From Rhizobium sp. Q54 (GTDB lineage: Bacteria > Pseudomonadota > Alphaproteobacteria > SMXQ01): 64,000 bases of DNA. The stretch spans positions 15,585 through 79,584 of the forward strand of contig CAMAVH010000001.1 of the NCBI GenBank assembly GCA_945861615.1. The letters are read 5' to 3'. Every line of letters starts with the position of its first letter. Position 1 is the first letter of the stretch. Position numbers and translations under genes: made by a program. Below the pieces are notes generated by a model. That model worked only from the letters and a program-made list of their open reading frames with translations. It did no database searches and was not told the DNA's origin. Shown in pieces: positions 1 through 64,000 of the stretch.

Positions 1-126
1 GCCAGGATAATCCGTCGGACTTTTCTGGACTTGGACGATGCGCGAGTCGGGCAGCAGCGAAACGTAATAGTTCGCCGCCGCCTCCGCCTCTTTTTCGAAC
101 CAGAGGCATGGCGTGATCTTGTTCAT
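1..126 (-). CDS. VOC/glyoxalase-like (PhnB-type) protein, N-terminal fragment; the gene continues beyond the window start
   Basis: The minus-strand reading from ATG (reverse complement at 124-126) gives MNKITPCLWFEKEAEAAANYYVSLLPDSRIVQV..., the typical N-terminus of PhnB/VOC-family proteins. It is truncated by the window edge. Confidence 0.45.
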   Translation of the reverse strand, partial: MNKITPCLWFEKEAEAAANYYVSLLPDSRIVQVQKSPTDYPG

Positions 127-185
127 TCCATTTCTCCTGAAGCTAGGGGCTAAACGCCCTGTCGCTCACACCGTTCCGGGAAGAG

Positions 186-1472
186 CTATTCTGCCGGCCC
201 AGCGACGGTGATCGGCGCCACAGTGATCGGTTGGGCGTTACCAGTCGGATCGGCGATGGCCGGGACGGTATCCTCGGCGCGATCCTTCGGCAGCATCAGC
301 GTGGCGATGGCGACGATCGCCGCCGCGCCGGCCAGCGTGATGTAGAGCCAGGAAAATTCGCCGGTGCGTTCGTGCAGATAGGAGACGAGCTGCACGGCGA
401 CGGGGCCGACGCCGAGCGACAGCACGAACTTCGCGCCGAAGGCCGAGCCGCGCCATTTCGACGGCGTATAACGGGCCATCAGCGCATTCTCCGCCGGCAG
501 CGAGCCGACATTGCTCACCACCATCAGCATCATGGCGAGGAAGAACGGCAGGCCTGATAACGCCGACGCGACGGCGATCGCCGGCACCTGCAGGCAATAG
601 CTGAACAGATAGGCGCTGCGCAGCGAAAAGCGGTCGGTCAGCCAGCCGGCGAAGATCTGCACGACACCGCCAACGACATAGATCGCCGTGAACAGCGCGC
701 CGACGCCGAAGGCGCCGCCGGCAAAGAAGTCCGGCATGCGCTCGCTGAGCGCCTTGGGCATGGCGATTTGCGTCGCCTGATAGATCAAGCCGGCGAGAAA
801 CACCGTCACCGACATGACGATGAAGGCGCGCACCACGTCGCCTCGCGGCGGCTCCTTGTGCGGCGCGCGATCGCCCTGCTGCTCGATCACCTGCTTGGTG
901 AGCAGCCCGCCGACCAGCACGAGCCCGGTGAGGATGGAGACGACACCCGGCACCCAAAAGGCGGCGCGCCAATTCACCAGATCGATCAAGCCGCCGGCGG
1001 TGAAGCCGGCAAGCGCCACGCCGAAGCCGCCGAAGCTGCCCCAGATGCCGAGCGAGGTGCCGCGGTTGGCGGCGGTCTTGATCAGCCAGGCCATGCCGAC
1101 CGGATGATAGATCGAGGCGAAGGCGCCGAGCGCCGCGAGGGCGATCGCGAGCTGGGTAGGATTTTCGGTCAGGCCGCAGGCGACGGCCGACGCGCCCGAG
1201 CCGACGAAGAAAACCACCATCATCCAGGGGTTGCTCCAGCGGTCGCCGAGCCAACCGGCGAGCGGCGCGCAGACGCCGACCAGGAAGGCGCCGACGGTCC
1301 AGAGGCCGATCAGCGCGCTGTAGCCGACGTTCCACTCGCGCTCAAGCGACAGCACGATGGTGAGATACAGCGCGACCAGTAGATGCATATAGCCATGGCC
1401 GAGCCAGGCGAAGAGCTGGGACCAGGCGGCGGAGCGCGATGCGCTGCCGAGGGAGGTTGGGGCGGACGACAT
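186..1472 (-). CDS. MFS transporter
   Basis: 428-aa ORF with about 12 hydrophobic helices, glycine-rich MFS-like loops and GC-rich codon usage. Confidence 0.8.
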   Translation of the reverse strand: MSSAPTSLGSASRSAAWSQLFAWLGHGYMHLLVALYLTIVLSLEREWNVGYSALIGLWTVGAFLVGVCAPLAGWLGDRWSNPWMMVVFFVGSGASAVACGLTENPTQLAIALAALGAFASIYHPVGMAWLIKTAANRGTSLGIWGSFGGFGVALAGFTAGGLIDLVNWRAAFWVPGVVSILTGLVLVGGLLTKQVIEQQGDRAPHKEPPRGDVVRAFIVMSVTVFLAGLIYQATQIAMPKALSERMPDFFAGGAFGVGALFTAIYVVGGVVQIFAGWLTDRFSLRSAYLFSYCLQVPAIAVASALSGLPFFLAMMLMVVSNVGSLPAENALMARYTPSKWRGSAFGAKFVLSLGVGPVAVQLVSYLHERTGEFSWLYITLAGAAAIVAIATLMLPKDRAEDTVPAIADPTGNAQPITVAPITVAGPAE

Positions 1473-1539
1473 GGATCGGTTATAGGCCGCAGGCCCGAGC
1501 CGGACAATGTTCGTTAGCGAATATTATCCTGCGAAAAAC

Positions 1540-1869
1540 TCATGATTTGCCCGGCTCGCCCCTCACCCAATCGAGGTAGGGCGCATGGCCAGTTTCGATT
1601 TTCCAGGCGACGACGCAGGGCAGATCGTAGCTATGCAAATCCCGCAAGCGTGCGGTCAGCCCCTCAAGCCGATGAGCAGTCGTTTTGAGAATGACCACGG
1701 CCTCGTCGTCTTCCACCAGCTTGCCCTGCCACTGGTAGATCGCCGTCATGCCCTCCAGCACGTTGGCGCAGGCGGCAAGACCCGCCTCGACGAGTGCGCG
1801 GCCGAGTTGCAGCGCCTCGGCGCGCGATGGCGCCGTTACATAGACCATCATCACATCGTCGCTGGCCAT
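1540..1869 (-). CDS. cutA: Divalent-cation tolerance protein CutA
   Basis: 109 aa, MMVYVTAPS...AACANVLEGMTAIYQWQGKL...VILKTT...YDLPCVVAW, the canonical CutA1 fold sequence. Confidence 0.85.
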   Translation of the reverse strand: MASDDVMMVYVTAPSRAEALQLGRALVEAGLAACANVLEGMTAIYQWQGKLVEDDEAVVILKTTAHRLEGLTARLRDLHSYDLPCVVAWKIETGHAPYLDWVRGEPGKS

Positions 1870-2005
1870 GCCGGTTCCCTTTCGGATCGTATGTTTAGGG
1901 TCTGTTCAGGGTTTGGCAGGCAAATTGGATCACGAAGCCCTGGCGCTCGGCCAGGAGTCTAAAATAAACTGACCGCGCCGTCAGCGCACGGCATGGGGGA
2001 GAAAC

Positions 2006-2284
2006 ATGAGCAAATCAGCCGAACGCAGCGACAGCCAGACGCCGCATCCGCATCGTCCGACCTTGCCGCAGCGCAACTGGCTGGTGCGCGGGCTCGATCA
2101 GCCGGGCGGCAAGTTGCCGCTGTTCGATCGCGATGGCCAGCGCATCGACACCCAGACGGTGCGCAGCTGCCTACAGGCCGGCTGGGCCGAGCCCTGGTTC
2201 AACAATCCGCTCAAGCCCGATTGGCTGGTCTGCAAAATCACCGACAAGGGCCGCAAAGCGCTGGTCGACAACGACGCGCCCTAA
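2006..2284 (+). CDS. Small hypothetical protein (92 aa) immediately upstream of the T1SS operon
   Basis: Good RBS (GGGGGAGAAAC-ATG), a coherent non-repetitive protein (MSKSAERSDSQTPHPHRPTLPQRNWLVRGLDQPGGKLPLFDRDGQRID...) and the same strand as the downstream operon. No recognisable family. Confidence 0.5.
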   Translation: MSKSAERSDSQTPHPHRPTLPQRNWLVRGLDQPGGKLPLFDRDGQRIDTQTVRSCLQAGWAEPWFNNPLKPDWLVCKITDKGRKALVDNDAP

Positions 2285-2326
2285 GGCGCAACCATCCAGA
2301 CGCTTCCATCCTCATACGATCGCATG

Positions 2327-2434
2327 TGGTCAATTGTGAACATCGGTTCACGTTAATGCCACATCGTTGCCGCTCGCCTGCTTAAGTTCCTGATGACACA
2401 AAGAGTTCCGGGAACCATTGGTCAATATTGACCA
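2327..2434 (+). promoter_or_regulatory. Candidate operator/promoter region of the T1SS operon: half-site TGGTCAAT (2327-2334), inverted repeat GTGAAC-N4-GTTCAC (2336-2351) and perfect 16-bp palindrome TGGTCAATATTGACCA (2419-2434)
   Basis: Read directly from the sequence. The region is relatively AT-rich, about 90-200 bp upstream of the TTG start at 2524, and is followed by a strong RBS GAGGAGG. Confidence 0.35.
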
Positions 2435-2523
2435 TGTCAGGAATATCTTCTGCATTGCCATAAGTGTTCCACCCCGTATAAGACGAAAGTAATAGCACTT
2501 TCTACTTATCGAGGAGGACGGCA

Positions 2524-4740
2524 TTGAGCGCAGTAGCCTCTCACGATCGCCAGACGGCGGCTGATCGCATTATCGAGTTCCCGATTCCGACCTCGATTGA
2601 CTGCCTGGCCGTGGCCGCCCGGCATTTCGGCGTTCACATCTCTGCGACCGCCTTTGTCAAAGATCATGCCCTGACGCAGGGCGAAGAGAATGGCGCGGCG
2701 CTCACCGCCCTCGCGCAAAAGATCGGCCTGGATGCGGCGGCTGTCGTTCCCGCCGACTGCAACCCCGCCGAGCTGGCGAAGGCCCTGCCCGCAATCCTAC
2801 GCTTGCGCAACGGCAACGCCATGCTGTTGCTCGAACTGACGCGGATCGCCGAGGGCTTCAGCGCGAAGCTCTACGACCCGACGGTCGGCGAAGCCGCCCC
2901 CTTGATCATCGACTGGGAGCGTCTCTGCGGCGCGAGCGAGGAAATTCTTCTGCTCAAGCGCGACGCCGCCAACGCCGATGAAACGGCGGAACGCGATTTC
3001 GGCATCGGTCAAGTGGTCGCCGAGGTTCGCAACGAGAAGCGCCTGTTTCGCGACATTGCCCTCGCCGCCGTGCTGATGAGCTTGACCGCGCTGGCCCCCG
3101 CGCTGTTCTGGCAACTCGTCGTCGACCGCGTGCTGGTTTACAAGAGCCTCTCGACCCTGCATGTGCTGGTCGGCGGACTGGTCTTTATCGTCCTGTTCGA
3201 TACGCTGTTCGGCTATCTGCGCCGCAGCCTGATCCTAGTCGCCACGTCACGTATCGACGCGCGGCTGTCTTCATTCATTTTCAGCCGCCTGCTCGATCTC
3301 GGCATCGATTATTTCGAACGCGCGCAGACTGGCGTCGTCGTGCGCGACGTCAATGAAGTTTGGCGCGTGCGCAATTTCCTTACCGGCCAGTTGTTCGGCA
3401 CCGTGCTCGACGCCGTCGTGCTCGTCGTCGTCCTGCCGGTGATGTTCTGGTTCAACCCGATCCTCGCCGGCGTCGTTCTCGCCATCGGCGCGCTGATGAT
3501 CCTGGCGATCCTCGCCTTCCTGCCCTTCGTGCGCCGCCGTACGGGACGCGCCTTCGAGGCCGAAGGCCGGCAAAACGCCTATCTCGTCGAATCGGTGCAA
3601 GGAATACGTACGGTCAAATCGATGGCCATGGAACGCCAACGCCGCCGCGTCTGGGACCGCCATGTGGCCGACGCGGCGCGTCTGCGCCGCGATGCGGGCG
3701 GCATCATCAACGCCCTGCAAACCGTCGTCACGCCGTTCGAGAAGATGATGACCAGCGGCGTCATCGCTCTCGCCGCCTACATGGCCGTCACCAGCAACGA
3801 TCCGGTCTATGTCGGCACGCTCATCGCCTTCGGCATGCTGACACAGCGCGTCGCCCAACCGCTGATCCAGCTCGCCTATCTCGTGCAGCAGTTCGACGAG
3901 GTCGGCCGCGCGCTGCGCACCGTCGCCGGCGTGGTCAACCAGCCACGCGAGGAAGGCCGAGGCAATGGCGGCTTGTCCACGCGAATTAAAGGCGCGGTGG
4001 AATTTTCCAACGTGCGCTTTCGCTATCCCGGCGCCGCCGCCTGCGCCCTCGACGGCGTTTCCTTCAAGGCCGAAGCCGGCAGCATCTTCGGCATCATGGG
4101 CCGCAGCGGCTCGGGCAAGACCACGGTCACCCGCCTGCTGCAAAGCCTGCATCGCAGCTACGATGGCCTGATCAAGATCGACGGCACCGACATCCGCGCC
4201 ATCGACCTCGACCATCTGCGCCGCAGCACCGGCGTCGTGCTGCAGGATAGCTTCCTATTCTCCGGCACGATCCGCGACAACATCGCCGCCGGCGCGCCCG
4301 GCGCCAGTTTCGAGCAGGTCGTCGCCGCCGCCCGTCTCGCCGGTGCCGAGGAGTTCATCGAACGGCTGCCGCGCGGCTACGATACCCATGTCGAAGAAGG
4401 CGCTTCGAACCTGTCCGGCGGCCAGAAACAGCGGCTCGCCATCGCCCGCGCCCTCATCGTCGATCCCGGTTTGCTGATTCTCGACGAAGCGACCAGCGCG
4501 CTCGATCCCGAGAGCGAGGCGATCATTAACGCGAACCTGCAGCGCATCGCCGCCGGGCGCACCGTCATCGTCATTTCGCACCGGCTCTCGTCCCTGGTCG
4601 GGGCCGATGCCATCCTCGCCCTGGAAAACGGCGCCGTCGTCGGCCTCGGGCCGCACGCGCAACTGCTGCAGCGCTGCGACATCTATCAGCGTATGTGGCG
4701 CCAGCAGAACGGCCACTGGCTGGCGGGAGCCGCCGAATGA
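2524..4740 (+). CDS. Type I secretion system ATPase/permease (HlyB family ABC transporter with an N-terminal C39-like peptidase domain)
   Basis: 738 aa. It has an N-terminal C39-like domain (…TSIDCLAVAARHFG…), a six-TM permease core and an ABC ATPase with Walker A GRSGSGKTT, signature LSGGQKQR and Walker B LLILDEATSALD. TTG start after GAGGAGG. Its stop overlaps the downstream HlyD start (ATGA). Confidence 0.9.
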   Translation: MSAVASHDRQTAADRIIEFPIPTSIDCLAVAARHFGVHISATAFVKDHALTQGEENGAALTALAQKIGLDAAAVVPADCNPAELAKALPAILRLRNGNAMLLLELTRIAEGFSAKLYDPTVGEAAPLIIDWERLCGASEEILLLKRDAANADETAERDFGIGQVVAEVRNEKRLFRDIALAAVLMSLTALAPALFWQLVVDRVLVYKSLSTLHVLVGGLVFIVLFDTLFGYLRRSLILVATSRIDARLSSFIFSRLLDLGIDYFERAQTGVVVRDVNEVWRVRNFLTGQLFGTVLDAVVLVVVLPVMFWFNPILAGVVLAIGALMILAILAFLPFVRRRTGRAFEAEGRQNAYLVESVQGIRTVKSMAMERQRRRVWDRHVADAARLRRDAGGIINALQTVVTPFEKMMTSGVIALAAYMAVTSNDPVYVGTLIAFGMLTQRVAQPLIQLAYLVQQFDEVGRALRTVAGVVNQPREEGRGNGGLSTRIKGAVEFSNVRFRYPGAAACALDGVSFKAEAGSIFGIMGRSGSGKTTVTRLLQSLHRSYDGLIKIDGTDIRAIDLDHLRRSTGVVLQDSFLFSGTIRDNIAAGAPGASFEQVVAAARLAGAEEFIERLPRGYDTHVEEGASNLSGGQKQRLAIARALIVDPGLLILDEATSALDPESEAIINANLQRIAAGRTVIVISHRLSSLVGADAILALENGAVVGLGPHAQLLQRCDIYQRMWRQQNGHWLAGAAE

Positions 4741-6059
4741 GCCCCCCCAAGAATCCCCTGCTCGCCCGCTTCTCCTCCGAAGTCGAAGCGCTGTCCGCCG
4801 AACGCGAGCCCCGGGCGGCCCGCGCCACCTTGCTCATAGCCGCCGCAACGATCGTCGTCGCGATCGGTCTCGCCTCGCAGGCACGCATCGATCGCATCGT
4901 CACTGGCAGCGGCCAACTCACGACCCAGGAGCGCACCGTCGTCGTCGGTTCGCTCAACCGCGCCATCATCAAATCGATCGAGGTTCGCGAAGGCGACCAA
5001 GTCGCCGCCGGCCAGATTCTGACGACGCTCGATCCCACCTTCGCCCTGGCCGACGTCGCCCAACTCGAAGTCCAACTCCAAAGTCTGGACGCCGAGATCG
5101 CCCGCCTCGATGCCGAGTTGGCGGACCGGCCGCTCGACACCAACCGCCTGAGCGCAAGCTACGCCGCCCTGCAGGCCAGCCTAATGGCCCAGCGGCTCAG
5201 CGAACGGACGGAAAAGTTGCGCGGTTTCGACGCCAAGATCGCCCAGCAGGAATCCACCATCATCAAGCTCACGGCCAACCGGCAACGTTACGACGAGCGC
5301 GGCAAGCTGATGCGTGAGGTCGAAGATATGCGCCGCAAGCTGGCCGAACAGCAGGTCGGTAGCCGCCTCATGCTGTTGCAGGCAATGGACCAGCGGCTTG
5401 AGGTTTTGCGCAATGCCGACTTCGACGCCAACAGCCTGGAAGAGGCTCGCCACCTGCGCGACAGCTTGCGCTCAGACCGCGAAACATTCCTGGAGCAATG
5501 GCGCACCCAGGCGCAGCTCGACCTGATCAAGAACAGCACGACGCGCGATTCGACTCTCGAACAGCTGACCAAGGCGCAGAAGAACCAGGATCTCGTCACC
5601 CTGCGCGCGCCCTCCGACGGCATCGTCCAGCAGATCGGCAAGTTTTCCGTCGGCTCGGTGCTGACCGAAGGCGTGCCGCTCGTCACTCTGGTGCCGCTCA
5701 ACGCCAAGATGGAAACGGAAGTGTCCATCGACGCACGCGACGTCGGCTTCGTGCGCCCGGGCGATCCGGTGACGCTCAAGCTCGCCGCTTACGACTTTCT
5801 CGAGCACGGCCATGTCGAAGGCACCGTCCGTACCATCAGCGAAGATGCCTTCAGCCAACAAAGCGGCCAGCCGATCCGCCCGTTCTACAAGGCGACCATC
5901 ACCATCGACCGCACGGCGCTGCGCAACGTGCCCGATAGCTTCCGTCTGAACCCCGGCATGCCGGTAACCGCGGATGTGAAGGTTGGCACGCGCAGCCTGC
6001 TGTCCTATCTCGTGCGCGGCGCGCTCCGCACCGCCGACGAAGCGATGCGCGAGCCATGA
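4737..6059 (+). CDS. HlyD-family type I secretion periplasmic adaptor (membrane fusion protein)
   Basis: Single N-terminal TM (ATLLIAAATIVVAIGLA), a long coiled-coil (LEVQLQSLDAEIARLDAEL…) and a C-terminal beta-barrel/lipoyl region (LVTLRAPSDGIVQQIGKFSVGSVL…PGMPVTADVKV), the typical HlyD/PrsE architecture. Translationally coupled on both sides. Confidence 0.9.
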   Translation: MSPPKNPLLARFSSEVEALSAEREPRAARATLLIAAATIVVAIGLASQARIDRIVTGSGQLTTQERTVVVGSLNRAIIKSIEVREGDQVAAGQILTTLDPTFALADVAQLEVQLQSLDAEIARLDAELADRPLDTNRLSASYAALQASLMAQRLSERTEKLRGFDAKIAQQESTIIKLTANRQRYDERGKLMREVEDMRRKLAEQQVGSRLMLLQAMDQRLEVLRNADFDANSLEEARHLRDSLRSDRETFLEQWRTQAQLDLIKNSTTRDSTLEQLTKAQKNQDLVTLRAPSDGIVQQIGKFSVGSVLTEGVPLVTLVPLNAKMETEVSIDARDVGFVRPGDPVTLKLAAYDFLEHGHVEGTVRTISEDAFSQQSGQPIRPFYKATITIDRTALRNVPDSFRLNPGMPVTADVKVGTRSLLSYLVRGALRTADEAMREP

Positions 6060-6856
6060 TCGGAGACCTCCTCTCGCGCCTTTGCGCAAAGCTGATCGCG
6101 CGTTCGGGTTTTCCGCTCGAACGCTTGCGCCGAGCCGCCGAGCGTGGCGACGCACATGCGCAATATAATCTTGGCCAAGCCTATCTGATAGGCCACGTGG
6201 TCGCCGCCGCGCCGCGCAGCGCCGTCAACTGGCTCGAACTCGCCGCCCGGCAAGGGCATGTCGAAGCGCAACATAGCCTGAGCCTGATCTATCTTCATGG
6301 CGCGCGCGCCGGCGGCGCAGCCGCCACTTGGTTCGCCGAGGCGGAGCGAAGCGATGCCGCGCGCATCAACGCCGAATTGCTTTATCCCGACGGCCTCGCC
6401 ATTGCGGCCATGCCGGAACGGGCTTTCGCCCTCGCCACGGCGGCGGCCCTGCGGGGCCATGCGGCGGCGCAGGCCAATCTCGGCATGCTGTTCCTGCGCG
6501 GCGTCGGTTGCGCTCAAGATTTTTCCGCCGCCGCGGTTTGGTTTCGCCGCGCCGCCGAACAAGGCGACGCCGGCGGGGCGCTCGGCCTCGGCTTAATTTA
6601 CGAGCATGGCTTCGAGCGCGCCGCGGACGCCGCCGAAGCCGCACGCTGGTATGCCATCGCGGCAGAGGCCGGCAACGACGCCGCCGCCACCGCGCTCGGC
6701 ATCCTCCATTTGAACGCCCCGATGAACGGCGGGGGCGTCACGCACGACATCGCCAAGGCCGAACGCCTGCTGCATGGCCCTGCCGCGCGCGGCAATCCCT
6801 TCGCCCAGAAAGCCCTTCAATCCTTGCGCAACAACCAGCCGACGACGGCCGCCTGA
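6056..6856 (+). CDS. Sel1-like (TPR-family) repeat protein, co-operonic with the T1SS
   Basis: 266 aa with about six repeats of the form A(x)AQxxLGxxYxxGxGV (AHAQYNLGQAYLIGH, VEAQHSLSLIYLHG, AAAQANLGMLFLRGVG, AGGALGLGLIYEHGFE…). No obvious signal peptide. Its start ATGA-overlaps the HlyD stop. Confidence 0.8.
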   Translation: MIGDLLSRLCAKLIARSGFPLERLRRAAERGDAHAQYNLGQAYLIGHVVAAAPRSAVNWLELAARQGHVEAQHSLSLIYLHGARAGGAAATWFAEAERSDAARINAELLYPDGLAIAAMPERAFALATAAALRGHAAAQANLGMLFLRGVGCAQDFSAAAVWFRRAAEQGDAGGALGLGLIYEHGFERAADAAEAARWYAIAAEAGNDAAATALGILHLNAPMNGGGVTHDIAKAERLLHGPAARGNPFAQKALQSLRNNQPTTAA

Positions 6857-6899
6857 GCCCGGCCCGTCACGCCTTTCAATTCAAATAGAAAGTAGTTCA

Positions 6900-8639
6900 A
6901 TGGCCTTGAATGATATGCGTTTGACCTTCCGCGACGAGTTCAACAGCCTCAGCCTCGACACCGGTACCGCCGCGACCGATCCCAAATTTTGGAACAGCTC
7001 GATGCACAACGGCTATGTGCGATCGCTTTCCGGCAACAAGGAGCTGCAGATCTATGCGGACCCAGACTACAAGGGGCTCGGCGTCAATCCCTTCTCGGTC
7101 AACGACGGGATTTTGAGCATCAAGGCGGCGCCCGCCTCCACCGCCGTCAAGAATGCCACCGGATATGGTTATACCTCGGGTGTCCTCACCTCGCAGGGCG
7201 CCTTCTCGCAGCAATACGGTTACTTCGAAGTCCGTGCGCAGGTTCCCGAGGGCCAGGGTCTATGGCCCGCCTTCTGGCTGCTCAACGACGACGAGAACTG
7301 GCCGCCCGAACTCGACGTCATGGAAGTGATCGGCAGCGAAACGAAAGTCCTGCATCAATCCGTGCATACTGACCATCCCGACACCACCAAGGTGACCTAT
7401 CTCCCCGAGAAGCTGTCGGCCGGCTTTCACACCTATGGCATGGACTGGACGAAGAGCAACATTACCTTCTATCTCGACGGCAAGGTGACGGGAACCGTCG
7501 CCACGCCCAGCGATATTCACGGCTCGATGTACATGGTGCTCAACCTGGCCGTCGGCGGCACCTGGCCCGGCTCGCCCAATGCCGCGACCAATTTCGCCAC
7601 CGCCAAGCTGAACGTCGATTACGTCCGCGTTTACCAGCATGGCGGTTCGGGCGGCGTGCTTCCGGTCGGCGGATCGACGACCACTCCGGCGCCGACCACG
7701 CCGGCCCCGACCACCCCAACGCCGGCCCCGCAAGCCGGCCTCGTGATGCCCACGTTCAATTCGCAAACGGCCCTGCCGAGCGCGCTGCTCGCGCCGGATG
7801 CCGCCTTCAAATCCTGGCCGCCCGCTCATGTGAAGATCAGCAACGGCGGCACCGTGTCTGTCGCGGACGGATCGAGCGTCCGGCTATTCGAACATGCCGC
7901 CGGCACGAGCAAGACCTATGGGGCGAGCCAGCTCAAGCTCCAAGGCACGCCCGACGGCGCGAGCGTCAGCGCGAGCTACGACGCCAAGAAGAATATCACC
8001 GTCGTCAACAATGGCGCGTGGGGCGGCATCGACAATGCCGCGGTGCGCTCAGGCGTGATGAGCGTCATGACCGTGAAGAACTTCGCCGGCGTCGAAATCG
8101 ACAATGGCCGGTCGCAGGGTGCGACCGTGAATGTCTCCGACGTCATGCGCGGCTCAATCGCCACGAGTGGCGGTAACGACAGCCTACAGATCACCGGAAA
8201 AAGCAATGCCACCAGCGGCAACCTGTTGACCATCTCCGCCGGGAACGGCAACAACAGCGTTAACTATAGCGGCGGCGCGAGCAATCGGGCGGCGATCATT
8301 ACCGGCTCGGGCGCCGACACTGTCACCTTCGGCGGTCAGGCCAACGGAGCGATCAATACCGGAGCCGGCAATGATCGCGTGAACGTCCGCTCCACCGGCA
8401 ACGTTGCCGTCACCGGCGGCGCCGGCGCGGATATCTTCTCTTTCATCGCCGGGGCCCATGCCACCATCGCCGACTTCAAGGCAGGCGAGGACCGCGTCGA
8501 GTTTTCCGGAGTCAGCGCCGCCAATGTGCAAGTGCGCAGCAACGGCAGCAGCACGCTGATCGACCTCAATGGCAATAGCGCCGTCGTGCTCTCCGGCGTC
8601 ACCTTGAGCGCGAGCCAACTGAACCTGAGCTACGCCTAA
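6900..8639 (+). CDS. Secreted glycoside hydrolase family 16 glycanase with C-terminal RTX-like calcium-binding repeats (T1SS substrate; ExsH/PlyA-like)
   Basis: The N-terminal GH16 domain carries the catalytic motif E-L-D-V-M-E (WPPELDVMEVIG). It has a Pro/Thr linker (TTTPAPTTPAPTTPTPAP). The C-terminal half has GGxGxD-type nonapeptides (GGAGADIFSF, GAGNDRVNV, SGGNDSLQI). There is no N-terminal signal peptide, which is typical of T1SS cargo. The start is taken at ATG 6900 (MALNDMRLTF); the upstream extension of the ORF overlaps the Sel1 gene. Confidence 0.85.
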   Translation: MALNDMRLTFRDEFNSLSLDTGTAATDPKFWNSSMHNGYVRSLSGNKELQIYADPDYKGLGVNPFSVNDGILSIKAAPASTAVKNATGYGYTSGVLTSQGAFSQQYGYFEVRAQVPEGQGLWPAFWLLNDDENWPPELDVMEVIGSETKVLHQSVHTDHPDTTKVTYLPEKLSAGFHTYGMDWTKSNITFYLDGKVTGTVATPSDIHGSMYMVLNLAVGGTWPGSPNAATNFATAKLNVDYVRVYQHGGSGGVLPVGGSTTTPAPTTPAPTTPTPAPQAGLVMPTFNSQTALPSALLAPDAAFKSWPPAHVKISNGGTVSVADGSSVRLFEHAAGTSKTYGASQLKLQGTPDGASVSASYDAKKNITVVNNGAWGGIDNAAVRSGVMSVMTVKNFAGVEIDNGRSQGATVNVSDVMRGSIATSGGNDSLQITGKSNATSGNLLTISAGNGNNSVNYSGGASNRAAIITGSGADTVTFGGQANGAINTGAGNDRVNVRSTGNVAVTGGAGADIFSFIAGAHATIADFKAGEDRVEFSGVSAANVQVRSNGSSTLIDLNGNSAVVLSGVTLSASQLNLSYA

Positions 8640-8649
8640 GCCTATCGAG

Positions 8650-8677
8650 GGGCGGGCCGATGGGCCCGCCCCTCGCG
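8650..8677 (+). terminator. GC-rich stem-loop between the two glycanase paralogs (GAGGGGCGGGCC-gatg-GGCCCGCCCCTC)
   Basis: A perfect 12-bp inverted repeat directly after the stop at 8639. It has no T-tract, so it may act as an attenuator or mRNA-stability element rather than a full terminator. Confidence 0.4.
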
Positions 8678-8723
8678 CGTGCCGGCAATCTGCTTCCATC
8701 AACGCCAATCCCGGGGGGATATC

Positions 8724-11252
8724 ATGGCACTCGACGATCTGCGCCTGTCGTTCCGCGACGAATTCAGCAGCCTCAGCCTCGACACCGGCACCGCCGCGAC
8801 CGCACCGAACTTCTGGAACAGCTCCATGCATTCGGGTCATGTTCGCAACTTGGCGAACAATGGCGAATTGCAAATTTACGCCGACGCCGACTACCTCGGC
8901 CTTGGCGTCACACCCTTCTCGGTCAACAACGGCATCCTGACCATCAAGGCCGCGCCCGCCTCGTCCAGCGTCCAGACGGCGACCGGTTACAACTACACCT
9001 CCGGCGTCCTCACTTCGCAGGGCGCCTTTTCGCAGGCCTACGGCTATTTCGAAGTTCGCGCGCAGCTGCCCGAGGGCAAGGGGCTGTGGCCGGCCTTCTG
9101 GCTGCTCAACGAGAACGAGCAATGGCCGCCCGAACTCGACATCATGGAAGTGATCGGCAGCGAGACCAACTGGCTTACGCAGACGATCCACACCGACACG
9201 GGCAACGCCACCAGCGGCAATACCTGGAGCATCGACAAGCTCTCGGCCGGCTATCACAGCTACGGCATGGATTGGACCCAGAGCCAGATCACCTTCTATC
9301 TTGACGGCAAGCAGACTTGGTCGATGGCGACGCCGTCGGACCTCAACACGCCGATGTATATGGTGCTCAACCTGGCGGTCGGCGGCAATTGGCCGGGTAC
9401 GCCGGACGCGACCACCAACTGGGCGAACGCCAAGTACAACATCGACTATGTGCGCGTGTACCAGCATACCGGCACGCCCGGCATCGGCGGCGTGCTTAAC
9501 CCGGATGGTTCGGTCTATGTGCCGCCACCCGTCGCTCAGCTGCCCGGCCTCATCATCAGCAACGGCGCCGATATCACCGGCATGACCGGCACGAAGTTCG
9601 CCGTACCGGACGCGGGGCCCGGCACGACCAGGACCTACACGGCCAGCCAGATCGCCCTCGGGACCGCCGGCGGCGCAACGCTGACGGTGCTCCGAGATGG
9701 ACAGAACAATATCGCCGCCAGCAACAACGGCGCCTGGAACGATATCAAAAACGCCGCTTACGCCTCCGACAGCGTCAAGGGCGTGACGTTGAACAATTTC
9801 GTCGGGATCGGCATCTGGATGAACGGCGATCAGGATTCCGTCGTCGCCGTCAACAACAGCAAGCGCGGCACGATCACCACGACCGGCGGCCACGACCGGA
9901 TCACCGTCGCGGCCTTCAGCAACGGCATCACCGACAATATCATCGCGATCGATAGCGGCGACGGCAACGATATCATCGCCTTCACCGGCGCCGCCAACAC
10001 GCGAACGGACATCGCCGCCGGCGGCGGTGACGATACCGTCACCTTTTCCGATCAGGCTTCCGGCAGCGCCAAGGGCGGCGGGGGCGACGACAGCTTCATC
10101 ATCCGGTCCGGCGGCACGATCAGCCTGAACGGTGGCGCCGGCATCGACAGCTACGACCTCGCCGCAGGCAATCGGGTCACTATCGCCGACTTCCGGCTCG
10201 GCGAGGACAGGCTGACCTTGAACGGCGTCGCTGCCAGCGCCATCACCGTCCGCAACGCCGGCGGCAACAGCTATGTCGATGTCAATGGGACCGCCACCGC
10301 GACGCTGACCGGCGTGAACCTGAACAGCATCGATCTCGGCTTCGTCGCAGCGCCCGTCGTCATCCCTGTGTTCGACTGCAAAACGATCATGCCGAGCGCG
10401 CTGCTGATGCCGGATTCTTCCTTCAAAAACTGGCCGATCACCCATGCCAAGCTGAGCAACGGCGCGGACATCTCGGTCGCCGGCGGCAGCAGCTTCGCCG
10501 CCCCGGAAAGCGGCGCCAGCACGTCGAAAAGCTATACGGCGAGCCAGATCGGCCTCGGCACGGCCGCCGGCACCACCGTTACCCTCGCCTACGATGCGCA
10601 GAAAAACATCACGGTCACGAACAATGGCGCCTGGGGCGGCGTCAAGAACGCCGCGTTGCGTTCCGGCGCCATGACCAAGATGACGGTCAGCAACTTCATG
10701 GGCGTCGACATCGACATGAACGCCAACCAGAGCGGCACGGTGACGATCGCAGACGTGATGCGCGGCTCGGTCGCGACCGGCGGGGGAAACGACGTGATTA
10801 ACGTCACCGGCAAGAGCGACGGCGGTGCCGCCAACCTGATGAGCATCTCGGCGGGCAACGGCACCAATACCGTCAGCTATAGCGGCACGAGCGGCAACCG
10901 CGCGGCGATCATCACGGGCGGCGGCGCCGACAGGATCAGCTTCGCCGGCCAAGCCGATGGCGCGATCAATGTCGGGGCAGGCAACGACCGGGTGGACGTC
11001 CGCTCGACCGGCACTGTCGCCGTCACCGGCGGCGCCGGGTCGGATATCTTCTCCTTCATCGCCGGGGCCCATGCCAGCATCGCCGACTTCAACGCCGGCG
11101 AGGATCGGATCGAATTTTCCGGCGTCAGCGCCGCCAACGTCCGGATCCGGACCGACGGCAGCAGCACCCTGATCGACCTCAACGGCACGAGCGCCGTGGT
11201 GCTCTCGGGCGTCGCCCTCGGCGCCGGCCAGATCAACCTGAGCTACGTTTAG
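8724..11252 (+). CDS. Secreted GH16 glycanase paralog with two tandem C-terminal RTX-like/beta-roll modules (T1SS substrate)
   Basis: 842 aa. The N-terminal GH16 domain is about 70% identical to the upstream paralog (same ELDIMEV catalytic motif). It is followed by two roughly 265-aa modules that each resemble the C-terminal half of the first glycanase. The last about 100 aa are nearly identical to the paralog (…GGAGSDIFSFIAGAHASIADFNAGEDRIEFSGVSAANVRIRTDGSSTLIDLNGTSAVVLSGV…LSYV). Start at ATG 8724 after GGGGGA. Confidence 0.85.
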   Translation: MALDDLRLSFRDEFSSLSLDTGTAATAPNFWNSSMHSGHVRNLANNGELQIYADADYLGLGVTPFSVNNGILTIKAAPASSSVQTATGYNYTSGVLTSQGAFSQAYGYFEVRAQLPEGKGLWPAFWLLNENEQWPPELDIMEVIGSETNWLTQTIHTDTGNATSGNTWSIDKLSAGYHSYGMDWTQSQITFYLDGKQTWSMATPSDLNTPMYMVLNLAVGGNWPGTPDATTNWANAKYNIDYVRVYQHTGTPGIGGVLNPDGSVYVPPPVAQLPGLIISNGADITGMTGTKFAVPDAGPGTTRTYTASQIALGTAGGATLTVLRDGQNNIAASNNGAWNDIKNAAYASDSVKGVTLNNFVGIGIWMNGDQDSVVAVNNSKRGTITTTGGHDRITVAAFSNGITDNIIAIDSGDGNDIIAFTGAANTRTDIAAGGGDDTVTFSDQASGSAKGGGGDDSFIIRSGGTISLNGGAGIDSYDLAAGNRVTIADFRLGEDRLTLNGVAASAITVRNAGGNSYVDVNGTATATLTGVNLNSIDLGFVAAPVVIPVFDCKTIMPSALLMPDSSFKNWPITHAKLSNGADISVAGGSSFAAPESGASTSKSYTASQIGLGTAAGTTVTLAYDAQKNITVTNNGAWGGVKNAALRSGAMTKMTVSNFMGVDIDMNANQSGTVTIADVMRGSVATGGGNDVINVTGKSDGGAANLMSISAGNGTNTVSYSGTSGNRAAIITGGGADRISFAGQADGAINVGAGNDRVDVRSTGTVAVTGGAGSDIFSFIAGAHASIADFNAGEDRIEFSGVSAANVRIRTDGSSTLIDLNGTSAVVLSGVALGAGQINLSYV

Positions 11253-11417
11253 GCGAGAGGGCCCGGTCTTATTCAAGACTGGGCCCTCCCCTTCCCTGCG
11301 TTGCCCATATCCTCCGCGCCCTGTAAAACGGAAGCGCGCCCATAAAAACAAAGCGGGGCGCGCCTGCCGCCCTGCGGTTTCTAGGGCAGCATGCAAAACA
11401 GATCAGGGAGACGGCCC

Positions 11418-12554
11418 ATGCTCATCATCGGCAACGACATCGTCGCGGACATCCTCAAGATGCCCGACGTGCTGCGCGTCCAGGAAGCGGCTTTTCGCCA
11501 ACTGCCGACCGGTGGCGCCATCCATCGCCCGCGTATCGACATGTACGTGCCCTGCGACCGGCCCGATGGCTATTTCCGCTGGGGCACCATGGAAGGCGCC
11601 AACGACGGCTACTTCGCCATCCGCATGAAATCCGACATCATCACCTGGCCGAAGACCGCCGACGGCGGCTGGACCGAGGACAAATATTGCCGCGAGCCCG
11701 GCACTTATTGCGGCCTCATCATGCTGATCTCGACGCGCAACGGCGAGCCGCTCGCCTTCATCAACGACGGCATCCTGCAGCATATGCGCGTCGGCGGCGG
11801 CGCCGGCATCGGCGTGAAATATCTCTCGCGCGAGGACAGCCACACCGTCGGCATGATCGGCTCGGGCGGCATGGCCCGCACCTTCCTCGACGCCTTCCGC
11901 TGCGTGCGCGACATCCGGAAGGTCAAGGTCTACAGCCCGAACGCGAAGAACCGCGAGGCCTACGCGGAAGAAATGTCGCGCCAGCATGGCATCGAGGTCG
12001 TCGCCGTCGATAGCGCCCGCGAAGCGGTACGCGGCGTCGATATTCTGTCCACCTGCACCGACAGCATGGCGGCGGTCTATGACGCCGACTGGCTGGAAAA
12101 GGGCATGCACGTGACCAATCTTAGCCGGCGCGAGCAGCCCGACGCCGCGGCGGCCAAGTTCGATGTGGTGGTTCGTCAAGGCACCGCCGGCCTGCAGATG
12201 AAGCAGAGCGAACGCTTTCAGGCCGAACGCGGCCATTCGCCAGCCGCCTATATCGGCGGCACCCCCGAGCAGATGAAGATCATTCCGGAAAAGAACCCTG
12301 AGCCCGGCTTCGGCGGTGACAGCCCGGACTTCACCGACCGCGGCAAGGGCGGCGACAAGCCGGACTTCGCCGATCTGGTGAGCGGCAAGGCTAAGGGCCG
12401 CACCAGCCGCGACCAGATCACCTTTTATCGCAACGTCGGCAACCAGGGCCTGCAGTTCTCCGCCGTCGGCGGCTGGATCTACAGCCAAGCCACCAAGCTC
12501 GGCAAAGGCCGCGAGATTCCCACCGACTGGTTCTTGCAGGATATCCGGGATTAG
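11418..12554 (+). CDS. Ornithine cyclodeaminase/mu-crystallin family protein
   Basis: It has a Rossmann NAD motif (VGMIGSGGMARTFLDAF), an OCD-like N-terminus and a C-terminal ITFYRNVGNQGLQFSAV…. There is an insertion of about 70 aa (…PEQMKIIPEKNPEPGFGGDSPDFTDRGKGGDKPDF…) before the last conserved block. Good RBS (AGGGAGACGGCCC-ATG). Confidence 0.7.
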   Translation: MLIIGNDIVADILKMPDVLRVQEAAFRQLPTGGAIHRPRIDMYVPCDRPDGYFRWGTMEGANDGYFAIRMKSDIITWPKTADGGWTEDKYCREPGTYCGLIMLISTRNGEPLAFINDGILQHMRVGGGAGIGVKYLSREDSHTVGMIGSGGMARTFLDAFRCVRDIRKVKVYSPNAKNREAYAEEMSRQHGIEVVAVDSAREAVRGVDILSTCTDSMAAVYDADWLEKGMHVTNLSRREQPDAAAAKFDVVVRQGTAGLQMKQSERFQAERGHSPAAYIGGTPEQMKIIPEKNPEPGFGGDSPDFTDRGKGGDKPDFADLVSGKAKGRTSRDQITFYRNVGNQGLQFSAVGGWIYSQATKLGKGREIPTDWFLQDIRD

Positions 12555-12568
12555 CGTCATATCCGGAG

Positions 12569-12787
12569 ATGAGTACCGACTCCCTCACCCAGCGCCTCCT
12601 CGATATCGAACATCGTCTCGCCCATAGCGAACGGATGACGGAAGACCTCTCCGTCATCGTCGCCAAGCAGGCGTCTGAGATCGCCCTGCTCAACCAAAAG
12701 ATCGCCCTGCTGACGCAGCGGCTGAAGGAGAGCGCCGCGCAATGGGATCCGTCGCCGCGCGACAGCGAGCCGCCGCCCCACTACTGA
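12569..12787 (+). CDS. slyX: SlyX-family protein
   Basis: 72 aa coiled-coil protein: LTQRLLDIEHRLAHSERMTEDLSVIVAKQASEIALLNQKIALLTQRL. Confidence 0.7.
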   Translation: MSTDSLTQRLLDIEHRLAHSERMTEDLSVIVAKQASEIALLNQKIALLTQRLKESAAQWDPSPRDSEPPPHY

Positions 12788-12799
12788 CAACGGCGCGCC

Positions 12800-13078
12800 A
12801 TGAGCGACGGATTTCCCGATTACTTCGTCTATGTTCTGCGCAACGGCGCCGGCACGCTCTACACCGGCATCGCCAAGGACGTCGAGGCTCGCTGCGACGC
12901 GCATAACGCCGGCAAGGGCGCGCGCTACACGCGCGGCCGCGGGCCGTGGACCATCGCCCATATCGAGGGACCGCTGGCGCATGGCGAGGCGCTGCGCCGC
13001 GAGGCCGCGCTCAAGCGCGACCGCGCCTTCAAAAGCGGCTTGAAAGCGAAATTGGGACTCGTCGGATCGAAAGCGTGA
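12800..13078 (+). CDS. GIY-YIG nuclease-family protein (UPF0213/YhbQ-like)
   Basis: 92 aa: YFVYVLRNGAGTLYTGIAKDVEARCDAHNAGKGARYTRGRGPWTI, the GIY-YIG signature. Confidence 0.8.
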   Translation: MSDGFPDYFVYVLRNGAGTLYTGIAKDVEARCDAHNAGKGARYTRGRGPWTIAHIEGPLAHGEALRREAALKRDRAFKSGLKAKLGLVGSKA

Positions 13079-13086
13079 AGCCGGCG

Positions 13087-13479
13087 CTATTTGCCGGCGG
13101 ATGCGACCGGCGGATAAGGCGTCCAGAAATAGATCAGCGGCCGGCCCAGACGCTCTTCCAGTTGTTCAAGCGCTTGGTAGGCGGCACGCCGCTGCGCCTC
13201 ATGCAGCGCTTCGCCGCGCCGCGCCCGGACGGCGACGAACACCGATTCGCCTTCCGCAAGATCGGCGCCGACCATCGCATAGGCTTTGCTGCCGAGGATA
13301 CCGAGGCTGGCACAGGCGACGGCCAATGCAGGGGTAGCCGAAACGAGCGACGAAGCACTCATCTCCGGCACGGCATCGACTGCGGATACGCTGGCAACCA
13401 TAGGAATCCTCCGACTGAAAACTGATCGGAAGTCTAACGGCGGCGGCGCGGAATCGCTCCGCGCACGTTGGCCGGTCAC
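13087..13479 (-). CDS. Hypothetical protein (possibly an MTH1187/YkoF-like small alpha/beta protein)
   Basis: 130-aa ORF with coherent composition and no recognised motif. The start may be the internal M (MVASVSAVD…). Confidence 0.4.
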   Translation of the reverse strand: MTGQRARSDSAPPPLDFRSVFSRRIPMVASVSAVDAVPEMSASSLVSATPALAVACASLGILGSKAYAMVGADLAEGESVFVAVRARRGEALHEAQRRAAYQALEQLEERLGRPLIYFWTPYPPVASAGK

Positions 13480-13579
13480 AAAAGCTCCACGCCGCGTGTC
13501 ATGATCGCACGGCTAATCGCGCGCAGGGAGCCGGAGCGCTCAAGCGCGCGTCATCGATTCGGCAAATTGTGAGTGAAAA

Positions 13580-13657
13580 TGGTCGGGACGATAGGATTTG
13601 AACCTACGACCCTCAGACCCCCAGTCTGATGCGCTACCAGGCTGCGCTACGCCCCGA
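13580..13657 (-). tRNA. tRNA-Pro (anticodon GGG)
   Basis: The reverse complement folds as a cloverleaf. The acceptor arm CGGGGCG/CGUCCCG includes one G-U pair. The D-arm is GCGC-AGCCUGGUA-GCGC. The anticodon arm is UCAGA-CUGGGGG-UCUGA, which gives anticodon GGG. The T-arm is GUAGG-UUCAAAU-CCUAU. The CCA end is encoded. Confidence 0.85.
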
Positions 13658-13794
13658 CCTTGTCCACCAGCCGGCATGGGAAACTTAATCCGTCGGCGGA
13701 GGGGGCGGAATGTACCCCGCCCATCCCACAGCCGCAATGGCTGAACGCAGCGAAAATCTCGTGGAAAATCAGCGCCGAAAACAGCGGATCGCGG

Positions 13795-14331
13795 CTATTT
13801 GCGCAGAAGCGCGCGCAAGCCGGACAATTCGTCGAGCAGCGCCTTGAGCGCCGCCTTGGTTTCGTCGTCGAGGCCCGAGCCGCGCACCGCCTTCGCCGTC
13901 GTCGCGATCGACGGCGCCGCGACCGTCTGCGGCCCGGTTTGCGGCTTGGAGGTTTCGACGACGCGGGGCGCTTGCCCCGGCGCTGCATGAGGCTCGGCCG
14001 GCGCGCGGCCCGGCTTCAGGCCGCCGTCGCGCAGCAGTTTTTGCACGCCTTTAATGGTGTAGCCGTCACCGTAGAGCAGCGCACGGATGGCGCGCAGCAG
14101 CTCTACGTCCTCGGGCCGGTAATAGCGCCGGCCGCCGCCGCGCTTGAGCGGGCGGATCTGCGAGAACTTGGTTTCCCAGAAGCGCAGGACATGCTGCGGC
14201 ACGTCGAGGTCCGTGGCGACCTCGCTGATCGTGCGGAAGGCGCTGGCGGATTTCATGCCGCGGCGCGCCAAGCCGGCCGCATCGGGCGCCTCGGCGAAGG
14301 CGCCGTTCGTCTGCTCTGCGCTGTCCGCCAT
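13795..14331 (-). CDS. MerR-family transcriptional regulator
   Basis: HTH region [51 protein letters not shown]. The MerR gene sits downstream of ihfA, as in many alphaproteobacteria. Confidence 0.85.
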
Positions 14332-14332
14332 C

Positions 14333-14677
14333 TCACGCCTGCGTCGGCGGCGTCGCGCCCGCGCTGGCGTCCGGCGTCGTCGCGCTGTCGGTATTGATGC
14401 GGTTCTTCAGCACGTGGGAGGCGCGAAACACCAGCACCCGGCGCGGCAGGATCGGCACTTCTTCGCCGGTCTTGGGATTGCGGCCGACGCGGCGGCCCTT
14501 CTGGCGCACCGAAAAGCTGCCGAAGGACGAGATTTTCACCGGCTCGCCGCGAATCAAGGCGCCGCTGATCTCTTCCAGCACCGCCTCGACCAGATCGGCC
14601 GATTCGTTACGGGACAGGCCGACTTCTTGATAGACGGCCTCGCTCAACTGGGATCGGGTAACCGTATTGCCGCTCAT
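14333..14677 (-). CDS. ihfA: Integration host factor subunit alpha
   Basis: [76 protein letters not shown] is the canonical IHF-alpha sequence. The ORF-track start (14749) is a 5' over-extension. Confidence 0.9.
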
Positions 14678-14825
14678 GTCACTTTCCCCAACGCTGTCAT
14701 CCGCCTCTGTCCTGCCCGCAACGTTAGCGCCCAGGCAGAAATACGTCAATAATCAAAGGGATGGGGGATTTACCTGAAGTCGCGCCCGAATCGCGCGGCG
14801 GAACCGTGGATTTAGACTTGTGGCC

Positions 14826-15794
14826 TTACCAGCGGACCGCTGCAGATGCCCAGGTGAAGCCGGCACCCATGGCTTCGAGCATGACCAATTGGCCGGACTT
14901 GATGCGGCCGTCGTTGGCAGCTTCGGCCAGCGCCAGCGGGATCGAGGCGGCCGAGGTGTTGGCGTGGCGGTCGACGGTGATGACGACCTTTTCGGACGGC
15001 AGGCCGAGCTTCTTGGCCGTGGCGTCGAGGATGCGCAGATTGGCCTGGTGCGGCACCAGCCAGTCGATCTCGGCGGCCGTCAGCTTGTTAGCGACTAGCG
15101 CCTCTTCCAGCACCGCCGCCATATTGACGACGGCGTGGCGGAACACTTCCTTGCCCTGCATGCGGACCTTGCCGACCGTGCCGGTCGAGGACGGGCCGCC
15201 GTCGGCATAGAGCATATCGTGCTGGCGGCCGTCGGAATGCAGATGGGTGGAGAGGATGCCGCGATCCTTGTTGGTGCCCTGCCCTTCGCAGGCTTTCAGC
15301 ACCACGGCGCCGGCACCGTCGCCGAACAGCACGCAGGTCGTGCGGTCCTGCCAGTCGAGCAGGCGCGAGAAGGTTTCGGCGCCGATCACCAGCGCCGTCT
15401 TGGCCTGGCCGAGGCGGATGGCGTTGTCGGCGACCGCGAGACCGTAGATGAATCCCGAGCAGACCGCCTGCACATCGAAGGCGACGGCCTTGTGCGCGCC
15501 GATCGCCGTCTGCACCTTCACGGCGGTGGCGGGGAATGTATGGTCCGGGCTGGCGGTGGCGAGCACGATGAGATCGACGCTGTCGCCGGCCACGCCGGCC
15601 TTTTCCAAGGCTTGGCGCGCGGCGGCGATGGCGAGATCGGAGGTCTTCTCGCCCTCGGCGGCGACATGGCGCTGGCGGATGCCGGTCCGCTCGACGATCC
15701 ATTCGTCCGACGTATCGACGCGGGTCGCCAGTTCGTCGTTGGTGACGATGCGGCTCGGCAGGTAGGAGCCGCAACCGGCGATGTAAGAACGCAT
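14826..15794 (-). CDS. fabH: Beta-ketoacyl-ACP synthase III
   Basis: [13 protein letters not shown]…, active-site [15 protein letters not shown], and VPHQANLRI…ANTSAASIP. Start at the internal ATG 15794; the ORF-track 5' extension is spurious. Confidence 0.9.
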
Positions 15795-15801
15795 GAGCAT
15801 G

Positions 15802-16860
15802 CTACGAAACCGTCGCCTCTTGCGCCGCGGGCACGACGGCCGCGACCGGCGTGAGCGCCTGCAGTTCGTGAAGGATCTTCGCGTTGAATCCGCCTGCCGC
15901 CATGTCGATGGCGACGCCGACCGCATTGGCAAAGCCGAAGGCATCGGTGCTGCCGTGGCTCTTCACGGCGATGCCGTTGAGGCCGAGGAACATGGCGCCG
16001 TTGTAGCGGCGCGGATCGAGGCGCGAGCGCAGCTTGTTGAGCGCCGGACGCGCCAGCAGATAGCCGATCATCGACAGGATCGAACTGCGGAAGGCGGCGC
16101 GCAGGAAATTCGTATATAGCCGCGCCAAGCCTTCGGCGGTCTTCAGCGCGACGTTGCCGGTGAAGCCGTCGGTGACGACGACATCGACGGCGCCGGCCCA
16201 TACGTCGTCGCCCTCGACGAAGCCCTCGAACAGGATCGGCAACTTGCTGGCGCGGATCATCGCGGCGGCATCGCGCAGCACGTCATGGCCCTTGAGGTCT
16301 TCCTCGCCGACGTTCAGAAGCGCGATGCGCGGCTTGACCATGCCGAACACGGTGCGCGCGAAGACTTCGCCGAGAATGGCGAACTGCGCGAGATTGTTGG
16401 CGTCGCAGGAAATATTGGCGCCGAGATCGAGCATGACGCTCTCGCCGCGCTGCGTCGGCACGATCGAGGCGATGGCGGGACGGTCGATGCCGGGCAGCGT
16501 CTTGAGCACCACCTTGGCCATAGCCATCAGCGCGCCGGTGTTGCCGGCGGAGACGATGCCGGCGGCGTCGCCCGAGGCGACAGCGTCGATGGCGAGGCGC
16601 ATGGAGGATTGGCGCGCGCTGCGCAGCGCCACGGAAGGCTTGTCGTGATCAGACACGGCAGCGTCAGTGTGGCGAATCTCGCAGATCGCCGCCGCGGTCT
16701 TGTGACGCGCGAGCAAGGGCTCGATCTTCGCGCGATCGCCGTACAGCAGGAAGCGGGCTTCCGGATGACGCTTATGGGCGATCTCAACGCCCTGCACGAC
16801 CATGTCGGGGGCTTTCTCGCCCCCCATGGCGTCGATCGCGATCGTCAAGTGCTCGGCCAA
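15802..16860 (-). CDS. plsX: Phosphate acyltransferase PlsX
   Basis: [14 protein letters not shown]…[11 protein letters not shown]…FEGFVEGDD motifs. The ATG ORF at 16956 overlaps rpmF by 60 nt, so the true start is probably a non-ATG codon near 16860 ([17 protein letters not shown]). Confidence 0.85.
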
Positions 16861-16895
16861 GGCCTCGCCCCGCGCGAATCGGATCGGCGGGCGAG

Positions 16896-17081
16896 TTACG
16901 CGCGGCTCTTGGGCGCGACGACCTCGCGGCCGTCGTAATGACCGCAAGACGGGCACACGTTATGCGGACGCGCGAGCTCGCCGCAGTTCTTGCACTCGAC
17001 ATGCGCGGTGGTCTTCAGCGCGTGGTGCGAACGGCGCATGTTGGTGCGCGACTTGGAGGTTTTCGCCTTCGGAACAGCCAT
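16896..17081 (-). CDS. rpmF: 50S ribosomal protein L32
   Basis: [23 protein letters not shown]…[20 protein letters not shown]. Confidence 0.95.
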
Positions 17082-17284
17082 GATACGTCTCTTTCAACCG
17101 CGTTTTTCGAGAGGCCGGAAAGCCGGCCCCGGTGATGTGAATTCTGCTCTGCTGGTTCGGCGCCGTCGCCCCTTTCCCCCCTCGGAGGGCGCCCCCTCAG
17201 TCATCCCAGGGGGCCGGGCCGTCGCTGCCGGCGAAAAAGGCAGCTTACTTACTCAAAAAGGCTGAGTGAGGCAAGCGCCACGGT

Positions 17285-17854
17285 TCATTTGCCGCCTTTT
17301 CTTACCAGCCTTGCGAGGGCCATGAAAGGCGAATTCTTCGGGACGGAAGTCTTTGATTCCGCAGGACTTGGCAGTTCCTCCGCCGGCTCGCCCGGCAAAC
17401 GGGCGCCCGGCAGGCGAGGATAGGGGTTCAAAGCCAGGGCCAGATGCTCGGCGGCCGCCTCTCCCACGTCCACCGCCTCGCCGTCCAGCGGGTCCGGCGG
17501 GTCGGCCGCCTCGGGGTCCAATTCCAGCTCTTTTTCGATCACGGCGGCGGTCGCATCGTCGGCATAGTCCAAGGCGAAGTCTTCACCGATCACGTCGGGC
17601 ACCGGCTCGAGGGTCACGACGCAGCGCTGCACCAGCTTGGCGGCAATATGGCCACGCAGCTGGGCGCGCCGGCCACCATTGAGGGTCGTCAACGTCCCTT
17701 CGGCGGTGAAACTATCGAGCGCGATCAGGCCGAAACGCTTGGCCAGGGCGGCCCGCTCGGCGGCCGTCGCCTCGATTTTGAAGGCCTGCACCGGCTCGAC
17801 GCCCCGATGCACGGGCAACTTGCGGGAAAATTCCGGCGGCAAATCGCTGGTCAT
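17285..17854 (-). CDS. yceD: YceD/DUF177 family protein (23S rRNA accumulation protein)
   Basis: 189 aa with an acidic C-terminus, located upstream of rpmF-plsX-fabH, the conserved yceD position. Confidence 0.8.
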   Translation of the reverse strand: MTSDLPPEFSRKLPVHRGVEPVQAFKIEATAAERAALAKRFGLIALDSFTAEGTLTTLNGGRRAQLRGHIAAKLVQRCVVTLEPVPDVIGEDFALDYADDATAAVIEKELELDPEAADPPDPLDGEAVDVGEAAAEHLALALNPYPRLPGARLPGEPAEELPSPAESKTSVPKNSPFMALARLVRKGGK

Positions 17855-17881
17855 GAGGGACTCCGTAAACGGCCAGTGGAT

Positions 17882-18421
17882 TCAGGCAGCCAAGGCGGGC
17901 GGCGGCACGAAGCGCAGCTCGCCGGCCGCCAAATCCGCCAGGGACTGGGCGCTGAGCACCGCGTCGGCCTGCCGCAGATAGCGCGCCAGGGCGGCCACGG
18001 CCTCCGGCGGCGCCGCCACGTCTTCATAAACGTTGCGCGCCAGGGCCTCTTCCAGGCGGCCCGCCGGACCGGTCAGACCGTCCTCATAGGCCGCGACCCG
18101 GCCATAGAAGGATTTGGCCAGCTTCTTGATCCGTTTGCCGACGGCCAGATCGCCAGTGCCGAGTTCGCGCAGATTGCGGTCCATGTCGGCGAACATCAAA
18201 TCGAACAGATCTTGGGCCAGCGCGCCGGCCGCCCCACCCGTCTTGAGCCGGCGCATGACCAGGAAAGCATGCAGCGCGATCATCTCGAAACGTCCCTGCA
18301 CGCTGTCCGGCACGGCGCAAACCGTATAGAAGCCCGGCAAGCGCGCCTGGGCGACCAGCCGGCCATAGAGGGCAGCAGCCGGATCGGCGCGGAACTGGCG
18401 AAAGAGGCGATTGAAGATCAT
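17882..18421 (-). CDS. Ubiquinol-cytochrome c chaperone (Cbp3-like) family protein
   Basis: MIFNRLFRQFRADPAAALYGRLVAQARLPGFYT…FEMIALHAFLVMRRL…DLFDLMFADMDRNLRELG, a typical Ubiq_cyt_C_chap domain. Start taken at the internal ATG 18421. Confidence 0.7.
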   Translation of the reverse strand: MIFNRLFRQFRADPAAALYGRLVAQARLPGFYTVCAVPDSVQGRFEMIALHAFLVMRRLKTGGAAGALAQDLFDLMFADMDRNLRELGTGDLAVGKRIKKLAKSFYGRVAAYEDGLTGPAGRLEEALARNVYEDVAAPPEAVAALARYLRQADAVLSAQSLADLAAGELRFVPPPALAA

Positions 18422-18566
18422 GATGCGCGCGTGGCCTATAACTATGGGAACAAAGCGTGATTGACAGCCGGCCAAGGCCGGTGCGACTGTCCGCCCGTGG
18501 CGCGCAACATGGAGATTTTCCTGCCGCCCGTCAACCGCCAGAGACTGAAGCGGTTAGTGAGGTTAA

Positions 18567-19055
18567 ATGACCAAGACCTTGAAAAATATTCTTCTTTCTA
18601 CGGCTATGGCATCGCTTTTGGCAACTGCTGCCTGCCAGAGCGATATCGCCGCCCGGGGCAATATCCCTAAGCCGGAGAAGCTTGCGGAGATTCAGCCGGG
18701 GGCCACGCGCGATGAAGTCTTGCAAGCGATCGGCTCGCCGAGCTCGGTCGGCACCTTCGACAACAAGACCTGGTACTACGTCGGCCAGATGACCGAAGAC
18801 TACGCGTTCTACGCCACCAAGGTTATCGACCGTAAAGTCGTCGCCATCACCTTCGACGACAATGGCCGCGTCGCCGAGATCAAGAATCTGGGCAAGGACG
18901 ACAGCCAGGACGTGCAGATGGTCTCGCGCACGACGCCTTCGGTCGGCCGTGACATCAGCATCTGGAACCAGCTGTTCAGCAACCTCGGCCGCGGCGCCGC
19001 CATTCCCGGCGCGACCAGCGGCAGCGGCAGCACGGGCAGCGACAGCGGGCTGTAA
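18567..19055 (+). CDS. bamE: Outer-membrane protein assembly factor BamE (SmpA/OmlA lipoprotein)
   Basis: Lipoprotein signal peptide with lipobox LLATAAC, a BamE core (GATRDEVLQAIGSPSSVGTFDNKTWYYV) and a Gly/Ser-rich tail. Confidence 0.85.
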   Translation: MTKTLKNILLSTAMASLLATAACQSDIAARGNIPKPEKLAEIQPGATRDEVLQAIGSPSSVGTFDNKTWYYVGQMTEDYAFYATKVIDRKVVAITFDDNGRVAEIKNLGKDDSQDVQMVSRTTPSVGRDISIWNQLFSNLGRGAAIPGATSGSGSTGSDSGL

Positions 19056-19084
19056 CGGCCGCGCCTCCGCTCTCCCCGCCCACA

Positions 19085-19125
19085 GAAACAAAAAGAGCCG
19101 CGCGATCGCATCGCGCGGCTCTTTC
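19085..19125. terminator. Bidirectional rho-independent terminator between the convergent bamE and hppA genes
   Basis: AAAAAGAGCCGCGCGAT-cgc-ATCGCGCGGCTCTTTCCGTTT: a 14-bp stem flanked by an A-run and a T-run. Confidence 0.6.
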
Positions 19126-19145
19126 CGTTTGGACGACGCGGATCG

Positions 19146-21218
19146 TTACGCGGCGAGCGCGAGCAGCAGCAGCGCCACGATGTTGACGATCTTGATCATC
19201 GGGTTGATGGCCGGACCGGCGGTGTCCTTGTACGGATCGCCGACCGTGTCGCCGGTCACCGCGGCCTTATGGGCTTCCGAGCCCTTGCCGCCGAAGTGGC
19301 CGTCTTCGATGTACTTCTTGGCATTGTCCCACGCGCCGCCGCCCGAGGTCATCGAGATGGCGAGGAACAGGCCGGTGACGATCACGCCGAGCAGCATCGC
19401 GCCGAGCGAGGTGAAAGCCGCCGACTGACCCGCGATCAGCATGATCACGAAGTACAGGACGATGGGCGCCAGGATCGGCAGCAGCGACGGGACGATCATC
19501 TCGCGGATCGCCGCCTTCGTCAGCATGTCGACGGCCTTGCCGTATTCCGGCTTGCCGGTGCCTTCCATGATGCCCGGGATTTCCTTGAACTGACGGCGCA
19601 CTTCGACGACGACCGAGCCGGCGGCCCGGCCGACGGCGCGCATGCCCATCGAGCCAAAGAGATAAGGCAGCATGCCGCCGAACAGCAGACCGATCACCAC
19701 GAACGGATCCTGCAGACGGAAAGTCACCTGCAGGTTCGGGAAGTAGTGGGTCAGGTCTTCGGTGTAGGCGGCGAACAGCACCACGGCGGCCAGCGCGGCC
19801 GAGCCGATGGCGTAGCCCTTGGTCACGGCCTTGGTGGTGTTGCCGACGGCGTCGAGCGCGTCGGTCACCTTGCGGACTTCCGGCGGGAGCTGCGCCATTT
19901 CGGCGATGCCGCCGGCGTTGTCCGTCACCGGGCCGTAAGCGTCGAGCGCCACGACCATGCCGGCGAGCGCCAGCATGGCGGTCGCGGCGATGGCGACGCC
20001 GAACAGGCCGGCCACCAGGTAGGAGCCGAGGATGCCGCCGCAGATGACGATCGCCGGCAGCGCCGTCGATTCCATCGAGACCGCGAGGCCCTGGATGATG
20101 TTGGTGCCATGGCCGGTCTCCGCCGCCTTGGCGACGCTGACGACCGGGCCGCGGCCGGTGCCGGTGTAGTATTCGGTGATCCACACCAGCAGGCCGGTGA
20201 CGACCAGGCCGATGAGGACGGCATAGACGAGGTGCAGGCCGGTGAAGACCTTGCCGGCGACGGTGAACTGCGTGCCGAAGCCGATCCAGTAGTAGATCGC
20301 CGCCGCCACCAGGATGGCCGAGATCACCGCGCTGGCGACGAAGCCTTTATAAAGCGCGTTCATGATGTTGTTGGTCGAGCCGAGGCGCACGAAGAAGGTG
20401 CCGGCGATCGAGCCGACAATGCCGAGACCGGCGATCACCAGCGGCAGCATCATCATGGTTGTCTGCGTCGCGCCGGTGAAGAAGATGGCGCCGAGCAGCA
20501 TCGTCGCGACGATGGTGACCGCATAGGTTTCGAACAGGTCGGCGGCCATGCCGGCGCAGTCGCCGACGTTGTCGCCGACGTTATCGGCGATCACGGCCGG
20601 GTTGCGCGGATCGTCTTCCGGGATGCCGGCTTCGACCTTGCCGACCAGATCGGCGCCGACGTCGGCGCCCTTGGTGAAGATGCCGCCGCCGAGACGGGCG
20701 AAGATCGAGATCAGCGAGGCACCGAAGCTGAGAGCCACGAGCGCTTCCAGAATCGTGCGGATTTCGAGACCCATGCGCTGCAGCACGAAGTAATAGCCGG
20801 TGACGCCCAGAAGACCGAGGCCGACGACCAGCATGCCGGTGATGGCGCCGGCCTTGAAGGCCAGAGCAAGCGCCGGTTTCATGCCGCTACGCGCCGCTTC
20901 CGCCGTGCGATGGTTGCTGCGCACAGAGATGTTCATGCCGATGTAGCCGGCAGCGCCCGACAGCACGGCGCCGATGACGAAGCCGATGGCCACGGTCAGA
21001 CCGAGTTGCCAAAGCAGCAAGACGGCGATGACGATTCCGACGATGCCGATGGCACGATACTGACGGTTCAGATAGGCGGCGGCGCCTTCCTGCACGGCGG
21101 CCGAAATTTCACGCATCCGGTCGTTGCCGGTCGGCGCCGCGAGCACGGAGCGGCTGGCGAAGATGCCGTACAGCACGGCGAGAACGCCGCAAGCAAGCAC
21201 CACCCAATAAGCAGTCAT
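19146..21218 (-). CDS. hppA: K(+)-insensitive pyrophosphate-energized proton pump (membrane H+-PPase)
   Basis: About 690 aa and highly hydrophobic, with H+-PPase signatures ([36 protein letters not shown], …[17 protein letters not shown]). Start at the internal ATG 21218 (MTAYWVV…). Confidence 0.95.
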
Positions 21219-21462
21219 GACTCTGATGTCCCCTTGAGATTGATCCCTGTCGAACGCCGGATCGGGCGTTCGGGCCGGCAGGGCGGTTTTGATCTTAAGC
21301 GCGCCGTACCACCGGTTTCCCTTCTCGAAACGGGCGAAACCAGCGCTTACCCGCTCCAAAAAGACGGCGGAACATGACAGAACTGGCCCTCTAGCGCAAC
21401 TGGCAAGGCTTGCGGGAGGCGCCACCCCGCCCGCCTGTAAAGGTTAGGAAGTCCCTTTAATG

Positions 21463-22698
21463 TCAGGGAGTTGGCCTGAGACGAAGCCACAGGACGGCGG
21501 CCAGGGCGGCGAGCACCAGGGGGGCTACGACGAGGTTCACGAAAATCCAGCCGAGCTCGTGCTGGACTGCCCCTGACGCGAGCGAGGCCAGCGCCACGGC
21601 CGTGAAAATGACGAACTCGTTGAGCCCCTGGACCTTGGCTTTCTCGGCGGCATCGTGCGTCGTGGTCAGCAAGGTAGTGGCGCCGATGAACATGAAATTC
21701 CAGCCCACGCCGAGCAGCACCAGCGAGGTGACGTAATGGCCGAACTCCGTGCCGCTCAGGTTGATGCCGACGCAGGCCAAAATCAGCAGCGCGCCGGCCA
21801 TGATGACGCCATGGACGCCGAAGCGGGCGATGAGATGGCCGGTGAAGAAGCTCGGCGCGAACATGGCGAAGACATGCCATTGGATGACGGTCGCCGCATG
21901 GTCGAACGGATGATGGTGGCCGACCATGGCAAGCGGCGTCGCCGTCATCACCAGGTTCATCGACGCGTAGCCGGCGACGGCGGCGAACATGGCGACGAGA
22001 AAGGCCGGTCGGCGCAGGATGGTCGCCCAGGGCGCGCCGCTCGCCGCGCGCTCCGCCGTGGTCGGGCGCGGGATGTCGATCATCGTCAGCAGCAGCAAGG
22101 CGACGAGATGCACGACGGCCAGCGCCGCGAAGCTGCCGGCATAGACCGGACCCGAAATCGCGTCGGCGCCGAATCTGGCAAGGTTCGGCCCGATGAAGGA
22201 GGCGACCACGCCGCCGGCCATGACCAGGGAAATCGCCTTGGCGCGAAAGGCCGGATCGGCGGTGTCGGCGGCGGCGAAGCGATAGAACACGGCAAAGCCG
22301 TTCAGGATGCCGAACATCACCCCGCCGATGCAGAACAGCACGAAATTGCCCCACAGCAGAGCCAGCGCGCTGATCACGCCGCCGGCGATACCGATCGCGG
22401 CGCCGAGCGCAAAGCCGGCGCGGCGGCCGAAGCGGCGCATCAGCATGGAGGCCGGGATCGTCGTCGCCATGGTGGCGATGAACTGCAGCGACAACGGCAG
22501 CGTGGCGAGCAGTTGATGCGGCGTCAGCGAGGCGCCGGCGAGCGCGGTCACGGTCAAAACCAGCGACGTGCCGCTCATATAGAGCGCTTGGCAAAGCGCC
22601 AGCAGGAGCACGTTGCGGCGCGCGCGGCGACGCTTCAGCGTTTCGGAATCCGGAAGATCGACGGTGGCGTTCATAGGCGCGGAGAATGCGCCGCCCAC
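21463..22698 (-). CDS. MFS transporter
   Basis: 411 aa with 12 predicted TM helices and an MFS-type loop between TM2 and TM3. Confidence 0.8.
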   Translation of the reverse strand: MGGAFSAPMNATVDLPDSETLKRRRARRNVLLLALCQALYMSGTSLVLTVTALAGASLTPHQLLATLPLSLQFIATMATTIPASMLMRRFGRRAGFALGAAIGIAGGVISALALLWGNFVLFCIGGVMFGILNGFAVFYRFAAADTADPAFRAKAISLVMAGGVVASFIGPNLARFGADAISGPVYAGSFAALAVVHLVALLLLTMIDIPRPTTAERAASGAPWATILRRPAFLVAMFAAVAGYASMNLVMTATPLAMVGHHHPFDHAATVIQWHVFAMFAPSFFTGHLIARFGVHGVIMAGALLILACVGINLSGTEFGHYVTSLVLLGVGWNFMFIGATTLLTTTHDAAEKAKVQGLNEFVIFTAVALASLASGAVQHELGWIFVNLVVAPLVLAALAAVLWLRLRPTP

Positions 22699-22725
22699 GC
22701 CGCGCTGGCAACCGCGCTCATGCGA

Positions 22726-23220
22726 TCAATTGAGCGGCCGCTGCGAGATTCCTCTGACCAGGATGTTGTTGATGACGGCCGGGCCGAGCACTTTGTCGCT
22801 GACCCGCGCCAGGCGGATCTTCACCACCTGCTGATCGAACAGCTGGCCATCGGCGCGCTTGATGGCGAGCAGGCCGTATAAGTCGCGCAAAAAAGCGTCG
22901 TACAGCTTATAGCGCCCGGCGATGACCTTATCGCGGTTCTCCTCGCCCTTGGTCTCGACGACGATGGCGATATTCACCTGGTCGGTGACTTCGTTGTCGC
23001 GGATGACGGGAATGCTGAACACCGGCAATGGCAAATGCTGGATCAATTCGCCGCCGAACATGGCGCGGATATTGTCCTGGGCCGACTTCTCTTTTGATTT
23101 TTCGGACTTATCGCCTCCGCCCTCGGCGCGGGCGACGGAGACGAATCCCCCCGCTCCCGCGGCCCAGAGGGCCAACAGGACAAACGCCAAATTCAGTAGC
23201 CGGATGCGCGACTTCGCCAT
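22726..23220 (-). CDS. Hypothetical exported/membrane-anchored protein (weakly FliL-like)
   Basis: 164 aa from the internal ATG 23220. It has an N-terminal hydrophobic segment (LLNLAFVLLALWAAGAGGFVSVA), a lysine-rich linker and a C-terminal domain ending …VINNILVRGISQR. Confidence 0.45.
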   Translation of the reverse strand: MAKSRIRLLNLAFVLLALWAAGAGGFVSVARAEGGGDKSEKSKEKSAQDNIRAMFGGELIQHLPLPVFSIPVIRDNEVTDQVNIAIVVETKGEENRDKVIAGRYKLYDAFLRDLYGLLAIKRADGQLFDQQVVKIRLARVSDKVLGPAVINNILVRGISQRPLN

Positions 23221-23270
23221 GCCGCCAGACTGGCCGGCGGGCGGTAAAGATCGCGTTAAGGATGAAGGGT

Positions 23271-23858
23271 CTAGGCGGCGCCGAGGATTCTGCCGGCCGG
23301 CGGCGTCGATAGATGCAGAACCTCGTAGGTCTGCACCGAATCGGCTTGGGCCTTGTTCTTTCCCGCCACCTCGTCGCGCCACAGGCTGAAGCGGACCAAT
23401 TCCCAGCGGTCGGCGTCGAGCGCCACGGCATGCGAATGGAGGCCCGAAAGGCCGCGCAGCTTGTTATGGGCGAGGGCTTCGGTCTTGGCCAATTCCGACA
23501 GGCGGACTTCCGGCTCGATCGCGTCGGACTCGCGCACCGCCAACGTCGGCGTCAGCGTCGGATCGAACACCTCATAGCTCAGCACGGTCCAGGTGCGCAC
23601 GCGCGGGCGGCTGAAGGTGTCGCTGACGTTTTGAAACACGTCGCCGGTCAGGAAGTCGCGGGCGGCATCATGATCGGCCCAAATGTAGAATGGGGCATAG
23701 AGACGGTCTTCCGGGCTGAACAGGTAGGACTTGTGGGCCAGGCCCGGCAGGTTGTCGAACATCGCGTAACGCTGCTGGACGCGGCTGCGGATGTTCTGCA
23801 CGCCATAATCGTCGGCGAGGCGAATCGTGTACTGCATGGCGATCATGGCGGGGGACAC
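23271..23858 (-). CDS. Conserved hypothetical protein (DUF4865-like)
   Basis: 195-aa ORF with coherent composition. The assignment to DUF4865 is from memory only. Confidence 0.45.
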   Translation of the reverse strand: MSPAMIAMQYTIRLADDYGVQNIRSRVQQRYAMFDNLPGLAHKSYLFSPEDRLYAPFYIWADHDAARDFLTGDVFQNVSDTFSRPRVRTWTVLSYEVFDPTLTPTLAVRESDAIEPEVRLSELAKTEALAHNKLRGLSGLHSHAVALDADRWELVRFSLWRDEVAGKNKAQADSVQTYEVLHLSTPPAGRILGAA

Positions 23859-24000
23859 CTTACGCTTGTGACAGCTTCGTTTAGCGAACCTCGGGATTTA
23901 CCACAAATGTTCTCGCCGCATGCCTCCTATGCATGGCTTTTCAATCACTTGGAAAGGTTCATTAAGATTTTGAGGAAATCGGCATAAACTATTGCTCTGA

Positions 24001-25008
24001 TTAGAAATGCCTATAGCCTTTTTGCACGAGCGAAATGACATCCCCCGCCCCGTCGAGGACGCTAACCCCCTGCCCGTGTCCCACGCTGCCGATGGCCGTG
24101 AGCTTGAGCCCCTGGTCGCTGGCCAGTGCGTGCAGCGCCGGTTCGGCGGCCGGCGCAGCGGTGAAAACGATCTCGTAATCGTCCCCGCCGGTCAGCAAGC
24201 GCGCGCCGATACCGGCCATCGCCATGACCGCTTCCGCCGCCGCCGACAGCGGCAGCTTGCCCGCCTGCAACCGAGCGGCCAGCCCCGAAGCGGCGCAGAT
24301 ATGCCCGAGGTCGGCGACCAGTCCGTCCGACACGTCCGCCGCCGCATGGACGCCGGGCACGGCCGCCAGGGCCTGACCGAAGGCGACCCGCGGCTGCGGC
24401 AGCCGGTAGCGCTCGATCAACGCCGCGCGATGCTGCGGCGCCAAGGCGGCAAATTCGCCCTGCTGGACGGCCAGCCCGAGATGGGCATCGCCGATGGTCC
24501 CGGTGACGAAAACCAGATCGCCCGCCTGGGCCCCCGAGCGCAGCAGCGGCGCCCGCCCCATGGGCGCCAGGCCGACGGCGGTCAGCGACAGTGTGAGGGG
24601 CCCCGGCGTGCGCGTCGTGTCGCCGCCGGCGAGCGGAAAGGCATATTCGCTGGCATCGGCCGCCAGCCCCTGGGCGAAGGCGGCGATCCAACCCTCCTCC
24701 GTGCCGCCAGGCAAATAGATCGGCGGCAGGCAGATGGTCATCAGGCAGGCATAGGGCGTCGCGCCCTTGGCGGCGAGGTCGGACAGATTGACCCGCATCA
24801 GCTTGCGGGCGATCAGGTCTGGCGGATCGTCGGCCATGAAATGCACACCGGCGACCATGGCATCTGCGGTGACGACAAGCCGCGACCCGGCGGGCGGGTC
24901 GAAGATGGCCGCGTCGTCCTTGAGGCCGAGCGCGCCGGGAAAGGCCGCGGCGATGGGAGCGAAATAGCGCGCGATCAGGTCGAACTCGCCTGAGGCCGGC
25001 GCGCCCAT
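24001..25008 (-). CDS. thiL: Thiamine-monophosphate kinase
   Basis: GEFDLIARYFAP…DDAAIFDPPAGSRLVVTADAMVAGVHF… is the ThiL/AIR-synthase-related fold. It lies downstream of nusB, as is usual. Confidence 0.9.
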   Translation of the reverse strand: MGAPASGEFDLIARYFAPIAAAFPGALGLKDDAAIFDPPAGSRLVVTADAMVAGVHFMADDPPDLIARKLMRVNLSDLAAKGATPYACLMTICLPPIYLPGGTEEGWIAAFAQGLAADASEYAFPLAGGDTTRTPGPLTLSLTAVGLAPMGRAPLLRSGAQAGDLVFVTGTIGDAHLGLAVQQGEFAALAPQHRAALIERYRLPQPRVAFGQALAAVPGVHAAADVSDGLVADLGHICAASGLAARLQAGKLPLSAAAEAVMAMAGIGARLLTGGDDYEIVFTAAPAAEPALHALASDQGLKLTAIGSVGHGQGVSVLDGAGDVISLVQKGYRHF

Positions 25009-25014
25009 GCGGCC

Positions 25015-25548
25015 TTAGGAGCGCGCGGCGGCGGAGCCCGCCATCTCGCCGTCGCGGAAGCTGCGGGCGATCTTATCGAGCACGCCGTTGACCAGGCCTG
25101 GCTCCTGTCCCGCATAAAAAGCGTGGGCGACGTCGACATATTCGGTGATGACGACGCGCGGCGGGATGTCGGTGCGCTCGGTCAGCTCGAAGGCGCCGGC
25201 TTCCAGGATACGGCGCAGCACCAGCTCGAGACGGCCGACCGTCCAGTCGCCCGACAGCGACGCGCCGACGATCTCGTCGAGCCCTTCGCGCTTGGCCGAA
25301 ACCCCGGTGACCAAGGCGCTGAATAGGGTCTTGTCGAATTCGACGAGCTTTTCATCGAGCCAGTCTTCGCGGCTCGATGAATCGAGAAACTGGGCGACGA
25401 CGGCCGTGCCGGAAATGCCCGTCATGTCCATCTGATACAAGGCTTGCACGGCGGCGAGGCGCGCCGACGAACGGCGCAGCGCGTTGTTTTTCACCCCGCC
25501 CTGCTTAGGGTCAGAAGCCTTGGTCGAAGGTTTCGGGTCGTTCGCCAC
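25015..25548 (-). CDS. nusB: Transcription antitermination factor NusB
   Basis: RRSSARLAAVQALYQMDMTG… is the NusB signature. It lies downstream of ribH. Confidence 0.9.
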   Translation of the reverse strand: MANDPKPSTKASDPKQGGVKNNALRRSSARLAAVQALYQMDMTGISGTAVVAQFLDSSSREDWLDEKLVEFDKTLFSALVTGVSAKREGLDEIVGASLSGDWTVGRLELVLRRILEAGAFELTERTDIPPRVVITEYVDVAHAFYAGQEPGLVNGVLDKIARSFRDGEMAGSAAARS

Positions 25549-25555
25549 GCCGCCC

Positions 25556-26062
25556 TCAGAGAACCGGAAGGCCGAACAGGCGCTTCATCTTGATCATGTC
25601 GAGGCAGGCGCGCGTCACCGTGCCGCCCTTGTCGCCTTCGCTCACGCGACCGCGGGCCCAAGCCTGCGCCTCGTTTTCGACGGTGAGAATGCCGTAGCCG
25701 ATGGCGATATTGTGGCGCAGCGCCAGATCCTGCAGGCCGCGCGCGCTTTCGCCGCAAACGTAATCGTAATGGGTCGTCTCGCCGCGGATGACGCAGCCGA
25801 GCGCGACGTAGCCGTCGAACTTCTTGCGCTGGGGATCGCGCTTCTGCGCCTCGACGGCGAACTGCACCGCTGCCGGGATTTCGAAGGCGCCGGGCACCGA
25901 GAACTTCTCGTAGGTCGCGCCGGCCTTCTGCACGGCGGCGAGCGCGCCCTTCAGCAGCTCGTCGGCGATATCCTCGTAAAAGCGGGCTTCGACGATCATG
26001 ATATGCGGCGCGTCGGACACTCGAATCTCCTCAGTCTGTACGGACGGCGGACCATACGGCAA
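25556..26062 (-). CDS. ribH: 6,7-dimethyl-8-ribityllumazine synthase
   Basis: MIVEARFYEDIADELLKGA…VPGAFEIPAA…GYVALGCVIRGETTHYDYV. Confidence 0.95.
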   Translation of the reverse strand: MPYGPPSVQTEEIRVSDAPHIMIVEARFYEDIADELLKGALAAVQKAGATYEKFSVPGAFEIPAAVQFAVEAQKRDPQRKKFDGYVALGCVIRGETTHYDYVCGESARGLQDLALRHNIAIGYGILTVENEAQAWARGRVSEGDKGGTVTRACLDMIKMKRLFGLPVL

Positions 26063-26121
26063 ACGCCGGCCCCCGCAAAGCGGCGGCTAATGCTTTCTTA
26101 CGGAACGGCTTTTTAGCCGGA

Positions 26122-26730
26122 TTACTCTTTGCCGAGGGCGCGGGCGACGTAACGGGCCAGCATGTCGATCTCGATATTCACCGGATCGCCCGCCTGGGCC
26201 TTGCCGAAGGTGGTCTCCTTCAGCGTGTGCGGAATGATGTTCACGGCGAAGGCCTCGCCCGCCACTTTGTTGACGGTGAGCGACACGCCGTTCAGCGTGA
26301 TCGAGCCCTTGGCCGCGATATAGGACATCAGCTTTGCCGGCGCGCGGAAGGTGAATGCCGTGCTGCCCCACTTGTCTCCCACCGGAACGGCCGAGACGAT
26401 CTCGCCGAGGCCATCGACATGGCCGGACACGATATGGCCGCCGAACTCGTCGCCGACCTTCATGGCGCGCTCAAGATTGATCGCCGTGCCTTCGGTCCAT
26501 TTGGCCAGCGTGGTCAGCGACAGGGTTTCCGGCGAGGCCTCGACGGCGAACCAATGCTGGCCCGCATCCGTCCCCTTCTCGATCACCGTCAGGCAGACGC
26601 CCGAGCAGGCGATCGACGCGCCGAGCGCGATGCCGGCCGGATCGTAGGCCGTGTTGATGTCGAGGCGGACGTCGGTGCCCGGCGTGACGCGGCGCACTTG
26701 GCCGATATCTGAGATGATTCCCGTGAACAT
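26122..26730 (-). CDS. ribE: Riboflavin synthase (alpha chain)
   Basis: MFTGIISDIGQV… with the duplicated lumazine-binding half-domains (…NGVSLTV…). Confidence 0.9.
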   Translation of the reverse strand: MFTGIISDIGQVRRVTPGTDVRLDINTAYDPAGIALGASIACSGVCLTVIEKGTDAGQHWFAVEASPETLSLTTLAKWTEGTAINLERAMKVGDEFGGHIVSGHVDGLGEIVSAVPVGDKWGSTAFTFRAPAKLMSYIAAKGSITLNGVSLTVNKVAGEAFAVNIIPHTLKETTFGKAQAGDPVNIEIDMLARYVARALGKE

Positions 26731-26739
26731 GATCTTAAG

Positions 26740-27837
26740 TTAGTGCGCCCGGCTGTAGTATTCCACCAGATCGTCACCGACCTGACGAACTTCGCTGCGT
26801 TTGTAGCGGTGCATGTCGGCGAGCTTCTCGACGCCATAGGCCTGCGTCGCCTGTTTCCCGTCGCCGCCCATCAGGCTCGGCGCATGGAACCAGACCAGCC
26901 GGTCGATGAGATCCTCGCGCAGTAAAGCGCCCGCCAGCTTCGCGCCGCCCTCGGCCAGTAAGGTCGTCAGGCCACGCTCAGACAGCGCTTCCAGCATGGG
27001 CAACAGCAGCGGCTTATGCTCGGCATCGCCGGCGACCTCGATCACTTCGCAACCGACATCCTCGAAGGCCTTGCGGCGCTCGGGGTCGACGCCGGCGGTG
27101 ACGACCATCCAGGTCGGCGTCTCTCGCGCCGTCGCCACCAGCTTGCAGGTGAGCGGCGAGCGCAAGCGGCTGTCGGCGACGATACGGACCGGCGAGCGGT
27201 TTTCAAGGCCGGCGATGCGGCAGGTCAGCATCGGATCGTCGGCCAGCAAGGTGCGGAAGCCGACAATGATGCCGTCGTTGGTCGCGCGCAGCATATGGCC
27301 GACCTGGCGCGCCGGCTCGCCGGTGATCCATTGGCTCTCGCCGGTCTTGGTGGCGATGCGGCCGTCGAGCGTGGTGGCGAGCTTGAGCGTGATCAACGGG
27401 CGGCCGCGACGAATTTTGCTGAAGAAGCCGGCATTCAATCCCTCGGCTTCGGCCTGCAGCACGCCCACCGTCACGTCGATGCCTGCATCCTTGAGCATCT
27501 TGATGCCGGCGCCGTTGACGCGCGGATCGGGATCGCCGCAGGCGACGACGACGCGCTTCACCCCCGCCGCAATCAGCGAAGCCGCGCAGGGCGGCGTTTG
27601 GCCGTGGTGGCTGCAGGGCTCGAGGGTGACATAAGCGGTGCCGCCTTTGGCGCGGCTGCCGGCGCGGGCGAGCGCCTCGGTTTCCGCATGGGGGCGGCCG
27701 CCGCGCTGGGTCCAGCCGCGGCCCGCGACCAGGCCTTGCGCATCGAGAATGATGCAGCCGACTGCCGGGTTGGGCCAAACAATGCCGAGGCCCCGCCGCG
27801 CCAGGGTCAGCGCGGCCTTCATCCAATCTTGATCCAT
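26740..27837 (-). CDS. ribD: Bifunctional diaminohydroxyphosphoribosylaminopyrimidine deaminase / 5-amino-6-(5-phosphoribosylamino)uracil reductase
   Basis: Deaminase zinc motifs HAETEAL…PCSHHGQTPPC and a C-terminal reductase domain. Start at the internal ATG 27837 (MDQDWMKAALTLARRG). Confidence 0.9.
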   Translation of the reverse strand: MDQDWMKAALTLARRGLGIVWPNPAVGCIILDAQGLVAGRGWTQRGGRPHAETEALARAGSRAKGGTAYVTLEPCSHHGQTPPCAASLIAAGVKRVVVACGDPDPRVNGAGIKMLKDAGIDVTVGVLQAEAEGLNAGFFSKIRRGRPLITLKLATTLDGRIATKTGESQWITGEPARQVGHMLRATNDGIIVGFRTLLADDPMLTCRIAGLENRSPVRIVADSRLRSPLTCKLVATARETPTWMVVTAGVDPERRKAFEDVGCEVIEVAGDAEHKPLLLPMLEALSERGLTTLLAEGGAKLAGALLREDLIDRLVWFHAPSLMGGDGKQATQAYGVEKLADMHRYKRSEVRQVGDDLVEYYSRAH

Positions 27838-27844
27838 AGCCGTG

Positions 27845-28312
27845 TTACTCGCGATCGAGAGGCCCGCCGCCGAGCTTGCCGAGGAAATCCTCGAAATCCT
27901 TGGCCTCGCGGAAATTGCGATAAACCGAGGCGAAGCGGACATAAGCGACCTTGTCGAGATTCGCCAAGGCGTCCATCACCAATTCGCCGATCACGGTCGA
28001 GGGAATTTCGCTCTCGCCCGAGCTTTCCAGGCGGCGCTGGATCGAATTGACGATGCGCTCGACTTGCTCGTCGTCGATCGGGCGCTTGCGCACGGCGATG
28101 CGGATCGAGCGCGCCAGCTTGTCGCGGTCGAACGGCGCCCGTTGGCCGCCCTTCTTGATCACGGTCAATTCGCGCAGGTAGACGCGCTCGAAGGTCGTCC
28201 AGCGCGAGCCGCAAGCCGGGCAGAAGCGACGGCGGCGGATCGCCGCGTTGTCTTCGGTCGGTCGCGAGTCCTTCACCTGTGTGTCGTCATGACCGCAGAA
28301 CGGGCAACGCAT
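27845..28312 (-). CDS. nrdR: Transcriptional repressor NrdR
   Basis: [18 protein letters not shown]…[17 protein letters not shown]: zinc ribbon plus ATP-cone. Confidence 0.95.
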
Positions 28313-28340
28313 CGTCTATCTCCCCCACACGCAGCGCGCG

Positions 28341-29651
28341 TTATTTCATGTCGGCGTAAATCGGGAAGCGCTCGCAGAGATCGAGCACTTTCCGGCGCAC
28401 TGCCGCTTCGACTTTGCCGTTATCGTCTTGATGAGCGGCGAGGCCGTCGAGCACCTCGCCGATGTATTGGCCGATCAATTTCCATTCGGCGATGCCGAAG
28501 CCGCGCGTCGTGCCCGCCGGCGTGCCGAGACGCACGCCCGAGGTGATCGCCGGCTTTTCCGGATCGAACGGGATCGCGTTCTTGTTGCAAGTGATGCCGG
28601 CGCGCTCAAGGCTGGCTTCGGCGAGCTTGCCCGTCAGCTTCTTGGGACGCAGATCGACCAGCATGAGATGGGTATCGGTCCCGCCGGAGACGATATCGAC
28701 GCCCTGCCCGACCAACGTCTCGGCAAGCGCCTTGGCGTTATCGCGCACGGCGGCGGCGTAGGTCTTGAACTCCGGCGTCAGCGCCTCGCCGAAGGCGACC
28801 GCCTTGCCGGCGATGACATGCATCAGCGGGCCGCCCTGGATGCCCGGGAAGATCGACGAGTTGAATTTCTTGCCGAGTTCCGGATCGTTCGAGAGGATCA
28901 TGCCGCCGCGCGGGCCGCGCAGCGTCTTGTGGGTCGTCGTCGTCACGACATGGGCGTGCGGCAGCGGGCTCGGATGAGCGCCGCCGGCGACGAGGCCGGC
29001 GAAATGGGCCATATCGACCATGAAGTAGGCGCCGACCGCATCGGCGATCTTGCGGAAGCGGGCGAAGTCGATGATGCGCGGATAGGCCGAGCCGCCGGCG
29101 ATGATCAGCTTCGGCTTGTGTTCGTTGGCGAGACGCTCGACCTCGTCATAGTCGATCAGGTTGCTGTCCTGGCGCACGCCGTACTGCACGGCGTGAAACC
29201 ATTTGCCCGACTGGTTGGGCGCCGCACCGTGCGTGAGATGGCCGCCCGCGGCGAGCGACATGCCGAGGATCGTGTCGTTCGGCTTCAACAGGGCGAAGAA
29301 CACCGCCTGGTTGGCCTGGCTGCCCGAATTCGGCTGCACGTTGACATATTCGCAAGAGAACAGCTGCTTGGCGCGGTCGATGGCGAGCTGCTCGACGACG
29401 TCGACGTATTCGCAGCCGCCGTAATAGCGCTTGCCGGGATAGCCTTCGGCATATTTGTTCGTCAGCACCGAGCCCTGAGCCTCGATCACGGCGCGCGAGA
29501 CGATGTTTTCGGAGGCGATCAGCTCGATCTGCGACTGCTGGCGCTTCAACTCGCCCTGCATGGCTTCGAACAACGCCGGATCCTTGCCCTCCAGACTCTG
29601 CTGGAAGAAACGGTCGATATTGTCTCCGGCTTTCGCGACGCTCGCACTCAT
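28341..29651 (-). CDS. glyA: Serine hydroxymethyltransferase
   Basis: 436 aa with the PLP-lysine region …[19 protein letters not shown]…. Confidence 0.95.
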
Positions 29652-29689
29652 CAGGCACTGACCTCTTGGTTGAATGATCCCAACGCCGC

Positions 29690-30133
29690 TCAGCCGGCGT
29701 GGGACATTTTGGCGACTCGGCGGGCGTGGCGTCCGCCTTCGAATTCAGTCTTGAGAAACACGTCCAGGCAATCCTTGGCCAGTTCGATGCCGAGGATGCG
29801 TCCGCCCATGACGATCACATTGGCATCGTTGTGCAGGCGCGACAGGCGAGCCGTCAGAGCGTCATGCACCAGCGCGGCGCGCAATTCCGGATGGCGGTTG
29901 GCGGCGATGCTGATGCCGATGCCGGTCCCGCACAGCAGAATTCCGCAACCGGCCTTGCCGCCCTTGATCGCCGCGGCCATCAGGTCGGCGTAATCGGGAT
30001 AGTCCACCGAGTCGGGACCGTTGGTGCCGAGATCGAGCACCTCATGGCCTTTGGCCTTCAGGTCATCGATCAAAAGCTGCTTCAGGTCGTACCCGCCGTG
30101 GTCGGATGCGATCGCAATGGTGGCTGCGGACAT
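29690..30133 (-). CDS. rpiB: Ribose-5-phosphate isomerase B
   Basis: [14 protein letters not shown]…[17 protein letters not shown]…. Confidence 0.9.
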
Positions 30134-30274
30134 ATCGCCGAAATTCCTAAAAACGCGAGGCGCTTAAATACCATATGTCGCAAGGCCGCGCCAGCGCGCC
30201 ACTACCTGTCGCGAGTGCGGCGAAAGGCCTGCAAATCCGCGCCTTGGCGGCCCCTCTCCCGCTCGATAGTAATG

Positions 30275-30420
30275 TCAGGGTAACGAGATAATAAATATGG
30301 TTAATATTATCGGGTATTTTATATAGTTTTGAATAACTGCATACAATAGAATGTAAAAATGGATTATTTATAACTAGAGTCGAATTGACAGCAAAATAAC
30401 AGTTATGCGAAGACGGCGCG
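30275..30420. promoter_or_regulatory. AT-rich island (about 25% GC, about 140 bp) directly upstream of mucR; candidate MucR autoregulatory/promoter region
   Basis: TAATGTCAGGGTAACGAGATAATAAATATGGTTAATATTATCGGGTATTTTATATAGTTTTGAATAACTGCATACAATAGAATGTAAAAATGGATTATTTATAACTAGAGTCGAATTGACAGCAAAATAACAG, embedded in DNA of about 67% GC. MucR/Ros proteins are known to bind AT-rich DNA and to autoregulate. Confidence 0.45.
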
Positions 30421-30482
30421 CCATTCTTCCTCGCGCGCCCTTCCGGCGGCGCGGGGGCTAAGCGACCATCGAAAGACCGACG

Positions 30483-30935
30483 ATGCCTCATGAGCGTGAC
30501 GTCCCGACGCCCCCGGCGCCGGAACTGCTGACATTAGCCACCCATATCGTCTCCGCTTACGTCAGCAAGAACGCCGTCCCGAGCTCGGCTCTGGCGGATC
30601 TCATCCGGCTTGTCCATCGCACCCTCATCGAACTGACCGACGACCGGTCCGCCAGCCAAACGGCGAAAACGCCGGCCGTGCCGATCAAGCGGTCGGTGAC
30701 AGCCGACTATCTGATCTGCCTGGAAGACGGCAAGAAGCTGAAGATGCTGAAGCGCCATCTGCGCAGCGTCTATGGCATGACGCCGGAGGACTACCGGCGC
30801 AAGTGGGGGTTGCCCGGCGACTATCCGATGGTCGCGCCGAATTACGCGGCGCAACGCGCCGATTTCGCGCGCTCTATCGGATTGGGACGGAACAGCCCGC
30901 ACGGCAAGAAGACGCGCGGCAAAATAGCCCGCTAG
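30483..30935 (+). CDS. mucR: MucR/Ros family zinc-finger transcriptional regulator
   Basis: …SVTADYLICLEDGKKLKMLKRHLRSVYGMTPEDYRRKWGLPGDYPMVAPNYAAQRADFAR is the diagnostic Ros/MucR C2H2-like domain. Confidence 0.9.
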   Translation: MPHERDVPTPPAPELLTLATHIVSAYVSKNAVPSSALADLIRLVHRTLIELTDDRSASQTAKTPAVPIKRSVTADYLICLEDGKKLKMLKRHLRSVYGMTPEDYRRKWGLPGDYPMVAPNYAAQRADFARSIGLGRNSPHGKKTRGKIAR

Positions 30936-31150
30936 ACGACCTGCCTGGCGCCGCGCGACAGGACGTAATCGAGTTTGCGCAGCACGCTGTCGGTCATCTG
31001 ACGCTGGGCGAGATTCGAGGGCGCGACGATAGAAACCTCGGTCAGGCTGACCGGATCGAGCGCCGTGACTTTCGTCGAGCGGCCGAGGCGATGAAACTCG
31101 ACGATCGCTTCGCGCGCGCCGCTGGCGAAACGACCGTCCATTCCCCGCTC

Positions 31151-31636
31151 TTAGGCCGCGGCCGTGCCGAACGGCGCCGGACGGCGCGCGGCGAGATTGA
31201 GCTGGCGCGTCCAGAACTGCTCGAGAGTCTGCAGCTGCTTGATGACGTCCTTGAGGCCGTCGTCGGTGATGGCGGCTTCGCCGAGCGCCGCGATTTGCCG
31301 CGTAAACATCTCCGACATGCGGCCGAACAGCTCGAGCCCCTTGGGGCTCAAGCGCAGACGGACCGAACGGCGGTCATGCGTGGAACGCTCGTTTTCGAGA
31401 TAACCGTTCTCGACCATCTTCTTGACGTTGTAGGAGACGTTCGAGCCCAGATAGTAGCCGCGGTTGGTCAATTCGCCGACCGTGAGCTCTTCCTGGCCGA
31501 TGTTGTAGAGGATCAACGCTTGCACGTTGTTGATGTCTTCGATACCGGCGCGGTCAAGCTCGACCTTCACCACTTCGAGGAAATGGCGATGCAGACGTTC
31601 GATGAGGAAAATCGCGTCTCTATAGGGGTGGGTCAC
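31151..31636 (-). CDS. MarR-family (winged-helix) transcriptional regulator
   Basis: 161 aa with a central wHTH (ELTVGELTNRGYYLGSNVSYNVKKMVENGYLENERSTHDRRSVRLRLSPKG). Confidence 0.6.
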   Translation of the reverse strand: MTHPYRDAIFLIERLHRHFLEVVKVELDRAGIEDINNVQALILYNIGQEELTVGELTNRGYYLGSNVSYNVKKMVENGYLENERSTHDRRSVRLRLSPKGLELFGRMSEMFTRQIAALGEAAITDDGLKDVIKQLQTLEQFWTRQLNLAARRPAPFGTAAA

Positions 31637-31735
31637 GGCAACCTCGGCTTTGAATCTGACGATGGGGCCGGAATACTTGTCCGACCCTCCCAGTATCCGG
31701 GCTTATTCGTTAATTTTTTGTTGCATACGCGGTAA

Positions 31736-32914
<1,179 letters not shown>

Positions 32915-32935
32915 GCGCCGCGTGTAAGGTACCCC

Positions 32936-35398
32936 ATGTCGTTTCTGCGCAGGCTCGCCCGTTGGCTCATCGGACTTGTGGCTAGCTTGCTCACCGTCGC
33001 TGCCCTCGGCGGCACGGTCACCTGGTTCTTCCTGCAATCCTCCCTGCCTCTTACCGAAGGGCGCGTCCATGTGCCCGACCTGCGCGAGCCGGCCATCATC
33101 GACCGCGACGCCGACGGCGTGCCGCACATCCGAGCCCGCTCGGAAGCCGATGCCTATTTCGCCCTCGGCTATGTCCATGCTCAGGACCGCCTGTGGCAGA
33201 TGGAGGCGATGCGCCGCTTCGGCGCCGGCCGCCTGTCCGAAGCGCTCGGTCGCCAGACGCTCGGCATCGACCGCACGATGCGGGCCCTCGGTCTCTACCG
33301 CATCGCCGAACGCATCTATGACGGGCTCGATCCGCGCGTGCGTCTCGGCCTGATCGCCTATGCGCAAGGGGTGAACGCCTATCTCGACCATCACCCCGGC
33401 GCCTGGCCGCTCGAATTCTACGTCGCCGGCCTGCGGCCCGAACCCTGGAAACCGGCCGACTCGCTGGTCTGGGGTCAATTGATGAGCTTGCGCCTCGCCG
33501 GTGATTGGCGCTCTGAACTCTTCCGTCAGCGGCTCTCGACGCGCCTCAAGCCCGCTCAGCTCGAAGAACTGCTCGACAAACCCTCGCAAGGCGGCCCGGT
33601 CAGCATCGAAGAGCCGCAGCGCAGAGCCGCAGCGCCCCAAGACAATCGGGGCGCGACCGATCATGCCGCTTACACGCCGCCCCTTACCATCTCGGAGAGC
33701 TTGCTCGCGGAAACCGCGCGGCTCTTGCCCGACAGCAGCGTCATGGGTCCCGGCACCGCCTCCAACAGTTGGGTGCTCGCCGGCAACCGCACGGTCAGCG
33801 GCAAGCCGCTGCTCGCCAACGATCCGCATCTCGGGCTCGAACTGCCGAGCACTTGGTATCTCGCGCGCATCGACGCCCCGGGCCTCAGCGTCGCCGGCGC
33901 GACCGCGCCCGGCGTGCCGTTCCATGTGCTCGGCCATAACGCGCGCATCGCCTGGGGCTTCACCAACACCGGCTCGGACGTCCAGGACCTCTTCGTCGAG
34001 CGCACCGATCCCAACGATGCGACGCGCTACCTCACGCCCGAGGGCTCCGCGCCTTTCATCGAGCGCAAGGAGATCATCAAAGTCCGCGGCGCCGACGACG
34101 TCGTGCTGGCGCTCCGCGAGACCCGTCACGGCCCGGTGATGAGCGATCTGATGAGCGAGTCGCTGCAAGACATGCCGGCCGGCGACGTCCTCGCCTTTGC
34201 CGCCGCCGGCCTGCGCGCGGACGACCGTTCGGCCCAGGCGCTCTATATGCTCAATCGCGCAGGCGACTGGGATAGCTTCACGCGCGCCATCAGGGACTTT
34301 CATTCGCCGCAGCAAAATATCGCCTATGCCGACGTCGACGGAAATATCGGGCTTTATGTCGCCGGACGCCTGCCGCTGCGCAAAAGCGGCGAAGGCCTGT
34401 TTCCCGTGCCCGGCTGGACCGGCGACCATGACTGGACAGGCTTCGTGCCGTTCGAGGAGCTGCCGCACAGCTACAATCCTGCGAGCGGCCGGCTCGCCAA
34501 TGCCAACAACCGCGTCGTCGGGGCCGAATATCCCTATCCGCTGGGCCGCGACTGGACCGAGCCTTTCCGCATCCGCCGCATCGAAGACATGATCGCCGGC
34601 GCGGCGCAGCACGACGCCAATGCCATGACGCGCATGCAAGGCGACGTGTATAGCCTAGTGCCGTCAGCCCTGCTGCCGTTGATGCTGCCGGCCTTGCGCG
34701 TCCAGCCGTTCGATCAGGCCCGCTATGGCGACATCATCGACGGCCTCGCCGCCTGGAACGGCGACATGGCGCGCGAACAGGCGCAGCCCCTGATCTTCAA
34801 CGCTTGGCTGCGCGAGCTGTCGCGCTTGATCACCGCCGACGAACTTGGGCCCTTGTTCGCCTCCGCCTGGCGGCAGCAACCGGCCTTCATCGCCAATGTG
34901 CTGCGCCAGGACCAGCGCTGGTGCGACGACATCACCACGGCGGAAACAGAAAGCTGCGAGCTGATGATCCAGCGCGCCTTCGTCAGCGCCATGGGAAAAT
35001 TGAGCGCGGTTTATGGCGGCGATGCCGCCGCCTGGCGCTGGGGCGACGCCCATGTCGCCAATCTCACCCACCGCCTGCTGACGCGCATTCCCGGCATCGG
35101 CGCGCTGGCCGATATCGGCATCGCGACGCCGGGCGACGATTCGACCGTCAATCGCGGCAGCACGAGCCTGCGTGACGAAGCCAATCCTTTTGCCCATGTC
35201 CATGGGCCGGGATTGCGCGCGGTCTATGATCTCGCCGATCTCGAGCGCTCGCGCTTCATCATCGCCGGCGGCCAGTCGGGCAATCTGCTGTCGCGCCATT
35301 ACGGCGACATGGCGCAGCGCTGGCGCGATCTCGGGTTTGTCACCCTGCCCCGGCAGCAGGCCCGTCCGCAGCGCCTGCTGCTGACCCCGGCTTTATAG
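32936..35398 (+). CDS. Penicillin acylase family Ntn-hydrolase (possible acyl-homoserine-lactone acylase)
   Basis: 820 aa with an N-terminal TM/signal peptide and the beta-subunit N-terminal nucleophile motif GTASNSWVLAGNRTVSGKPLLANDPHLGL. Shows penicillin-amidase family architecture. Confidence 0.85.
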   Translation: MSFLRRLARWLIGLVASLLTVAALGGTVTWFFLQSSLPLTEGRVHVPDLREPAIIDRDADGVPHIRARSEADAYFALGYVHAQDRLWQMEAMRRFGAGRLSEALGRQTLGIDRTMRALGLYRIAERIYDGLDPRVRLGLIAYAQGVNAYLDHHPGAWPLEFYVAGLRPEPWKPADSLVWGQLMSLRLAGDWRSELFRQRLSTRLKPAQLEELLDKPSQGGPVSIEEPQRRAAAPQDNRGATDHAAYTPPLTISESLLAETARLLPDSSVMGPGTASNSWVLAGNRTVSGKPLLANDPHLGLELPSTWYLARIDAPGLSVAGATAPGVPFHVLGHNARIAWGFTNTGSDVQDLFVERTDPNDATRYLTPEGSAPFIERKEIIKVRGADDVVLALRETRHGPVMSDLMSESLQDMPAGDVLAFAAAGLRADDRSAQALYMLNRAGDWDSFTRAIRDFHSPQQNIAYADVDGNIGLYVAGRLPLRKSGEGLFPVPGWTGDHDWTGFVPFEELPHSYNPASGRLANANNRVVGAEYPYPLGRDWTEPFRIRRIEDMIAGAAQHDANAMTRMQGDVYSLVPSALLPLMLPALRVQPFDQARYGDIIDGLAAWNGDMAREQAQPLIFNAWLRELSRLITADELGPLFASAWRQQPAFIANVLRQDQRWCDDITTAETESCELMIQRAFVSAMGKLSAVYGGDAAAWRWGDAHVANLTHRLLTRIPGIGALADIGIATPGDDSTVNRGSTSLRDEANPFAHVHGPGLRAVYDLADLERSRFIIAGGQSGNLLSRHYGDMAQRWRDLGFVTLPRQQARPQRLLLTPAL

Positions 35399-35532
35399 CC
35401 GCGACGGGAATAAAGCGTTTTTGCCAAGGATGCGGCAATGACTTCAAGGCGTTGCGCCGGCCGGCATAAACGCCTTCTTAACCAAATCCGGCGACACTCA
35501 GGCCGTCAATTTCTCATAGCCGCCGGGGCGTC

Positions 35533-36399
35533 ATGCTTTTCATCATCGGAACCGTCATCGTTCTCGTCTGCGTCATGGGCGGCTATATCGGCGCCGGCGG
35601 CCATTTGGACGTGCTGTGGCAGCCCTTCGAATTCGTCATCATCGGCGGCGCCGCCGTCGGCAGTTACATCATTTCCAACCCCAAGCCCGTGCTGGCCAAG
35701 ACCGGCAAGGCCATGGGCCATCTGGTCAAAGGCACCAGTTACAATAAGGAAGCCTATCTCGAGCTGCTGAGCCTGCTCTACACCGTCTTCAAGCTCGCCA
35801 AGTCGAAGGGCATGCTCGCCCTCGAGCCGCATATCGAGAACCCCGAGGAGAGCGAACTCTTCAAGCGGTTCCCCAAGTTTTACGGCGACCACCACGCCAT
35901 GACGTTTCTGACCGACTATCTGCGCATGATGGTGCTCGGTTCGGAAAACGCCCATGAGATGGAAACGCTGCTCGACGAGGAAATCGAGACGCACCATCAC
36001 GAACATTCCCAGGTCGCCGACGCGATCCAAACCGTGGCCGACGCCATGCCCGCGCTCGGCATCGTCGCCGCCGTGCTCGGCGTTATTCACACCATGGGCT
36101 CGATCACCGAACCGCCAGCCGTGCTCGGCAAGCTGATCGCCGGCGCCCTCGTCGGCACCTTCCTCGGCGTGTTGATGGCCTACGGCTTCATCAGCCCGAT
36201 GGCCAGCAGTCTCAAGGCGACCTACAACGCCGAAACCAAATACTACCAGTGCATCAAGGTTGCCCTGCTCGCCCACATGAGCGGCTACGCGCCGTCGATC
36301 TCGGTCGAGTTCGCCCGCAAGGCTCTCTACTCGAACGTCCGCCCGAGCTTCTACGAAGTCGAAGAAGCTGTGCAGGCCCTCCCGGCCGTCAGCGCCTAA
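35533..36399 (+). CDS. motA: Flagellar motor stator protein MotA
   Basis: MLFIIGTVIVLVCVMGGYIGAGGHLDVLWQPFEFVIIGGAAVG… with four TM helices and the conserved C-terminal plug region. Confidence 0.9.
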   Translation: MLFIIGTVIVLVCVMGGYIGAGGHLDVLWQPFEFVIIGGAAVGSYIISNPKPVLAKTGKAMGHLVKGTSYNKEAYLELLSLLYTVFKLAKSKGMLALEPHIENPEESELFKRFPKFYGDHHAMTFLTDYLRMMVLGSENAHEMETLLDEEIETHHHEHSQVADAIQTVADAMPALGIVAAVLGVIHTMGSITEPPAVLGKLIAGALVGTFLGVLMAYGFISPMASSLKATYNAETKYYQCIKVALLAHMSGYAPSISVEFARKALYSNVRPSFYEVEEAVQALPAVSA

Positions 36400-36429
36400 G
36401 ATTTCAGCAAGGACATCTTCGTAACCGCC

Positions 36430-37449
36430 ATGGCCGCCACCAACGCTCCCGTCATTATCATCAAGCGCATCAAGAAGGGCGGCCACGGCGCCCATCATGG
36501 CGGCGCCTGGAAAGTCGCCTACGCCGACTTCGTGACCGCGATGATGGCGTTCTTTCTCCTGTTGTGGCTGCTCAACGCCACGACCGAAGAACAGCGCAAG
36601 GGCATCTCCGACTATTTCGCGCCTAACAGCGTCTCCAAGAACACCAGCGGCTCCGGCGGCGTGCTCGGCGGCCAGACCCTGACGCGTGACGGCGCCATGC
36701 GCCGCCTCAGCTCTTCGGTCAGCCTGTCGATGCCGACCCCGCCGGCCGAATCCGACGAGACCCAGCCGCTCGACGGCGAGAGCCCCGGCGCCGGCGGCGC
36801 GATGGACGAAGCCGAACGCGCCAAGGCGAAGCTCGGCGAAGACGCCGACGCCGAAGATCTGCAGCGCATGCGCGCCAAGCGCGAGAGCGAGAATTTTGCC
36901 GAGGCGGAAAAGGAAATCCGCCAGGCGATCCAGGCCATTCCCGAGTTGAAGGCCATCTCCGACAGCCTGGTGATCGACCGTACGCCGGAAGGCCTGCGTA
37001 TCCAGATCGTCGATCAGGACAAGATGTCGATGTTCGCCCTCGGCTCCGCCGTGCCGCTCGACGGCACCAAGCGCCTGCTCGGGGAGATCGCCAAGGTCGT
37101 CAACAAGCTGCCCAACAAGATCGCCCTGTCGGGTCATACCGACTCGACGCCCTATTCGCGGTCTTCCAGCTACACCAACTGGGAACTGTCCAGCGACCGC
37201 GCCCAGGCCGCCCGCCGCGGCATGCTCGAAGGCGGCCTCGATGCCAGCCGCATCGACCGCGTCATGGGCAAGGCCGACAAGGATCCCCTACTGCCCGACG
37301 AGCCGGCCTCGCCGCGCAACCGCCGCCTCGCCATCGTCCTGCTCAGCGACCCGACGATCGCCAGCGCCGCGACTATCGGCCAGGATGCGCCCGCCAAACC
37401 GCCAGCCCCCGCGCCGGTCACCCGCATCGGCCCCAGCGTGGTCCGTTAA
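36430..37449 (+). CDS. motB: Flagellar motor protein MotB (OmpA-like peptidoglycan-binding C-terminus)
   Basis: The N-terminal TM has the conserved Asp (WKVAYADFVTAMMAFFLLLWLL). The C-terminal OmpA domain reads …LSGHTDSTPYSRSSSYTNWELSSDRAQAARRGM…NRRLAIVL. Confidence 0.85.
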   Translation: MAATNAPVIIIKRIKKGGHGAHHGGAWKVAYADFVTAMMAFFLLLWLLNATTEEQRKGISDYFAPNSVSKNTSGSGGVLGGQTLTRDGAMRRLSSSVSLSMPTPPAESDETQPLDGESPGAGGAMDEAERAKAKLGEDADAEDLQRMRAKRESENFAEAEKEIRQAIQAIPELKAISDSLVIDRTPEGLRIQIVDQDKMSMFALGSAVPLDGTKRLLGEIAKVVNKLPNKIALSGHTDSTPYSRSSSYTNWELSSDRAQAARRGMLEGGLDASRIDRVMGKADKDPLLPDEPASPRNRRLAIVLLSDPTIASAATIGQDAPAKPPAPAPVTRIGPSVVR

Positions 37450-37483
37450 GCCAGGCTATTTCACCGCCAGACCATAGGGGTCT

Positions 37484-38281
37484 TTGCCAAGAGCCGCCGT
37501 CTCATGGCAGACTTCCTGGATGAGCGGCAACAGACCCGGCCCCCTACAGTTTTTTCACAGCACGCGCGCGCGGCCTTGCCCCTATTTGCCCGGCCGCCAC
37601 GAGCGTAGCATCGCCGCCGAGCTCGACAGCTTCGCAGCTCAGGACGTCTACGATGCCGCTTGCGCCGCCGGCTTTCGCCGCAGCCACGGCTTCATCTACC
37701 GACCCGCCTGCTCCGATTGCAATGCCTGCCTGCCGGTGCGCATCGTCGCGCGCGACTTCGCGCTGCGCCGTAGCCAGAGCCGCGTTCTCAAGCGCAACGC
37801 CGATCTGACCGGCCGCCTGCTGCCCGCCCTCGCGACCGCCGAGCAATTCGCCCTTTTCGCGCGCTATCAAAAATCGCGCCATGCCAGCGCCGAGTCCGGC
37901 AAGGGCGAGCCGGGCGGCGGCGATGCCGGCGGCATGGACCGCATGACGCGCAGCGACTACACGGCCATGATCGAAGACAGCCCGGTCGATAGCCATGTCA
38001 TCGAATACCGCAGCGACGACGGCGTGCTGCATGCCGCCATGCTGATGGACCGCGTCGCCGACGGCCTCTCCGCCGTTTACAGCTTCTTCGCGCCCGATGA
38101 GACGGCCCGCAGCCTCGGCAGCTTCATGATTTTGGATCTGGTGCGCCGCGCCCAGTCAGAGGCCCTGCCCTACGTCTATCTCGGCTATCTCATCAGCGAG
38201 ACGCCGAAGATGTCCTACAAGGCACGTTTCCGGCCGATCGAGGCGCTCGGCCCCGACGGCTGGAAACTTCTTAAAACCTAA
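37484..38281 (+). CDS. bpt: Arginyl/leucyl-tRNA--protein transferase (Bpt/Ate family, N-end rule)
   Basis: …CPYLPGR…RRSHGFIYRPACSDCNACLPVRI…FALFARYQKSRHA… is the Bpt signature. The exact start is uncertain. Confidence 0.75.
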   Translation: MPRAAVSWQTSWMSGNRPGPLQFFHSTRARPCPYLPGRHERSIAAELDSFAAQDVYDAACAAGFRRSHGFIYRPACSDCNACLPVRIVARDFALRRSQSRVLKRNADLTGRLLPALATAEQFALFARYQKSRHASAESGKGEPGGGDAGGMDRMTRSDYTAMIEDSPVDSHVIEYRSDDGVLHAAMLMDRVADGLSAVYSFFAPDETARSLGSFMILDLVRRAQSEALPYVYLGYLISETPKMSYKARFRPIEALGPDGWKLLKT

Positions 38282-38282
38282 T

Positions 38283-40514
38283 TCAACCGAACCGGTTCGA
38301 CTTGGGGAAGCCTTTGGGCGGCAGGCGGCCGGCCTGGGCGCGCTCGCCGATCCAGTCGGCAAGCGCCGTTTCCGTATAGACCCGCTCGCCGATCTTCCAG
38401 GTCAGCCCCTGCTTGCGCGTGAAGGTCTTCACGTCCGATAGGCCGCCGTCCTTGTATTTCTGCAAGGTCAAACCGCGCCCACGCGTCATCTGCGGCAACT
38501 GGTCGAGCGGGAACAGCAGCAGCTTGCGGTTCTCGCCGATCACCGCCACCGAATCGCCCTGAACGACGGCGCAGACCCGCGCTTCGACATCGCCGGCGAC
38601 GTTCAGGATTTGCTTGCCCGAACGCGTCTGCGCCAGCACGTCGTCCTCGCCGACGACGAAGCCGCGCCCATCCGACGAGGCGACGAGCAGTCGCCGGCCC
38701 GGCTGGTGGATGAAGGCGGTGACGATGTCATGATCGTTCGACAGATCGACCATCAGGCGGATCGGCTCGCCGTTGCCGCGTCCCGGCGGCAGCTTGTCGC
38801 CGCCGATGGTGTAGAAGCGGCCGTTGGTGCCGAAAATCACCAGCTTGTCCGTCGTCGAGGCGCGCAACACGAATTTCTCGCGGTCGCCTTCCTTGTATTT
38901 GACGTCGGAGGTGTCCTCCATGTGGCCCTTGAAGGCGCGCACCCATCCCTTGTCGGAGATGACGATGGTGATGTCTTCCTTCTCGATGGCGATATCGATG
39001 GGAATGATCACCGCCGAAGGCGCGTCGCCGATTTCCGTGCGGCGCTTCCCGAGCGCGGTCTTCGGGCCGAACTTCGCCTTGATATCGGCGATCTCGGCGC
39101 TGATCGCCTTCCAGCGCAGATCGTCGCTCTTGAGCATGCCGGCGAGGCCCTTGCGCTCGGCGGTCAGCTCCTTGTGTTCGCCGCGAATCTCCATCTCCTC
39201 GAGCTTGCGCAAGGAGCGCAGGCGCATGTTGAGAATGGATTCGGCCTGCGTCTCGTTGATCTTGATCGCCTTCATCAGCACAGGCTTGGGCTCGTCCTCG
39301 GTGCGGATGATCTTGATGACGAGATCGAGATTCAGATAGGCCGCGAGATAGGCCTCCAGCACCTCCAGGCGCTGATCGATCTTGCCGAGGCGGAAATTGC
39401 TGCGGCGAACCAGTACGACATGGCGATGATCGAGAAAGGCCTGCAACACCTCGCGCAAGTCCATGACGCGCGGGATCTGCTTGGCGTCGAGCACGTTCAT
39501 GTTGAGGCCGATGCGGGCCTCCAGATCGGTCAGGCGAAACATGCTCTCCATCAGCATCTCGGCCTCGACCGCGCCGGTCTTGGGCTCGAGCACGACGCGC
39601 ACATGTTCGTCGGATTCGTCGCGGATGTCGGCGAGCAGCGGCAGCTTCTTGGTTTCGAGCAGCACGGCGATCTTCTCGATCAGGCGCGACTTCTGCACCT
39701 GGAAGGGAATCTCCGTGACGACGATCTGATAAAGGCCGCGCGGCAGTTTCTCGACGTCCCACTTGGCGCGCACACGGAACGAGCCGCGCCCGGTCTTGTA
39801 GGCTTCGACGATGGCCTCACGCGATTCGACGAGCACGCCGCCGGTCGGGAAGTCCGGCCCCGGCATGAGATCGACCAGCTTGGCGATGGTGGCGTTCGGC
39901 GTCTTGATCAGATGCTGCAAGGCATCGCAAATCTCGCCGACATTGTGCGGCGGAATGCTGGTAGCCATGCCGACGGCGATGCCGTTCGAACCGTTGGCGA
40001 GCAGATTGGGGAAGGCCGCCGGCAGCACCATCGGCTCCTGGTCTTCGCCGTCATAGGTCGAACGGAAATCGACCGAATCCTCGTCCAGCCCCTCGAGCAG
40101 GGCCGCGGCAACGGCCGTCAGCCGCGCCTCGGTGTACCGCATGGCCGCCGCGTTATCGCCGTCGATATTGCCGAAGTTGCCCTGGCCGTCGACCAGCGGA
40201 TAGCGCACGGCGAAGTCCTGCGCGAGACGCACCATGGCGTCGTAAACCGCGACGTCGCCGTGCGGATGGTATTTGCCGATCACGTCGCCGACGACGCGGG
40301 CGCATTTCTTGAAGCCGGTCGTCGGATCGAGATTGAGCAGCCGCATGGCGTAGAGCAGCCGGCGGTGCACCGGCTTGAGCCCGTCGCGCACGTCGGGCAG
40401 CGAACGCGACATGATGGTCGACAGGGCATAGGACAGGTAGCGGTCGCCGAGGGCCCCGGCGAGCGGCGTGTCGTTGATTTTTTGCGGGACGGCGGCGGCA
40501 GGCGTTTTGGCCAT
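38283..40514 (-). CDS. parC: DNA topoisomerase IV subunit A
   Basis: 743 aa with the GyrA/ParC N-terminal motifs (…[19 protein letters not shown]…, active-site region AAMRYTE). The length fits ParC rather than GyrA. Confidence 0.85.
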
Positions 40515-40563
40515 GGCGGAGGATCACGAAAATGACGGAAAGGACGCTATATATAGTAAAGGA

Positions 40564-41310
40564 TCAGCGAAAGGCTTCAACAAATCGCGTGCGCGCCGCC
40601 GGAAGATTGAGGTTCTGCGGGGCGAAGACATGGCGCTCCAGGAACCAGCCGGTGAGCGCTAGCCCGTCGCGCACCGCCGCCAGATCGGCCGCCGCGCCAT
40701 AGGCATCGCCGCCCTCTTGCAGGAAGTCGGGCAGGCGCAGCAGTTTGTCGCGCCAGGGCTCGGCCGCCGCCGCCGTCACCGCTCGCCCTGTGTTGGGCGA
40801 GACGAAGGCCAAGCCGTCGGTCTCCCCGGTCACGGCGCAGCAGGTGAGATCGAGGCCGTAGCCCATGTCGCCGAGCAGCGCCAATTCCCAGCGGACATAG
40901 GCCGGGGCCCATTGATCGGCCCCGACCCCCGCCGCCGGCACGCTGAGCAGATCGAGCAAATGCAAACTATCGTCGAACAGCGCCGGATGGGGCTCGCGCT
41001 CCGGCAGGGCGCGTTCGAGCAGGGCGCAAAAGGCGCCGAGCGCGCCGAGGCGCTGCGGATCGTCGAGCAAGGGTCCGGCATAGCCGCGCAACATCTCGCA
41101 GGAAAAGCTGCCGAGATGTTCCGCGAGCCGGCCGCGCCAACTCGCGCGCAGCAGATTGCCGGTTTGATAAAGCCCCCGCGCGCGGGACGAGGCCCCGCCG
41201 CGCACCAGGCCGGCATGGCGGCCATGCTCGCGCGTGAGCAAGCTGAGGATCACGGCGCTTTCGCCATGCTTGCGCGCCGCGATGACGATGCCGTCGTCGG
41301 TCCAATCCAT
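40564..41310 (-). CDS. recO: DNA repair protein RecO
   Basis: 248 aa, GIVIAARKHGESAVILSLLTREHGRHAGLVRGG…, located downstream of era as usual. Confidence 0.9.
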   Translation of the reverse strand: MDWTDDGIVIAARKHGESAVILSLLTREHGRHAGLVRGGASSRARGLYQTGNLLRASWRGRLAEHLGSFSCEMLRGYAGPLLDDPQRLGALGAFCALLERALPEREPHPALFDDSLHLLDLLSVPAAGVGADQWAPAYVRWELALLGDMGYGLDLTCCAVTGETDGLAFVSPNTGRAVTAAAAEPWRDKLLRLPDFLQEGGDAYGAAADLAAVRDGLALTGWFLERHVFAPQNLNLPAARTRFVEAFR

Positions 41311-41340
41311 TTAGGTTGGCCAATCCATAAGGCCGAAAGC

Positions 41341-42264
41341 CTATTCTTCGAAATCAAGCCCGATGGCGCTGTAATGCTCGGGCTTGTCCTGCCAATTTTC
41401 GCGCACTTTGACGTGCAAAAACAGATGCACGGGCCGGCCGAGCTGCGCCCCGAGCGATTTGCGCGCCGCCGTGCCGATGGCCTTGAGGCGCGCCCCGCCC
41501 TTGCCGAGCACCATGGCCTTATGGTTCTCGCGACCGATGATGACGACCTGATCGACCTTCACCGAGCCGTCCTGGCGCTCTTCCCACGTCTCGGTTTCGA
41601 CGGTCAGGGCATAGGGCAATTCCTGGTGCAATTGCAGGAAGGCCTGTTCGCGCGTGATCTCGGCGGCGAGCAGCCGAAGCGGCACGTCGGACAGCTGATC
41701 TTCGGGGTAGAGCCAGGGGCCCGGCGGCAGGGCCTTGGCCAGGCGGGCGCGCAGGTCCGGCACACCGTCGCCGTTGAGCGCCGACAGCATGTAGGTCTCG
41801 CTGAAGCCGTAAATCTTGTTCAGCGCGTCGGTCAGCGTCAGGAGATCGCCGCGCTCCACCGTGTCGAGCTTGTTGAGCACCAGGATCGCCGAGCGGTTGG
41901 CTTTCTTGAGGCCCTCGACGATGCGCGCCGTGTCGGGGTCGAGATGGCCGGCGGCCTTCAGCGCGCGGCCGGCATCGACCAGCACCACCACTTCGTCGGC
42001 ATCGGCAACGCCGGCCCAGGCGGCCGTGACCATGGCGCGGTCGAGCCGGCGCTTCGGCTCGAAGATGCCCGGCGTGTCGACGAAGATGATCTGCGCGTCG
42101 CCCTCGATGGCGATGCCGGTGATGCGCGAGCGGGTCGTCTGCACCTTGGGCGTGACGATCGACAGCTTGGCGCCGACCAGCCGGTTCATCAGCGTCGATT
42201 TGCCGGCGTTGGGCGCGCCCACCAGGGCGACGAAGCCGCAACGCGTATTGGGGTTTTCGGCCAT
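41341..42264 (-). CDS. era: GTPase Era
   Basis: GFVALVGAPNAGKSTLMNRLVG… G1-G4 motifs plus a C-terminal KH domain. Start at the internal ATG 42264; the Arg-rich upstream extension (to 42531) is spurious and overlaps rnc. Confidence 0.95.
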   Translation of the reverse strand: MAENPNTRCGFVALVGAPNAGKSTLMNRLVGAKLSIVTPKVQTTRSRITGIAIEGDAQIIFVDTPGIFEPKRRLDRAMVTAAWAGVADADEVVVLVDAGRALKAAGHLDPDTARIVEGLKKANRSAILVLNKLDTVERGDLLTLTDALNKIYGFSETYMLSALNGDGVPDLRARLAKALPPGPWLYPEDQLSDVPLRLLAAEITREQAFLQLHQELPYALTVETETWEERQDGSVKVDQVVIIGRENHKAMVLGKGGARLKAIGTAARKSLGAQLGRPVHLFLHVKVRENWQDKPEHYSAIGLDFEE

Positions 42265-43109
42265 TAGGTCGCGGCTCCAGTCGGATCGAGGTTGAGCAGC
42301 AGTGCGTCGGCTGCCGCCTGTTCGGCCATGCGCTTCGAGCTGCCCTGGCCGTCGGCTTCGCCGGCGCCTTCGACGACGACGCGCACGGCGAAAATCGGAT
42401 TGTGCGGCGGGCCCTCGCGCGACAGCATCTTGTAGTCGGGCAGCGGCAGGCCGCGGCTCTGCGCCCATTCCTGCAAGCGGGTTTTGCCGTCGCGCTTCGG
42501 GCGCTTGGCCTGAATCAGCATCGGCGTCCAATAGCGACGGATGAATTGTCCGGCCGCATCGAGGCCGCCGTCGAGGAACAGCGCGGCGATCACCGCCTCG
42601 CAGACGTCGGACAGGATGCTTTTGTTGTCGCGCCCGCCCGCCTGATCCTCGCCCGCCGCCATGATGAGATGGGCGCCAAGATCGATCTCGGCGGCGACAT
42701 CCGCCAAGGTCTCGCCCTGCACCAGCGCGTTGAAGCGGCGCGCCAGCGCGCCTTCCGATTCGTTCGGGAAGCGCTCGAGCAGCAGATCGGCGATGACAAG
42801 GCCGAGCACGCGGTCGCCGAGAAACTCCAACCGCTCATAACCGTATTTATAGGGACCGTTGGCGACGACGGCGCTGCGATGGGTCAGCGCTTCGGTGAGC
42901 AGCGCCGGCTTGCCGAAGCGATGCCCGAGCCGTTCGCCGAGCTCGGCGTAGCTCGCCGCCGGGCTTTTGCCCTTGGCGGCCTTGCCGGCGGACACACGCC
43001 CGGCTTTCTCTGCTGGCGGCTTGGAAGAGAGAGCGTCCGCCACCGTCAGCGAATGGCTTGGAACAGGCGGGAGAAGCGGATGGCCGACGGCCATTTCCAG
43101 ATCTGCCAC
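42264..43109 (-). CDS. rnc: Ribonuclease III
   Basis: Signature ERLEFLGDRVLGLVIADLL and a C-terminal dsRBD. The ORF's 5' end overlaps lepB by about 60 nt, so the true start is probably a downstream non-ATG codon. Confidence 0.9.
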   Translation of the reverse strand: MADLEMAVGHPLLPPVPSHSLTVADALSSKPPAEKAGRVSAGKAAKGKSPAASYAELGERLGHRFGKPALLTEALTHRSAVVANGPYKYGYERLEFLGDRVLGLVIADLLLERFPNESEGALARRFNALVQGETLADVAAEIDLGAHLIMAAGEDQAGGRDNKSILSDVCEAVIAALFLDGGLDAAGQFIRRYWTPMLIQAKRPKRDGKTRLQEWAQSRGLPLPDYKMLSREGPPHNPIFAVRVVVEGAGEADGQGSSKRMAEQAAADALLLNLDPTGAAT

Positions 43110-43822
43110 AGGGATGCGGAACCATCTGACGAGAAGAACAGGAATTCGGCGCGGCCGACCAGATTCTCCGCCGGCACGAAGCCGACTTCGAAGCGCGCAC
43201 GGCTGTCCATCGAATTGTCGCGGTTGTCGCCCATCATGAAATAATGGCCGGCGGGCACGATATATTCGCCGGTGTTGTCGAAGATGCCGGCGTCGGTGAT
43301 TTCGAGAATCGGATGGACGCGCCCTTCCGGCAGCGTCTCGTTGAACAGCGTGCGGTAGGCGACGTTGCCGTTGGCATCGGTTTCCGTGTAGTTGCCGACG
43401 CGCTCGCGCTTCACCGCGACGCCGTTGATATGCAGGATGCCCTCGGTGACCTGGATGCGGTCGCCCGGCAGGCCGATGATGCGCTTGATGTAATCGGTCT
43501 TGTTGTCGCGCGGCAGCTTGAACACGGCGACGTCGCCGCGCTTGGGCTCCTTGAACAGGATGCGGCCCGAGAAAATATCGAGCGCCAACGGCAAGGAGTA
43601 GTGGCTGTAGCCGTAGGAATATTTCGAGACGAAGAGGTAGTCGCCGATCAGCAGCGTCGGCACCATCGAGGCCGAAGGGATGTTGAAGGGCTCGTAGGCC
43701 ACCGTGCGGATCGTCATGGCGATGACGATGGCGTAGAGCACGGTGCGAATGGTTTCGCCCCAGCCGCCGGTTTGCGCTTTTTTCATCGAGGACAGCCGAT
43801 TGGACTCGTGCACAAGAACCAC
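43046..43822 (-). CDS. lepB: Signal peptidase I
   Basis: …YEPFNIPSASMVPTLLIGDYLFVSKYSYG… with the catalytic S/K boxes and the GDNRDNSMDSR box. Confidence 0.9.
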   Translation of the reverse strand: MVLVHESNRLSSMKKAQTGGWGETIRTVLYAIVIAMTIRTVAYEPFNIPSASMVPTLLIGDYLFVSKYSYGYSHYSLPLALDIFSGRILFKEPKRGDVAVFKLPRDNKTDYIKRIIGLPGDRIQVTEGILHINGVAVKRERVGNYTETDANGNVAYRTLFNETLPEGRVHPILEITDAGIFDNTGEYIVPAGHYFMMGDNRDNSMDSRARFEVGFVPAENLVGRAEFLFFSSDGSASLWQIWKWPSAIRFSRLFQAIR

Positions 43823-43943
43823 CGCACGTTAGGGATGCAAGCGCGCGCGGTCACGGCGCGCACCCCAGAAAAGGCCGGAACTCGGCCAAAAGCCGCGTGA
43901 TCAAGCCAGCCGAGGCCCGGCCTGTCAAGCTGTACCGAGCCGC

Positions 43944-44405
43944 TCATGGGGCCGCCCCATCGTTCGGGCGGGCGCTATCGCCCGCTTGCGGGCTAGCGCT
44001 GTCGCCCGCTTGCGGGCGCGCACTGATGATCACGATGGCCTGCGCCATCGGCGGCTCGTCGGTCATGCTCAATTCGATCTCGGCCACCATGCCGGGGGGC
44101 GTCAGCTCGGCCAAGCGGCTCGCCGCCCCGCCCGTCAGCTTCAGCGTCGGCTTGCCCGACGGCAGGTTGACCACGCCCATGTCGCGCCAGAACACGCCCT
44201 TGCGAAAGCCGGTGCCGAGCGCCTTCGAGCAGGCCTCCTTGGCGGCGTAGCGCTTGGCGTAGCTCGCGGCGCGCTGAAGGCGGCCTTCGGATTTCTTGCG
44301 TTCCAGCTCGGTAAAGATGCGCTCGAGGAAGCGCTCGCCGTAGCGCTCGAGCGTCTTCTCGATGCGGCGGATGTCGATCAGGTCGCTGCCCATGCCCAAA
44401 ATCAT
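43944..44405 (-). CDS. acpS: Holo-[acyl-carrier-protein] synthase
   Basis: [35 protein letters not shown]…FAAKEA…KALGTG. The start ATG at 44405 overlaps the pdxJ stop. The C-terminus carries an unusual repetitive tail (PQAGDSA x2). Confidence 0.9.
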
Positions 44406-45157
44406 GCGCTCACCGATTGGGTGGCGCGCGCTGCGTCCATCAAGCCGCGCATCTTGGTAATAGCCGCTTCGAAACCGATGAAGATCGCCTCGCCGACGAG
44501 GAAATGGCCGATGTTCAATTCCATGATCGTCGGGATCGCCGCGACGGGGCCAACGCTGTCGAAGCTGAGGCCGTGGCCCGCATGGCATTCGAGGCCGATG
44601 CGCGCGGCATGGGCTGCCGCCGCCTCGATGCGCGCCAGCTCGCGGCGCATGCCCTCGCCCGCCGGATCATCGCCGAAGGCTTCGCAATAGGCGCCGGTGT
44701 GCAGTTCGACGACCGGCGCGCCGAGCGCCTTGGCGGCATCCAGCGCCGCCGGATCGGGCTCGATGAACAGCGAGACGCGGATGCCCGCCTTGTTCAATTC
44801 GCCGACGTAGCGCGCGAGGCGCTCCTGGCGCACGTCGAGGCCGCCCTCGGTGGTGCGCTCCTCGCGCTTCTCCGGCACGATACAGGCGGCGTGCGGCTTG
44901 TGGCGCAGCGCGATGGCGAGCATCTCGTCGGTCGCCGCCATCTCCAGATTCAGCGGCAGATGGATGTCGCGCACCAAAGCGACGATGTCGGCATCCGAGA
45001 TATGGCGGCGGTCTTCGCGCAAATGCGCGGTGATGCCGTCGGCGCCGGCGGCGGCGGCCAGATGCGCGGCGCGCACCGGGTCGGGATGCGGTCCGCCGCG
45101 CGCGTTGCGGATGGTGGCGACATGGTCGATGTTGACGCCGAGGCGGAGCTTGGCCAT
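44402..45157 (-). CDS. pdxJ: Pyridoxine 5'-phosphate synthase
   Basis: [28 protein letters not shown]… Start at the internal ATG 45157; the ORF-track extension is spurious. Confidence 0.95.
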
Positions 45158-45162
45158 TGCGA

Positions 45163-47343
45163 TCAACCGCGCGCCCGCTCGACCGAATTGATCGCCGGGG
45201 TCGCGCGCAACGCCGCTATGATGTTGGTGAGATGCTTGAGGTCGTCGACTTCGACGTCGATGATCATCTCGAAAAAGTCCGTCGAGCGGTGCGTGATCTT
45301 CAGATTGAGGATATTGCCGAGATTCTTGGCGATCACGGTGGACAGGCTGGAGAGCGCGCCGGGCTCGTTGATGACCACCAGCTTGATGCGCCCAACGTGG
45401 TGGTCGTTGCCGATCTCCGCCGGATTCCACGCCACGTCGAGCCAGCGCTCGGGCATTTCCGCGAAGCTTTCCAGCGTCGGGCAATCGATAGTGTGGATGG
45501 TGACGCCCTTGCCTTGCGTCACGATGCCGACGACGCGGTCGCCCGGCAACGGATGGCAGCAGCCGGCATAATGCACCGCCATGCCGGGAATGAGGCCCTG
45601 CAGCGGCACGGCATAGCCCTTGGTCTTGCCGTCCTTGGGGGTCTTCTTGCCGCGGCGCGGTGCCAGCGGCACGACATTGTCGCCGGCCGGCGGCAGCACC
45701 GCCTTGCCCTTGTCCTTGATGCCGGGAAACACCGAGCGCACCACTTCGCGGCCGCTATGGTTGCCGGCGCCGACCGCGGCGATGAGATCCTCCGGCGCGT
45801 CGGCCTTGAAGATCTTGAGCACGCCCTTCAGCGCCTTGTCGGAATATTCGTAGCCTTCCTGGTCGAAGGCTTTTTCCAGGATGGCGCGGCCGAGATAGAT
45901 ATATTCCTGACGCTCGCGGTTGCGCACGAAGCGGCGCACATGCGAGCGCGCCTTGCCGGTGACGACGAAGCTCTCCCAGGTCGGCGACGGCGATTGCGCG
46001 CGCGAGGTGATGATCTCCACCTGGTCGCCATTGGCGAGTTCAGTCTTGAGCGGCACGATGCGGCCATTCACCTTGGCGCCGACCGTGTGGTCACCGACTT
46101 CCGAATGCACGGCATAGGCGAAGTCCACCGGCGTCGCGCCGCGCGGCAGGGCGATCAGATCGCCTTTCGGCGTGAAGCAGAACACCTGGTCCTGGAACAT
46201 CTCGAGCTTGGTATGTTCGAGGAATTCCTCGGGATTCGACGCCTGGTCGAGAATGTCGAGTAGCTCGCGCAGCCAGCGGTACTTCTTGCCTTCGGTGCTC
46301 TCGCCCTCGCCCTGCTTATATTGCCAGTGGGCGGCGACGCCGCGCTCGGCGATGTCATGCATCTCGCGCGTGCGAATCTGGATCTCGATGCGCTGGCGCA
46401 GCGGCCCGATGACGCCGGTATGCAGCGAGCGGTAGCCGTTCGGCTTGGGCGTCGAGATGTAATCCTTGAAGCGGCCGGGCACGACGGGATATTTGCCGTG
46501 CAACATGCCGAGCGCCGCATAACAGGCGCCGATGTCGTCGACGACGACGCGGAAGGCCATGATGTCGGAGAGCTGCTCGAAGGTGACGTTCTTGCGCTGC
46601 ATCTTCTCCCAGATCGAATAGGGCGACTTCTCGCGCCCCTCGACCTCTGCGGTGATGCCGCCCTTCTCGATGGTCGCCTTCAACTCGGCGACGATCTGAT
46701 CGACCATGGCGCTGCCCTGGTCGCGCAGATAGCCGAGGCGCGCCATGATCGAGGCGCGCGCTTCCGGCTGCAATTCCTTGAAGGCGAGATCTTCCAGCTC
46801 GTCCTTGAACTCGCGCATGCCGATGCGCTCGGCGAGCGGCGCGTAGATCTCCATCGTCTCGCGGGCGATCGAGCGGCGCTTGTCGGGGTTCTTGATGTAA
46901 TGCAGGGTGCGCATGTTGTGCAGGCGGTCGGCCAGCTTGACCAGCAGCACGCGGATATCTTCCGACATGGCGAGCAGGAACTTGCGAAAGTTCTCGGCCT
47001 GCTTGGTCTGGTCGGACTGCAGTTCGATGCGCGACAGCTTGGTCACGCCGTCGACCAGCTTGGCGATCTCCTTGCCGAAGACGCGCTCGATCTCCTCGTT
47101 CGTCGCCAGCGTGTCTTCCACCGTGTCGTGCAGCAGCGCGGTGATGATGGTCGCCGAATCCAGCTTCATGCCGGTGAGAATGCCGGCGACTTCGAGCGGA
47201 TGGGAGAAATAGGGATCGCCGGATGCGCGCGTCTGCGTGCCGTGCGCCTTCATCGAGAAGACGTAGGCCTTGTTGAGCGCGTCCTCGTCGGCGGCCGGAT
47301 CGTAGGCCCGCACGCGCTCGACGAGTTCGAATTGGCGGATCAT
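45163..47343 (-). CDS. spoT: Bifunctional (p)ppGpp synthetase/hydrolase (Rsh/SpoT)
   Basis: 726 aa with an HD domain (…HPLEVAGIL…HDTVEDT), a synthetase domain, and TGS and ACT domains. Confidence 0.95.
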   Translation of the reverse strand: MIRQFELVERVRAYDPAADEDALNKAYVFSMKAHGTQTRASGDPYFSHPLEVAGILTGMKLDSATIITALLHDTVEDTLATNEEIERVFGKEIAKLVDGVTKLSRIELQSDQTKQAENFRKFLLAMSEDIRVLLVKLADRLHNMRTLHYIKNPDKRRSIARETMEIYAPLAERIGMREFKDELEDLAFKELQPEARASIMARLGYLRDQGSAMVDQIVAELKATIEKGGITAEVEGREKSPYSIWEKMQRKNVTFEQLSDIMAFRVVVDDIGACYAALGMLHGKYPVVPGRFKDYISTPKPNGYRSLHTGVIGPLRQRIEIQIRTREMHDIAERGVAAHWQYKQGEGESTEGKKYRWLRELLDILDQASNPEEFLEHTKLEMFQDQVFCFTPKGDLIALPRGATPVDFAYAVHSEVGDHTVGAKVNGRIVPLKTELANGDQVEIITSRAQSPSPTWESFVVTGKARSHVRRFVRNRERQEYIYLGRAILEKAFDQEGYEYSDKALKGVLKIFKADAPEDLIAAVGAGNHSGREVVRSVFPGIKDKGKAVLPPAGDNVVPLAPRRGKKTPKDGKTKGYAVPLQGLIPGMAVHYAGCCHPLPGDRVVGIVTQGKGVTIHTIDCPTLESFAEMPERWLDVAWNPAEIGNDHHVGRIKLVVINEPGALSSLSTVIAKNLGNILNLKITHRSTDFFEMIIDVEVDDLKHLTNIIAALRATPAINSVERARG

Positions 47344-47462
47344 TCGGGCAACGCCGCGAAGCGGCGCGAACTAAAAACGACGGTTACGTGAAGGCAGTCA
47401 GAAAGAAGCAGCCGAAGGACGGCAGCGCGGTTCGCAACGATGATGCCCGCGCTGCCCGTCAT

Positions 47463-47936
47463 TCACACCTCTTCGTCGGCGCTCTCCGCCGCGGCATCGT
47501 CGCCGGCCGGCCCGACGGCCTCATCGGCTTCGACAGCGTCGTCATCGGCATCCATGCCGCCATCGGCGCCAAGCGCCTCGTTGCCGACCGCGAGCACTTC
47601 GTCGGCGATCTCTTCCTCGACGAGGCTGCGGCGGCTCGGCGATTCGACGCCGATCAGATCGTCGCCGGCGGCGAGCAGATCGAGATTGTCCTCTTCCGGC
47701 TCGTCCTTCTCGACGTGCTTCTGCAGGTTCTGGATCAGGTTGGCGTTCAGCACGTCGACCTTCACGCCGTCCTCGGCGATCTCGCGCAGCGAGACGACGG
47801 GGTTCTTGTCGTTGTCGCGGTCAAGCGTCAGCGGCGAACCGGCGGAAATCTCGCGCGCGCGCTGAGCGGCCAACAGGACGAGTTCGAAGCGATTGGGAAC
47901 CTTGAGGACGCAGTCCTCGACAGTGATGCGGGCCAT
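47463..47936 (-). CDS. rpoZ: DNA-directed RNA polymerase subunit omega (with the long acidic C-terminal tail typical of alphaproteobacteria)
   Basis: [30 protein letters not shown]…. Confidence 0.9.
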
Positions 47937-48074
47937 TGAAAATCGGTCTCCAAACCTTTGGAAGAATTACCGGATATATAGGTGGCGCGCCCCCGGAAGG
48001 CAAGCCGCAAGGCAAGGCGGGCCGCGCCTTTGCGGCATCTGGGCCACGCCTGTGGCCGGTCCGTCACGGGCCGG

Positions 48075-48569
48075 TCAGGAGGCGAGCGGCCGGGCCTCCT
48101 GGGCCGGATCGAGGGCGGCGAGCAGCGCGCCGATCGCCTGCCCGGTCGCCGGATGGCGCCAATCGGGCGCCAGTTCCGCCAGGGGCCGCAGCACGAAGGC
48201 CCGCCCGGCGAGGCGCGGATGGGGCAAAAGCGGCGCCTCGGGGCCGGGATTCACCATGTCATGATAGGCCAGCAGGTCGAGATCGAGGGTCCGCGCGCCG
48301 TTGACCGCCGTCCGCTCGCGGCCGTAATCGGCCTCGATCTTGTGCAGCAGGGCGAGCAGATCGGTCGGCGGCAGGCGGGTCTCGACGCCGGCCACGGCAT
48401 TGACGAACCAGGGCTGATCGGACAAAGGCACCGGCGCGGTCTCGAACCAGGCCGAGCGGCCGAGCACCTTCACCCCCGCCCTCTCCAGATCGGCCAGGGC
48501 GGCAGCCAGGGTGTCGCGCGGCGAACCGGCGCGAGACGGCAAATTGGCCCCAAGACCTATGAAAATCAT
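48075..48569 (-). CDS. folK: 2-amino-4-hydroxy-6-hydroxymethyldihydropteridine diphosphokinase
   Basis: MIFIGLGANL…WFETAPV…RTLDLDLL is the HPPK signature. Confidence 0.9.
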   Translation of the reverse strand: MIFIGLGANLPSRAGSPRDTLAAALADLERAGVKVLGRSAWFETAPVPLSDQPWFVNAVAGVETRLPPTDLLALLHKIEADYGRERTAVNGARTLDLDLLAYHDMVNPGPEAPLLPHPRLAGRAFVLRPLAELAPDWRHPATGQAIGALLAALDPAQEARPLAS

Positions 48570-48736
48570 GCAGTTACCCTGTTGGTGGGTTGTTCGGCGG
48601 CGGGATCATTGCTAGACAAGATGGCGAAGGTCAACGCCGCCCCCGTCATTTCACGGATTTATGGCCGCGTCTGTCGCATTTTCGGCTCACCTCCGCACCT
48701 TCCTCCGGCGGCGCCTATTGTTTGGGGAATTTCGCC

Positions 48737-49369
48737 ATGATGCATTTCTACGCCCAGGACCGGATGGCCATGTTCATCGATGGGTCCAACCTCTACTCCG
48801 CCGCCCGCGCCCTCGGCTTCGACATCGATTACAAAAAGCTGCTCGGCGTCTTCGCCGGCAAGGGCCGCCTGATCCGCGCCTTCTACTACACGGCGCTGAC
48901 CGACGATCAGGAATACTCGCCGATCCGCCCGCTGGTCGATTGGCTCGATTATAACGGCTACACCATGGTCACCAAGCCGGCCAAGGAATACACCGACGCC
49001 ACCGGCCGCCGGAAGATCAAGGGCAACATGGACATCGAGCTCGCCATCGACGTGATGGAGATGGCCGAGCGGCTCGACCATATCGTGCTGTTCTCCGGCG
49101 ACGGCGATTTCCGCCGCCTGGTCGAAGCCGTGCAGCGCCGCGGCGTGCGCGTCAGCGTCGTCTCGACGATCAAGTCGTCGCCGCCGATGGTGGCGGACGA
49201 ACTGCGCCGCCAGGCCGACAATTTCATCGAGTTGCAGGATCTCGCGCCGCAGATCGCCCGCGTCCATTCGGGCGGCCAGCAAGCCAACGGGACCCAGGCG
49301 ACGCCGGCGCGGCCCCATCCGCGCGATGCCGAGGAAGAAGCCCCTTACTACTCGACCGAGCAGCGCTGA
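48737..49369 (+). CDS. NYN-domain (LabA-like) protein
   Basis: MAMFIDGSNLYSAARALGFDIDYKKL…IVLFSGDGDFRRLVEAVQRRGVRVSVVS… shows the NYN/LabA PIN-like fold residues. Start at the internal ATG 48737. Confidence 0.8.
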   Translation: MMHFYAQDRMAMFIDGSNLYSAARALGFDIDYKKLLGVFAGKGRLIRAFYYTALTDDQEYSPIRPLVDWLDYNGYTMVTKPAKEYTDATGRRKIKGNMDIELAIDVMEMAERLDHIVLFSGDGDFRRLVEAVQRRGVRVSVVSTIKSSPPMVADELRRQADNFIELQDLAPQIARVHSGGQQANGTQATPARPHPRDAEEEAPYYSTEQR

Positions 49370-49377
49370 GCTCAGTC

Positions 49378-50022
49378 ATGCCGTCCATCGCCGATTCCCA
49401 GCCGGGCCGCGACTGCCCGCTCTGCCCGCGCCTGCACGCCTTCGTGCAGGGCCAGCGCCAGGAGCATCCCGACTGGCATAACGGCCCGGTGCCCTCCTTC
49501 GGCCCGGCCTCGGCCCGCCTGCTGATCGTCGGCCTGGCGCCCGGCCTACGCGGGGCGAACCGCACGGGCCGGCCCTTCACCGGCGATTACGCCGGCAAGC
49601 TGCTCTACCCGACGCTGATCAAGTTCGGCCTCGCCCAGGGCGAATTCCTCGAGCGGCCCGACGACGGCCTGACGCTGGTGGACACGCGCATCACCAACGG
49701 CGTGCGCTGCGTGCCGCCGCAGAACAAGCCCGAGACGGCCGAGATCAAGACCTGCAACAGCTTCCTCGCCGCCGAGATGGCCGCCATGCCGAAGCTGAAA
49801 GCGATCCTGGCGCTCGGCGGCATCGCTCATCAGGCCGTGCTCGCCGCCTTCGGCCTCAAGCGCGCGCCTTACGCCTTCGGCCATGCCGCGATACACGACC
49901 TGCCGAACGGCATGACGCTGACCAACAGCTATCACTGCTCGCGGCTGAACACGAACACCGGACGGCTGACGACGGCGATGTTCGAAGATGTGGTGAAGGC
50001 GATTAAGGGACGGCTGGATTAA
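49378..50022 (+). CDS. Uracil-DNA glycosylase, family 4/5 type
   Basis: CPLCPRL… with a 4Fe-4S Cys cluster, …LLIVGLAPGLRGANRTGRPFTGDYAG…HCSRLN…. Confidence 0.85.
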   Translation: MPSIADSQPGRDCPLCPRLHAFVQGQRQEHPDWHNGPVPSFGPASARLLIVGLAPGLRGANRTGRPFTGDYAGKLLYPTLIKFGLAQGEFLERPDDGLTLVDTRITNGVRCVPPQNKPETAEIKTCNSFLAAEMAAMPKLKAILALGGIAHQAVLAAFGLKRAPYAFGHAAIHDLPNGMTLTNSYHCSRLNTNTGRLTTAMFEDVVKAIKGRLD

Positions 50023-50035
50023 TTCGAATACAGAT

Positions 50036-50713
50036 TTACCCGTACCGCTGTTCCGTCCACGGATCGCCAACGTTGTGGTAGCCGCGCACTTCCCAATAGC
50101 CCGGTTTGTCGCCTTCTAGGAAGACGATGCGGCGCACCCATTTGGCGCTTTTCCATAAATATAATTTTGGCAGGATGATGCGCACCGGGCCGCCATGTTC
50201 TGTGGTGATCGGCTGGCCCTGCCAGCTATGGGCGATCAGCACATCGTCGTCATCGAAGGACGCGAGCGGCACGTTGGTGGTGTAGCCGTCATGGCTCTCG
50301 AAGACGACATGGGTCGCGGTCGGCTTCGGCTTGACCAGCGCCAGCAGATGCTTGGCCGACACGCCGGTCCAGGTGTTGTCGTAGAGCGACCAGGTGGTGA
50401 CGCAATGGATGTCGGAGACGTCCTCGATCTGCGGCTGGGCCATGAAGTCGGCCCAGTGCCAGACGAGCGGCGCCTCGACCGCGCCCTCGACCTCGAGCTT
50501 CCATTTGTCCTGCGGGATGTTGGGCTGCAGGCCGAGATCGAGCACCGGCCATTTCTCGACCAGGCGCTGGCCCGGCGGCAGGCGCTCTTTATGGCCCGCG
50601 TCAGTCCTGCCGGTGAGATGCTTGCCGGCGGCGGCTTCCGCCTGCTTCTTGCCGATCAGCTTGTCCTTGATCTTGCCGAAGATGCTGATGCCGTCGCCGC
50701 TGTCGTCCGCCAT
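50036..50713 (-). CDS. Sulfite-oxidase-like molybdopterin oxidoreductase domain protein
   Basis: …DIHCVTTWSLYDNTWTGV…ESHDGYTTNVPL…HGGPVRIILPKLYLWKSAKWVRRI matches the Oxidored_molyb domain pattern. Confidence 0.8.
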   Translation of the reverse strand: MADDSGDGISIFGKIKDKLIGKKQAEAAAGKHLTGRTDAGHKERLPPGQRLVEKWPVLDLGLQPNIPQDKWKLEVEGAVEAPLVWHWADFMAQPQIEDVSDIHCVTTWSLYDNTWTGVSAKHLLALVKPKPTATHVVFESHDGYTTNVPLASFDDDDVLIAHSWQGQPITTEHGGPVRIILPKLYLWKSAKWVRRIVFLEGDKPGYWEVRGYHNVGDPWTEQRYG

Positions 50714-50870
50714 GGGCCCCTCCCCGCGTGAGGAGGAAAGTTTAGGACGGGCGAGCGGGTTCGTCCAATGGCGGGATAAGCGCCCAGAATCACCAAAACG
50801 TCATGCTCGGGCTTGACCCGAGCATCCATGTTTCAGACGCCTGAGCGCCGGAGGAATGGACCCTCGGGTC

Positions 50871-50992
50871 AAGCCCGAGGGTGACGAATTGGATGTTGTC
50901 ACGCCCGAGGGTGACGGTTTGGGGCGTGGTAAAGCCCGAGGGTGACGAGTTTGGATGCGGCAAAGCCCGAGAGTGACGATTTGGGCGAGCGC
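50871..50992. repeat. Tandem repeat of about 30-31 bp x4 (consensus about cAAGCCCGAGGGTGACGAnTTGGrtGnGg), preceded by two related hairpins (50806-50830; 50860-50886)
   Basis: Units are at 50871-50900, 50901-50931, 50932-50961 and 50962-50992. The upstream palindromes are GCTCGGGCTTGACCCGAGC and CCCTCGGGTCAAGCCCGAGGG. The array is intergenic between the molybdopterin oxidoreductase gene and smpB. Confidence 0.7.
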
Positions 50993-51465
50993 TAGCCCTT
51001 GGCCCTCAGCGTGCGCTGTTTCTCGCGGTTCCAGTCGCGCTGCTTGATCGTCTCGCGCTTGTCGTGCTGCTTCTTGCCCTTGGCGAGGCCGAGCTGGACC
51101 TTGGCCATGCCGCGCGGGTTGAAATAGATCATCAGCGGCACGGCGGTCATGCCCTCGCGGCTGATCGCGCCGAGGATCTTGGCGACTTCGCGCGCTTTGA
51201 GCAGCAATTTCCGCGGCCGCTTCGGCTCGTGGTTGTTGCGGTTGCCGTGGCGGTATTCGGGGATGTGCGAATTGAGCAGCCACAACTCGCCGTTCTGCTC
51301 GGCGGCATAGGCGTCGTTGAGGTTTGCCTGGCCGGCGCGCAGGGATTTCACCTCGGTGCCGAGCAGCATGAGGCCGGCCTCCATCGTCTCTTCGATGAAG
51401 TAGTTGTGCCGCGCCTTGCGGTTCTGGGCCGCGATGCGGTCCGGGCTGATCTCGCCCTTCGCCAT
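50992..51465 (-). CDS. smpB: SsrA-binding protein
   Basis: …[28 protein letters not shown]…. Confidence 0.95.
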
Positions 51466-51488
51466 GGTCGCGGTCCCTTTCCTCCACC

Positions 51489-52364
51489 CTACTTCGTCAA
51501 GCCGACATGCTTGAGCGCGGCGCGCACAGCGGCCTTCGAGGTTTCGGCGATCTCGCAGAGCGGCAGACGCAGCTCATCCGAGCACAGGCCCATCAGGCCG
51601 GCGGCATATTTCACCGGGCCGGGGCTCGATTCGATGAACATGGCGTCATGCAGCGGCATCAACAGATCGTTGATCTTGTAGGCCGCCGCATAGTCGCCAC
51701 GGCCCCAAGCGTTCTGCAAATCGGCGCAGAGGCGCGGCGCCACGTTCGAGGTGACGGAGATGCAGCCGTGGCCGCCCTGCGCCAGGAACGGGATCGCCGT
51801 CGCGTCCTCGCCCGAGAGCTGGCAGAACTTATCGTCGATGGCGAGGCGCGTCTTGACCGGGCGCACCAGGTCGGCGGTCGCGTCCTTGACGCCGACGATA
51901 TTCGGATGCTTGGCGAGCTTCGCCATCGTCTCGGTCGTCATGTTGATGATCGAGCGCGCCGGGATGTTGTAGATGATGATCGGCAGGTCGACGGCGTCGG
52001 CGATCGCCATGTAATGGCGATAGAGGCCTTCCTGCGTCGGCTTGTTGTAATAGGGCGTGACATGCAGCGCCGCGTCGGCGCCCGCCTTCTTGGCATGCTG
52101 CGTCAGCGAGATCGCCTCGTCGGTCGAGTTCGAGCCGGCGCCGGCGATGACGAAGGCGCGGCCCTTGGCCACCTCGATGCAGAGTTCCACCACGCGGTGG
52201 TGCTCGTCATGGCTCAGGGTCGGCGATTCGCCGGTGGTGCCGCAGGGCACGAGGCCGTGGGTGCCTTCCTTGATCTGCCAGTCGACGAACGACTGGTAGG
52301 CCTTCTCGTCCACTTTCCCACCCTTGAACGGCGTGAGAAGAGCGGTGATAGACCCCTTGAACAT
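51489..52364 (-). CDS. dapA: 4-hydroxy-tetrahydrodipicolinate synthase
   Basis: [14 protein letters not shown]…GTTGESPTL…[14 protein letters not shown]…. Confidence 0.95.
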
Positions 52365-52664
52365 GATCGGCTCCGATGCGGCTGGATAGGAATGCGAACG
52401 GCGAGCTTATACGAAAGTCTGCCTGGTCGCGGACGGGCCGAACCATAGACGCCCCGATCCTTTGCCGCAAGGCACAGGGCCGCATACGTTCCTAGCCCGA
52501 CGTATAAGAAAAACGCCTTGTGCGACCGAGGCTTGGCGCTGGCGGCGGAGGCGCTTACAATGGGCACATATCAAGAACCGCCGCCGCGCGCGACCGTCGC
52601 CCCCCTCGAAGGGAGCCCATCGCGCCAGGCGGCCAAAGGACCGGGTCCGGCTTTGACGATTCGC

Positions 52665-54653
52665 ATGCTTCGCGCGGCCTTGATCGCCGCGACCCTGGGC
52701 GCCGCTTTGCTGCCCGGCCTGACGCCCGCCGCCTTGGCACAGTCGGCGGCCGAGAAATCCGCCGCGCCGCAGCTGCTCGCCGCCGCCGAGCGGCGCGCCT
52801 GGGCCGACGCGCGCAACATCGCCGCCGCCGCGCGCTCGCCGCTGCTCGCCAAACTCGCCGCCTGGCTCGAATATACGACGCCGGGCACCCGCGCCTCGTT
52901 CGACGAAATCGCCGCCTTCATCAAGGCCAACCCGGAATGGCCGCAGCAGGCCATCCTGCGCCGCGCCGCCGAAGAGGCGATGACCGCCGACATCTCCGAG
53001 CGCACGGTGCTCGCCTGGTTCGCCGAGGGCGAGCCGCGCAGCACCCAGGGCCGCATGCGGCTGATCGTCGCGCTTCAGAACAGCGGCCGCCATGAAGAGG
53101 CCGTCGCCTATATCCGCAAGACCTGGATCGAGAGCAACTTCGGCACCGACCAGGAGCGCGAGTTCCTGAAACTTCACGGCGGCCAGCTGCGCAAACAAGA
53201 ACATCAGGCGCGCGTCGATCGCCTGCTGTGGGACGGGCGCGGCGCCGAGGCCCAACGCATCCTCAAACGTCTCGACAATGGCTATCAGCTCGTCGCTCAG
53301 GCGCGCATCCAATTGCGCGGCATGGGCAGCGGCGTCGAAGCGGCCATCCGCAAGGTGCCGAAAGAACTGCTGAACGATCCGGGACTGATCTACGAGCGGG
53401 TGCGCTGGCGCCGCCGCAAGGAGCTCGACGTCGAAGCGCGCCAGCTTCTGATGAATCCGCCGAAGGAACTGGTGCGGCCCGACGCCTGGTGGAGCGAGCG
53501 CGCCATCCTCGCGCGCCGCGCCCTGCGCACCGGCGAGGCGAGCGTCGCCTACGATCTCGTCGGCAAGCAGAGCATGGCGAGCGGCGTAGCGCTGGCCGAA
53601 TCGGAATGGCTCGCCGGCTGGATCTCGCTGCGCTTCCTCGGCAATCCGCAGCGCGCCTACACGCATTTCGTCCGGCTCCATGAAAACGTGCGCTTCCCCG
53701 TGTCGCTGGCGCGCGGCGCCTATTGGGCGGCCCGCGCCGCCGAGGCCAAGGGCGACAGCAAGCTGGCGCTGCAGTGGTATTCCAAGGCGGCGACCCATGT
53801 GACCAGCTTCTACGGCCAACTCGCCGCCGTTCATCTGCGCGACGAGATCGGCGCCCTGCTGCCGACCGATCCCAAGCCGTCGCCCGACCTGCGCAAGGCC
53901 TTCAACGAGCGCGAACTGGTCAAGGCCTCGCGGCTCGTCGCCGGTTCGCGCGACCGCCGCATGCTGCGCGTCTTCTCGCTCGCCCTGGTCGAGCAGGTGC
54001 ACAGCGCCGAGGAGCAGGAACTGGTCACAGAACTGGCCGGCGAACTGGGCCGCCCCGATCTCGCCGTCACCGCCGCCAAATTCGCCGTGCGGCGCGGCGT
54101 GCAGCTCGTCTCCACCGGCTATCCGGTCAAAGGCGTGCCGATCCGCGACGCCAACGGCGTTGAGCGCGAGCTGCTGCTCGGCCTGATGCGCCAGGAAAGC
54201 GCCTTCGACGTCGAGGCGATCAGCCCGGCCGGGGCGCGCGGCCTGATGCAGATCATGCCTTCGACCGCCAAGGGCCTCGCCAAGCAGACCGGCCTGCCCT
54301 ACGCCGTCGAACGGCTCACCGGCGACGCCGACTACAACGTCGCGCTCGGCAGCCGCTATCTGCGCGACCTGATCAACGACTTCAGCGGCTCCTACGTCAT
54401 GGCCATCGCCGGCTACAACGCCGGGCCGGGCCGCGTACGCGCCTGGATCCGGGCCTATGGCGATCCGCGCGCCGGCGCGCTCGACATCATCGACTGGATC
54501 GAGCTGATCCCGTTCGACGAGACGCGCGACTATGTCCATCGCGTGCTGGAGAACACCCAGGTCTATCGCACCCGGCTGGCGGGCGGAAAGCCGGTGACGC
54601 TGACCCTGCGCGACGATCTCGACCGGCCGCGCAGCATGATCGCCAAGCGCTGA
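52665..54653 (+). CDS. Soluble lytic murein transglycosylase (Slt family)
   Basis: Signal peptide MLRAALIAATLGAALLPGLTPAALAQS, a superhelical N-terminal domain and a C-terminal SLT catalytic domain (LLLGLMRQESAFDVEAISPAGARGLMQIMPSTA…AGYNAGPGRVRAW). An alternative start is at 52560. Confidence 0.9.
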   Translation: MLRAALIAATLGAALLPGLTPAALAQSAAEKSAAPQLLAAAERRAWADARNIAAAARSPLLAKLAAWLEYTTPGTRASFDEIAAFIKANPEWPQQAILRRAAEEAMTADISERTVLAWFAEGEPRSTQGRMRLIVALQNSGRHEEAVAYIRKTWIESNFGTDQEREFLKLHGGQLRKQEHQARVDRLLWDGRGAEAQRILKRLDNGYQLVAQARIQLRGMGSGVEAAIRKVPKELLNDPGLIYERVRWRRRKELDVEARQLLMNPPKELVRPDAWWSERAILARRALRTGEASVAYDLVGKQSMASGVALAESEWLAGWISLRFLGNPQRAYTHFVRLHENVRFPVSLARGAYWAARAAEAKGDSKLALQWYSKAATHVTSFYGQLAAVHLRDEIGALLPTDPKPSPDLRKAFNERELVKASRLVAGSRDRRMLRVFSLALVEQVHSAEEQELVTELAGELGRPDLAVTAAKFAVRRGVQLVSTGYPVKGVPIRDANGVERELLLGLMRQESAFDVEAISPAGARGLMQIMPSTAKGLAKQTGLPYAVERLTGDADYNVALGSRYLRDLINDFSGSYVMAIAGYNAGPGRVRAWIRAYGDPRAGALDIIDWIELIPFDETRDYVHRVLENTQVYRTRLAGGKPVTLTLRDDLDRPRSMIAKR

Positions 54654-54681
54654 GCGCCATTCGCCGCGCAAAGAAAAAGGG

Positions 54682-54710
54682 CGACGCCATGGCGTCGCCC
54701 TTTCGCATTC
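54682..54710. terminator. Bidirectional rho-independent terminator between the convergent slt and tctC-like genes
   Basis: AAAAAGGGCGACGCC-atg-GCGTCGCCCTTTCG. Confidence 0.6.
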
Positions 54711-54723
54711 GCTCGAGGTTCGC

Positions 54724-55758
54724 TTACTCGACGAGCGCCTTGGCCCGCGCCACTAGCGGCGCCGGCGTGGCGATCAGCTTGGCGGCCAGGGTCTGCATCG
54801 ATTCGCCGGCGATCGGCGAAATCTCGACCTTCAGCTTGCCGGCCTCGCCGAGCAGTTCGGGATCCTTGGTCATCGCCACGAAGGCCGCGCGCATCGCCTT
54901 GACGCGGTCGGCCGGCACGCCCGGACCCATGGCGAAGGGCCGGCCGAACTCGGCGCCGGAGAAGACCAAGTTCATCACCTGGATATCGTCGGGATTTTTC
55001 ACCAGCTCGGCCATCGACGGCACGCCGTCCGGCATGTCCTTGGGCTTGGGGCCGGCGTACATCAGCACGACGAACTGGCCGTTCTTGATCCAATCCATGC
55101 GCGAGGTCACCCAACTCGCCCAGCTGGTGGCGCGCGCGCCGACTTCGCCGCGCTCCATGGCGGTGTTCATGTCCGGCGAGCCGCTGTAGCCGGTGATGAC
55201 CTTGAACTTGGTGCCGAGCAGCGCGTTCATCGTTTCCGCGATATAGCTCGAATTTGCGCCCTTGCCGGTGGCCGCGGCGGCGATGGTCTTCTTTTTGGCG
55301 TCCTCGATCGTCTTGACGTTCTCAGTGTGCCAGACGCCCATCGATTCGACGGCGGGCGATAAGGAGCCGACCCACTGGAACTTCGAGGCGTCGAACTGCA
55401 CGCCTTGCGCGCGGATGGCGTGAACCATGGCGACGGAGTTCATCAACAAACCGAGATTGCTGCCGTCTTGCGGAAGGCTGTTGTAGATCGCGTTGGCGAC
55501 GCGGATGCCGCCGGCGCCGGGCATATTCTGCGGCACGACGCGCGGGGCGCCGGGCAGGTGCTTGCCGATATGGCGACCGACGAGACGACCTTCGAAGTCG
55601 TAGCCGCTGCCTGCCGCCGTGGCGATCATCACGTTGACGGTGGCGCTTTTATAGAAGTCGGCTGCCGATTGCGCGAGCGCCGGCACCGGCGCGGCGAGCG
55701 GCGCGACGGCGCATGCCGTGGCAAAAAGGGCCGTTTTGAAAGAAATACGAGAGGTCAT
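54724..55758 (-). CDS. Orphan tripartite tricarboxylate transporter substrate-binding protein (TctC/Bug family)
   Basis: Signal peptide plus SAADFYKSATVNVMIATAAGSGYDFEGRLVGRHIGKHLPG…NMPGAGGIRVANAIY…DG(S/Y)…L, the Bug-family N-terminal consensus. It is paralogous to the tctC at the window end. Confidence 0.75.
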   Translation of the reverse strand: MTSRISFKTALFATACAVAPLAAPVPALAQSAADFYKSATVNVMIATAAGSGYDFEGRLVGRHIGKHLPGAPRVVPQNMPGAGGIRVANAIYNSLPQDGSNLGLLMNSVAMVHAIRAQGVQFDASKFQWVGSLSPAVESMGVWHTENVKTIEDAKKKTIAAAATGKGANSSYIAETMNALLGTKFKVITGYSGSPDMNTAMERGEVGARATSWASWVTSRMDWIKNGQFVVLMYAGPKPKDMPDGVPSMAELVKNPDDIQVMNLVFSGAEFGRPFAMGPGVPADRVKAMRAAFVAMTKDPELLGEAGKLKVEISPIAGESMQTLAAKLIATPAPLVARAKALVE

Positions 55759-55914
55759 CGATTGCTCCTACAAGTCAGACAGCGCCAGGGGGCGGCGTTG
55801 CCCTTAAAGATGCAATGTTCAGGCCAGCGAGGCTCAGGCCCCCAAACGAAGACCATCGCAACTCTATCCAGCGAAATGAATCGCGCCCAGCGAAACAGCT
55901 GGGCGCGCGTTGTT

Positions 55915-56418
55915 TCACGCGGCGGTCGCTTCGCGCGGCTGGGGCGATTCGCCCTCGGCCGCCTGGCTGTCCGCGGCGGGCGCCTCGACATCGGACGGCG
56001 AGTCGCCATCGACTGTCGCGTCGGGTTGATCCTCGACCACAGTGGCCACGGCGAGATGCCGGCAATGGCCTTCGAGGAACGCGCCGGATTCGATGATCAG
56101 ATTGCTGTGCACGACGTCGCCGACGACGCGCGCGCTGGCGCCGAGCACGACGTTCTCCGCCGTGATCTGGCCGTTGACCTGGCCTTGGATATAGACGCTG
56201 TCGGCCTCGATCGAACCGTTCACCGCCGCGCCCTGGCTGATCGTCAAGGTGCGGCTTTTGACGTCGCCATCGACGATACCGTCGACCTGCACGTCGCCGG
56301 CGCTGACCAGATTGCCGACGATGCGCAAGCTGGCGCTGATGATCGAGGGCACTTGCTTGCGCGCGTCCGCCTTCGGGGCCGCCACGTCGCCGTTGGACTT
56401 CTTAGCCTTTGAAAACAT
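55915..56418 (-). CDS. Bactofilin-family cytoskeletal protein
   Basis: …SIISASLRIVGNLVSAGDVQVDGIVDGDVKSRTLTISQGAAVNGSIEADSVYIQGQVNGQITAENVVLGASARVVGDVV… shows DUF583 beta-helical repeats with an acidic tail. Confidence 0.85.
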   Translation of the reverse strand: MFSKAKKSNGDVAAPKADARKQVPSIISASLRIVGNLVSAGDVQVDGIVDGDVKSRTLTISQGAAVNGSIEADSVYIQGQVNGQITAENVVLGASARVVGDVVHSNLIIESGAFLEGHCRHLAVATVVEDQPDATVDGDSPSDVEAPAADSQAAEGESPQPREATAA

Positions 56419-57733
56419 GACGTCCTGCCTGGATGAATTTCATGGGATCGACGGGCTTGCCGTTCACCTGGATTTCGTAATGCACATGCACGCCGGTGGC
56501 CCGTCCGGTCTGGCCCATCAGGCCGATCTTCTGACGGATGCCGACGGTTTGCCCCTTCTGCACCAGCGTGCTGCTGAGGTGGCCGTAGCGCGTGATGATG
56601 CCCATGCCATGGTCGATGTCGATCGACAGGCCGTAATCGCCGTTGCGACCGACCGCGACGACGGTGCCGGGGCCGGTGCTGAAGATCGGCGATTTCATCT
56701 GGCCGGTCAGATCGACGCCGTAATGCACCGCCCATTCGCCGTTGAACGGATCCTTGCGGCGGCCGAACGCGCTCATCACCGTGAAATTGTCCGTCGGCGC
56801 GGCGAGCGGCAGGCGGCGGACGATGAGCTGCAGGTCGTCCCAGCGGTCGATGTGGTTGTTGAGCGCGACGAAGGACGCGTCCGGCGACAGGTCGGCGCCG
56901 GGCGCCGGCTTGCCCTTGGTCGCCGGCTTCGCCTTGGCGAGCGGCGCGGCGACGAACGGGCCGCCGATCCCGCCCTGCGGATTGATGCGCGCCAACAGGC
57001 GCTCGGGATCGAGCCCGGTCATGCCGATGATCTCGCGCGCTTCCTCGATGCTGCCGGCGGTGCGCGCCGCCAGCTTGTCGAGCACCTTCTTCTGCGCCAG
57101 TTGAAGATCGACCAGACGCTGCTCCAATTCGCCGGCGCGCGCCTGCAAGCGGCCGTGCTCCTGCAAAGCGCGGGCGCGCTCGGCCAGCGCCACCTGCAGT
57201 TCGCCGCTGCGCGCGTCGAGCGAGCCGAGCAGGCGATCCTTCTCGTTCGCCGTGTCGCGCAGAGAATCCTCGAGCTGGCGCATTTGCGAGCGCAGCGCCT
57301 CGCGCGAGGCGAGAATGCGTCCGCGCTCGGCTTCGCTGGTGTCGAGCTCGCCGCGCACCTGATTCAGACTTTGCTTGAGAGTGCCGTTCTGCTCGAGCAC
57401 GCCGAGCAGATAGGCATGCTTGGCTTCGAGGCTTTGGGTGATCAGCTTGTAGCGAATCTCGGCGTCGGTCGATTCCGACTGCAGCGCGCGGTAGGCCTGC
57501 TTCATGCGGCCGATTTCGGCGTTCTTCGCGGAAATGATGGTGTCATGGAAGACCTGTTCGGCGGTGGTGTAGGCGAACCAGCCGAGCACGCCCAGCACGA
57601 CGGCGACGATGCCGAGCTGCGCATTGCGGCCAAGGCGCAGGAAGCGTACGCGGCCGTTGCTTCGAAGGAGGATTTCCCGTTCGGGGAAGGCACGCACGAA
57701 AGCCCGCCCCACGGCTACCGCCGCGGCCCGCAT
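56402..57733 (-). CDS. M23-family (LytM-type) metallopeptidase with an N-terminal TM anchor and a long coiled-coil
   Basis: TM LGIVAVVLGVLGWFAYTTA, an extended coiled-coil, and a C-terminal M23 domain (HYGVDLTGQ…GLSIDIDHGMGIITRYGHLSS…GQTGRATGVHVHYEI). It overlaps the bactofilin gene by 17 nt. Start at the internal ATG 57733. Confidence 0.85.
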   Translation of the reverse strand: MRAAAVAVGRAFVRAFPEREILLRSNGRVRFLRLGRNAQLGIVAVVLGVLGWFAYTTAEQVFHDTIISAKNAEIGRMKQAYRALQSESTDAEIRYKLITQSLEAKHAYLLGVLEQNGTLKQSLNQVRGELDTSEAERGRILASREALRSQMRQLEDSLRDTANEKDRLLGSLDARSGELQVALAERARALQEHGRLQARAGELEQRLVDLQLAQKKVLDKLAARTAGSIEEAREIIGMTGLDPERLLARINPQGGIGGPFVAAPLAKAKPATKGKPAPGADLSPDASFVALNNHIDRWDDLQLIVRRLPLAAPTDNFTVMSAFGRRKDPFNGEWAVHYGVDLTGQMKSPIFSTGPGTVVAVGRNGDYGLSIDIDHGMGIITRYGHLSSTLVQKGQTVGIRQKIGLMGQTGRATGVHVHYEIQVNGKPVDPMKFIQAGRHVFKG

Positions 57734-58133
57734 CGCGCTCTTCACACGTCCGCTCTTCCCCGCGGACACGAAAGACCAGGTGGCTCCTGGTGACTGCAAG
57801 ACTTCCCCGTCTCGGTCGTGGCTGTGATGACCCCCACTCGAGCCGGGCGCGCACCTCATGTGCCCGCCCTGAAGCGATCCCCGCGTCGCGCGTTGCCGGC
57901 ACCTTCCCCGTGCCTGCCTCACGTTCCCCGCCGCGCGGATCGCGGCCCTCGTAAAAGCCGCGACTGTCCGTCCCGACGACGCCCGAAGGGTCGCCGCAAC
58001 CGACCGGGAGACCGTAACGAATCAAAGACGACTCTTTCAAGCGCTTTGACTCGCCTGTCATCTCGCTGAAATGAATAGATAAATCTCGAATTGTCGGAAT
58101 CGGGCGGTGACGCCGGAACCTTTGCCTTAAAAA

Positions 58134-59474
58134 TCAGCGCCCTAGCGAACTGCTCTCAGAATAAGCATTGGGATTGCGCCAGACGTACCAAGCCATCCAG
58201 ATCACGATGATCAAAAGGATAGCTCCGATCAGCAGGAAACTGCTGGTCAGGCCCGACAGCTCCACCACCGCGCCCATCAGCAGCGGCACCACCAGAGAGG
58301 AGACCCGATTGACCGTGGTGCGCAGCCCGACGCTCAACCCCTGCTGGTCGCGGCTCACCGCCTTCGACAACAACGACAGCAGCGTCGGGAAACACAGGCC
58401 GATGCTGACGCCGTAGCCGATGGCGCAGGCCATGAGCGGCCAGAAGCTCGTCATCAGCGGCGTGACCGAGATGAACAAAATGCTGAAGCCGGTGCCGACG
58501 ATCATCAGCCAAGCCGGCTTGATCCAGCGTTTGGGCAGGTTGATCAGCGCCGCCGGGCCGGCGATCAGGTTGGCGCAGGACACCAAGAGGCCGATCGCCG
58601 TGCCCGACATATCGATCTGCTCGAGATAGACGATGTAGAACGAGGTCTGCATGCCGTACACGGCGATCCTCATGAAGGTGAAGATCATCACCAGGCCGAT
58701 CACCGGCACGGCGCAGAGGGCCAGGGCGCGCAGGTAATCGGCGCCGCGCGGCACTAAGTCCATGATGCGGAGCGGCTTGGCCGGCGGGTCGATGTCGCGC
58801 GGCAGCACGATCACCAGGATCAGCGTCGCCAGAGACCAGAAGGCCAGCGCGGCGAAGGCGCCGATCGCCCCGACATGATCCCACAGGACGCCGCCGAGCA
58901 ACGGGCCGGCGAACATGCCGAAATTCGTGAAGAAAGTGACCCAGCCGGCATGTTTGACGCTGCCGCGCGCCAGCTGGCCGTAGAGCGTTTGCGAGCCGAT
59001 CCAGGTCAGCCCTTGGGTCAGGCCGGTGATCAGCTGCAGCAGGATCAGAGCCCACACCCAAGGCATCGCCGGATAGAGCGGAAAGAGCGCCAGCGTGATG
59101 ACGGAAAAGAACAGCATGATCCGGCGCGTACCCAGCCGGTCCATCAGCACGCCGCCATGGACCGACAGGAACATCGGCAAAAAGGACCGCGCGGCGACGA
59201 TGATGCCGATCCACAAGGGCGAGGCGCCGAGTTGGAGCGCCCACAGCGAGACGACCACGGCGGACATCGGCACGGTGCTCAAGCTGAAGAACGAGGTGCC
59301 GTAGATGCCGATCAGAACGCGCAACGAAGACGACGCCGGGGACGCGGGAGGTATCGCGGGCGGTTTGGCGCCGCCGGCGTCGGGGGATGTGGACATGAAA
59401 CCGAGGATCAGAGGTGACGGTCGGTCCCGCGGGTCGCGCAGGACGCGCGCGGCAGGCCAATTCGACAGGATCAC
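58134..59474 (-). CDS. MFS transporter
   Basis: 446 aa with 12 TM helices. Confidence 0.8.
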   Translation of the reverse strand: MILSNWPAARVLRDPRDRPSPLILGFMSTSPDAGGAKPPAIPPASPASSSLRVLIGIYGTSFFSLSTVPMSAVVVSLWALQLGASPLWIGIIVAARSFLPMFLSVHGGVLMDRLGTRRIMLFFSVITLALFPLYPAMPWVWALILLQLITGLTQGLTWIGSQTLYGQLARGSVKHAGWVTFFTNFGMFAGPLLGGVLWDHVGAIGAFAALAFWSLATLILVIVLPRDIDPPAKPLRIMDLVPRGADYLRALALCAVPVIGLVMIFTFMRIAVYGMQTSFYIVYLEQIDMSGTAIGLLVSCANLIAGPAALINLPKRWIKPAWLMIVGTGFSILFISVTPLMTSFWPLMACAIGYGVSIGLCFPTLLSLLSKAVSRDQQGLSVGLRTTVNRVSSLVVPLLMGAVVELSGLTSSFLLIGAILLIIVIWMAWYVWRNPNAYSESSSLGR

Positions 59475-59675
59475 CGCTACTTAGCGCATCGCTCGCGGTC
59501 GGTAAGCCTATTTTTCACTCATCCCGCAGTGCGGAACGGCCTGCCGGGCCCCGAAACCCATGGCAGAGCGAAAACGAATGGGCTATGACTTTGGCGTTTA
59601 TAAACAGGGTTTTTGCTCGGCATTTCCGACCGAGACGCAGGCCCTGACCATCTCATTCGTTAGGAGTGCGCCGAT

Positions 59676-60278
59676 ATGGCAGACGACGTCCTTAAGGACA
59701 CTGAAACAGATACCTTTATTAAGCCGGGCGAAGTCGGCCACAACCAGGGCAAGGAAGTGGTGTGGGAGCGCTGGCAGAAGAAGCGCACCTTCGTCCGCGC
59801 CCTCGAAGGCACCTACGGCGAAGTCTACAAGAGCCTGTTCACCCAGCCGCGCGTCTATTCCACGACGGACTGGAAGTGGAAGGGCGGCCCGCACAACTAC
59901 GGCAAGAAGATCATCAATCCGCAGTCCGTGGAGATCGCCCAGTCGATCGAATGCCATGTCGATTGCTACGCGCCGGGCGGCCATGGCCAGAAGCACGGCC
60001 ACATGAACTCCGCGGTGTTCTTCGTCCTCAAGGGCAAGGGCTACGACATTCATGACACCGTGAAGCTGCCGTGGGAAGCCGGCGACGCCTGCATCGTCGA
60101 GAACGGCTGCGTCCACCAGCACTTCAACGCCGATCCCGATAACGAGGGCATCGTGCTGATCATGAAGGCGAAGCCCCTCTTCCTCTTCATGCACATGATC
60201 TTCCAGAAGATGGTCGAGTACCCGCCGACGACTCCTCCGCCGGGCCAGGAAAACTACAAGCCGCCGACCAATCTCTAA
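59676..60278 (+). CDS. Cupin-domain metalloprotein (paralog 1)
   Basis: Motif 1 GGHGQKHGHMNSAVFFVLKGKG and motif 2 GDACIVENGCVHQHFN (G-x2-H-x3-N) match the two-motif cupin signature. The tail is Pro-rich. Confidence 0.7.
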   Translation: MADDVLKDTETDTFIKPGEVGHNQGKEVVWERWQKKRTFVRALEGTYGEVYKSLFTQPRVYSTTDWKWKGGPHNYGKKIINPQSVEIAQSIECHVDCYAPGGHGQKHGHMNSAVFFVLKGKGYDIHDTVKLPWEAGDACIVENGCVHQHFNADPDNEGIVLIMKAKPLFLFMHMIFQKMVEYPPTTPPPGQENYKPPTNL

Positions 60279-60354
60279 TCGGCAGGCCTTTAGCTATCCA
60301 CCATTCATCGGGCGCGTCGAGATACGCCGCCCGCGCTAGGAAGAGAGATTTCAT

Positions 60355-60900
60355 ATGTACGCTGACGAGAAAGCCAAGGCGAAGTCCAATATCTTCTGCA
60401 ATTACTATGCAGAAGGTCTTGCCGAGTCCGCCGCGTTCCGCAAGGACTACAAAGACAACTACCGGAAGGTCATCAAGGCGCACGAGATGCCGATGGAGCG
60501 CTCGCCCGACGGCCTGATCAAGCACATCATCCATGAGAAGATGAAGACGACGGAGATGTGCATCGACGTCTACATGCAGTTCCTCGAAGGCGGCCAGTCG
60601 ACCGGCAAGACCCGCCACCTGACGGAAGAGATCATGTTCGTCGTCGAGGGCAAGGGCTACGACCTGCACTGGGACGTCGAGTTCGACTGTAAGGACAAGT
60701 TCGAATGGGAATGGGCCGCGACGCCCAAGAAATTCGAATGGAAGGAAGGCGACTTCCTCTACATCCCGCCATATGTCGCGCATCAGCGCTTCAACGCCGA
60801 TCCGAAGAACGAGGCGCGCGTCGTCGTGATCAACAGCCGCATCGTCAAGAAGATGGGCTTCGACTGGTTCGAGCAGATCGAGAACGCCGAGGGCTTCTAA
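60355..60900 (+). CDS. Cupin-domain protein (paralog 2, with a partly degenerate metal site)
   Basis: It is homologous to the upstream gene (MFVVEGKGYDLHWDV versus FFVLKGKGYDIHDTV; PPYVAHQRFNADPKNE versus NGCVHQHFNADPDNE), but motif 1 keeps only one His (GKTRHLTEE). Confidence 0.7.
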   Translation: MYADEKAKAKSNIFCNYYAEGLAESAAFRKDYKDNYRKVIKAHEMPMERSPDGLIKHIIHEKMKTTEMCIDVYMQFLEGGQSTGKTRHLTEEIMFVVEGKGYDLHWDVEFDCKDKFEWEWAATPKKFEWKEGDFLYIPPYVAHQRFNADPKNEARVVVINSRIVKKMGFDWFEQIENAEGF

Positions 60901-60933
60901 CCTTCGGGCTATTGCGAAAAGATCGCAAAATCA

Positions 60934-60965
60934 GGGGCTTCCGGATCATCCGGGGGCCCCTTTTT
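60934..60965 (+). terminator. Rho-independent terminator after the cupin pair
   Basis: GGGGCTTCCGG-atcat-CCGGGGGCCCC followed by TTTTTGTTT: an 11-bp stem with two G-U pairs and a T-tract. Confidence 0.7.
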
Positions 60966-61265
60966 GTTTCGCTTGGCGGATTCGCAGCTTTGCAAGGCCA
61001 GAACTGTTTCATAAGATAGCACTCTGCAAACCGGCATAATGATAGCCGCAATAGATGACAATGCGCGTCGGCGGTTACGGCCCGCCGGCTCAAAAAGAAT
61101 TAAAAGACGCCCCTTCTCAATCGGGCGTCATGACAGAGAAGTTTTAAAACCGGTGGCGATCGCGCATGCCGGTCGTAACGTTAGGGAAGATATTTTGACC
61201 CCCATGAATAGAGATGCCTGGGCCTGCAATGCCTGCGGCTGGTTTACCCATCGGAGCGCCACGCG

Positions 61266-62780
61266 ATGATGGACACCATGTTCTCCTCGCTATTCACGCT
61301 GCTCAGCACCGGCCATCTGATGTTCCTGATGTGCGTCGGCGTGCTGATCGGCATCTTCGTCGGCATCACGCCAGGCATTGGTGGACGCCTGTCCATCGCG
61401 CTCGCTATTCCCTTCGTGTTCGGCATGGACATGGTGGCCGGCGCCGTACTGCTTCTGGTCATGCATGCGGTCAACGGCACCAGCGGTCAAATTTCGTCGA
61501 TCATGTTCGGCGTGCCCGGCGACGGCGACGACGCCGCCACGACAATCGATGGCTATCCGATGGCAAAAAAGGGCGAAGCGGGCCGCGCGCTCGGCGCCAG
61601 CATGACGGCCTCCGGCGTCGGCGGCATCATCGGCGCCGGCGTCTTCGCCGTCATGATCCCGGTGCTCGAACCGGTGGTGCTGTCATTCAGTCCGGCTGAG
61701 TTCTTCCTGCTCGCCCTGCTCGGCATCACCTTCATCGCCGTGCTCGCCGGCGGGAAAGATTTCCTCAAGGGCATCATCGTCGGCTTCTACGGCATGATGC
61801 TGGCAACCATCGGCATGGACCCGAGCACGGGCACCTCGCGCTATGCGGGAAACTTCCTGTTTCTTTGGGACGGCCTGAGCTTGGTCACTGCCGTGCTCGC
61901 CCTGTTCGCCGTGCCGGAGATGATCGCCCTGGCCGTCAAGGGCGGCTCGATCGCCGCGGTTGGCGACAGCAAGGTACGTTTCACCTACCGGCAGATTTTT
62001 GACGGCGTGATGGAAGTGCCACGCAACTGGTGGCTGGCGCTCCGCACCTCGATCATCGGCGCGCTGATCGGCATGATCCCCGGCCTCGGCGGCTCCGCCG
62101 CGGCCTGGATTTGTTACGGCCACGCCGTACAGACATCCAAGACGCCCGAGATGTTCGGCAAGGGCGCCGTACAGGGCGTCATCGCTCCGGAAACCGCCAG
62201 CAACGCCAAGGAAGGCGGCTCGCTGCTGCCAACCCTTTTCTTCGGCATCCCCGGCTCGTCGGGCATGGCCGTGCTGATGGGCGCCTTTCTCATCCTCGGC
62301 ATCCAGCCCGGTCCGACGCTGATCACCAATAACATGAGCCTCGTCTGGACGCTGATCTGGGCGCTCGTCGTCGGCAACGTCATCGCTGTCTGCTTCCTGC
62401 TCTTCGTCGCCCGCTGGGTCGCGCTGCTGACCTTCGTAAAGGGCAATCTGATCGTGCCTTTCATCCTGGTGATGACGGTGTTCGGCGCCTACATCAACGA
62501 AAGCCAGTGGGAAAACTTGGTGATCCTGGTCATTCTCAGCGCCATCGGCTACGGCCTCTTGCGCTTCGGCTGGCCGCGCGCGCCCTTTGTTATCGGCTTG
62601 GTGCTCGGGCATATCGCCGAGGAATCGCTCAACAAGGCCCTGGCGCTGTGGGGCATGAGCTTCTTCACGCGTCCGCTGTCCATGGTGTTGATCGGCCTCA
62701 TCGTCCTGACCATCGGTTACGCGATCTACAAGAACCGTAAGCCGACCAATGCTCCGTCGGAGGCCAGCCTCTATGAGTAA
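61266..62780 (+). CDS. tctA: Tripartite tricarboxylate transporter permease TctA
   Basis: 504 aa, highly hydrophobic, with duplicated TctA halves (…GITPGIGGRLSIALAIPFVFGM… and …GMIPGLGGSAAAWICYG…). Confidence 0.9.
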   Translation: MMDTMFSSLFTLLSTGHLMFLMCVGVLIGIFVGITPGIGGRLSIALAIPFVFGMDMVAGAVLLLVMHAVNGTSGQISSIMFGVPGDGDDAATTIDGYPMAKKGEAGRALGASMTASGVGGIIGAGVFAVMIPVLEPVVLSFSPAEFFLLALLGITFIAVLAGGKDFLKGIIVGFYGMMLATIGMDPSTGTSRYAGNFLFLWDGLSLVTAVLALFAVPEMIALAVKGGSIAAVGDSKVRFTYRQIFDGVMEVPRNWWLALRTSIIGALIGMIPGLGGSAAAWICYGHAVQTSKTPEMFGKGAVQGVIAPETASNAKEGGSLLPTLFFGIPGSSGMAVLMGAFLILGIQPGPTLITNNMSLVWTLIWALVVGNVIAVCFLLFVARWVALLTFVKGNLIVPFILVMTVFGAYINESQWENLVILVILSAIGYGLLRFGWPRAPFVIGLVLGHIAEESLNKALALWGMSFFTRPLSMVLIGLIVLTIGYAIYKNRKPTNAPSEASLYE

Positions 62781-63366
62781 CGCGATCATGAAAAACGCCG
62801 GCGGCAAAATCTTCATGAATCTGGTGATGCTGGCCATCTTCGCCGTGATGGTCGGCATGGCCACGCAATATCCGCCGCAGGCCCGCTTCATGCCTTTCGT
62901 CGTCGGCATTCCCGGCCTCGTCATGTGCCTGATTCAGCTTGTCTTGGAAATCCGCAATGCCCGCGGCGGTGCCACGGACGAAGAGGACGGCAAGAGCGAG
63001 ATGAGGAAAGCCGAAGCCGAAGTCGCCCGCATCACCGGACGCAAGATGGACTTCCGCGAGGCCGAGGGGGCCGCCGCCATGGTCGTCGAAGACTCGCGCG
63101 AAGGCCGCGGCCGCCGCGAGGTCATCATGTGGGCATCCTTCCTGGCGCTGATCGCAGGCATTCTACTATTCGGTTTCTGGATATCCGCACCGCTCTTCAT
63201 CCTGATGTTTCTACGCTTCTACGCAGGGCGGACTTGGCGCTTCTCGCTGTTGTTGACCGTGATCGCAACGACGATCTTCTATTGCGCCTTCGTGCTCGGC
63301 TTGAAGGTGATCCTGCATGAGGGTTTCATCGTCGAAGCGATCAAAGAACATTTCGGTATGTATTGA
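62773..63366 (+). CDS. tctB: Tripartite tricarboxylate transporter TctB-family small membrane protein
   Basis: About 197 aa with four hydrophobic helices. The start ATG at 62773 overlaps the tctA stop. It has an unusually long charged central loop (…RNARGGATDEEDGKSEMRKAEAEVARITGRKMDFREAEG…). Confidence 0.65.
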   Translation: MSNAIMKNAGGKIFMNLVMLAIFAVMVGMATQYPPQARFMPFVVGIPGLVMCLIQLVLEIRNARGGATDEEDGKSEMRKAEAEVARITGRKMDFREAEGAAAMVVEDSREGRGRREVIMWASFLALIAGILLFGFWISAPLFILMFLRFYAGRTWRFSLLLTVIATTIFYCAFVLGLKVILHEGFIVEAIKEHFGMY

Positions 63367-63423
63367 ACCATTCACGGCATAACGGCAGATCAACTGCCGC
63401 AACATTTCAACAGGAGGATGACA

Positions 63424-64000
63424 ATGGATAAAATGACATCACACGCAGTCTTGGGTTTCGGCCTCGCCGCCGCCGCGCTCGCAGGTTTGGCAGCCCCCGC
63501 CTCCGCCCAGTCGGGCAAGGATTTCTTCAAGGGCAAGACCGTTACCTATATCGTCTCCACCGCTGCCGGCGGCGGTTACGACTTCTATGGTCGCCTCGTC
63601 GCCGAAGCGATGCAGAAACACCTGCCCGGCTCAACCTTCGTCGTCCGCAACATGCCGGGCGCCGGCCATATCATCGGTACCAACGCCATCTACGCCTCGC
63701 GCGCCGATGGCCTGACCCTCGGCACCTTCAATACCGGGCTGATCTATAATCAGTTGGTCGGTCTCGACGGCATCCGCTTCGATCTCACCAAGATGTCCTG
63801 GATCGGCAAGGCCGCTTCGGACCCGCGCGTATTCGTCATCAGCCAGTCCTCGCCGATCAAAACCTTCGAAGACCTCCGCAAGTCGCCCCAGGTGAACTTC
63901 GCAGCCTCCGGCATCGGCAGCGCATCCTATGTCGAAACGAAGATGCTCGCCGACGCTCTCAACCTGCCAATCAAGATCATCAACGGCTACAACGGTACCG
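63424..64000 (+). CDS. tctC: Tripartite tricarboxylate transporter substrate-binding protein TctC (Bug family); 3' end beyond the window
   Basis: Signal peptide MDKMTSHAVLGFGLAAAALAGLAAPASAQ, then SGKDFFKGKTVTYIVSTAAGGGYDFYGRLVAEAMQKHLPG…NMPGAGHIIGTNAIYASRADGLTL. Confidence 0.8.
   Translation, partial: MDKMTSHAVLGFGLAAAALAGLAAPASAQSGKDFFKGKTVTYIVSTAAGGGYDFYGRLVAEAMQKHLPGSTFVVRNMPGAGHIIGTNAIYASRADGLTLGTFNTGLIYNQLVGLDGIRFDLTKMSWIGKAASDPRVFVISQSSPIKTFEDLRKSPQVNFAASGIGSASYVETKMLADALNLPIKIINGYNGT

What the first reader, a model, noticed from the sequence alone, without database searches (positions are those of the whole stretch)
2006..11252. Self-contained type I secretion cassette: HlyB-type ABC transporter, HlyD adaptor, a Sel1-repeat protein and two tandem GH16-RTX glycanase cargos
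Five co-directional genes are translationally coupled or separated by at most about 85 bp: the ABC transporter, the HlyD adaptor (ATGA overlap), the Sel1 protein (ATGA overlap), glycanase 1 (43-bp gap) and glycanase 2 (84-bp gap containing a GC hairpin). Both cargos have no signal peptide. Each has a GH16 catalytic domain (E-L-D-[VI]-M-E), a Pro/Thr linker and a C-terminal GGxGxD beta-roll. The general logic is known from rhizobial PrsDE secreting the EPS glycanases ExsH and PlyA/PlyB. This locus differs in two ways. It inserts a roughly 29-kDa cytoplasmic-looking Sel1/TPR-like protein between the adaptor and the cargos; its size class is ExoR-like but it has no signal peptide. It also carries an HlyB-type rather than a PrsD/AprD-type transporter, with an N-terminal peptidase-like domain. 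The locus sits between core genes (cutA; OCD-family/slyX) with no EPS-biosynthesis genes in the window. It is therefore an accessory secretion module whose substrate glycan and Sel1 function are unknown. The Sel1 protein could be a secretion chaperone or holdase for the very long, repeat-rich cargos, or a regulator. An outer-membrane TolC-type component is not encoded locally.
Basis: partly seen in the sequence, partly recalled or inferred. Interest (0 to 1): 0.75.

Follow-up and report, generated by a model that had tools for sequence, protein, structure and literature searches.

The report
Type I secretion cassette with Sel1 partner
This is a real five-gene secretion cassette that most likely exports two sugar-cutting enzymes, and its small Sel1-repeat gene proves to be a fixed but unstudied partner of this transporter type in about 70 other bacterial genomes.

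Summary
The cassette is real, with corrections. The ABC gene starts at 2524 (TTG, strong ribosome-binding site), not 2006. The stretch 2006-2284 is a separate 92-aa core gene outside the cassette. The ATGA overlaps, the 43-bp and 84-bp gaps and the hairpin are exact. Both cargos pass the GH16 model and carry the E-L-D-[VI]-M-E motif. They fail the RTX model PF00353 (11.5 bits; cut-off 23). However, a confident model of the C-terminal module (pLDDT 92) matches only RTX beta-roll secretion substrates, and more distant homologues carry PF00353. The transporter is HlyB-like, with an N-terminal C39-like domain lacking the catalytic Cys and His. The main new result concerns Sel1. In 71 of 77 informative related loci (Alpha- and Gammaproteobacteria, Acidobacteria), a Sel1-repeat gene directly follows the HlyD gene, and none occurs elsewhere in 1.55 Mb of flanks. 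Those proteins are usually 450-900 aa and lack signal peptides. The 266-aa window form matches their N-terminal ~230 residues. GH16 cargo occurs only in the closest lineage, which is Rhodospirillales-like, not Hyphomicrobiales. I found no paper describing such a third component. Its role as a cytoplasmic adaptor or holdase is inferred, not shown.

The parts
2336..2351 (.). Perfect palindrome GTGAAC-ATCG-GTTCAC in the GC-poorer gap upstream of the ABC gene. Candidate operator (putative).
   Evidence: Sequence read. The equivalent GTGAGC-N5-GCTCAC occurs at the same place in orthologous loci L003 and L007. No function tested.
2468..2518 (+). 5' leader hairpin that pairs UUCCaCCcCG with the ribosome-binding site GAGGAGGA of the ABC gene. 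It contains an inner AT-rich hairpin at 2478-2509. Possible translational control element (putative).
   Evidence: window -17.2 kcal/mol (z -1.96), L003 -24.2 (z -3.5), L007 -16.2 (z -1.75). The sequence is conserved. No Rfam family matches.
2524..4740 (+). ABC exporter, 738 aa, HlyB-like. It has an N-terminal C39-like domain (about aa 20-150) without the catalytic Cys or His, then a transmembrane domain and a nucleotide-binding domain.
   Evidence: PF00664 109.7 bits and PF00005 110.2 bits. TIGR01846 HlyB 566 bits, aligned over residues 25-729, below its cut-off of 725. E. coli HlyB 7sgr 402 bits; PCAT1 4ry2 aligned over residues 27-729. The catalytic positions are T/S and S/T/G/N/A across 78 relatives. 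The source assembly calls the same 738-aa gene.
4737..6059 (+). HlyD-family periplasmic adaptor (membrane fusion protein), 440 aa. Its start overlaps the ABC stop as ATGA.
   Evidence: TIGR01843 322 bits, above its cut-off of 208.65. PF13437 58.8 bits. Junction read.
6056..6856 (+). Sel1-repeat protein, 266 aa, 27.7 kDa, pI 7.9, no signal peptide or transmembrane segment. Its start overlaps the HlyD stop as ATGA. It is the conserved third gene of this transporter clade.
   Evidence: PF08238 74.4 bits. Junction read. Model with pLDDT 91 and 15 helices; the N-terminal helix 2-16 has low confidence. It has the Sel1-repeat fold. 71 of 77 informative loci carry a Sel1 ORF directly after HlyD. 41 further metagenomic proteins (P0002-P0042) are 47-79% identical.
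6900..8639 (+). GH16 glycanase 1, 579 aa, pI 5.6, no Cys, no signal peptide. GH16 domain about 6900-7680, Pro/Thr linker about 7683-7772, C-terminal beta-helix/beta-roll module 7773-8636.
   Evidence: PF00722 89.9 bits. NF052454 EglC 242 bits, below its cut-off of 700. Closest solved structures are laminarinases 4dfs and 3azx, about 119 bits. The C-terminal model has pLDDT 92 and pTM 0.90 and is all-beta. The top 45 ranked Foldseek hits (E below 1) are RTX beta-roll proteins or domains, most of them known T1SS substrates.
8647..8674 (+). 12-bp GC hairpin between the two glycanase genes. It has no T tract, so it is not a canonical intrinsic terminator.
   Evidence: The terminator scan did not pick it up.
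8724..11252 (+). GH16 glycanase 2, 842 aa, pI 4.5. GH16 domain about 8724-9509, then two tandem copies of the beta-roll module (about 9540-10376 and 10377-11249).
   Evidence: PF00722 87.5 bits. The two modules are 38% and 50% identical to the GH16-1 module. The single GH16 of sister cassettes L001/L003 (848-866 aa) is its orthologue at 70-71%.
11257..11288 (+). 14-bp hairpin just after the last gene. Likely end of the operon.
   Evidence: -30.2 kcal/mol, z -4.36, 0 of 200 shuffles fold as well.

Best explanation
Window 2524-11252 is a type I secretion operon.

Shown by models and sequence:
- an HlyB-like ABC exporter whose N-terminal C39-like domain has lost the catalytic Cys and His;
- a HlyD adaptor;
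- a Sel1-repeat protein;
- two GH16 endo-beta-glycanases of the laminarinase/ExsH-EglC type.
The glycanases have no signal peptide. They end in one (GH16-1) or two (GH16-2) modules of about 290 aa, predicted to fold as a beta-helix plus an RTX-type beta-roll.

Inferred from established T1SS knowledge:
- the glycanases stay unfolded in the Ca-poor cytoplasm;
- they are recognised through the degenerate repeats and the C-terminal end;
- they are threaded through ABC/HlyD and an unlinked TolC-type channel;
- they fold on binding Ca2+ outside, and cut a beta-glucan or the cell's own exopolysaccharide.

Inferred from comparative genomics:
- The Sel1 protein is not a local add-on. It is the ancestral, co-inherited third cytoplasmic component of this transporter clade.
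- I think it most likely acts as an adaptor or holdase. It would sit at the cytoplasmic face of the transporter, possibly through its conserved N-terminal helix, and hold or present substrates on its solenoid surface.
- The window lineage keeps only the N-terminal third of the ancestral long protein.

My confidence is about 0.85 that this is a T1SS with GH16 cargo. It is about 0.45 that Sel1 is a cytoplasmic accessory of the machine rather than cargo or regulator.
For: Transporter and adaptor:
- Family scores and ATGA coupling.
- The N-terminal domain lacks Cys and His in 78 relatives. This is the class linked to RTX cargo in the review PMC8277102.

Cargo:
- GH16 model and motif.
- No signal peptide, acidic, 0-1 Cys.
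- Confident beta-roll model whose PDB matches are the PML lipase, PrtC, AprA, serralysin, AlgE6 R-modules and CyaA block V.
- More distant GH16 homologues carry PF00353 or PF08548.
- Precedent: PrsDE secretes the glycanases PlyA/PlyB, with ExsH in S. meliloti (PMC2275737).

Sel1 as part of the machine:
- 71 of 77 loci have it directly after HlyD on the same strand, and 0 Sel1 hits occur elsewhere in 1.55 Mb.
- The gene start often overlaps the HlyD stop.
- No signal peptide or transmembrane segment in 77 proteins.
- Its identity falls in step with ABC and HlyD: Sel1 62 to 32%, HlyD 79 to 36%, ABC 76 to 46%.
- The short form matches the N-terminal ~230 aa of the long forms at 100-146 bits, against 20-50 bits for other repeats.
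- A recurring N-terminal pattern (roughly M-x-x-L-L-x-R-L) runs across phyla, as read by eye from the alignment. That helix is modelled at low confidence, so it may be free.
- pI is 7.9 with 2 Cys, and the family median pI is 6.3, unlike typical acidic T1SS cargo.
- The triad stands without GH16 in most loci, so Sel1 is not cargo-specific.
Against: - No experiment or complex prediction ties Sel1 to the transporter or to the cargo.
- PF00353 is not met, and exact GGxGxD motifs are few.
- No outer-membrane channel is seen in the 64 kb.
- ABC scores are below the curated cut-offs of every NCBIfam T1SS model.
- In the wider clade the triad usually sits among glycosyltransferases, not next to obvious RTX cargo. 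This leaves room for a role tied to glycan synthesis.
- 6 of 77 loci lack the Sel1 gene in that position.
- The substrate glycan is unknown.
Confidence: 0.6

Rival explanations
1. The Sel1-repeat protein is itself the ancestral secreted substrate of this transporter clade (gene order ABC-MFP-substrate). In the window lineage it persists as a shortened cargo beside the newer GH16 cargos.
For: - It is the only gene always linked to ABC-HlyD.
- It has no signal peptide, as expected for T1SS cargo.
- Most loci show no other obvious cargo within 10 kb.
- Repeat number varies widely, from 252 to 907 aa, as is common for surface or secreted repeat proteins.
Against: - It has no RTX or beta-roll element, although the transporter has the C39-like domain class associated with RTX cargo.
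- pI is near neutral and it contains Cys.
- An alpha-solenoid should fold readily in the cytoplasm, whereas T1SS needs unfolded cargo (established knowledge; HasA needs SecB).
- The conserved part is the N-terminus, not the C-terminus where T1SS signals lie.
- Its start codon often overlaps the HlyD stop codon (ATGA). I read this coupling as typical of machine subunits rather than cargo (inference).
Confidence: 0.17
2. The Sel1 protein links the exporter to glycan metabolism. It could be a scaffold or activator for the neighbouring glycosyltransferases, or a regulator or cytoplasmic inhibitor of the exported enzymes. It would not be a secretion adaptor.
For: - In the wider clade the triad lies among TPR-GT2-GT4 fusion proteins, GT4 (PF12000), WbsX-type glycosyltransferases and an epimerase.
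- Sel1-repeat proteins serve as scaffolds in polysaccharide export (AlgK) and as immunity proteins (PA5086-5088). Both appear among the structural matches.
- Here the cargo is glycan-active.
Against: - The window and its sister loci have no glycosyltransferase nearby, yet they keep Sel1.
- Its position and coupling are with HlyD, not with the glycosyltransferases.
- Sel1 is present whether or not GH16 is present, so it is not a GH16-specific inhibitor.
- It has no DNA-binding or signalling domain.
Confidence: 0.15
3. The ABC-HlyD-Sel1 triad exports a non-protein substrate (polysaccharide or glycolipid). The GH16 proteins are merely neighbours that leave the cell another way.
For: - ABC scores are below all curated T1SS cut-offs, and HepA-type and glucan-exporter models also score (301 and 268 bits).
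- The wider clade has glycosyltransferase-rich surroundings.
Against: - HlyB and LssB models score far higher, 566 and 471 bits.
- A C39-like domain is a feature of peptide and protein exporters.
- HlyD passes the T1SS adaptor cut-off.
- The GH16 proteins have no signal peptide and do have a beta-roll fold. They lie in the same tightly packed co-directional cluster, within 43-84 bp.
Confidence: 0.06

Closest known systems
E. coli HlyB/HlyD/TolC haemolysin T1SS (the class of transporters with a C39-like domain)
   Same: - ABC exporter with an N-terminal C39-like domain lacking the catalytic Cys.
- HlyD adaptor.
- Cargo without a signal peptide and with a C-terminal Ca-binding beta-roll.
- Outer-membrane channel encoded elsewhere.
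   Different: - A conserved cytoplasmic Sel1-repeat gene follows the adaptor gene; HlyBD has none.
- The C39-like domain has also lost the His, and is too diverged for PF03412 or for a significant PDB match (E 1.1).
- The cargo is an enzyme with degenerate repeats, not a pore-forming toxin.
- There is no HlyC-type acyltransferase.
Rhizobial PrsDE with the glycanases ExsH, EglC and PlyA/PlyB
   Same: - A T1SS that exports glycanases acting on exopolysaccharide (PMC2275737).
- The GH16 domain here is most similar to the EglC model among the NCBIfam families (242 bits).
   Different: - The transporter is HlyB-like with an N-terminal domain, not PrtD/PrsD-like (TIGR01842 307 bits, cut-off 510).
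- The GH16 domain is N-terminal here, whereas it matches the C-terminal half of the EglC model (positions 216-457 of 459).
- EglC equivalog membership is not met (cut-off 700).
- A Sel1 gene is present.
- No exopolysaccharide genes are nearby.
Serralysin/AprA proteases and family I.3 lipases (PML, LipA) as T1SS substrates
   Same: An N-terminal enzyme domain plus a C-terminal beta-roll 'sandwich'. These are the best structural matches of the cargo C-terminal module.
   Different: - Their repeats are canonical GGxGxDxUx and pass PF00353; here only 1-3 exact motifs exist and PF00353 fails.
- TM-scores are only 0.3-0.38, because the module has an extra N-terminal beta part.
Adaptors built of Sel1 repeats: SEL1L/Hrd3 at the HRD1 retrotranslocon, and AlgK in alginate export
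   Same: A Sel1-repeat solenoid acts as a partner of a membrane transport machine. Both appear among the fold matches of the Sel1 model.
   Different: - Those proteins sit in the ER lumen or the periplasm, with signal peptides or lipid anchors. This one has none and should be cytoplasmic.
- There is no sequence orthology.
- The analogy is functional only and is untested.
ExoR (periplasmic Sel1-repeat regulator of ChvG/ChvI)
   Same: Similar size and Sel1 repeats.
   Different: NF045484 scores 18.6 bits against a cut-off of 450. There is no signal peptide. It is not an ExoR family member.

Membership tests
Type I secretion system, HlyB class with C39-like domain | ABC exporter (transmembrane plus nucleotide-binding domains) with an N-terminal C39-like domain lacking the catalytic Cys | tested here: met
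   PF00664 and PF00005. Full-length alignment to TIGR01846 (residues 25-729) and to PCAT1 4ry2 (residues 27-729). The Cys position is T/S in 54 of 78 relatives, and the His position is S/T/G/N/A. PF03412 itself gives no hit.
Type I secretion system, HlyB class with C39-like domain | Score at or above the curated cut-off of the HlyB subfamily model TIGR01846 | tested here: not met
   565.9 bits against a cut-off of 725.55. It is a diverged clade rather than a canonical HlyB.
Type I secretion system, HlyB class with C39-like domain | HlyD-family membrane fusion protein encoded next to the ABC gene | tested here: met
   TIGR01843 322 bits against a cut-off of 208.65. ATGA overlap with the ABC gene.
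Type I secretion system, HlyB class with C39-like domain | TolC-type outer-membrane channel | tested here: not met
   None in the source's gene table for the first ~18.6 kb or among 30 larger ORFs of the rest. The channel is often unlinked, as with E. coli tolC. The rest of the genome could not be searched.
Type I secretion system, HlyB class with C39-like domain | Substrate with C-terminal RTX nonapeptide repeats (PF00353) and no N-terminal signal peptide | tested here: inconclusive
   PF00353 scores 11.5 bits against a cut-off of 23, with 1 and 3 exact GGxGxD motifs. However, the model has a beta-roll fold (pLDDT 92) that matches RTX proteins, and homologues carry PF00353. No signal peptide.
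Type I secretion system, HlyB class with C39-like domain | ABC-dependent, one-step secretion of the substrate | not testable with these tools
   Needs a secretome comparison of wild type and an ABC/HlyD mutant, or heterologous reconstitution.
Glycoside hydrolase family 16 | PF00722 above the gathering score, and the catalytic E-x-D-x-x-E motif | tested here: met
   89.9 and 87.5 bits against a cut-off of 22. ELDVME and ELDIME are present. Laminarinase structures 4dfs and 3azx score about 119 bits.
EglC/ExsH equivalog (NF052454) | Score at or above the curated cut-off, with the same domain order | tested here: not met
   242 and 229 bits against a cut-off of 700. Only model positions 216-457 are matched, and the domain order is reversed.
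PrsD/PrtD-type T1SS ABC (TIGR01842) | Score at or above the cut-off, with no N-terminal extra domain | tested here: not met
   306.7 bits against a cut-off of 510.15. The match starts at residue 170, so an extra N-terminal domain is present.
Sel1-repeat proteins | PF08238 repeats and an alpha-alpha solenoid fold | tested here: met
   74.4 bits against a cut-off of 30.7. The model has 15 helices and pLDDT 91. The top PDB matches are all Sel1-repeat proteins.
ExoR (NF045484) | Equivalog score and a periplasmic signal peptide | tested here: not met
   18.6 bits against a cut-off of 450. No hydrophobic N-terminal segment.

The most novel reading that the evidence does not exclude
This would be a distinct, widespread T1SS subtype that has a fourth, cytoplasmic component. 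A Sel1-repeat adaptor docks through its conserved N-terminal amphipathic helix onto the catalytically dead C39-like domain of the ABC exporter, re-using the old leader-peptide groove. Its solenoid holds unfolded cargo, or couples export to glycan-modifying enzymes. It would be the first dedicated chaperone or adaptor described for type I secretion.
Probability: 0.25. Interest if true: 0.8.

Novelty: new variant of a known kind. Interest (0 to 1): 0.62.

Why it matters
Type I secretion is usually described as a three-part machine (ABC, adaptor, TolC) with no dedicated cytoplasmic helper. SecB acting on HasA is the known exception, and a 2021 review of these systems does not mention Sel1 or TPR partners at all. 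A Sel1-repeat gene fixed next to the adaptor gene in about 70 genomes from three major groups points to an overlooked component. It also gives a clean way to test its role, because this lineage has a minimal 266-aa version with defined, assayable enzyme cargos. If the protein is an adaptor or holdase, it would bear on how degenerate C39-like domains are used. It could also help in engineering T1SS for enzyme secretion. If it turns out to be cargo or a regulator, the finding is a routine accessory glycanase secretion cassette.

Tried and rejected
- Small ORF 2006-2284 as part of the ABC gene or a sixth cassette gene: rejected. It has 4302 homologues. In Thalassobaculum and Oceanibaculum it sits in the same core synteny without the cassette.
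- PF00353 on the cargo C-termini at E up to 10: only 11.5 bits.
- PF03412 (C39) on the ABC N-terminus: no hit.
- PDB sequence search with the ABC N-terminus: only 3b79 at E 1.1.
- Intrinsic terminator and sigma-70 promoter scan: neither GC hairpin qualifies, because they lack T tracts. The only promoter-like site (9949-9976) lies inside the GH16-2 gene, none lies upstream of the operon, and the count is at chance level.
- Rfam over the whole window: only one tRNA.
- Literature searches for a Sel1, TPR or accessory protein with T1SS: nothing relevant. A Pectobacterium paper mentions Sel1 only as T6SS immunity.
- Sel1 as ExoR, MerG, AlgK or MotX: all far below their cut-offs.
- 'Short Sel1 always goes with GH16': not strict. 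L012 has a short Sel1 and no GH16 downstream.
- Conserved fourth gene across the wider clade: none found beyond mixed glycosyltransferases.
- Complex prediction (Sel1 with the C39-like domain or with cargo): not possible with the tools offered.

Full report
**1. What is in the sequence**

ORF listing and translation show co-directional genes on the + strand.
- A 92-aa ORF at 2006-2284.
- After a 239-bp GC-poorer gap, a 738-aa ORF at 2524-4740. It starts with TTG, six bases after a GAGGAGG ribosome-binding site.

The source assembly is an ENA metagenome contig of 86,415 bp. It carries the same gene calls: 92, 738, 440, 266, 579 and 842 aa.

- ATGA overlap at 4737-4740 and at 6056-6059.
- A 43-bp gap before GH16-1.
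- An 84-bp gap before GH16-2.
- A 12-bp GC hairpin at 8647-8674 inside the 84-bp gap.
- A 14-bp hairpin at 11257-11288 after the last gene (z -4.4).

**2. Family assignments**

Pfam and NCBIfam results:

| Gene | Result |
|---|---|
| ABC | PF00664 + PF00005. Best NCBIfam model is HlyB TIGR01846: 566 bits over residues 25-729, below its cut-off of 725. PrtD model: 307 bits. |
| Adaptor | TIGR01843: 322 bits, above its cut-off of 208.65. |
| Sel1 | PF08238: 74 bits. ExoR, MerG, AlgK and MotX models all fall far below their cut-offs. |
| Both cargos | PF00722: about 88-90 bits. Best NCBIfam model is EglC: 242 and 229 bits, cut-off 700. |

- The closest solved GH16 structures are laminarinases.
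- E. coli HlyB (7sgr) scores 402 bits against the ABC protein. PCAT1 aligns over the whole length, including the N-terminal domain.
- The N-terminal domain gives no PF03412 hit and only a marginal PDB hit.
- In an alignment of 78 relatives, the position of the C39 catalytic Cys is Thr or Ser, and the His position is Ser/Thr/Gly/Asn/Ala.
- It is therefore a C39-like domain with both catalytic residues lost. The review PMC8277102 links this class to RTX cargo.

**3. The RTX claim**

- PF00353 fails: 11.5 bits, E 0.31, cut-off 23.
- Exact GGxGxD occurs once in GH16-1 and three times in GH16-2.
- I aligned the last 288 aa of GH16-1 with 57 homologues and predicted its structure. The result was pLDDT 92, pTM 0.90, all short beta strands.
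- In the Foldseek search of the PDB, the top 45 ranked matches (E below 1) are all RTX beta-roll proteins or domains. Most are known T1SS substrates: PML lipase, PrtC, AprA, serralysin, AlgE6 R-modules and CyaA block V. Probability is about 1, and TM-scores are only 0.3-0.38.
- More distant GH16 homologues of the same architecture carry PF00353 or PF08548.
- So the beta-roll is real at fold level, but its repeats are degenerate.
- GH16-2 carries two tandem copies of this module (38% and 50% identity to the GH16-1 module).
- The cargos are acidic (pI 5.6 and 4.5), have 0-1 Cys, and have no hydrophobic N-terminus.

**4. Boundaries and origin**

- The 92-aa ORF has 4302 homologues at 60-99% identity and no Pfam family.
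- In Thalassobaculum and Oceanibaculum it sits in the same core neighbourhood (MFS ... small ORF ... MerR, HU/IHF, FabH, PlsX, YceD) with no secretion genes.
- In four related metagenomic genomes the cassette lies at the same place, between this ORF and slyX.
- The cassette is therefore a five-gene insertion into core DNA, inherited vertically within this lineage.
- The rest of the window is housekeeping: H+-PPase, SHMT, RibD, ALAD, MotAB, ParC, RecO, Era, RelA/SpoT, DapA and others. There is no TolC, glycosyltransferase or polysaccharide exporter.
- The nearest transporter relatives are Stellaceae/Allostellaceae and Rhodospirillaceae MAGs and Azospirillum, which belong to Rhodospirillales, not Hyphomicrobiales.

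**5. The Sel1 gene is a fixed partner of this transporter clade**

A scan of one genome per species with the ABC protein returned 80 loci at 45-70% identity. The loci come from:
- Alphaproteobacteria: Azospirillum, Nitrospirillum, Skermanella, Rhodopila, Acetobacteraceae, Methylobacterium, Lichenibacterium.
- Gammaproteobacteria: Solimonas, Hydrocarboniphaga, Steroidobacteraceae.
- Acidobacteria: Terracidiphilus, Sulfotelmatobacter.

I searched all six-frame ORFs of these loci with the window proteins and counted:
- 77 loci have at least 900 bp after HlyD. Of these, 71 have a Sel1-repeat ORF directly downstream on the same strand.
- No Sel1 hit occurs anywhere else in 1.55 Mb of flanking DNA.

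Further properties of these proteins:
- They are usually 450-900 aa and consist of Sel1 repeats throughout. The Azospirillum rugosum example has 12 repeats and 326 bits.
- None of 77 has a signal peptide or transmembrane segment.
- Many starts overlap the HlyD stop.
- Sel1 identity to the window protein falls in step with ABC and HlyD.
- The window's 266-aa protein matches the N-terminal ~230 residues of the long forms at 100-146 bits. Other repeats score 20-50 bits.
- Short forms (252-294 aa) occur only in the closest loci, L001-L012.
- A recurring N-terminal pattern, roughly M-x-x-L-L-x-R-L, runs across the whole clade, as read by eye from the alignment.
- In the predicted Sel1 structure (pLDDT 91, 15 helices), that first helix is the only low-confidence helix.
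- Fold matches are generic Sel1-repeat proteins: EsiB, LceB, LpnE, SEL1L/Hrd3, AlgK and PA5086-5088.

**6. What varies**

- GH16 cargo is found only in the closest loci, L001-L011.
- Sister cassettes have one GH16 of 848-866 aa, orthologous to GH16-2 at 70-71%. GH16-1 is therefore a younger paralogue that lost one module.
- One MAG has two paralogous cassettes, plus extra proteins with the beta-roll module.
- In the wider clade the triad sits among glycosyltransferases: TPR-GT2-GT4 fusions of about 1000 aa, GT4 PF12000 and WbsX. ChW-repeat proteins and an epimerase are also nearby.
- A few loci have ORFs with several GGxGxD motifs close by.

**7. Mechanism**

- Most likely the operon makes a T1SS that exports the two glycanases through an unlinked TolC-type channel, with Ca-driven folding of the beta-roll outside the cell. 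This rests on family knowledge and on the rhizobial PrsDE/PlyA/PlyB/ExsH precedent (PMC2275737).
- For Sel1, the comparative data show co-inheritance with the machine, not with any particular cargo. The data also point to a cytoplasmic location.
- I therefore favour an adaptor or holdase bound at the cytoplasmic face, about 0.45.
- Rivals are: Sel1 as the ancestral cargo, about 0.17; a link to glycan synthesis or regulation, about 0.15; and a non-protein export role for the triad, about 0.06.
- Points against Sel1 as cargo are its near-neutral pI, its Cys content, the lack of any RTX element, conservation at the N-terminus rather than the C-terminus, and a fold that should form readily in the cytoplasm.

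**8. Novelty**

- T1SS export of glycanases is known.
- Six literature searches and a large 2021 review turned up no Sel1 or TPR partner of a T1SS.
- No curated NCBIfam model is specific to this ABC or to this Sel1 protein.
- I rate it a new variant of a known kind: a T1SS subtype with a conserved cytoplasmic Sel1-repeat component, seen here in its smallest form with defined enzyme cargo.

**9. Also seen**

Upstream of the ABC gene there are two conserved elements:
- A conserved palindrome at 2336-2351.
- A conserved leader hairpin at 2468-2518 that pairs with the ribosome-binding site.

No Rfam family matches either element.

Noticed in passing
window 2006-2284 (+): A 92-aa basic protein (pI 9.2) with no Pfam or NCBIfam family but 4302 homologues at 60-99% identity. 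It is a core alphaproteobacterial small gene at a conserved chromosomal site. Its function is unknown, and it is not part of the secretion cassette.
   Followed up: partly
window 2336-2351 and 2468-2518: A conserved palindrome GTGAAC-N4-GTTCAC, and a conserved 5' leader hairpin that masks the ribosome-binding site of the ABC gene. Both are shared with sister loci L003 and L007 and have no Rfam match. They may be operator and translational control elements.
   Followed up: partly
L013-L088 (for example L021 13661-15370; L066 9834-12851; L048 16288-21704): In the wider clade the ABC-HlyD-Sel1 triad is embedded among glycosyltransferases (TPR-GT2-GT4 fusions of about 1000 aa, GT4 PF12000, WbsX), ChW-repeat proteins and an epimerase. 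This hints at a link between this secretion subtype and surface-glycan synthesis or protein glycosylation.
   Followed up: partly
L006/L009 and L010 (both on contig CAVVYA010000002.1): One MAG carries two paralogous ABC-HlyD-short Sel1-GH16 cassettes about 237 kb apart. The first also has a 328-aa and a 980-aa protein with the beta-roll module but no GH16 domain, so the cargo set has diversified.
   Followed up: no
L028, L035, L041, L050, L071 (downstream of HlyD): Six of 77 loci lack the Sel1 gene on the same strand directly after HlyD. L041 and L050 instead share an unrelated protein of about 345-365 aa (MGIFHKFSRLKDE...) with no assigned family. L035 has a 730-aa ORF. In L039, the sixth locus, a Sel1 gene lies next to HlyD but on the opposite strand.
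   Followed up: no
window 6329-6430 (Sel1 residues 92-125): The short Sel1 family has a strictly conserved segment that does not look like a standard repeat. Its invariant residues are W92, N105, L108, P111 and G113 (W-x12-N-x2-L-x2-P-x-G). It could be a binding site.
   Followed up: no
window 13583-13656 (-): A tRNA gene (Rfam 62.8 bits) is the only Rfam match in the 64-kb window.
   Followed up: no
window 17444-18460 (+) and 54724-55758 (-): Two ORFs of 338 and 344 aa have coding-like GC3 but no Pfam family at E below 1e-5.
   Followed up: no

Follow-up and report, generated by a model that had tools for sequence, protein, structure and literature searches.

Two tandem genes in the window, the whole 64,000-nucleotide stretch of Rhizobium sp. 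Q54 DNA that was analysed, were predicted to encode GH16 endo-beta-glycanases with one (p1) or two (p2) C-terminal beta-roll modules (Table 1). By sequence comparison, the history that the two genes have in common was more recent over their final ~100 codons than elsewhere. We consider it moderately probable that p1 and p2 are substrates of the HlyB-type T1SS encoded upstream, that they descend from a gene of GH16-A-B architecture and that an old gene conversion acted on their 3′ ends.

Table 1. Features of the glycanase locus (positions in the window)
Feature	Position	Strand	Details
HlyB-type T1SS ABC transporter, N-terminal C39-like domain	2524..4740	+	PF00664, PF00005, TIGR01846; start codon uncertain
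HlyD-family T1SS membrane-fusion (periplasmic adaptor) protein	4695..6059	+	TIGR01843, PF13437
Sel1-repeat protein	6056..6856	+	PF08238, E=6.8e-21
p1, single-module GH16 glycanase	6900..8639	+	579 aa; starts MALNDMRL, ends LSYA
p1 GH16 domain	6900-7640 (aa 1-247)	+	catalytic ELDVME 7308-7325
p1 Pro/Thr linker	7641-7736	+	
p1 leader	7737-7832	+	homologous to p2 A-B interlinker
p1 beta-roll module core (C1)	7833-8636	+	
p1 3′ tract, last ~100 codons	8334..8639	+	shallower p1/p2 history (breakpoint and quartet tests, terminal vs internal module comparison); FSFIAGAHAT 8436-8465; ADFKAGEDRVEFSGV 8469-8513; C-terminal LSYA
GC-rich hairpin between p1 and p2	8649..8672	+	10-12 bp stem, no U-run
p2, two-module GH16 glycanase	8724..11252	+	842 aa; starts MALDDLRL, ends LSYV
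p2 GH16 domain	8724-9467 (aa 1-248)	+	catalytic ELDIME 9132-9149
p2 internal module A	9540-10355 (aa 273-544)	+	PGLIISNG...GFVAAP
p2 A-B interlinker	10356-10448	+	linker plus module B start at aa 545 (VVIPVFDC...)
p2 terminal module B core	10449-11249	+	
p2 3′ tract, counterpart of p1 tract	10947..11252	+	breakpoint and quartet tests
GC-rich hairpin after p2	11257..11288	+	14-bp stem; z = -4.4 for 11250-11392 region

PF00722 was detected at both N-termini (p1, E=1.7e-25; p2, E=9.2e-25) with the catalytic motif ExDxxE intact at aa 137–142 of each protein, and both sequences began directly with this domain and carried no Sec signal. The gene coordinates, lengths, termini and quoted peptides of the initial annotation were all recovered. 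BLASTP aligned p1 with p2 in two registers (1–574 to 1–538; 281–578 to 545–841), indicating that p2 is built like p1 but with one further module inside it, as had been proposed. C1, A and B aligned end to end, and in the DNA they formed three-copy direct-repeat families with an A-to-B spacing of 897 nt.

Each module (~270–300 aa) consisted of a beta-rich front, four or five turns of 19–21 residues and a C-terminal cap (…DFxxGEDRxxxxGV…), with one calcium-type xGxGxDxUx motif per turn (GxGxD spacing, 19–21 residues). No Pfam model was found for it (PF00353, E=0.24, no match). An AF2 model of the module was all-beta (pLDDT 85, pTM 0.85); that of full-length p2 was poor (pLDDT 64). Beta-roll proteins made up the 36 top-ranking Foldseek matches (E<0.7; the five at E<0.001 were among these), and nearly all were T1SS substrates (CylK was the one non-T1SS exception), among them PML lipase, CyaA RTX, serralysins and AlgE6 R1. 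As modelled, the module folds as a beta-roll resembling those of T1SS substrates. The only significant sequence-level PDB match was region IV of the Marinomonas primoryensis ice-binding adhesin MpIBP (3P4G; profile 117–208, E=1.1e-17), also from a T1SS substrate, whose non-canonical RTX repeats of 19 residues likewise have turns of 19–21 residues and one xGxGxD per turn (PMC6891781); it is a continuous 12-repeat beta-roll for ice binding in a 1.5-MDa adhesin, whereas here only 4–5 turns sit within a larger module that is attached to an enzyme. RTX block V of CyaA with its capping structure offers a likeness in cap-dependent beta-roll folding, which during secretion runs from the C-terminal end (PMC9120197, PMC6891781), and in structure (5cvw, 9p0c and 9p0d; TM 0.5–0.65 by target), but CyaA, a toxin, is built of canonical nonapeptide blocks and shows no sequence similarity to the module.

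The ABC transporter matched TIGR01846 (type_I_sec_HlyB; residues 25–729 to model 2–693, 565.9 bits, cutoff 725.55) over its full length and fitted the shorter PrtD-type model TIGR01842 less well (307 bits), the comparison being with NCBIfam models and not with PrsD itself. The membrane-fusion protein scored 322 bits against TIGR01843, over the cutoff of 208.65. The transporter was syntenic and conserved (68–80% identity) in seven other loci (L001, L003, L006, L008, L009, L012 and L015); the order ABC-MFP-Sel1-glycanase was kept in all of them, the Sel1-repeat gene always separating the MFP gene from the first of the glycanase genes. The transporter whose gene lies just upstream of p1 and p2 probably exports both proteins. 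There was no TolC gene at the locus and there were no exopolysaccharide genes nearby. The p1–p2 intergenic hairpin (MFE -44.2 kcal/mol, z = -2.5) had a homolog at the same position in L016.

The GH16 catalytic domain is common to p1, p2 and the endo-1,3-1,4-beta-glycanases ExsH and EglC of Sinorhizobium meliloti, which are T1SS-linked polysaccharide depolymerases with Gly/Asp-rich repeats (York & Walker 1997, as cited in PMC4916376 and PMC2275737). ExsH leaves the cell through the PrsD/PrsE T1SS. The NCBIfam EglC model matched the GH16 part of p1 (E=1e-71; 242 bits, far under the equivalog cutoff of 700), but in that model GH16 is C-terminal (216–457 of 459), whereas in p1 and p2 it is N-terminal and followed by the modules. 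Distant relatives of p1 and p2 (L007–L011, L014 and P0010) had an N-terminal RTX-like module, as the EglC model implies. PlyA, PlyB and PlyC of Rhizobium leguminosarum are also paralogous glycanases, secreted by PrsDE, with one gene adjoining T1SS genes (PMC2275737). None of the three was among the module homologs found by the searches. Their catalytic domains are not known to be related to GH16.

Across the family the architectures GH16-C, GH16-A-B, GH16-C-C, N-GH16-C, N-C-GH16-C and N-N-GH16-C were seen, and the same module was attached to protease, subtilase and GSDH cargo; besides the glycanases, typical T1SS substrates combined it with canonical RTX repeats. At L006, a T1SS neighbour without GH16 (L006c) had the same last ~77 aa, 67–69% identical to the adjacent proteins. 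Full two-module p2 orthologs were present in L001, L003 and L015, L016 carried P0009, and L002 held only a truncated 3′ end. L001 and L003 were without p1, L015 had the order p2-p1′, and L016 had the same order as the window. In the GH16 tree p1 grouped with L002g2 (support 0.92) and p2 with L001 and L003 (1.00); in the module tree the p1 module fell inside the B clade, apart from the A clade (support 1.00 for each). By these comparisons the two-module form is the conserved member, and p1 looks like a module-reduced copy, since its leader is homologous to the A-B interlinker. The initial annotation's picture of GH16 enzymes with a duplicated beta-roll C-terminus beside a T1SS, varying in module number and order, was borne out, but the direction suggested by its description of p2 as p1 plus one extra module copy is probably reversed. 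The ancestral gene would already have been GH16-A-B and would then have been tandemly duplicated, p1 in this lineage keeping only the interlinker and a B-type module; module A would be an old duplicate that lost its terminal-specific residues. The short paralog may since have been lost, moved or remodelled in relatives, in a birth-and-death pattern.

Over their last ~100 residues p1 and p2 had been described as nearly identical, an overstatement: identity there was 82%, with 18 aa differences (53 nt differences over the last 100 codons, 82% nt identity). GH16 was 72% identical in aa and about 72–75% in nt, and the module front 59% and 68%; C1 and B were 66% identical in aa, A and either of them only 38–41%. 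The 3′ end was more similar in DNA than GH16 overall, but the best 300-nt GH16 segment (7045–7344 vs 8869–9168) reached 81%, about equal to the 82% of a 3′ segment (8281–8580 vs 10894–11193).

In a quartet test (W_p1, X_p1, W_p2 and X_p2, W being this genome), 73 orthology-supporting nt sites were counted against 125 singletons in the front 184 codons, whereas the final 100 codons yielded 6 against 76 (p=1.6e-7 by Fisher's test; p=0.03 for third positions alone). The orthology signal was lost from about nt 8334 and 10947, and the maximum chi-square breakpoint lay at p1 aa ~479 / p2 aa ~742, a value reached in 0 of 2000 permutations (p<0.0005). The last ~100 codons leaned toward clustering by genome, on few sites (6 vs 6 informative). 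Between W and the more distant L015, the within-genome (“concerted”) topology was favoured 11:5:0 over the last 76 codons (p=0.004), and four of the 11 concerted sites were synonymous and seven non-synonymous; L016 against L015 gave only 8:3:5 (p=0.13). L016 is without the 5′ part of p1, and the comparison with it covered the remainder. These counts fit purifying selection combined with gene conversion at the 3′ ends that was old or occurred intermittently, and the last ~100 codons were probably homogenised roughly when this genome and its relative L016 diverged. Weaker signs of the same homogenisation were seen in another lineage.

Purifying selection alone, with the secretion signal and beta-roll cap constrained in every member and DNA never exchanged between p1 and p2, was judged possible but doubtful. 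The 3′ tract was conserved family-wide (60–88% between genomes, also on unrelated cargo), p1 was 86% identical there to the p2 ortholog of another genome, and on these values part of the similarity is family-wide constraint. dN rose from 0.10 in the tract to 0.21 in GH16 and 0.33 elsewhere in the module (dN/dS in the tract ~0.18), and dS over the last 100 codons (0.59) was similar to between-genome values (0.37–0.79), though it is near saturation and therefore cannot date events. Four-fold-site identity was not significantly raised (67% vs 57% in GH16, p=0.29), and long identical runs were absent, the longest being 22 nt in both the tract and GH16. Yet the tract has not been slower than the module front since W and L016 split, as the singletons per codon above show, and constraint sits poorly with the significant breakpoint, with synonymous sites among those clustering within genomes and with the fall in fixed p1-vs-p2 differences from 73 to 6, visible at third positions too; few sites had multiple hits, which argues against saturation as the cause of this fall.

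It was very unlikely that both substrates independently gained the same lineage-specific signal changes as the cognate ABC/CLD changed, with no DNA exchange. C-termini did group with others of their locus even where the cargo was unrelated (L006c), most concerted sites were non-synonymous, and the CLD is the main specificity determinant in HlyB (PMC11026475), but the synonymous concerted sites and the loss of orthology signal at third positions speak against convergence, which also leaves the near absence of fixed p1/p2 differences unexplained. Part of what reads as conversion could also come from strongly heterogeneous rates or from co-evolution with the transporter. Recent or ongoing conversion keeping the two secretion-signal regions nearly identical, for which the higher 3′ nt identity would speak, was hardly credible at all, being contradicted by the synonymous divergence, the remaining aa and nt differences, the equal run lengths and best segments in GH16, and the speed at which the p2 C-terminus and that of its ortholog have diverged (p2 branches, 8 and 12 aa changes; p1 branches, 1 and 4). 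Of the concerted evolution first suggested, the distinct history of the last ~100 codons stands, as something neither recent nor ongoing.

ADFxxGEDRxxxxGV, put forward earlier as a candidate element for recognition by the transporter's N-terminal domain, was kept in six of six internal, non-terminal modules and is therefore more likely a structural element (last turn and cap) than a terminal-specific one. FxFxAGAHAT and the (Y/F)(A/V) terminus were specific to terminal modules, the chain ending in Φ-x-(Y/F)-(A/V). The CLD binds the RTX region in its unfolded state, with the signal located in the last 48–60 aa (PMC11026475).

The AlgE1–7 and AlyA3 proteins of Azotobacter vinelandii, secreted alginate-modifying enzymes with a catalytic A-module and 1–4 RTX R-modules, resembled p1 and p2, given their predicted export, as clustered T1SS-exported polysaccharide-active paralogs differing in C-terminal beta-roll module count. 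They have a beta-helix epimerase or lyase fold instead of the GH16 jelly roll, and their R-modules, unlike the module here, are ~155 aa long with canonical nonapeptides; AlgE6 R1 (2ml1) was structurally similar (TM 0.57 by target, rmsd 3.6 Å), and the sequence match to R-module 2agm was not significant (E=0.53). AlgE modules, like those here, group by position and not by gene, and the R-modules both bind the polymer and adjust processivity (PMC4444821). In export of p1 and p2 through the upstream T1SS, the C-terminal module would serve for both export and folding: the unfolded C-terminus would engage the ABC/MFP/TolC machine, the chain would exit C-terminus first, and the beta-roll would fold outside on Ca2+, which for beta-rolls requires the C-cap (PMC6891781), ratcheting the enzyme out. 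Once folded, the modules would probably act much as the AlgE R-modules do, as rods that bind polysaccharide, and may tune product size.

The two glycanase genes, p1 with a single module and p2 with two, were co-directional, lay in a region of 63–65% G+C and had GC3 values of ~0.8–0.87, as in real genes here. Both proteins matched the Pfam model of glycoside hydrolase family 16 (GH16; PF00722, 89.9 bits for p1 and 87.5 for p2, against a curated cutoff of 22), contained an intact catalytic E-x-D-x-(x)-E motif (ELDVME in p1, ELDIME in p2, each at aa 137–142), and ran from the N-terminus directly into the GH16 domain. By these features they are predicted to be members of family 16. The nearest NCBIfam model was that of the S. 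meliloti endo-1,3-1,4-β-glycanase EglC (NF052454), which scored 242.3 and 228.8 bits against an equivalog cutoff of 700 and aligned only over model positions 216–457, the GH16 half; p1 and p2 fell short of this cutoff and are not ExsH/EglC equivalogs. Exopolysaccharide genes that could name the glycanase substrate were not found within the window. A Pro/Thr-rich linker of p1 was missing from p2 and was longer or different in orthologs, indicating a length-variable spacer.

Features of the glycanase locus and of one related locus (L006)
Feature	Position	Strand	Remarks
Small ORF, 92 aa	2006–2284	+	without Pfam match; directly 5′ of ABC transporter gene
Sel1-repeat protein, 266 aa	6056–6856	+	between adaptor (MFP) gene and p1
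p1, 579 aa	6900–8639	+	MALNDMRL…LSYA; ORF listing, translation
Pro/Thr-rich linker of p1	7641–7736		TTTPAPTTPAPTTPTPAP; holds short direct repeat, 15-nt offset
Hairpin after p1	8649–8672		perfect, GC-rich, without U-run; stems of the two hairpins 10–14 bp
p2, 842 aa	8724–11252	+	MALDDLRL…LSYV; ORF listing, translation
Module A of p2	aa 273–544		internal
Hairpin after p2	11257–11288		perfect, GC-rich, without U-run
Non-GH16 protein, 1013 aa	L006, 10842–13880	+	Pro-rich N-terminal region, no Pfam domain

An antisense ORF (8184–11396, minus strand, 1070 aa) covered nearly all of p2, and shorter ones lay over p1. The long antisense ORF failed the GC3/GC2 composition filter for likely genes and is probably a by-product of high G+C and Gly/Asp/Thr-rich repeats, not a gene. 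The exact p1 and p2 proteins were found in metagenome assemblies only. A plasmid origin was rejected, as megablast against plasmids matched just a short ABC-transporter stretch (76–77% identity, Rhizobium).

The proposal of the initial annotation that p2 is p1 plus an extra internal module was borne out, and the peptide motifs quoted there were exact. BLASTP of p1 against p2 gave an alignment in two registers, the modules C1 (of p1), A (internal in p2) and B (terminal in p2) aligned over their full length, and their DNA formed three-copy repeat families in register, indicating that p2 had the architecture of p1 with module A, a 31-aa interlinker and the terminal module B. Identity was 66% between C1 and B and 38–41% between A and either terminal module. 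Between p1 and p2 it was 72% in the GH16 domain, 59% in the module front and 82% in the last 100 aa; with 18 differing residues per 100, these ends had been overstated as “almost identical”. At the DNA level the best 300-nt GH16 window (81%) was about as similar as the 3′ end (82%).

None of the Pfam or NCBIfam models covered the module. Annotation as canonical RTX was rejected because PF00353 (E=0.24; 11.9 bits, cutoff 23) and every other model failed, and xGxGxDxUx motifs recurred every 19–21 residues, not every 9. This spacing agreed with the one PDB sequence that the module profile matched significantly (3P4G, E=1e-17). That sequence, region IV of the Marinomonas ice-binding adhesin, is the prototype for RTX repeats of the non-canonical, 19-residue kind (PMC6891781). 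An AlphaFold2 model of the module, built with eight relatives, was all-beta (pLDDT 85, pTM 0.85), and in Foldseek comparison with the PDB the 36 best matches (E below 0.7) were beta-roll proteins, nearly all of them substrates of type I secretion systems (T1SSs), including Pseudomonas MIS38 lipase, CyaA RTX blocks, serralysins and AlgE6 R-modules. The module is thus modelled as a parallel beta-roll. The model of full-length p2 gave A and B the same strand pattern with a low-confidence linker between them, and was rejected as a guide to module packing because of its poor quality (pLDDT 64). An exhaustive search with the module profile, covering 1.84 billion representatives, yielded 5763 proteins, most of them giant repeat proteins matched in the roll region only. 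The complete module occurred in ~25 cluster representatives, among them GH16 enzymes in many arrangements; it was also carried by a serralysin-like metalloprotease, a subtilase and a glucose/sorbosone-dehydrogenase-like protein, and canonical RTX repeats often stood beside it. The module merits its own family definition.

Upstream of p1 lay genes for an ABC transporter, a HlyD-family adaptor (MFP) and a Sel1-repeat protein, so that p1 and p2 adjoined the ABC and MFP genes of a T1SS. The transporter aligned along its full length with the HlyB-type model TIGR01846 (residues 25–729 to model positions 2–693, 565.9 bits, cutoff 725.55), with the N-terminal domain included; a Peptidase_C39 Pfam match was absent at E≤0.01. 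The Sel1-repeat protein had no obvious N-terminal signal peptide and gave a weak NCBIfam match to ExoR (E=9e-4). The small ORF preceding the transporter gene had 85–87% aa identity in L001, L003 and L015, and the transporter itself less, 76–80%. Downstream of p2 were an ornithine-cyclodeaminase-like gene and then housekeeping genes. The hairpins following p1 and p2 may be terminators or mRNA-stabilising elements; that after p1 had a homologous counterpart at the matching intergenic position in L016, and a promoter/terminator consensus scan gave nothing informative.

A scan of species-representative genomes yielded 14 related loci, all in alphaproteobacterial MAGs. The order ABC–MFP–Sel1–glycanase(s) was kept in seven loci besides the window (L001, L003, L006, L008, L009, L012 and L015), with the Sel1-repeat gene at the same place in every one of these T1SS-linked loci. 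Three relatives, L001, L003 and L015, had the flanking genes of the locus in common with the window, and L015 was syntenic with it across 20 kb. L001 and L003 contained the p2 ortholog only, lacking both p1 and the ornithine-cyclodeaminase-like gene. Otherwise syntenic genomes differed in which of the two paralogs, short or long, came first, the order being swapped: in L015 (7386–11686) and the truncated L002 the p2 ortholog came first and a p1-like gene second, and in L016, a short contig without flanking genes, the p1 ortholog preceded the p2 ortholog as in the window. Intergenic DNA of the window and L015 held no alignable signal by which to trace this swap. Sites in flanking genes favoured the topology (window, L003)|(L001, L015), which implies repeated loss or relocation of the short paralog; what stays constant is the two-module gene.

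Among more distant GH16 relatives, an extra N-terminal RTX-like module of ~200–240 aa was seen in L007–L011, L014, P0010, P0020 and P0026, in two copies in L010 and L011; it resembles the half that the EglC/ExsH model implies at the N-terminus. In L008/P0011 and P0035 a C-type module stood ahead of the GH16 domain. Three separate loci of the family (L004, L006 and L012) lay on one 1.2-Mb MAG contig (CAVVYA010000002.1), two of them with their own ABC–MFP–Sel1 set. An apparent two-module gene was disrupted by frameshifts in L012, and one GH16 gene of L006 was frameshifted in the assembly, its intact version being P0012.

GH16 trees grouped p1 with the second gene of L002 (L002g2, support 0.92) and p2 with L001 and L003 (1.00). 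In module trees the p1 module fell within the B clade (1.00), the A modules formed their own clade (1.00), and the short-gene module of L002/L015 lay outside both. A clear homolog of the A–B interlinker was carried by p1 (GLVMPTFNSQTALPSALLAPDAAFKSWP in comparison with VVIPVFDCKTIMPSALLMPDSSFKNWP) and was missing in more distant single-module relatives. The simplest reading of these sequences is that the gene before duplication would already have been GH16–A–B and that p1 later lost module A. Thus, although p2 is structurally p1 plus a module, p1 is historically more likely to be p2 minus one. With more taxa the p1 module took a basal or near-basal place in the B clade, its exact position being weakly supported; loss of module A from an ancestor with two modules would explain this placement equally well. 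A whole-module swap from p2 to p1, first suggested by the incongruence of GH16 and module trees, was dropped for this simpler loss model. An A/B hybrid was considered for the p1-like module of L002/L015, where sliding identity leaned only slightly toward A in front; its B-likeness at the end is attributable to terminal constraint. Independent module duplications in P0010, L008/P0011, L012 and P0025 indicated that module number changes repeatedly.

Concerted evolution or gene conversion at the 3′ ends had also been proposed. Between p1 and p2, dN and dS were 0.10 and 0.59 in the last 100 codons, 0.21 and 0.97 in GH16, and 0.33 and 0.79 in the remaining module; pairs between genomes had similar dS (0.37–0.79), and all pair types in the tract comparison fell at 0.28–0.59. 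As a clock dS was rejected: every comparison lay at 0.3–1.0, near saturation under strong GC3 bias, so that it cannot date events. Four-fold-site identity was 67% in the last 100 codons against 57% in GH16 (p=0.29), the longest run shared by p1 and p2 was 22 nt in the 3′ end and in GH16 alike, and over its last 100 aa p1 shared 86% identity with the L001 ortholog of p2, more than with its own neighbour p2. The 3′ tract was conserved family-wide. These dN/dS values, four-fold sites, identical runs and cross-genome identities argued against recent conversion.

For a sharper test of the tract, orthologs of both p1 and p2 from L016 were used. In the module front (184 codons) 73 nt sites split p1-type from p2-type sequences, against 125 singletons; in the last 100 codons only 6 did, against 76 singletons, and 6 further sites backed one or other of the two remaining topologies. 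Fisher's test gave p=1.6e-7 for nt, 7e-4 for aa and 0.03 for third positions. The tract showed no less terminal-branch change per codon, and few of its sites had multiple hits, indicating that slow evolution or saturation cannot explain the missing p1/p2 differences. A maximum chi-square of 22.1, reached by none of 2000 permutations, placed a breakpoint near aa 479 of p1 (nt ~8334) and aa 742 of p2 (nt ~10947), the orthology fraction of variable sites being 0.30 to its left and 0.06 to its right. In trees of the last 100 codons the pairing of p2 with its L016 ortholog was lost, its bootstrap support dropping below 0.2 (from 1.00). The ratio of concerted, orthologous and cross sites was 4:6:2 for the window and L016. 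In the last 76 codons it was 11:5:0 for the window and the more distant L015 (4 concerted sites synonymous, p=0.004), favouring the within-genome topology, and weaker for L016 and L015 (8:3:5, p=0.13). We interpret the pattern as old conversion, in one or a few events restricted to the last ~300 bp and dating to about the window/L016 split, atop purifying selection, although the site counts are small. Part of the pattern could come from rate heterogeneity or from co-evolution with the transporter. Since the window/L016 split, the last 100 aa had accumulated 8 changes in p2 (12 in its ortholog) against 1 and 4 in p1, with dN/dS of ~0.5 for p2 (tract 10947–11252) and 0.13 for p1, which suggests that the p2 signal region is under relaxed or diversifying selection.

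The block ADFxxGEDRxxxxGV had been put forward as a candidate recognition element for the N-terminal domain of the transporter. In an alignment of 26 terminal and 6 internal modules, the latter of three independent origins, its D-F, the Asp of GEDR and the following G-V, and also the last GGxGxD turn, were retained in all or nearly all internal modules. This retention makes the block most plausibly a part of the final roll turn and its cap; folding of the CyaA beta-roll needs such a cap (PMC6891781, PMC9120197). In the HlyA system the C39-like domain (CLD) of the transporter binds the unfolded RTX region sequence-specifically and the NBD binds the extreme C-terminal signal (PMC11026475); by analogy, the block may take part in CLD binding. 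Terminal modules conserved F-x-F, the A-H-A of AGAHAT, and a terminal aromatic plus small residue, for which internal modules mostly had substitutions, and these terminal-specific residues are the better candidates for recognition determinants.

The 1013-aa protein of L006, whose gene follows a T1SS and a tandem pair of GH16 genes, ended in the same ~100-aa C-terminal cassette (…TGGTGRDVFAFVAGAHATITDFKSSDDRIELSG…NISYT). Its last 77 residues were 67–69% shared with the two neighbouring glycanases, above any protein of another genome, a likeness suggesting that the cassette is locus-specific. A fuller reading, offered tentatively and perhaps improbable as a whole, is that the last ~80–100 residues would be a portable, system-specific targeting cassette of a CLD-type, Sel1-associated T1SS clade. 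It would have the motif …FxFxAGAHAT-x-DFxxGxDxxxxxG…Φx(Y/F)(A/V); occasional gene conversion would keep the cassettes matched across all substrates of a given transporter, both paralogous glycanases and unrelated proteins like that of L006; the cassette would co-evolve with the transporter, internal duplicates being “disarmed” by loss of AGAHA and the terminal aromatic; and the module would be an undescribed domain family with a beta-rich front and MpIBP-type 19-residue Ca2+ turns.

T1SS-exported glycanases, namely ExsH/PrsDE and PlyA/PrsDE, are described in PMC2275737 and by York & Walker (1997, cited in PMC4916376), and by analogy p1 and p2 would share their functional theme of a glycanase with T1SS export. 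AlgE epimerases combine a catalytic module with a variable count of beta-roll modules, grouped by position (PMC4444821), and their architectural logic, an enzyme with a variable beta-roll number, matches that of p1 and p2; likeness of the AlgE R-module to the module is structural only (2ml1, TM 0.57), sequence homology being lacking (2agm, E=0.53). Judged by sequence, p1 and p2 are neither ExsH/EglC equivalogs nor carriers of canonical PF00353 RTX or an AlgE R-module. In other respects the locus is a typical T1SS whose predicted substrates, modular and paralogous, evolve through duplication, loss of modules and, probably, conversion at the 3′ end from time to time, and its biology is as expected.

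T1SS secretion signals are notoriously unconserved and hence hard to define. This small alphaproteobacterial family has an unusually conserved signal and cap region, and its internal module copies, being away from the C-terminus, are natural “controls” for signal residues; the contrast between terminal and internal copies flags F-x-F-x-AGAHAT and the terminal Y/F-A/V as testable recognition determinants. The family may also offer a compact tag for enzyme export, and its variable module number may, as in AlgE epimerases, tune enzyme action on polysaccharides.

Follow-up and report, generated by a model that had tools for sequence, protein, structure and literature searches.

The gene pair cupA-cupB, located in the 64-kb stretch of DNA that was analyzed (hereafter the window), encodes two paralogous monocupins that very probably assemble into one physical complex, as suggested by gene adjacency, co-evolution, and natural fusions of the two chains. 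The explanation that we favor, with some caution, is that this complex is a split bicupin, a hetero-oligomeric and presumably cytoplasmic metalloenzyme of a widespread, uncharacterized family distantly related to the third-class cupin dioxygenases of the gentisate/salicylate/5-nitrosalicylate type. A narrower proposal, which specifies both the chemistry and the substrate class and which we advance only tentatively, is that the enzyme would be an oxygenase acting on an aromatic or heteroaromatic hydroxy-carboxylate. The features of the locus are listed in table 1; the two open reading frames (ORFs) lie exactly where the first-pass annotation had placed them, both on the plus strand.

Table 1. 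Features of the cupAB locus and its neighbors (positions in the window).
Feature	Position	Strand	Description
MFS transporter gene (EntS/Tet-like)	58134..59474	-	Divergent, variable neighbor
Intergenic region, common to the divergent MFS gene	59475..59675	+	201 bp; conserved blocks
Perfect palindrome GTTTATAAAC	59596-59605		Upstream of cupA
Ribosome-binding site AGGAG	59662-59666		Upstream of cupA
cupA	59676..60278	+	200 aa; monocupin, constant subunit
cupA-cupB spacer	60279..60354	+	76 bp; purine-rich ribosome-binding site
cupB	60355..60900	+	181 aa; monocupin, partner subunit
Small conserved palindrome TTGCGA-N5-TCGCAA	60912-60928		3' of cupB; whole element 60912..60970 (+)
Intrinsic-terminator hairpin	60933-60961	+	13-bp stem, 9 G·C pairs; T-run follows
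tctA	61266..62780	+	Large membrane subunit of a tripartite tricarboxylate-type (TTT) transporter; Pfam TctA E = 1e-118
tctB	62749..63366	+	TTT transporter small membrane subunit; Pfam TctB E = 5e-12
tctC	63418..64000	+	Periplasmic solute-binding subunit, truncated by window end; Pfam TctC E = 3.9e-11

Both proteins scored above the gathering cut-off (27.2 bits) of the Pfam profile Cupin_2 (PF07883), CupA with 37.2 bits and CupB with 28.9 bits, which places both in the cupin superfamily. The two are paralogous over 113 aa of the barrel (BLASTP E = 4e-13, 27% identity), and their N-terminal regions gave no BLASTP alignment, in agreement with the earlier description of cupin paralogs with divergent N termini. 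In CupA, the candidate 3-His site consists of H107, H109, and H147, with Ala113 in place of the motif-1 Glu; these three residues were present in 67/67 pairs and match the 3-His pattern (HxH in motif 1, H in motif 2). Other residues of CupA, namely H94, Q105, N111, H126, E142, H149, and H173, were also invariant in a 42-sequence alignment. In CupB, only H88 of the motif-1 His pair is kept, and the other position is occupied by T86. Thus, the metal sites of the two proteins differ, as had been noticed, but the site of CupB is not lost: a candidate 2-His-1-Glu triad, H88/E92/H143, was present in 67/67 pairs and Q75 in 65/67. The CupB of the window is of type I (T86, R145), as distinct from type II (H86, H145), and His at position 86 was observed in 20 of the 67 pairs. 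The 3-His and 2-His-1-Glu arrangements represent the two iron sites of third-class cupin dioxygenases, and O2-activating cupins typically have a 3-His site that lacks a carboxylate ligand (PMC10306065).

For both subunits, the best sequence match in the PDB was the gentisate 1,2-dioxygenase 3bu7 (E = 7e-9 and 4e-7); by sequence, the closest relatives of cupAB are the third-class cupin ring-cleaving dioxygenases of the gentisate/salicylate type, and they are distant. The AF2 models of the monomers had an overall pLDDT of 61.6 and 65.4, with blockwise means of ~75-93 in the barrel cores; because of this low overall confidence, only fold matches at the level of the barrel were used. These matches included gentisate, salicylate, and 5-nitrosalicylate dioxygenases and hydroquinone dioxygenase subunits, as well as DddK, KdgF, TM1459, and phosphoglucose isomerase, with auxin-binding protein 1 as the top match of both subunits, and no single characterized family was assigned. 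Membership in the named families likewise failed: against the gentisate 1,2-dioxygenase model TIGR02272 of NCBIfam (cut-off 442 bits), CupA scored 15 bits and CupB gave no match at E <= 1, and against the 5-aminosalicylate 1,2-dioxygenase (MabB) model NF049978 (cut-off 650 bits), the scores were 34.7 and 20.1 bits, respectively. On these profile scores neither protein is assignable to a characterized cupin enzyme, which bears out the corresponding statement of the first-pass annotation.

Compared with the gentisate/salicylate bicupins, cupAB has the same HxH...HxH pattern and, in CupA, the same 3-His site, and the two cupAB barrels together correspond to one bicupin; in 3bu7, both domains contain metal (PMC10306065). 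However, the gentisate/salicylate dioxygenases are single chains of ~340-390 aa with 3-His sites, whereas cupAB comprises two ORFs of 200 and 181 aa, CupB has a Glu ligand (2-His-1-Glu) instead, and the pair possesses distinct, strongly conserved N- and C-terminal extensions. The hydroxylated aromatic carboxylates that serve as substrates of this class would fit uptake by a TTT transporter. In architecture only, the closest systems are the two-subunit hydroquinone 1,2-dioxygenases (PnpCD, HqdAB), the known precedent for a hetero-oligomeric ring-cleaving dioxygenase in which neighboring genes encode two unlike subunits, each with a cupin domain (PMC10306065). The PDB search detected no sequence similarity of PnpC/PnpD or HqdA/HqdB to either CupA or CupB at E <= 1, and the fold-level identity was 11-12%, with the small subunits of these enzymes among the fold matches of CupB. 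These small subunits comprise ~160-167 residues in the fold-search table, and the large subunit of hydroquinone dioxygenases is roughly twice as large, whereas the two cupAB subunits are similar to each other in size. The 5-nitrosalicylate 1,2-dioxygenase (PDB 8ch4), a monocupin of similar size with a 3-His iron site and a long N-terminal extension that mediates oligomerization (PMC10306065), was among the top fold matches of both CupA and CupB; however, it forms a homotetramer from the product of one gene and shows no sequence similarity to either protein at E <= 1. A distant fused relative, an uncharacterized bicupin of ~378 aa, adjoins cupAB in other genomes (34 loci) but not in the window; CupA matched its C-domain best and CupB its N-domain (27-31% identity), and this domain order, B-like then A-like, is opposite to that of cupAB. 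The mercaptosuccinate/thiol dioxygenase of Advenella (PMC5373536) was considered and rejected: TctC is mentioned there too, but the "two cupin" proteins in that case are unrelated single cupins of the cysteine-dioxygenase type. Literature searches on cupins together with TTT transporters and ring cleavage or pyridine found nothing relevant, and phrases for heteromeric or heterodimeric cupins returned zero occurrences.

The residues around the candidate sites argue for some reserve concerning the reaction. Gln108 and Arg127 are substrate-binding/catalytic residues of SDO (PMC10306065). In the alignment register of the PDB sequence search, the Gln108 position is D/E in 67/67 CupA sequences (D/E96) and Q in 65/67 CupB sequences, and the Arg127 position is F in 67/67 CupA sequences (F115) and A, F, L, or M in CupB. 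Q75 of CupB aligns with the Gln that binds the carboxylate in salicylate/gentisate dioxygenases, whereas CupA has Asp/Glu there. Because CupA lacks the equivalents of both residues and CupB that of Arg127, the chemistry may differ from gentisate-type cleavage. In view of the substitutions in CupA and of the fold matches with DddK, KdgF, TM1459, and phosphoglucose isomerase, it is conceivable that the pair is instead a cupin enzyme of another kind, an isomerase, decarboxylase, lyase, or hydrolase whose substrate is an imported carboxylate and whose metal may be Ni, Co, or Mn delivered by a dedicated transporter with a chaperone. Many genomes have the pair within a series of genes that run in the same direction at short spacing and also encode a NiCoT-like membrane protein with an HX4DH motif and a His-rich loop, two ArsP-like half-permeases, and a small Cys/His-rich "MCGD" protein, which often bears a poly-His/Asp tail, forms 834 clusters, and has no Pfam domain. 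A NiCoT-like transporter and a His-rich small protein in the operon could hint at Ni, Co, or some metal other than iron, and at a reaction other than oxygenation. However, this metal module is missing from the whole window and from approximately half of the loci, and could instead serve the co-located bicupin or Aldolase_II proteins, the genes of the latter recurring near the pair. By sequence, the pair comes closest to gentisate-type dioxygenase domains, and the 3-His site of CupA is of the kind described above as typical of O2-activating cupins; we consider a non-dioxygenase unlikely. The module showed no association with residue 86 of CupB, being present with 31/48 of the S/T/Q types and 10/19 of the H types. 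More doubtful still is an undescribed system in which a heteromeric cupin would obtain Ni, Co, or another non-iron metal by way of the NiCoT-like importer, the half-permeases, and the "MCGD" protein as a member of a hitherto unrecognized chaperone family, and would catalyze a new reaction on an abundant environmental carboxylate; such a substrate might be an N-heteroaromatic or a methylated acid that soil and marine Proteobacteria import through TTT transporters, and the copy in the window would be a streamlined one whose metal supply is located elsewhere in the genome.

The distribution of the family in other genomes placed the pair in a conserved context. The cupA family comprised 1242 clusters at 90% identity and was present in at least 492 species-level genomes, and its conservation is unusually high (65-80% identity between bacterial classes). 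In 67-68 of ~83 loci (~80%; Alpha-, Beta-, and Gammaproteobacteria and other MAGs), cupB was located directly 3' of cupA on the same strand, with a median gap between the ORFs of 29 nt (67 pairs). Cultured carriers include Saccharospirillum alexandrii, Reinekea forsetii, and Marinobacter. The pair does not always travel together, however: CupA was found without CupB in ~15 loci, as a solo gene or as two to three tandem cupA paralogs, which indicates that CupB is not obligatory for the family and that CupA is the core, constant subunit. As in the window, TctC/A/B genes adjoined the pair in most loci (~80 genomes); thus, the pair is not isolated, as had been supposed, but belongs to a conserved cupAB-tctABC cluster, which in this lineage continues with two OCD-family genes. 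In particular, in the relative L087 (97-98% identical), tctC encodes 409 aa and is followed by two genes of the OCD/mu-crystallin family; the best match of the OCD neighbor was Δ1-pyrroline-2-carboxylate reductase (E = 1.4e-31). The resemblance of TctC to binding proteins of solved structure (terephthalate-binding protein, BugD; E = 1e-9 to 1e-14) was too weak to name its ligand, and this approach was rejected. Elsewhere, genes for catabolic enzymes surround the pair, the regulators being separate proteins of the LysR or IclR type, and its recurrent neighbors were LigXa-like Rieske oxygenases, Mo-hydroxylase subunits, PhtC-like/PhtD-like decarboxylases, and a GDO-like bicupin. The aromatic-catabolism neighbors of other genomes had no counterpart in the window, and no metal-module, bicupin, Rieske, EutA-like, or PhtD-like genes were found within its 64 kb. 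A role in pyruvic-oxime dioxygenation and heterotrophic nitrification, to which the recurrent Aldolase_II genes had drawn attention, was also considered and rejected, as the pod and podh clusters (PMC8629993) are without the cupin pair.

The boundaries of the unit were analyzed in the syntenic relatives. The last ~125 bp upstream of cupA were conserved in five of them. Of the private promoter region that had been proposed, the 201-bp intergenic region stands; a consensus scan, uninformative for this organism type, found no sigma-70-type promoter upstream of the pair. The terminator scan revealed no plus-strand terminator-like site between cupA and cupB, and the strong terminator that had been recognized 3' of the pair was confirmed: its hairpin has a predicted free energy of -26.6 kcal/mol and was kept, with compensatory changes, in the relatives L007-L010 and L001. 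A search of the intergenic regions for known RNA elements gave only one sRNA match, which was below threshold (16 bits vs a gathering score of 39) and coincided in part with the terminator. The divergent MFS gene was deleted in L007, degraded in L008, and intact in L010 and L001, and is probably outside the cupAB unit.

The first-pass annotation had interpreted the pair as an isolated, horizontally acquired two-gene unit with one catalytic and one structural or regulatory subunit; on this reading, CupA would be the catalytic one and CupB would lack a functioning metal site. The pair does have an upstream region and a terminator of its own, and, as had been stated, it is lower in GC (58.1% vs 64.7% for the window as a whole, which ranks it among the lowest 1.3% of windows of this size) and rich in Lys (9.0% in CupA and 11.0% in CupB vs 4.2 ± 2.2% in the genes of the window). 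However, the GC3 of cupA and cupB (0.86 and 0.87) was within the spread of the window's genes (0.84 ± 0.034), and the GC deficit was located at codon position 2 (0.36 and 0.31 vs 0.475 ± 0.07). The low overall GC is thus a consequence of amino-acid composition, a constrained one rich in Lys, Asp, Glu, Phe, and Tyr, and a foreign origin is not needed to explain it. The locus was collinear in relatives at 80-85% nucleotide identity; neither tRNAs nor flanking repeats were found at the locus, where the paralogous coding segments themselves were the only notable direct repeats, and no cup ortholog was found in 72,556 plasmids. Host-like GC3 together with collinearity over this distance gives no sign of recent horizontal transfer, and we are quite confident that none took place. 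As for the inactivity of CupB, it would agree with the missing first motif-1 His (T86), with the status of CupA as core subunit in the genomes that lack CupB, and with the hydroquinone 1,2-dioxygenases, where a functional metal site is present in just one of the two cupin subunits (PMC10306065). In contrast to the latter, both CupA and CupB have fully conserved candidate ligand sets, and position 86 is His in a part of the pairs; given its conserved triad and Gln75, CupB is not clearly an inactive partner, and its role need not be structural or regulatory. Together with the conserved tctABC linkage, these results make an acquired unit with an inactive CupB improbable.

That CupA and CupB form one hetero-oligomeric unit, as the first-pass annotation had also suggested, was supported by their co-evolution: the distance matrices of CupA and CupB were correlated with r = 0.92, a value reached by 0/999 permutations in a Mantel test. 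In addition, at least four divergent single-chain fusions of 351-384 aa combine an N-terminal A-like half (36-46% identity) with a C-terminal B-like half (36-45%), and four further fusions showed the same A-then-B arrangement at lower identity; the genes beside the fused forms include those of UbiD decarboxylases and one of the NicX family. The conserved N- and C-terminal extensions were unplaced in the monomer AF2 models, as expected for inter-subunit segments. One might suppose that CupA and CupB are separate homo-oligomeric enzymes that catalyze successive steps of a pathway and are adjacent only through a common operon, since both have complete candidate metal sites, CupA occurs without CupB in some genomes, and homotetramers are known among monocupin dioxygenases, 5-nitrosalicylate dioxygenase being an example (PMC10306065). 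However, this is poorly compatible with the tight co-evolution, with natural fusions that have a fixed order and resemble known bicupins, with an adjacency and gene order that are strict across phyla, and with the unplaced extensions, and we regard it as very improbable. A non-enzymatic ligand-binding or regulatory module, for example a sensor of the transporter, is scarcely credible: auxin-binding protein 1 was the top fold match and no regulator gene adjoins the pair in the window, but the metal-ligand residues are kept in every pair along with many other polar residues, neither protein has a DNA-binding or signaling domain, and elsewhere the pair accompanies catabolic enzymes that have regulators of their own.

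We propose the following scheme for the split bicupin. TctABC would import a carboxylate, which the CupA/CupB complex would bind at a mononuclear metal site, the candidates being the 3-His site of CupA and the His/Glu/His site of CupB with its putative carboxylate-binding Gln. The complex would most likely use O2 to cleave or oxidize a hydroxylated (hetero)aromatic or similar carboxylate, and in this lineage, a product containing nitrogen would then be processed by the two imine-reductase-like enzymes of the OCD family encoded downstream. In the window, the pair probably forms its own transcription unit, closed by the conserved terminator, and it is most likely an old resident that was vertically inherited in this alphaproteobacterial lineage.

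Taken together, the results correct the annotation of the window, in which the pair is part of a cupAB-tctABC unit native to the genome and not a foreign island. They also draw attention to cupAB as a large and strongly conserved family without a studied member. If true, a split bicupin with two different ligand sets would represent a second type of heteromeric cupin oxygenase beside the hydroquinone dioxygenases, and its linkage with TTT transporters could assign a substrate to importers that are for the most part orphans and bring to light how a carboxylate common in soil or the sea is catabolized.

Two adjacent genes, cupA and cupB, encode cupins (A and B) that both passed the Pfam Cupin_2 cut-off, and they are separated by a 76-bp spacer with a ribosome-binding site. 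The barrels of A and B are paralogous (BLASTP E = 4e-13, 27% identity across 113 aa); no alignable sequence was found by BLASTP between their N-terminal regions. The terminator-like hairpin behind cupB was kept with compensatory changes among the syntenic relatives. Thus, the first-pass annotation had correctly described the two ORFs, the barrel paralogy, and the terminator, and its remark that the pair is Lys-rich was also confirmed (9.0% and 11.0% compared with 4.2 ± 2.2% for the genes of the window). The 201-bp region upstream of cupA is shared with a divergent MFS gene, and its last ~125 bp, kept in relatives, contain the perfect palindrome GTTTATAAAC, which may be an operator; it is exact in the relatives L007 and L010 and one base off in L008 and L009. 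No regulator gene adjoins the pair in the window. A second palindrome, TTGCGA-N5-TCGCAA, lies just 5' of the terminator hairpin, is kept in L007-L010, and may form another hairpin or serve as a binding site for a protein before the tctA promoter region. The MFS gene is variably present in close relatives: L010 and L001 have an intact copy, L008 has fragments, and in L007 (whose cupA is 98% identical to that of the window) it is deleted. Antisense ORFs overlap both cupin genes, and comparable shadow ORFs were observed opposite cupAB in 77 loci; they are by-products of high coding-strand GC3 and not genes.

Features of the cupAB neighbourhood and of related loci (window positions unless a locus of another genome, L0xx, is named)
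Feature	Position	Strand	Remark
TctC-like solute-binding gene	54724-55758	-	second, divergent copy
MFS transporter gene	58134-59474	-	divergent from cupA
Palindrome GTTTATAAAC	59596-59605		perfect, 10 bp
Antisense ORFs	59598-60194; 60187-60783	-	198 aa each
cupA	59676-60278	+	ORF, 200 aa
cupB	60355-60900	+	ORF, 181 aa
Palindrome TTGCGA-N5-TCGCAA	60912-60928		
Terminator-like hairpin	60933-60961		13-bp stem, 9 G·C pairs, then T-run
tctA	61266-62780		downstream of cupAB
tctB	62749-63366		downstream of tctA
tctC	from 63418		incomplete at window end
Three tandem A-type genes	L049 10001-11826; L067 9971-11805		outside window
MCGD genes	L002 6422-6787; L053 8316-8675; L030 11329-11766		outside window

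The pair had been regarded as isolated, a description that we rejected because genes of a tripartite tricarboxylate-type transporter (TctABC) lie downstream and Tct genes adjoin the cupin genes in most loci. In a relative with 97-98% identity, TctC is 409 aa long and two genes of the OCD/mu-crystallin family come next in the string; the first of these matched Δ1-pyrroline-2-carboxylate reductase best (E = 1.4e-31). About 4 kb upstream of cupAB, the second TctC-like gene scored 21 bits, under the Pfam cut-off of 27, and occupies the same relative position in close relatives. The cupA family was found in at least 492 species-level genomes (1,242 clusters at 90% identity), and its members, from Alpha-, Beta-, and Gammaproteobacteria and other MAGs, typically share 65-80% identity. 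When all ORFs of ~83 distinct loci were clustered, 67-68 loci had cupB directly 3' of cupA and on the same strand, 7 had two or three A-type paralogues in tandem in place of the A-B arrangement, about eight had a solo A, and the majority had TctC/A/B genes adjoining the cupin genes. A is the core subunit, since about 15 loci thus have A and no B. The three-A variants L049 and L067 keep the QKHGH and VHQH motifs in all copies and have no B; such loci sit in genomes that also have a canonical A-B pair (L012 and L067 share one contig).

A horizontal origin had been proposed partly from the low GC content, which is indeed 58.1% for cupAB compared with 64.7% for the window (lowest 1.3% of same-size windows). 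The GC3 values, 0.86 for cupA and 0.87 for cupB, are host-like (0.84 ± 0.034 across the window's 58 mapped genes), and the deficit sits at codon position 2 (0.36 and 0.31 compared with 0.475 ± 0.07); therefore, the low GC is a consequence of amino-acid composition, which is strongly constrained: cupAB, at ~86% identity with L001, is the most conserved DNA of the neighbourhood, the flanking genes being at 65-75%. Several alphaproteobacterial MAG contigs are collinear with positions 50,000-64,000 despite a nucleotide identity of only 80-85%. Searches found no tRNAs, no IS-like repeats, and no direct repeats flanking the pair, and no orthologue occurred among 72,556 plasmids searched. Recent horizontal acquisition was thus not supported, and cupAB-tctABC is best described as a native, vertically inherited locus. 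The L001/L011 contig (JBLNCI010000026.1), labelled Gemmatimonas sp., has the bactofilin, M23 peptidase, MFS, cupAB, and tctAB(C) order of the alphaproteobacterial window, and the taxon assigned to its bin may not apply to it.

The idea that A and B form a heteromer was strengthened by two results. The pairwise-distance matrices of A and B from 67 pairs were correlated with r = 0.92, a value reached by none of 999 Mantel permutations, with B evolving somewhat faster (mean distance 0.34 vs. 0.26). An exhaustive profile search also recovered single-chain proteins of 351-384 aa in gene-pair order, with an A-like N-half (36-46% identity) and a B-like C-half (36-45%). A ~378-aa bicupin, often beside cupAB in other genomes, is by contrast less closely related and has its two domains in the reverse order. 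In monomer AF2 models only the barrels were confident, and the strongly conserved terminal extensions were unplaced; the subunits of the homotetrameric 5-nitrosalicylate dioxygenase are linked by the N-terminal extension (PMC10306065). Given the co-evolution, the A-B fusions, the bicupin relative, and the unplaced extensions, the most economical reading is that cupAB encodes a split bicupin, whose two subunits would form one enzyme.

The metal motifs of A and B differ, as had been noted from the sequence, and this asymmetry is real. In A, H107, H109, and H147 were present in 67/67 pairs, with Ala113 in place of the motif-1 Glu, and the candidate metal site is 3-His. An inactive B was not established, since H88, E92, and H143, a 2-His-1-Glu set, were likewise present in 67/67 pairs; B does not have the appearance of a vestigial domain. 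Positions 86 and 145 of B were perfectly coupled, either S/T/Q86 with R145 (T86 and R145 in the window) or H86 with H145. Three loci (L085 and L086 from Marinobacter MAGs, and L079) hold two cupAB pairs, each adjoining Tct transporter genes, with one type I B (S86/R145) and one type II B (H86/H145), which suggests two different substrate specificities in the family.

Gentisate 1,2-dioxygenase (3bu7) was the top sequence match among solved structures for both subunits, fold searches returned generic cupins, including gentisate, salicylate, and 5-nitrosalicylate dioxygenases, and the fold matches of B included small subunits of two-subunit hydroquinone dioxygenases. Such third-class cupin dioxygenases have 3-His or 2-His-1-Glu iron sites and occur as monocupins, as bicupins having either one metal centre or two, or as heterotetramers of two cupin subunits (PMC10306065). 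In its general traits cupAB agrees with this class, but no specific test placed it in a named family. The NCBIfam matches, to 5-aminosalicylate and gentisate dioxygenases, all scored far below threshold. In the register of the 3bu7 alignment, the position of the carboxylate-binding Gln108 of salicylate dioxygenase (SDO) was Q in 65/67 B and D or E in every A, and an equivalent of SDO Arg127 was found in neither subunit of the 67 pairs.

A non-iron, non-oxygenase reading is kept alive by an accessory module that looks like a metal-delivery set. In many genomes, cupAB lies inside a co-oriented, closely spaced string in the order NiCoT-like, Aldolase_II, MCGD, two ArsP-like half-permeases, cupA, cupB, TctC, TctA, TctB, and the NiCoT-like membrane protein carries the motif HX4DH and a loop rich in His. 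MCGD denotes a family of small proteins (834 clusters) without a Pfam domain or a name, which have an MCG[D/E] start, an acidic His-rich N-terminus, an ARLAGFLA motif, and often a poly-His/Asp tail, and which look like putative metallochaperones. The MCGD gene lies directly 5' of cupA or 3' of cupB in 34 loci, the tailed variant occurring directly 3' of cupB, and is usually accompanied by the NiCoT-like transporter and the two half-permeases. The module is absent from the 64-kb window.

Tripartite tricarboxylate-type systems are carboxylate importers; the similarities of TctC to solved binding proteins were too weak to name a substrate. In other genomes, the neighbours of cupAB or its fused relatives include LigXa-like Rieske oxygenases, Mo-hydroxylase subunits, PhtC-like Aldolase_II proteins, PhtD-like proteins, UbiD decarboxylases, a NicX-family dioxygenase, and a gentisate dioxygenase-like bicupin, genes typical of aromatic and N-heteroaromatic acid catabolism. 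Within the lineage of the window itself, no enzymes adjoin the unit except the two OCD proteins, which are imine-reductase-like; this hints at a nitrogen-containing product. No characterised member of the family was found in Pfam, NCBIfam, PDB, or the literature searched. Taken together, cupAB-tctABC is best described as encoding a probable split-bicupin metalloenzyme of a widespread uncharacterised family with its cognate carboxylate importer.
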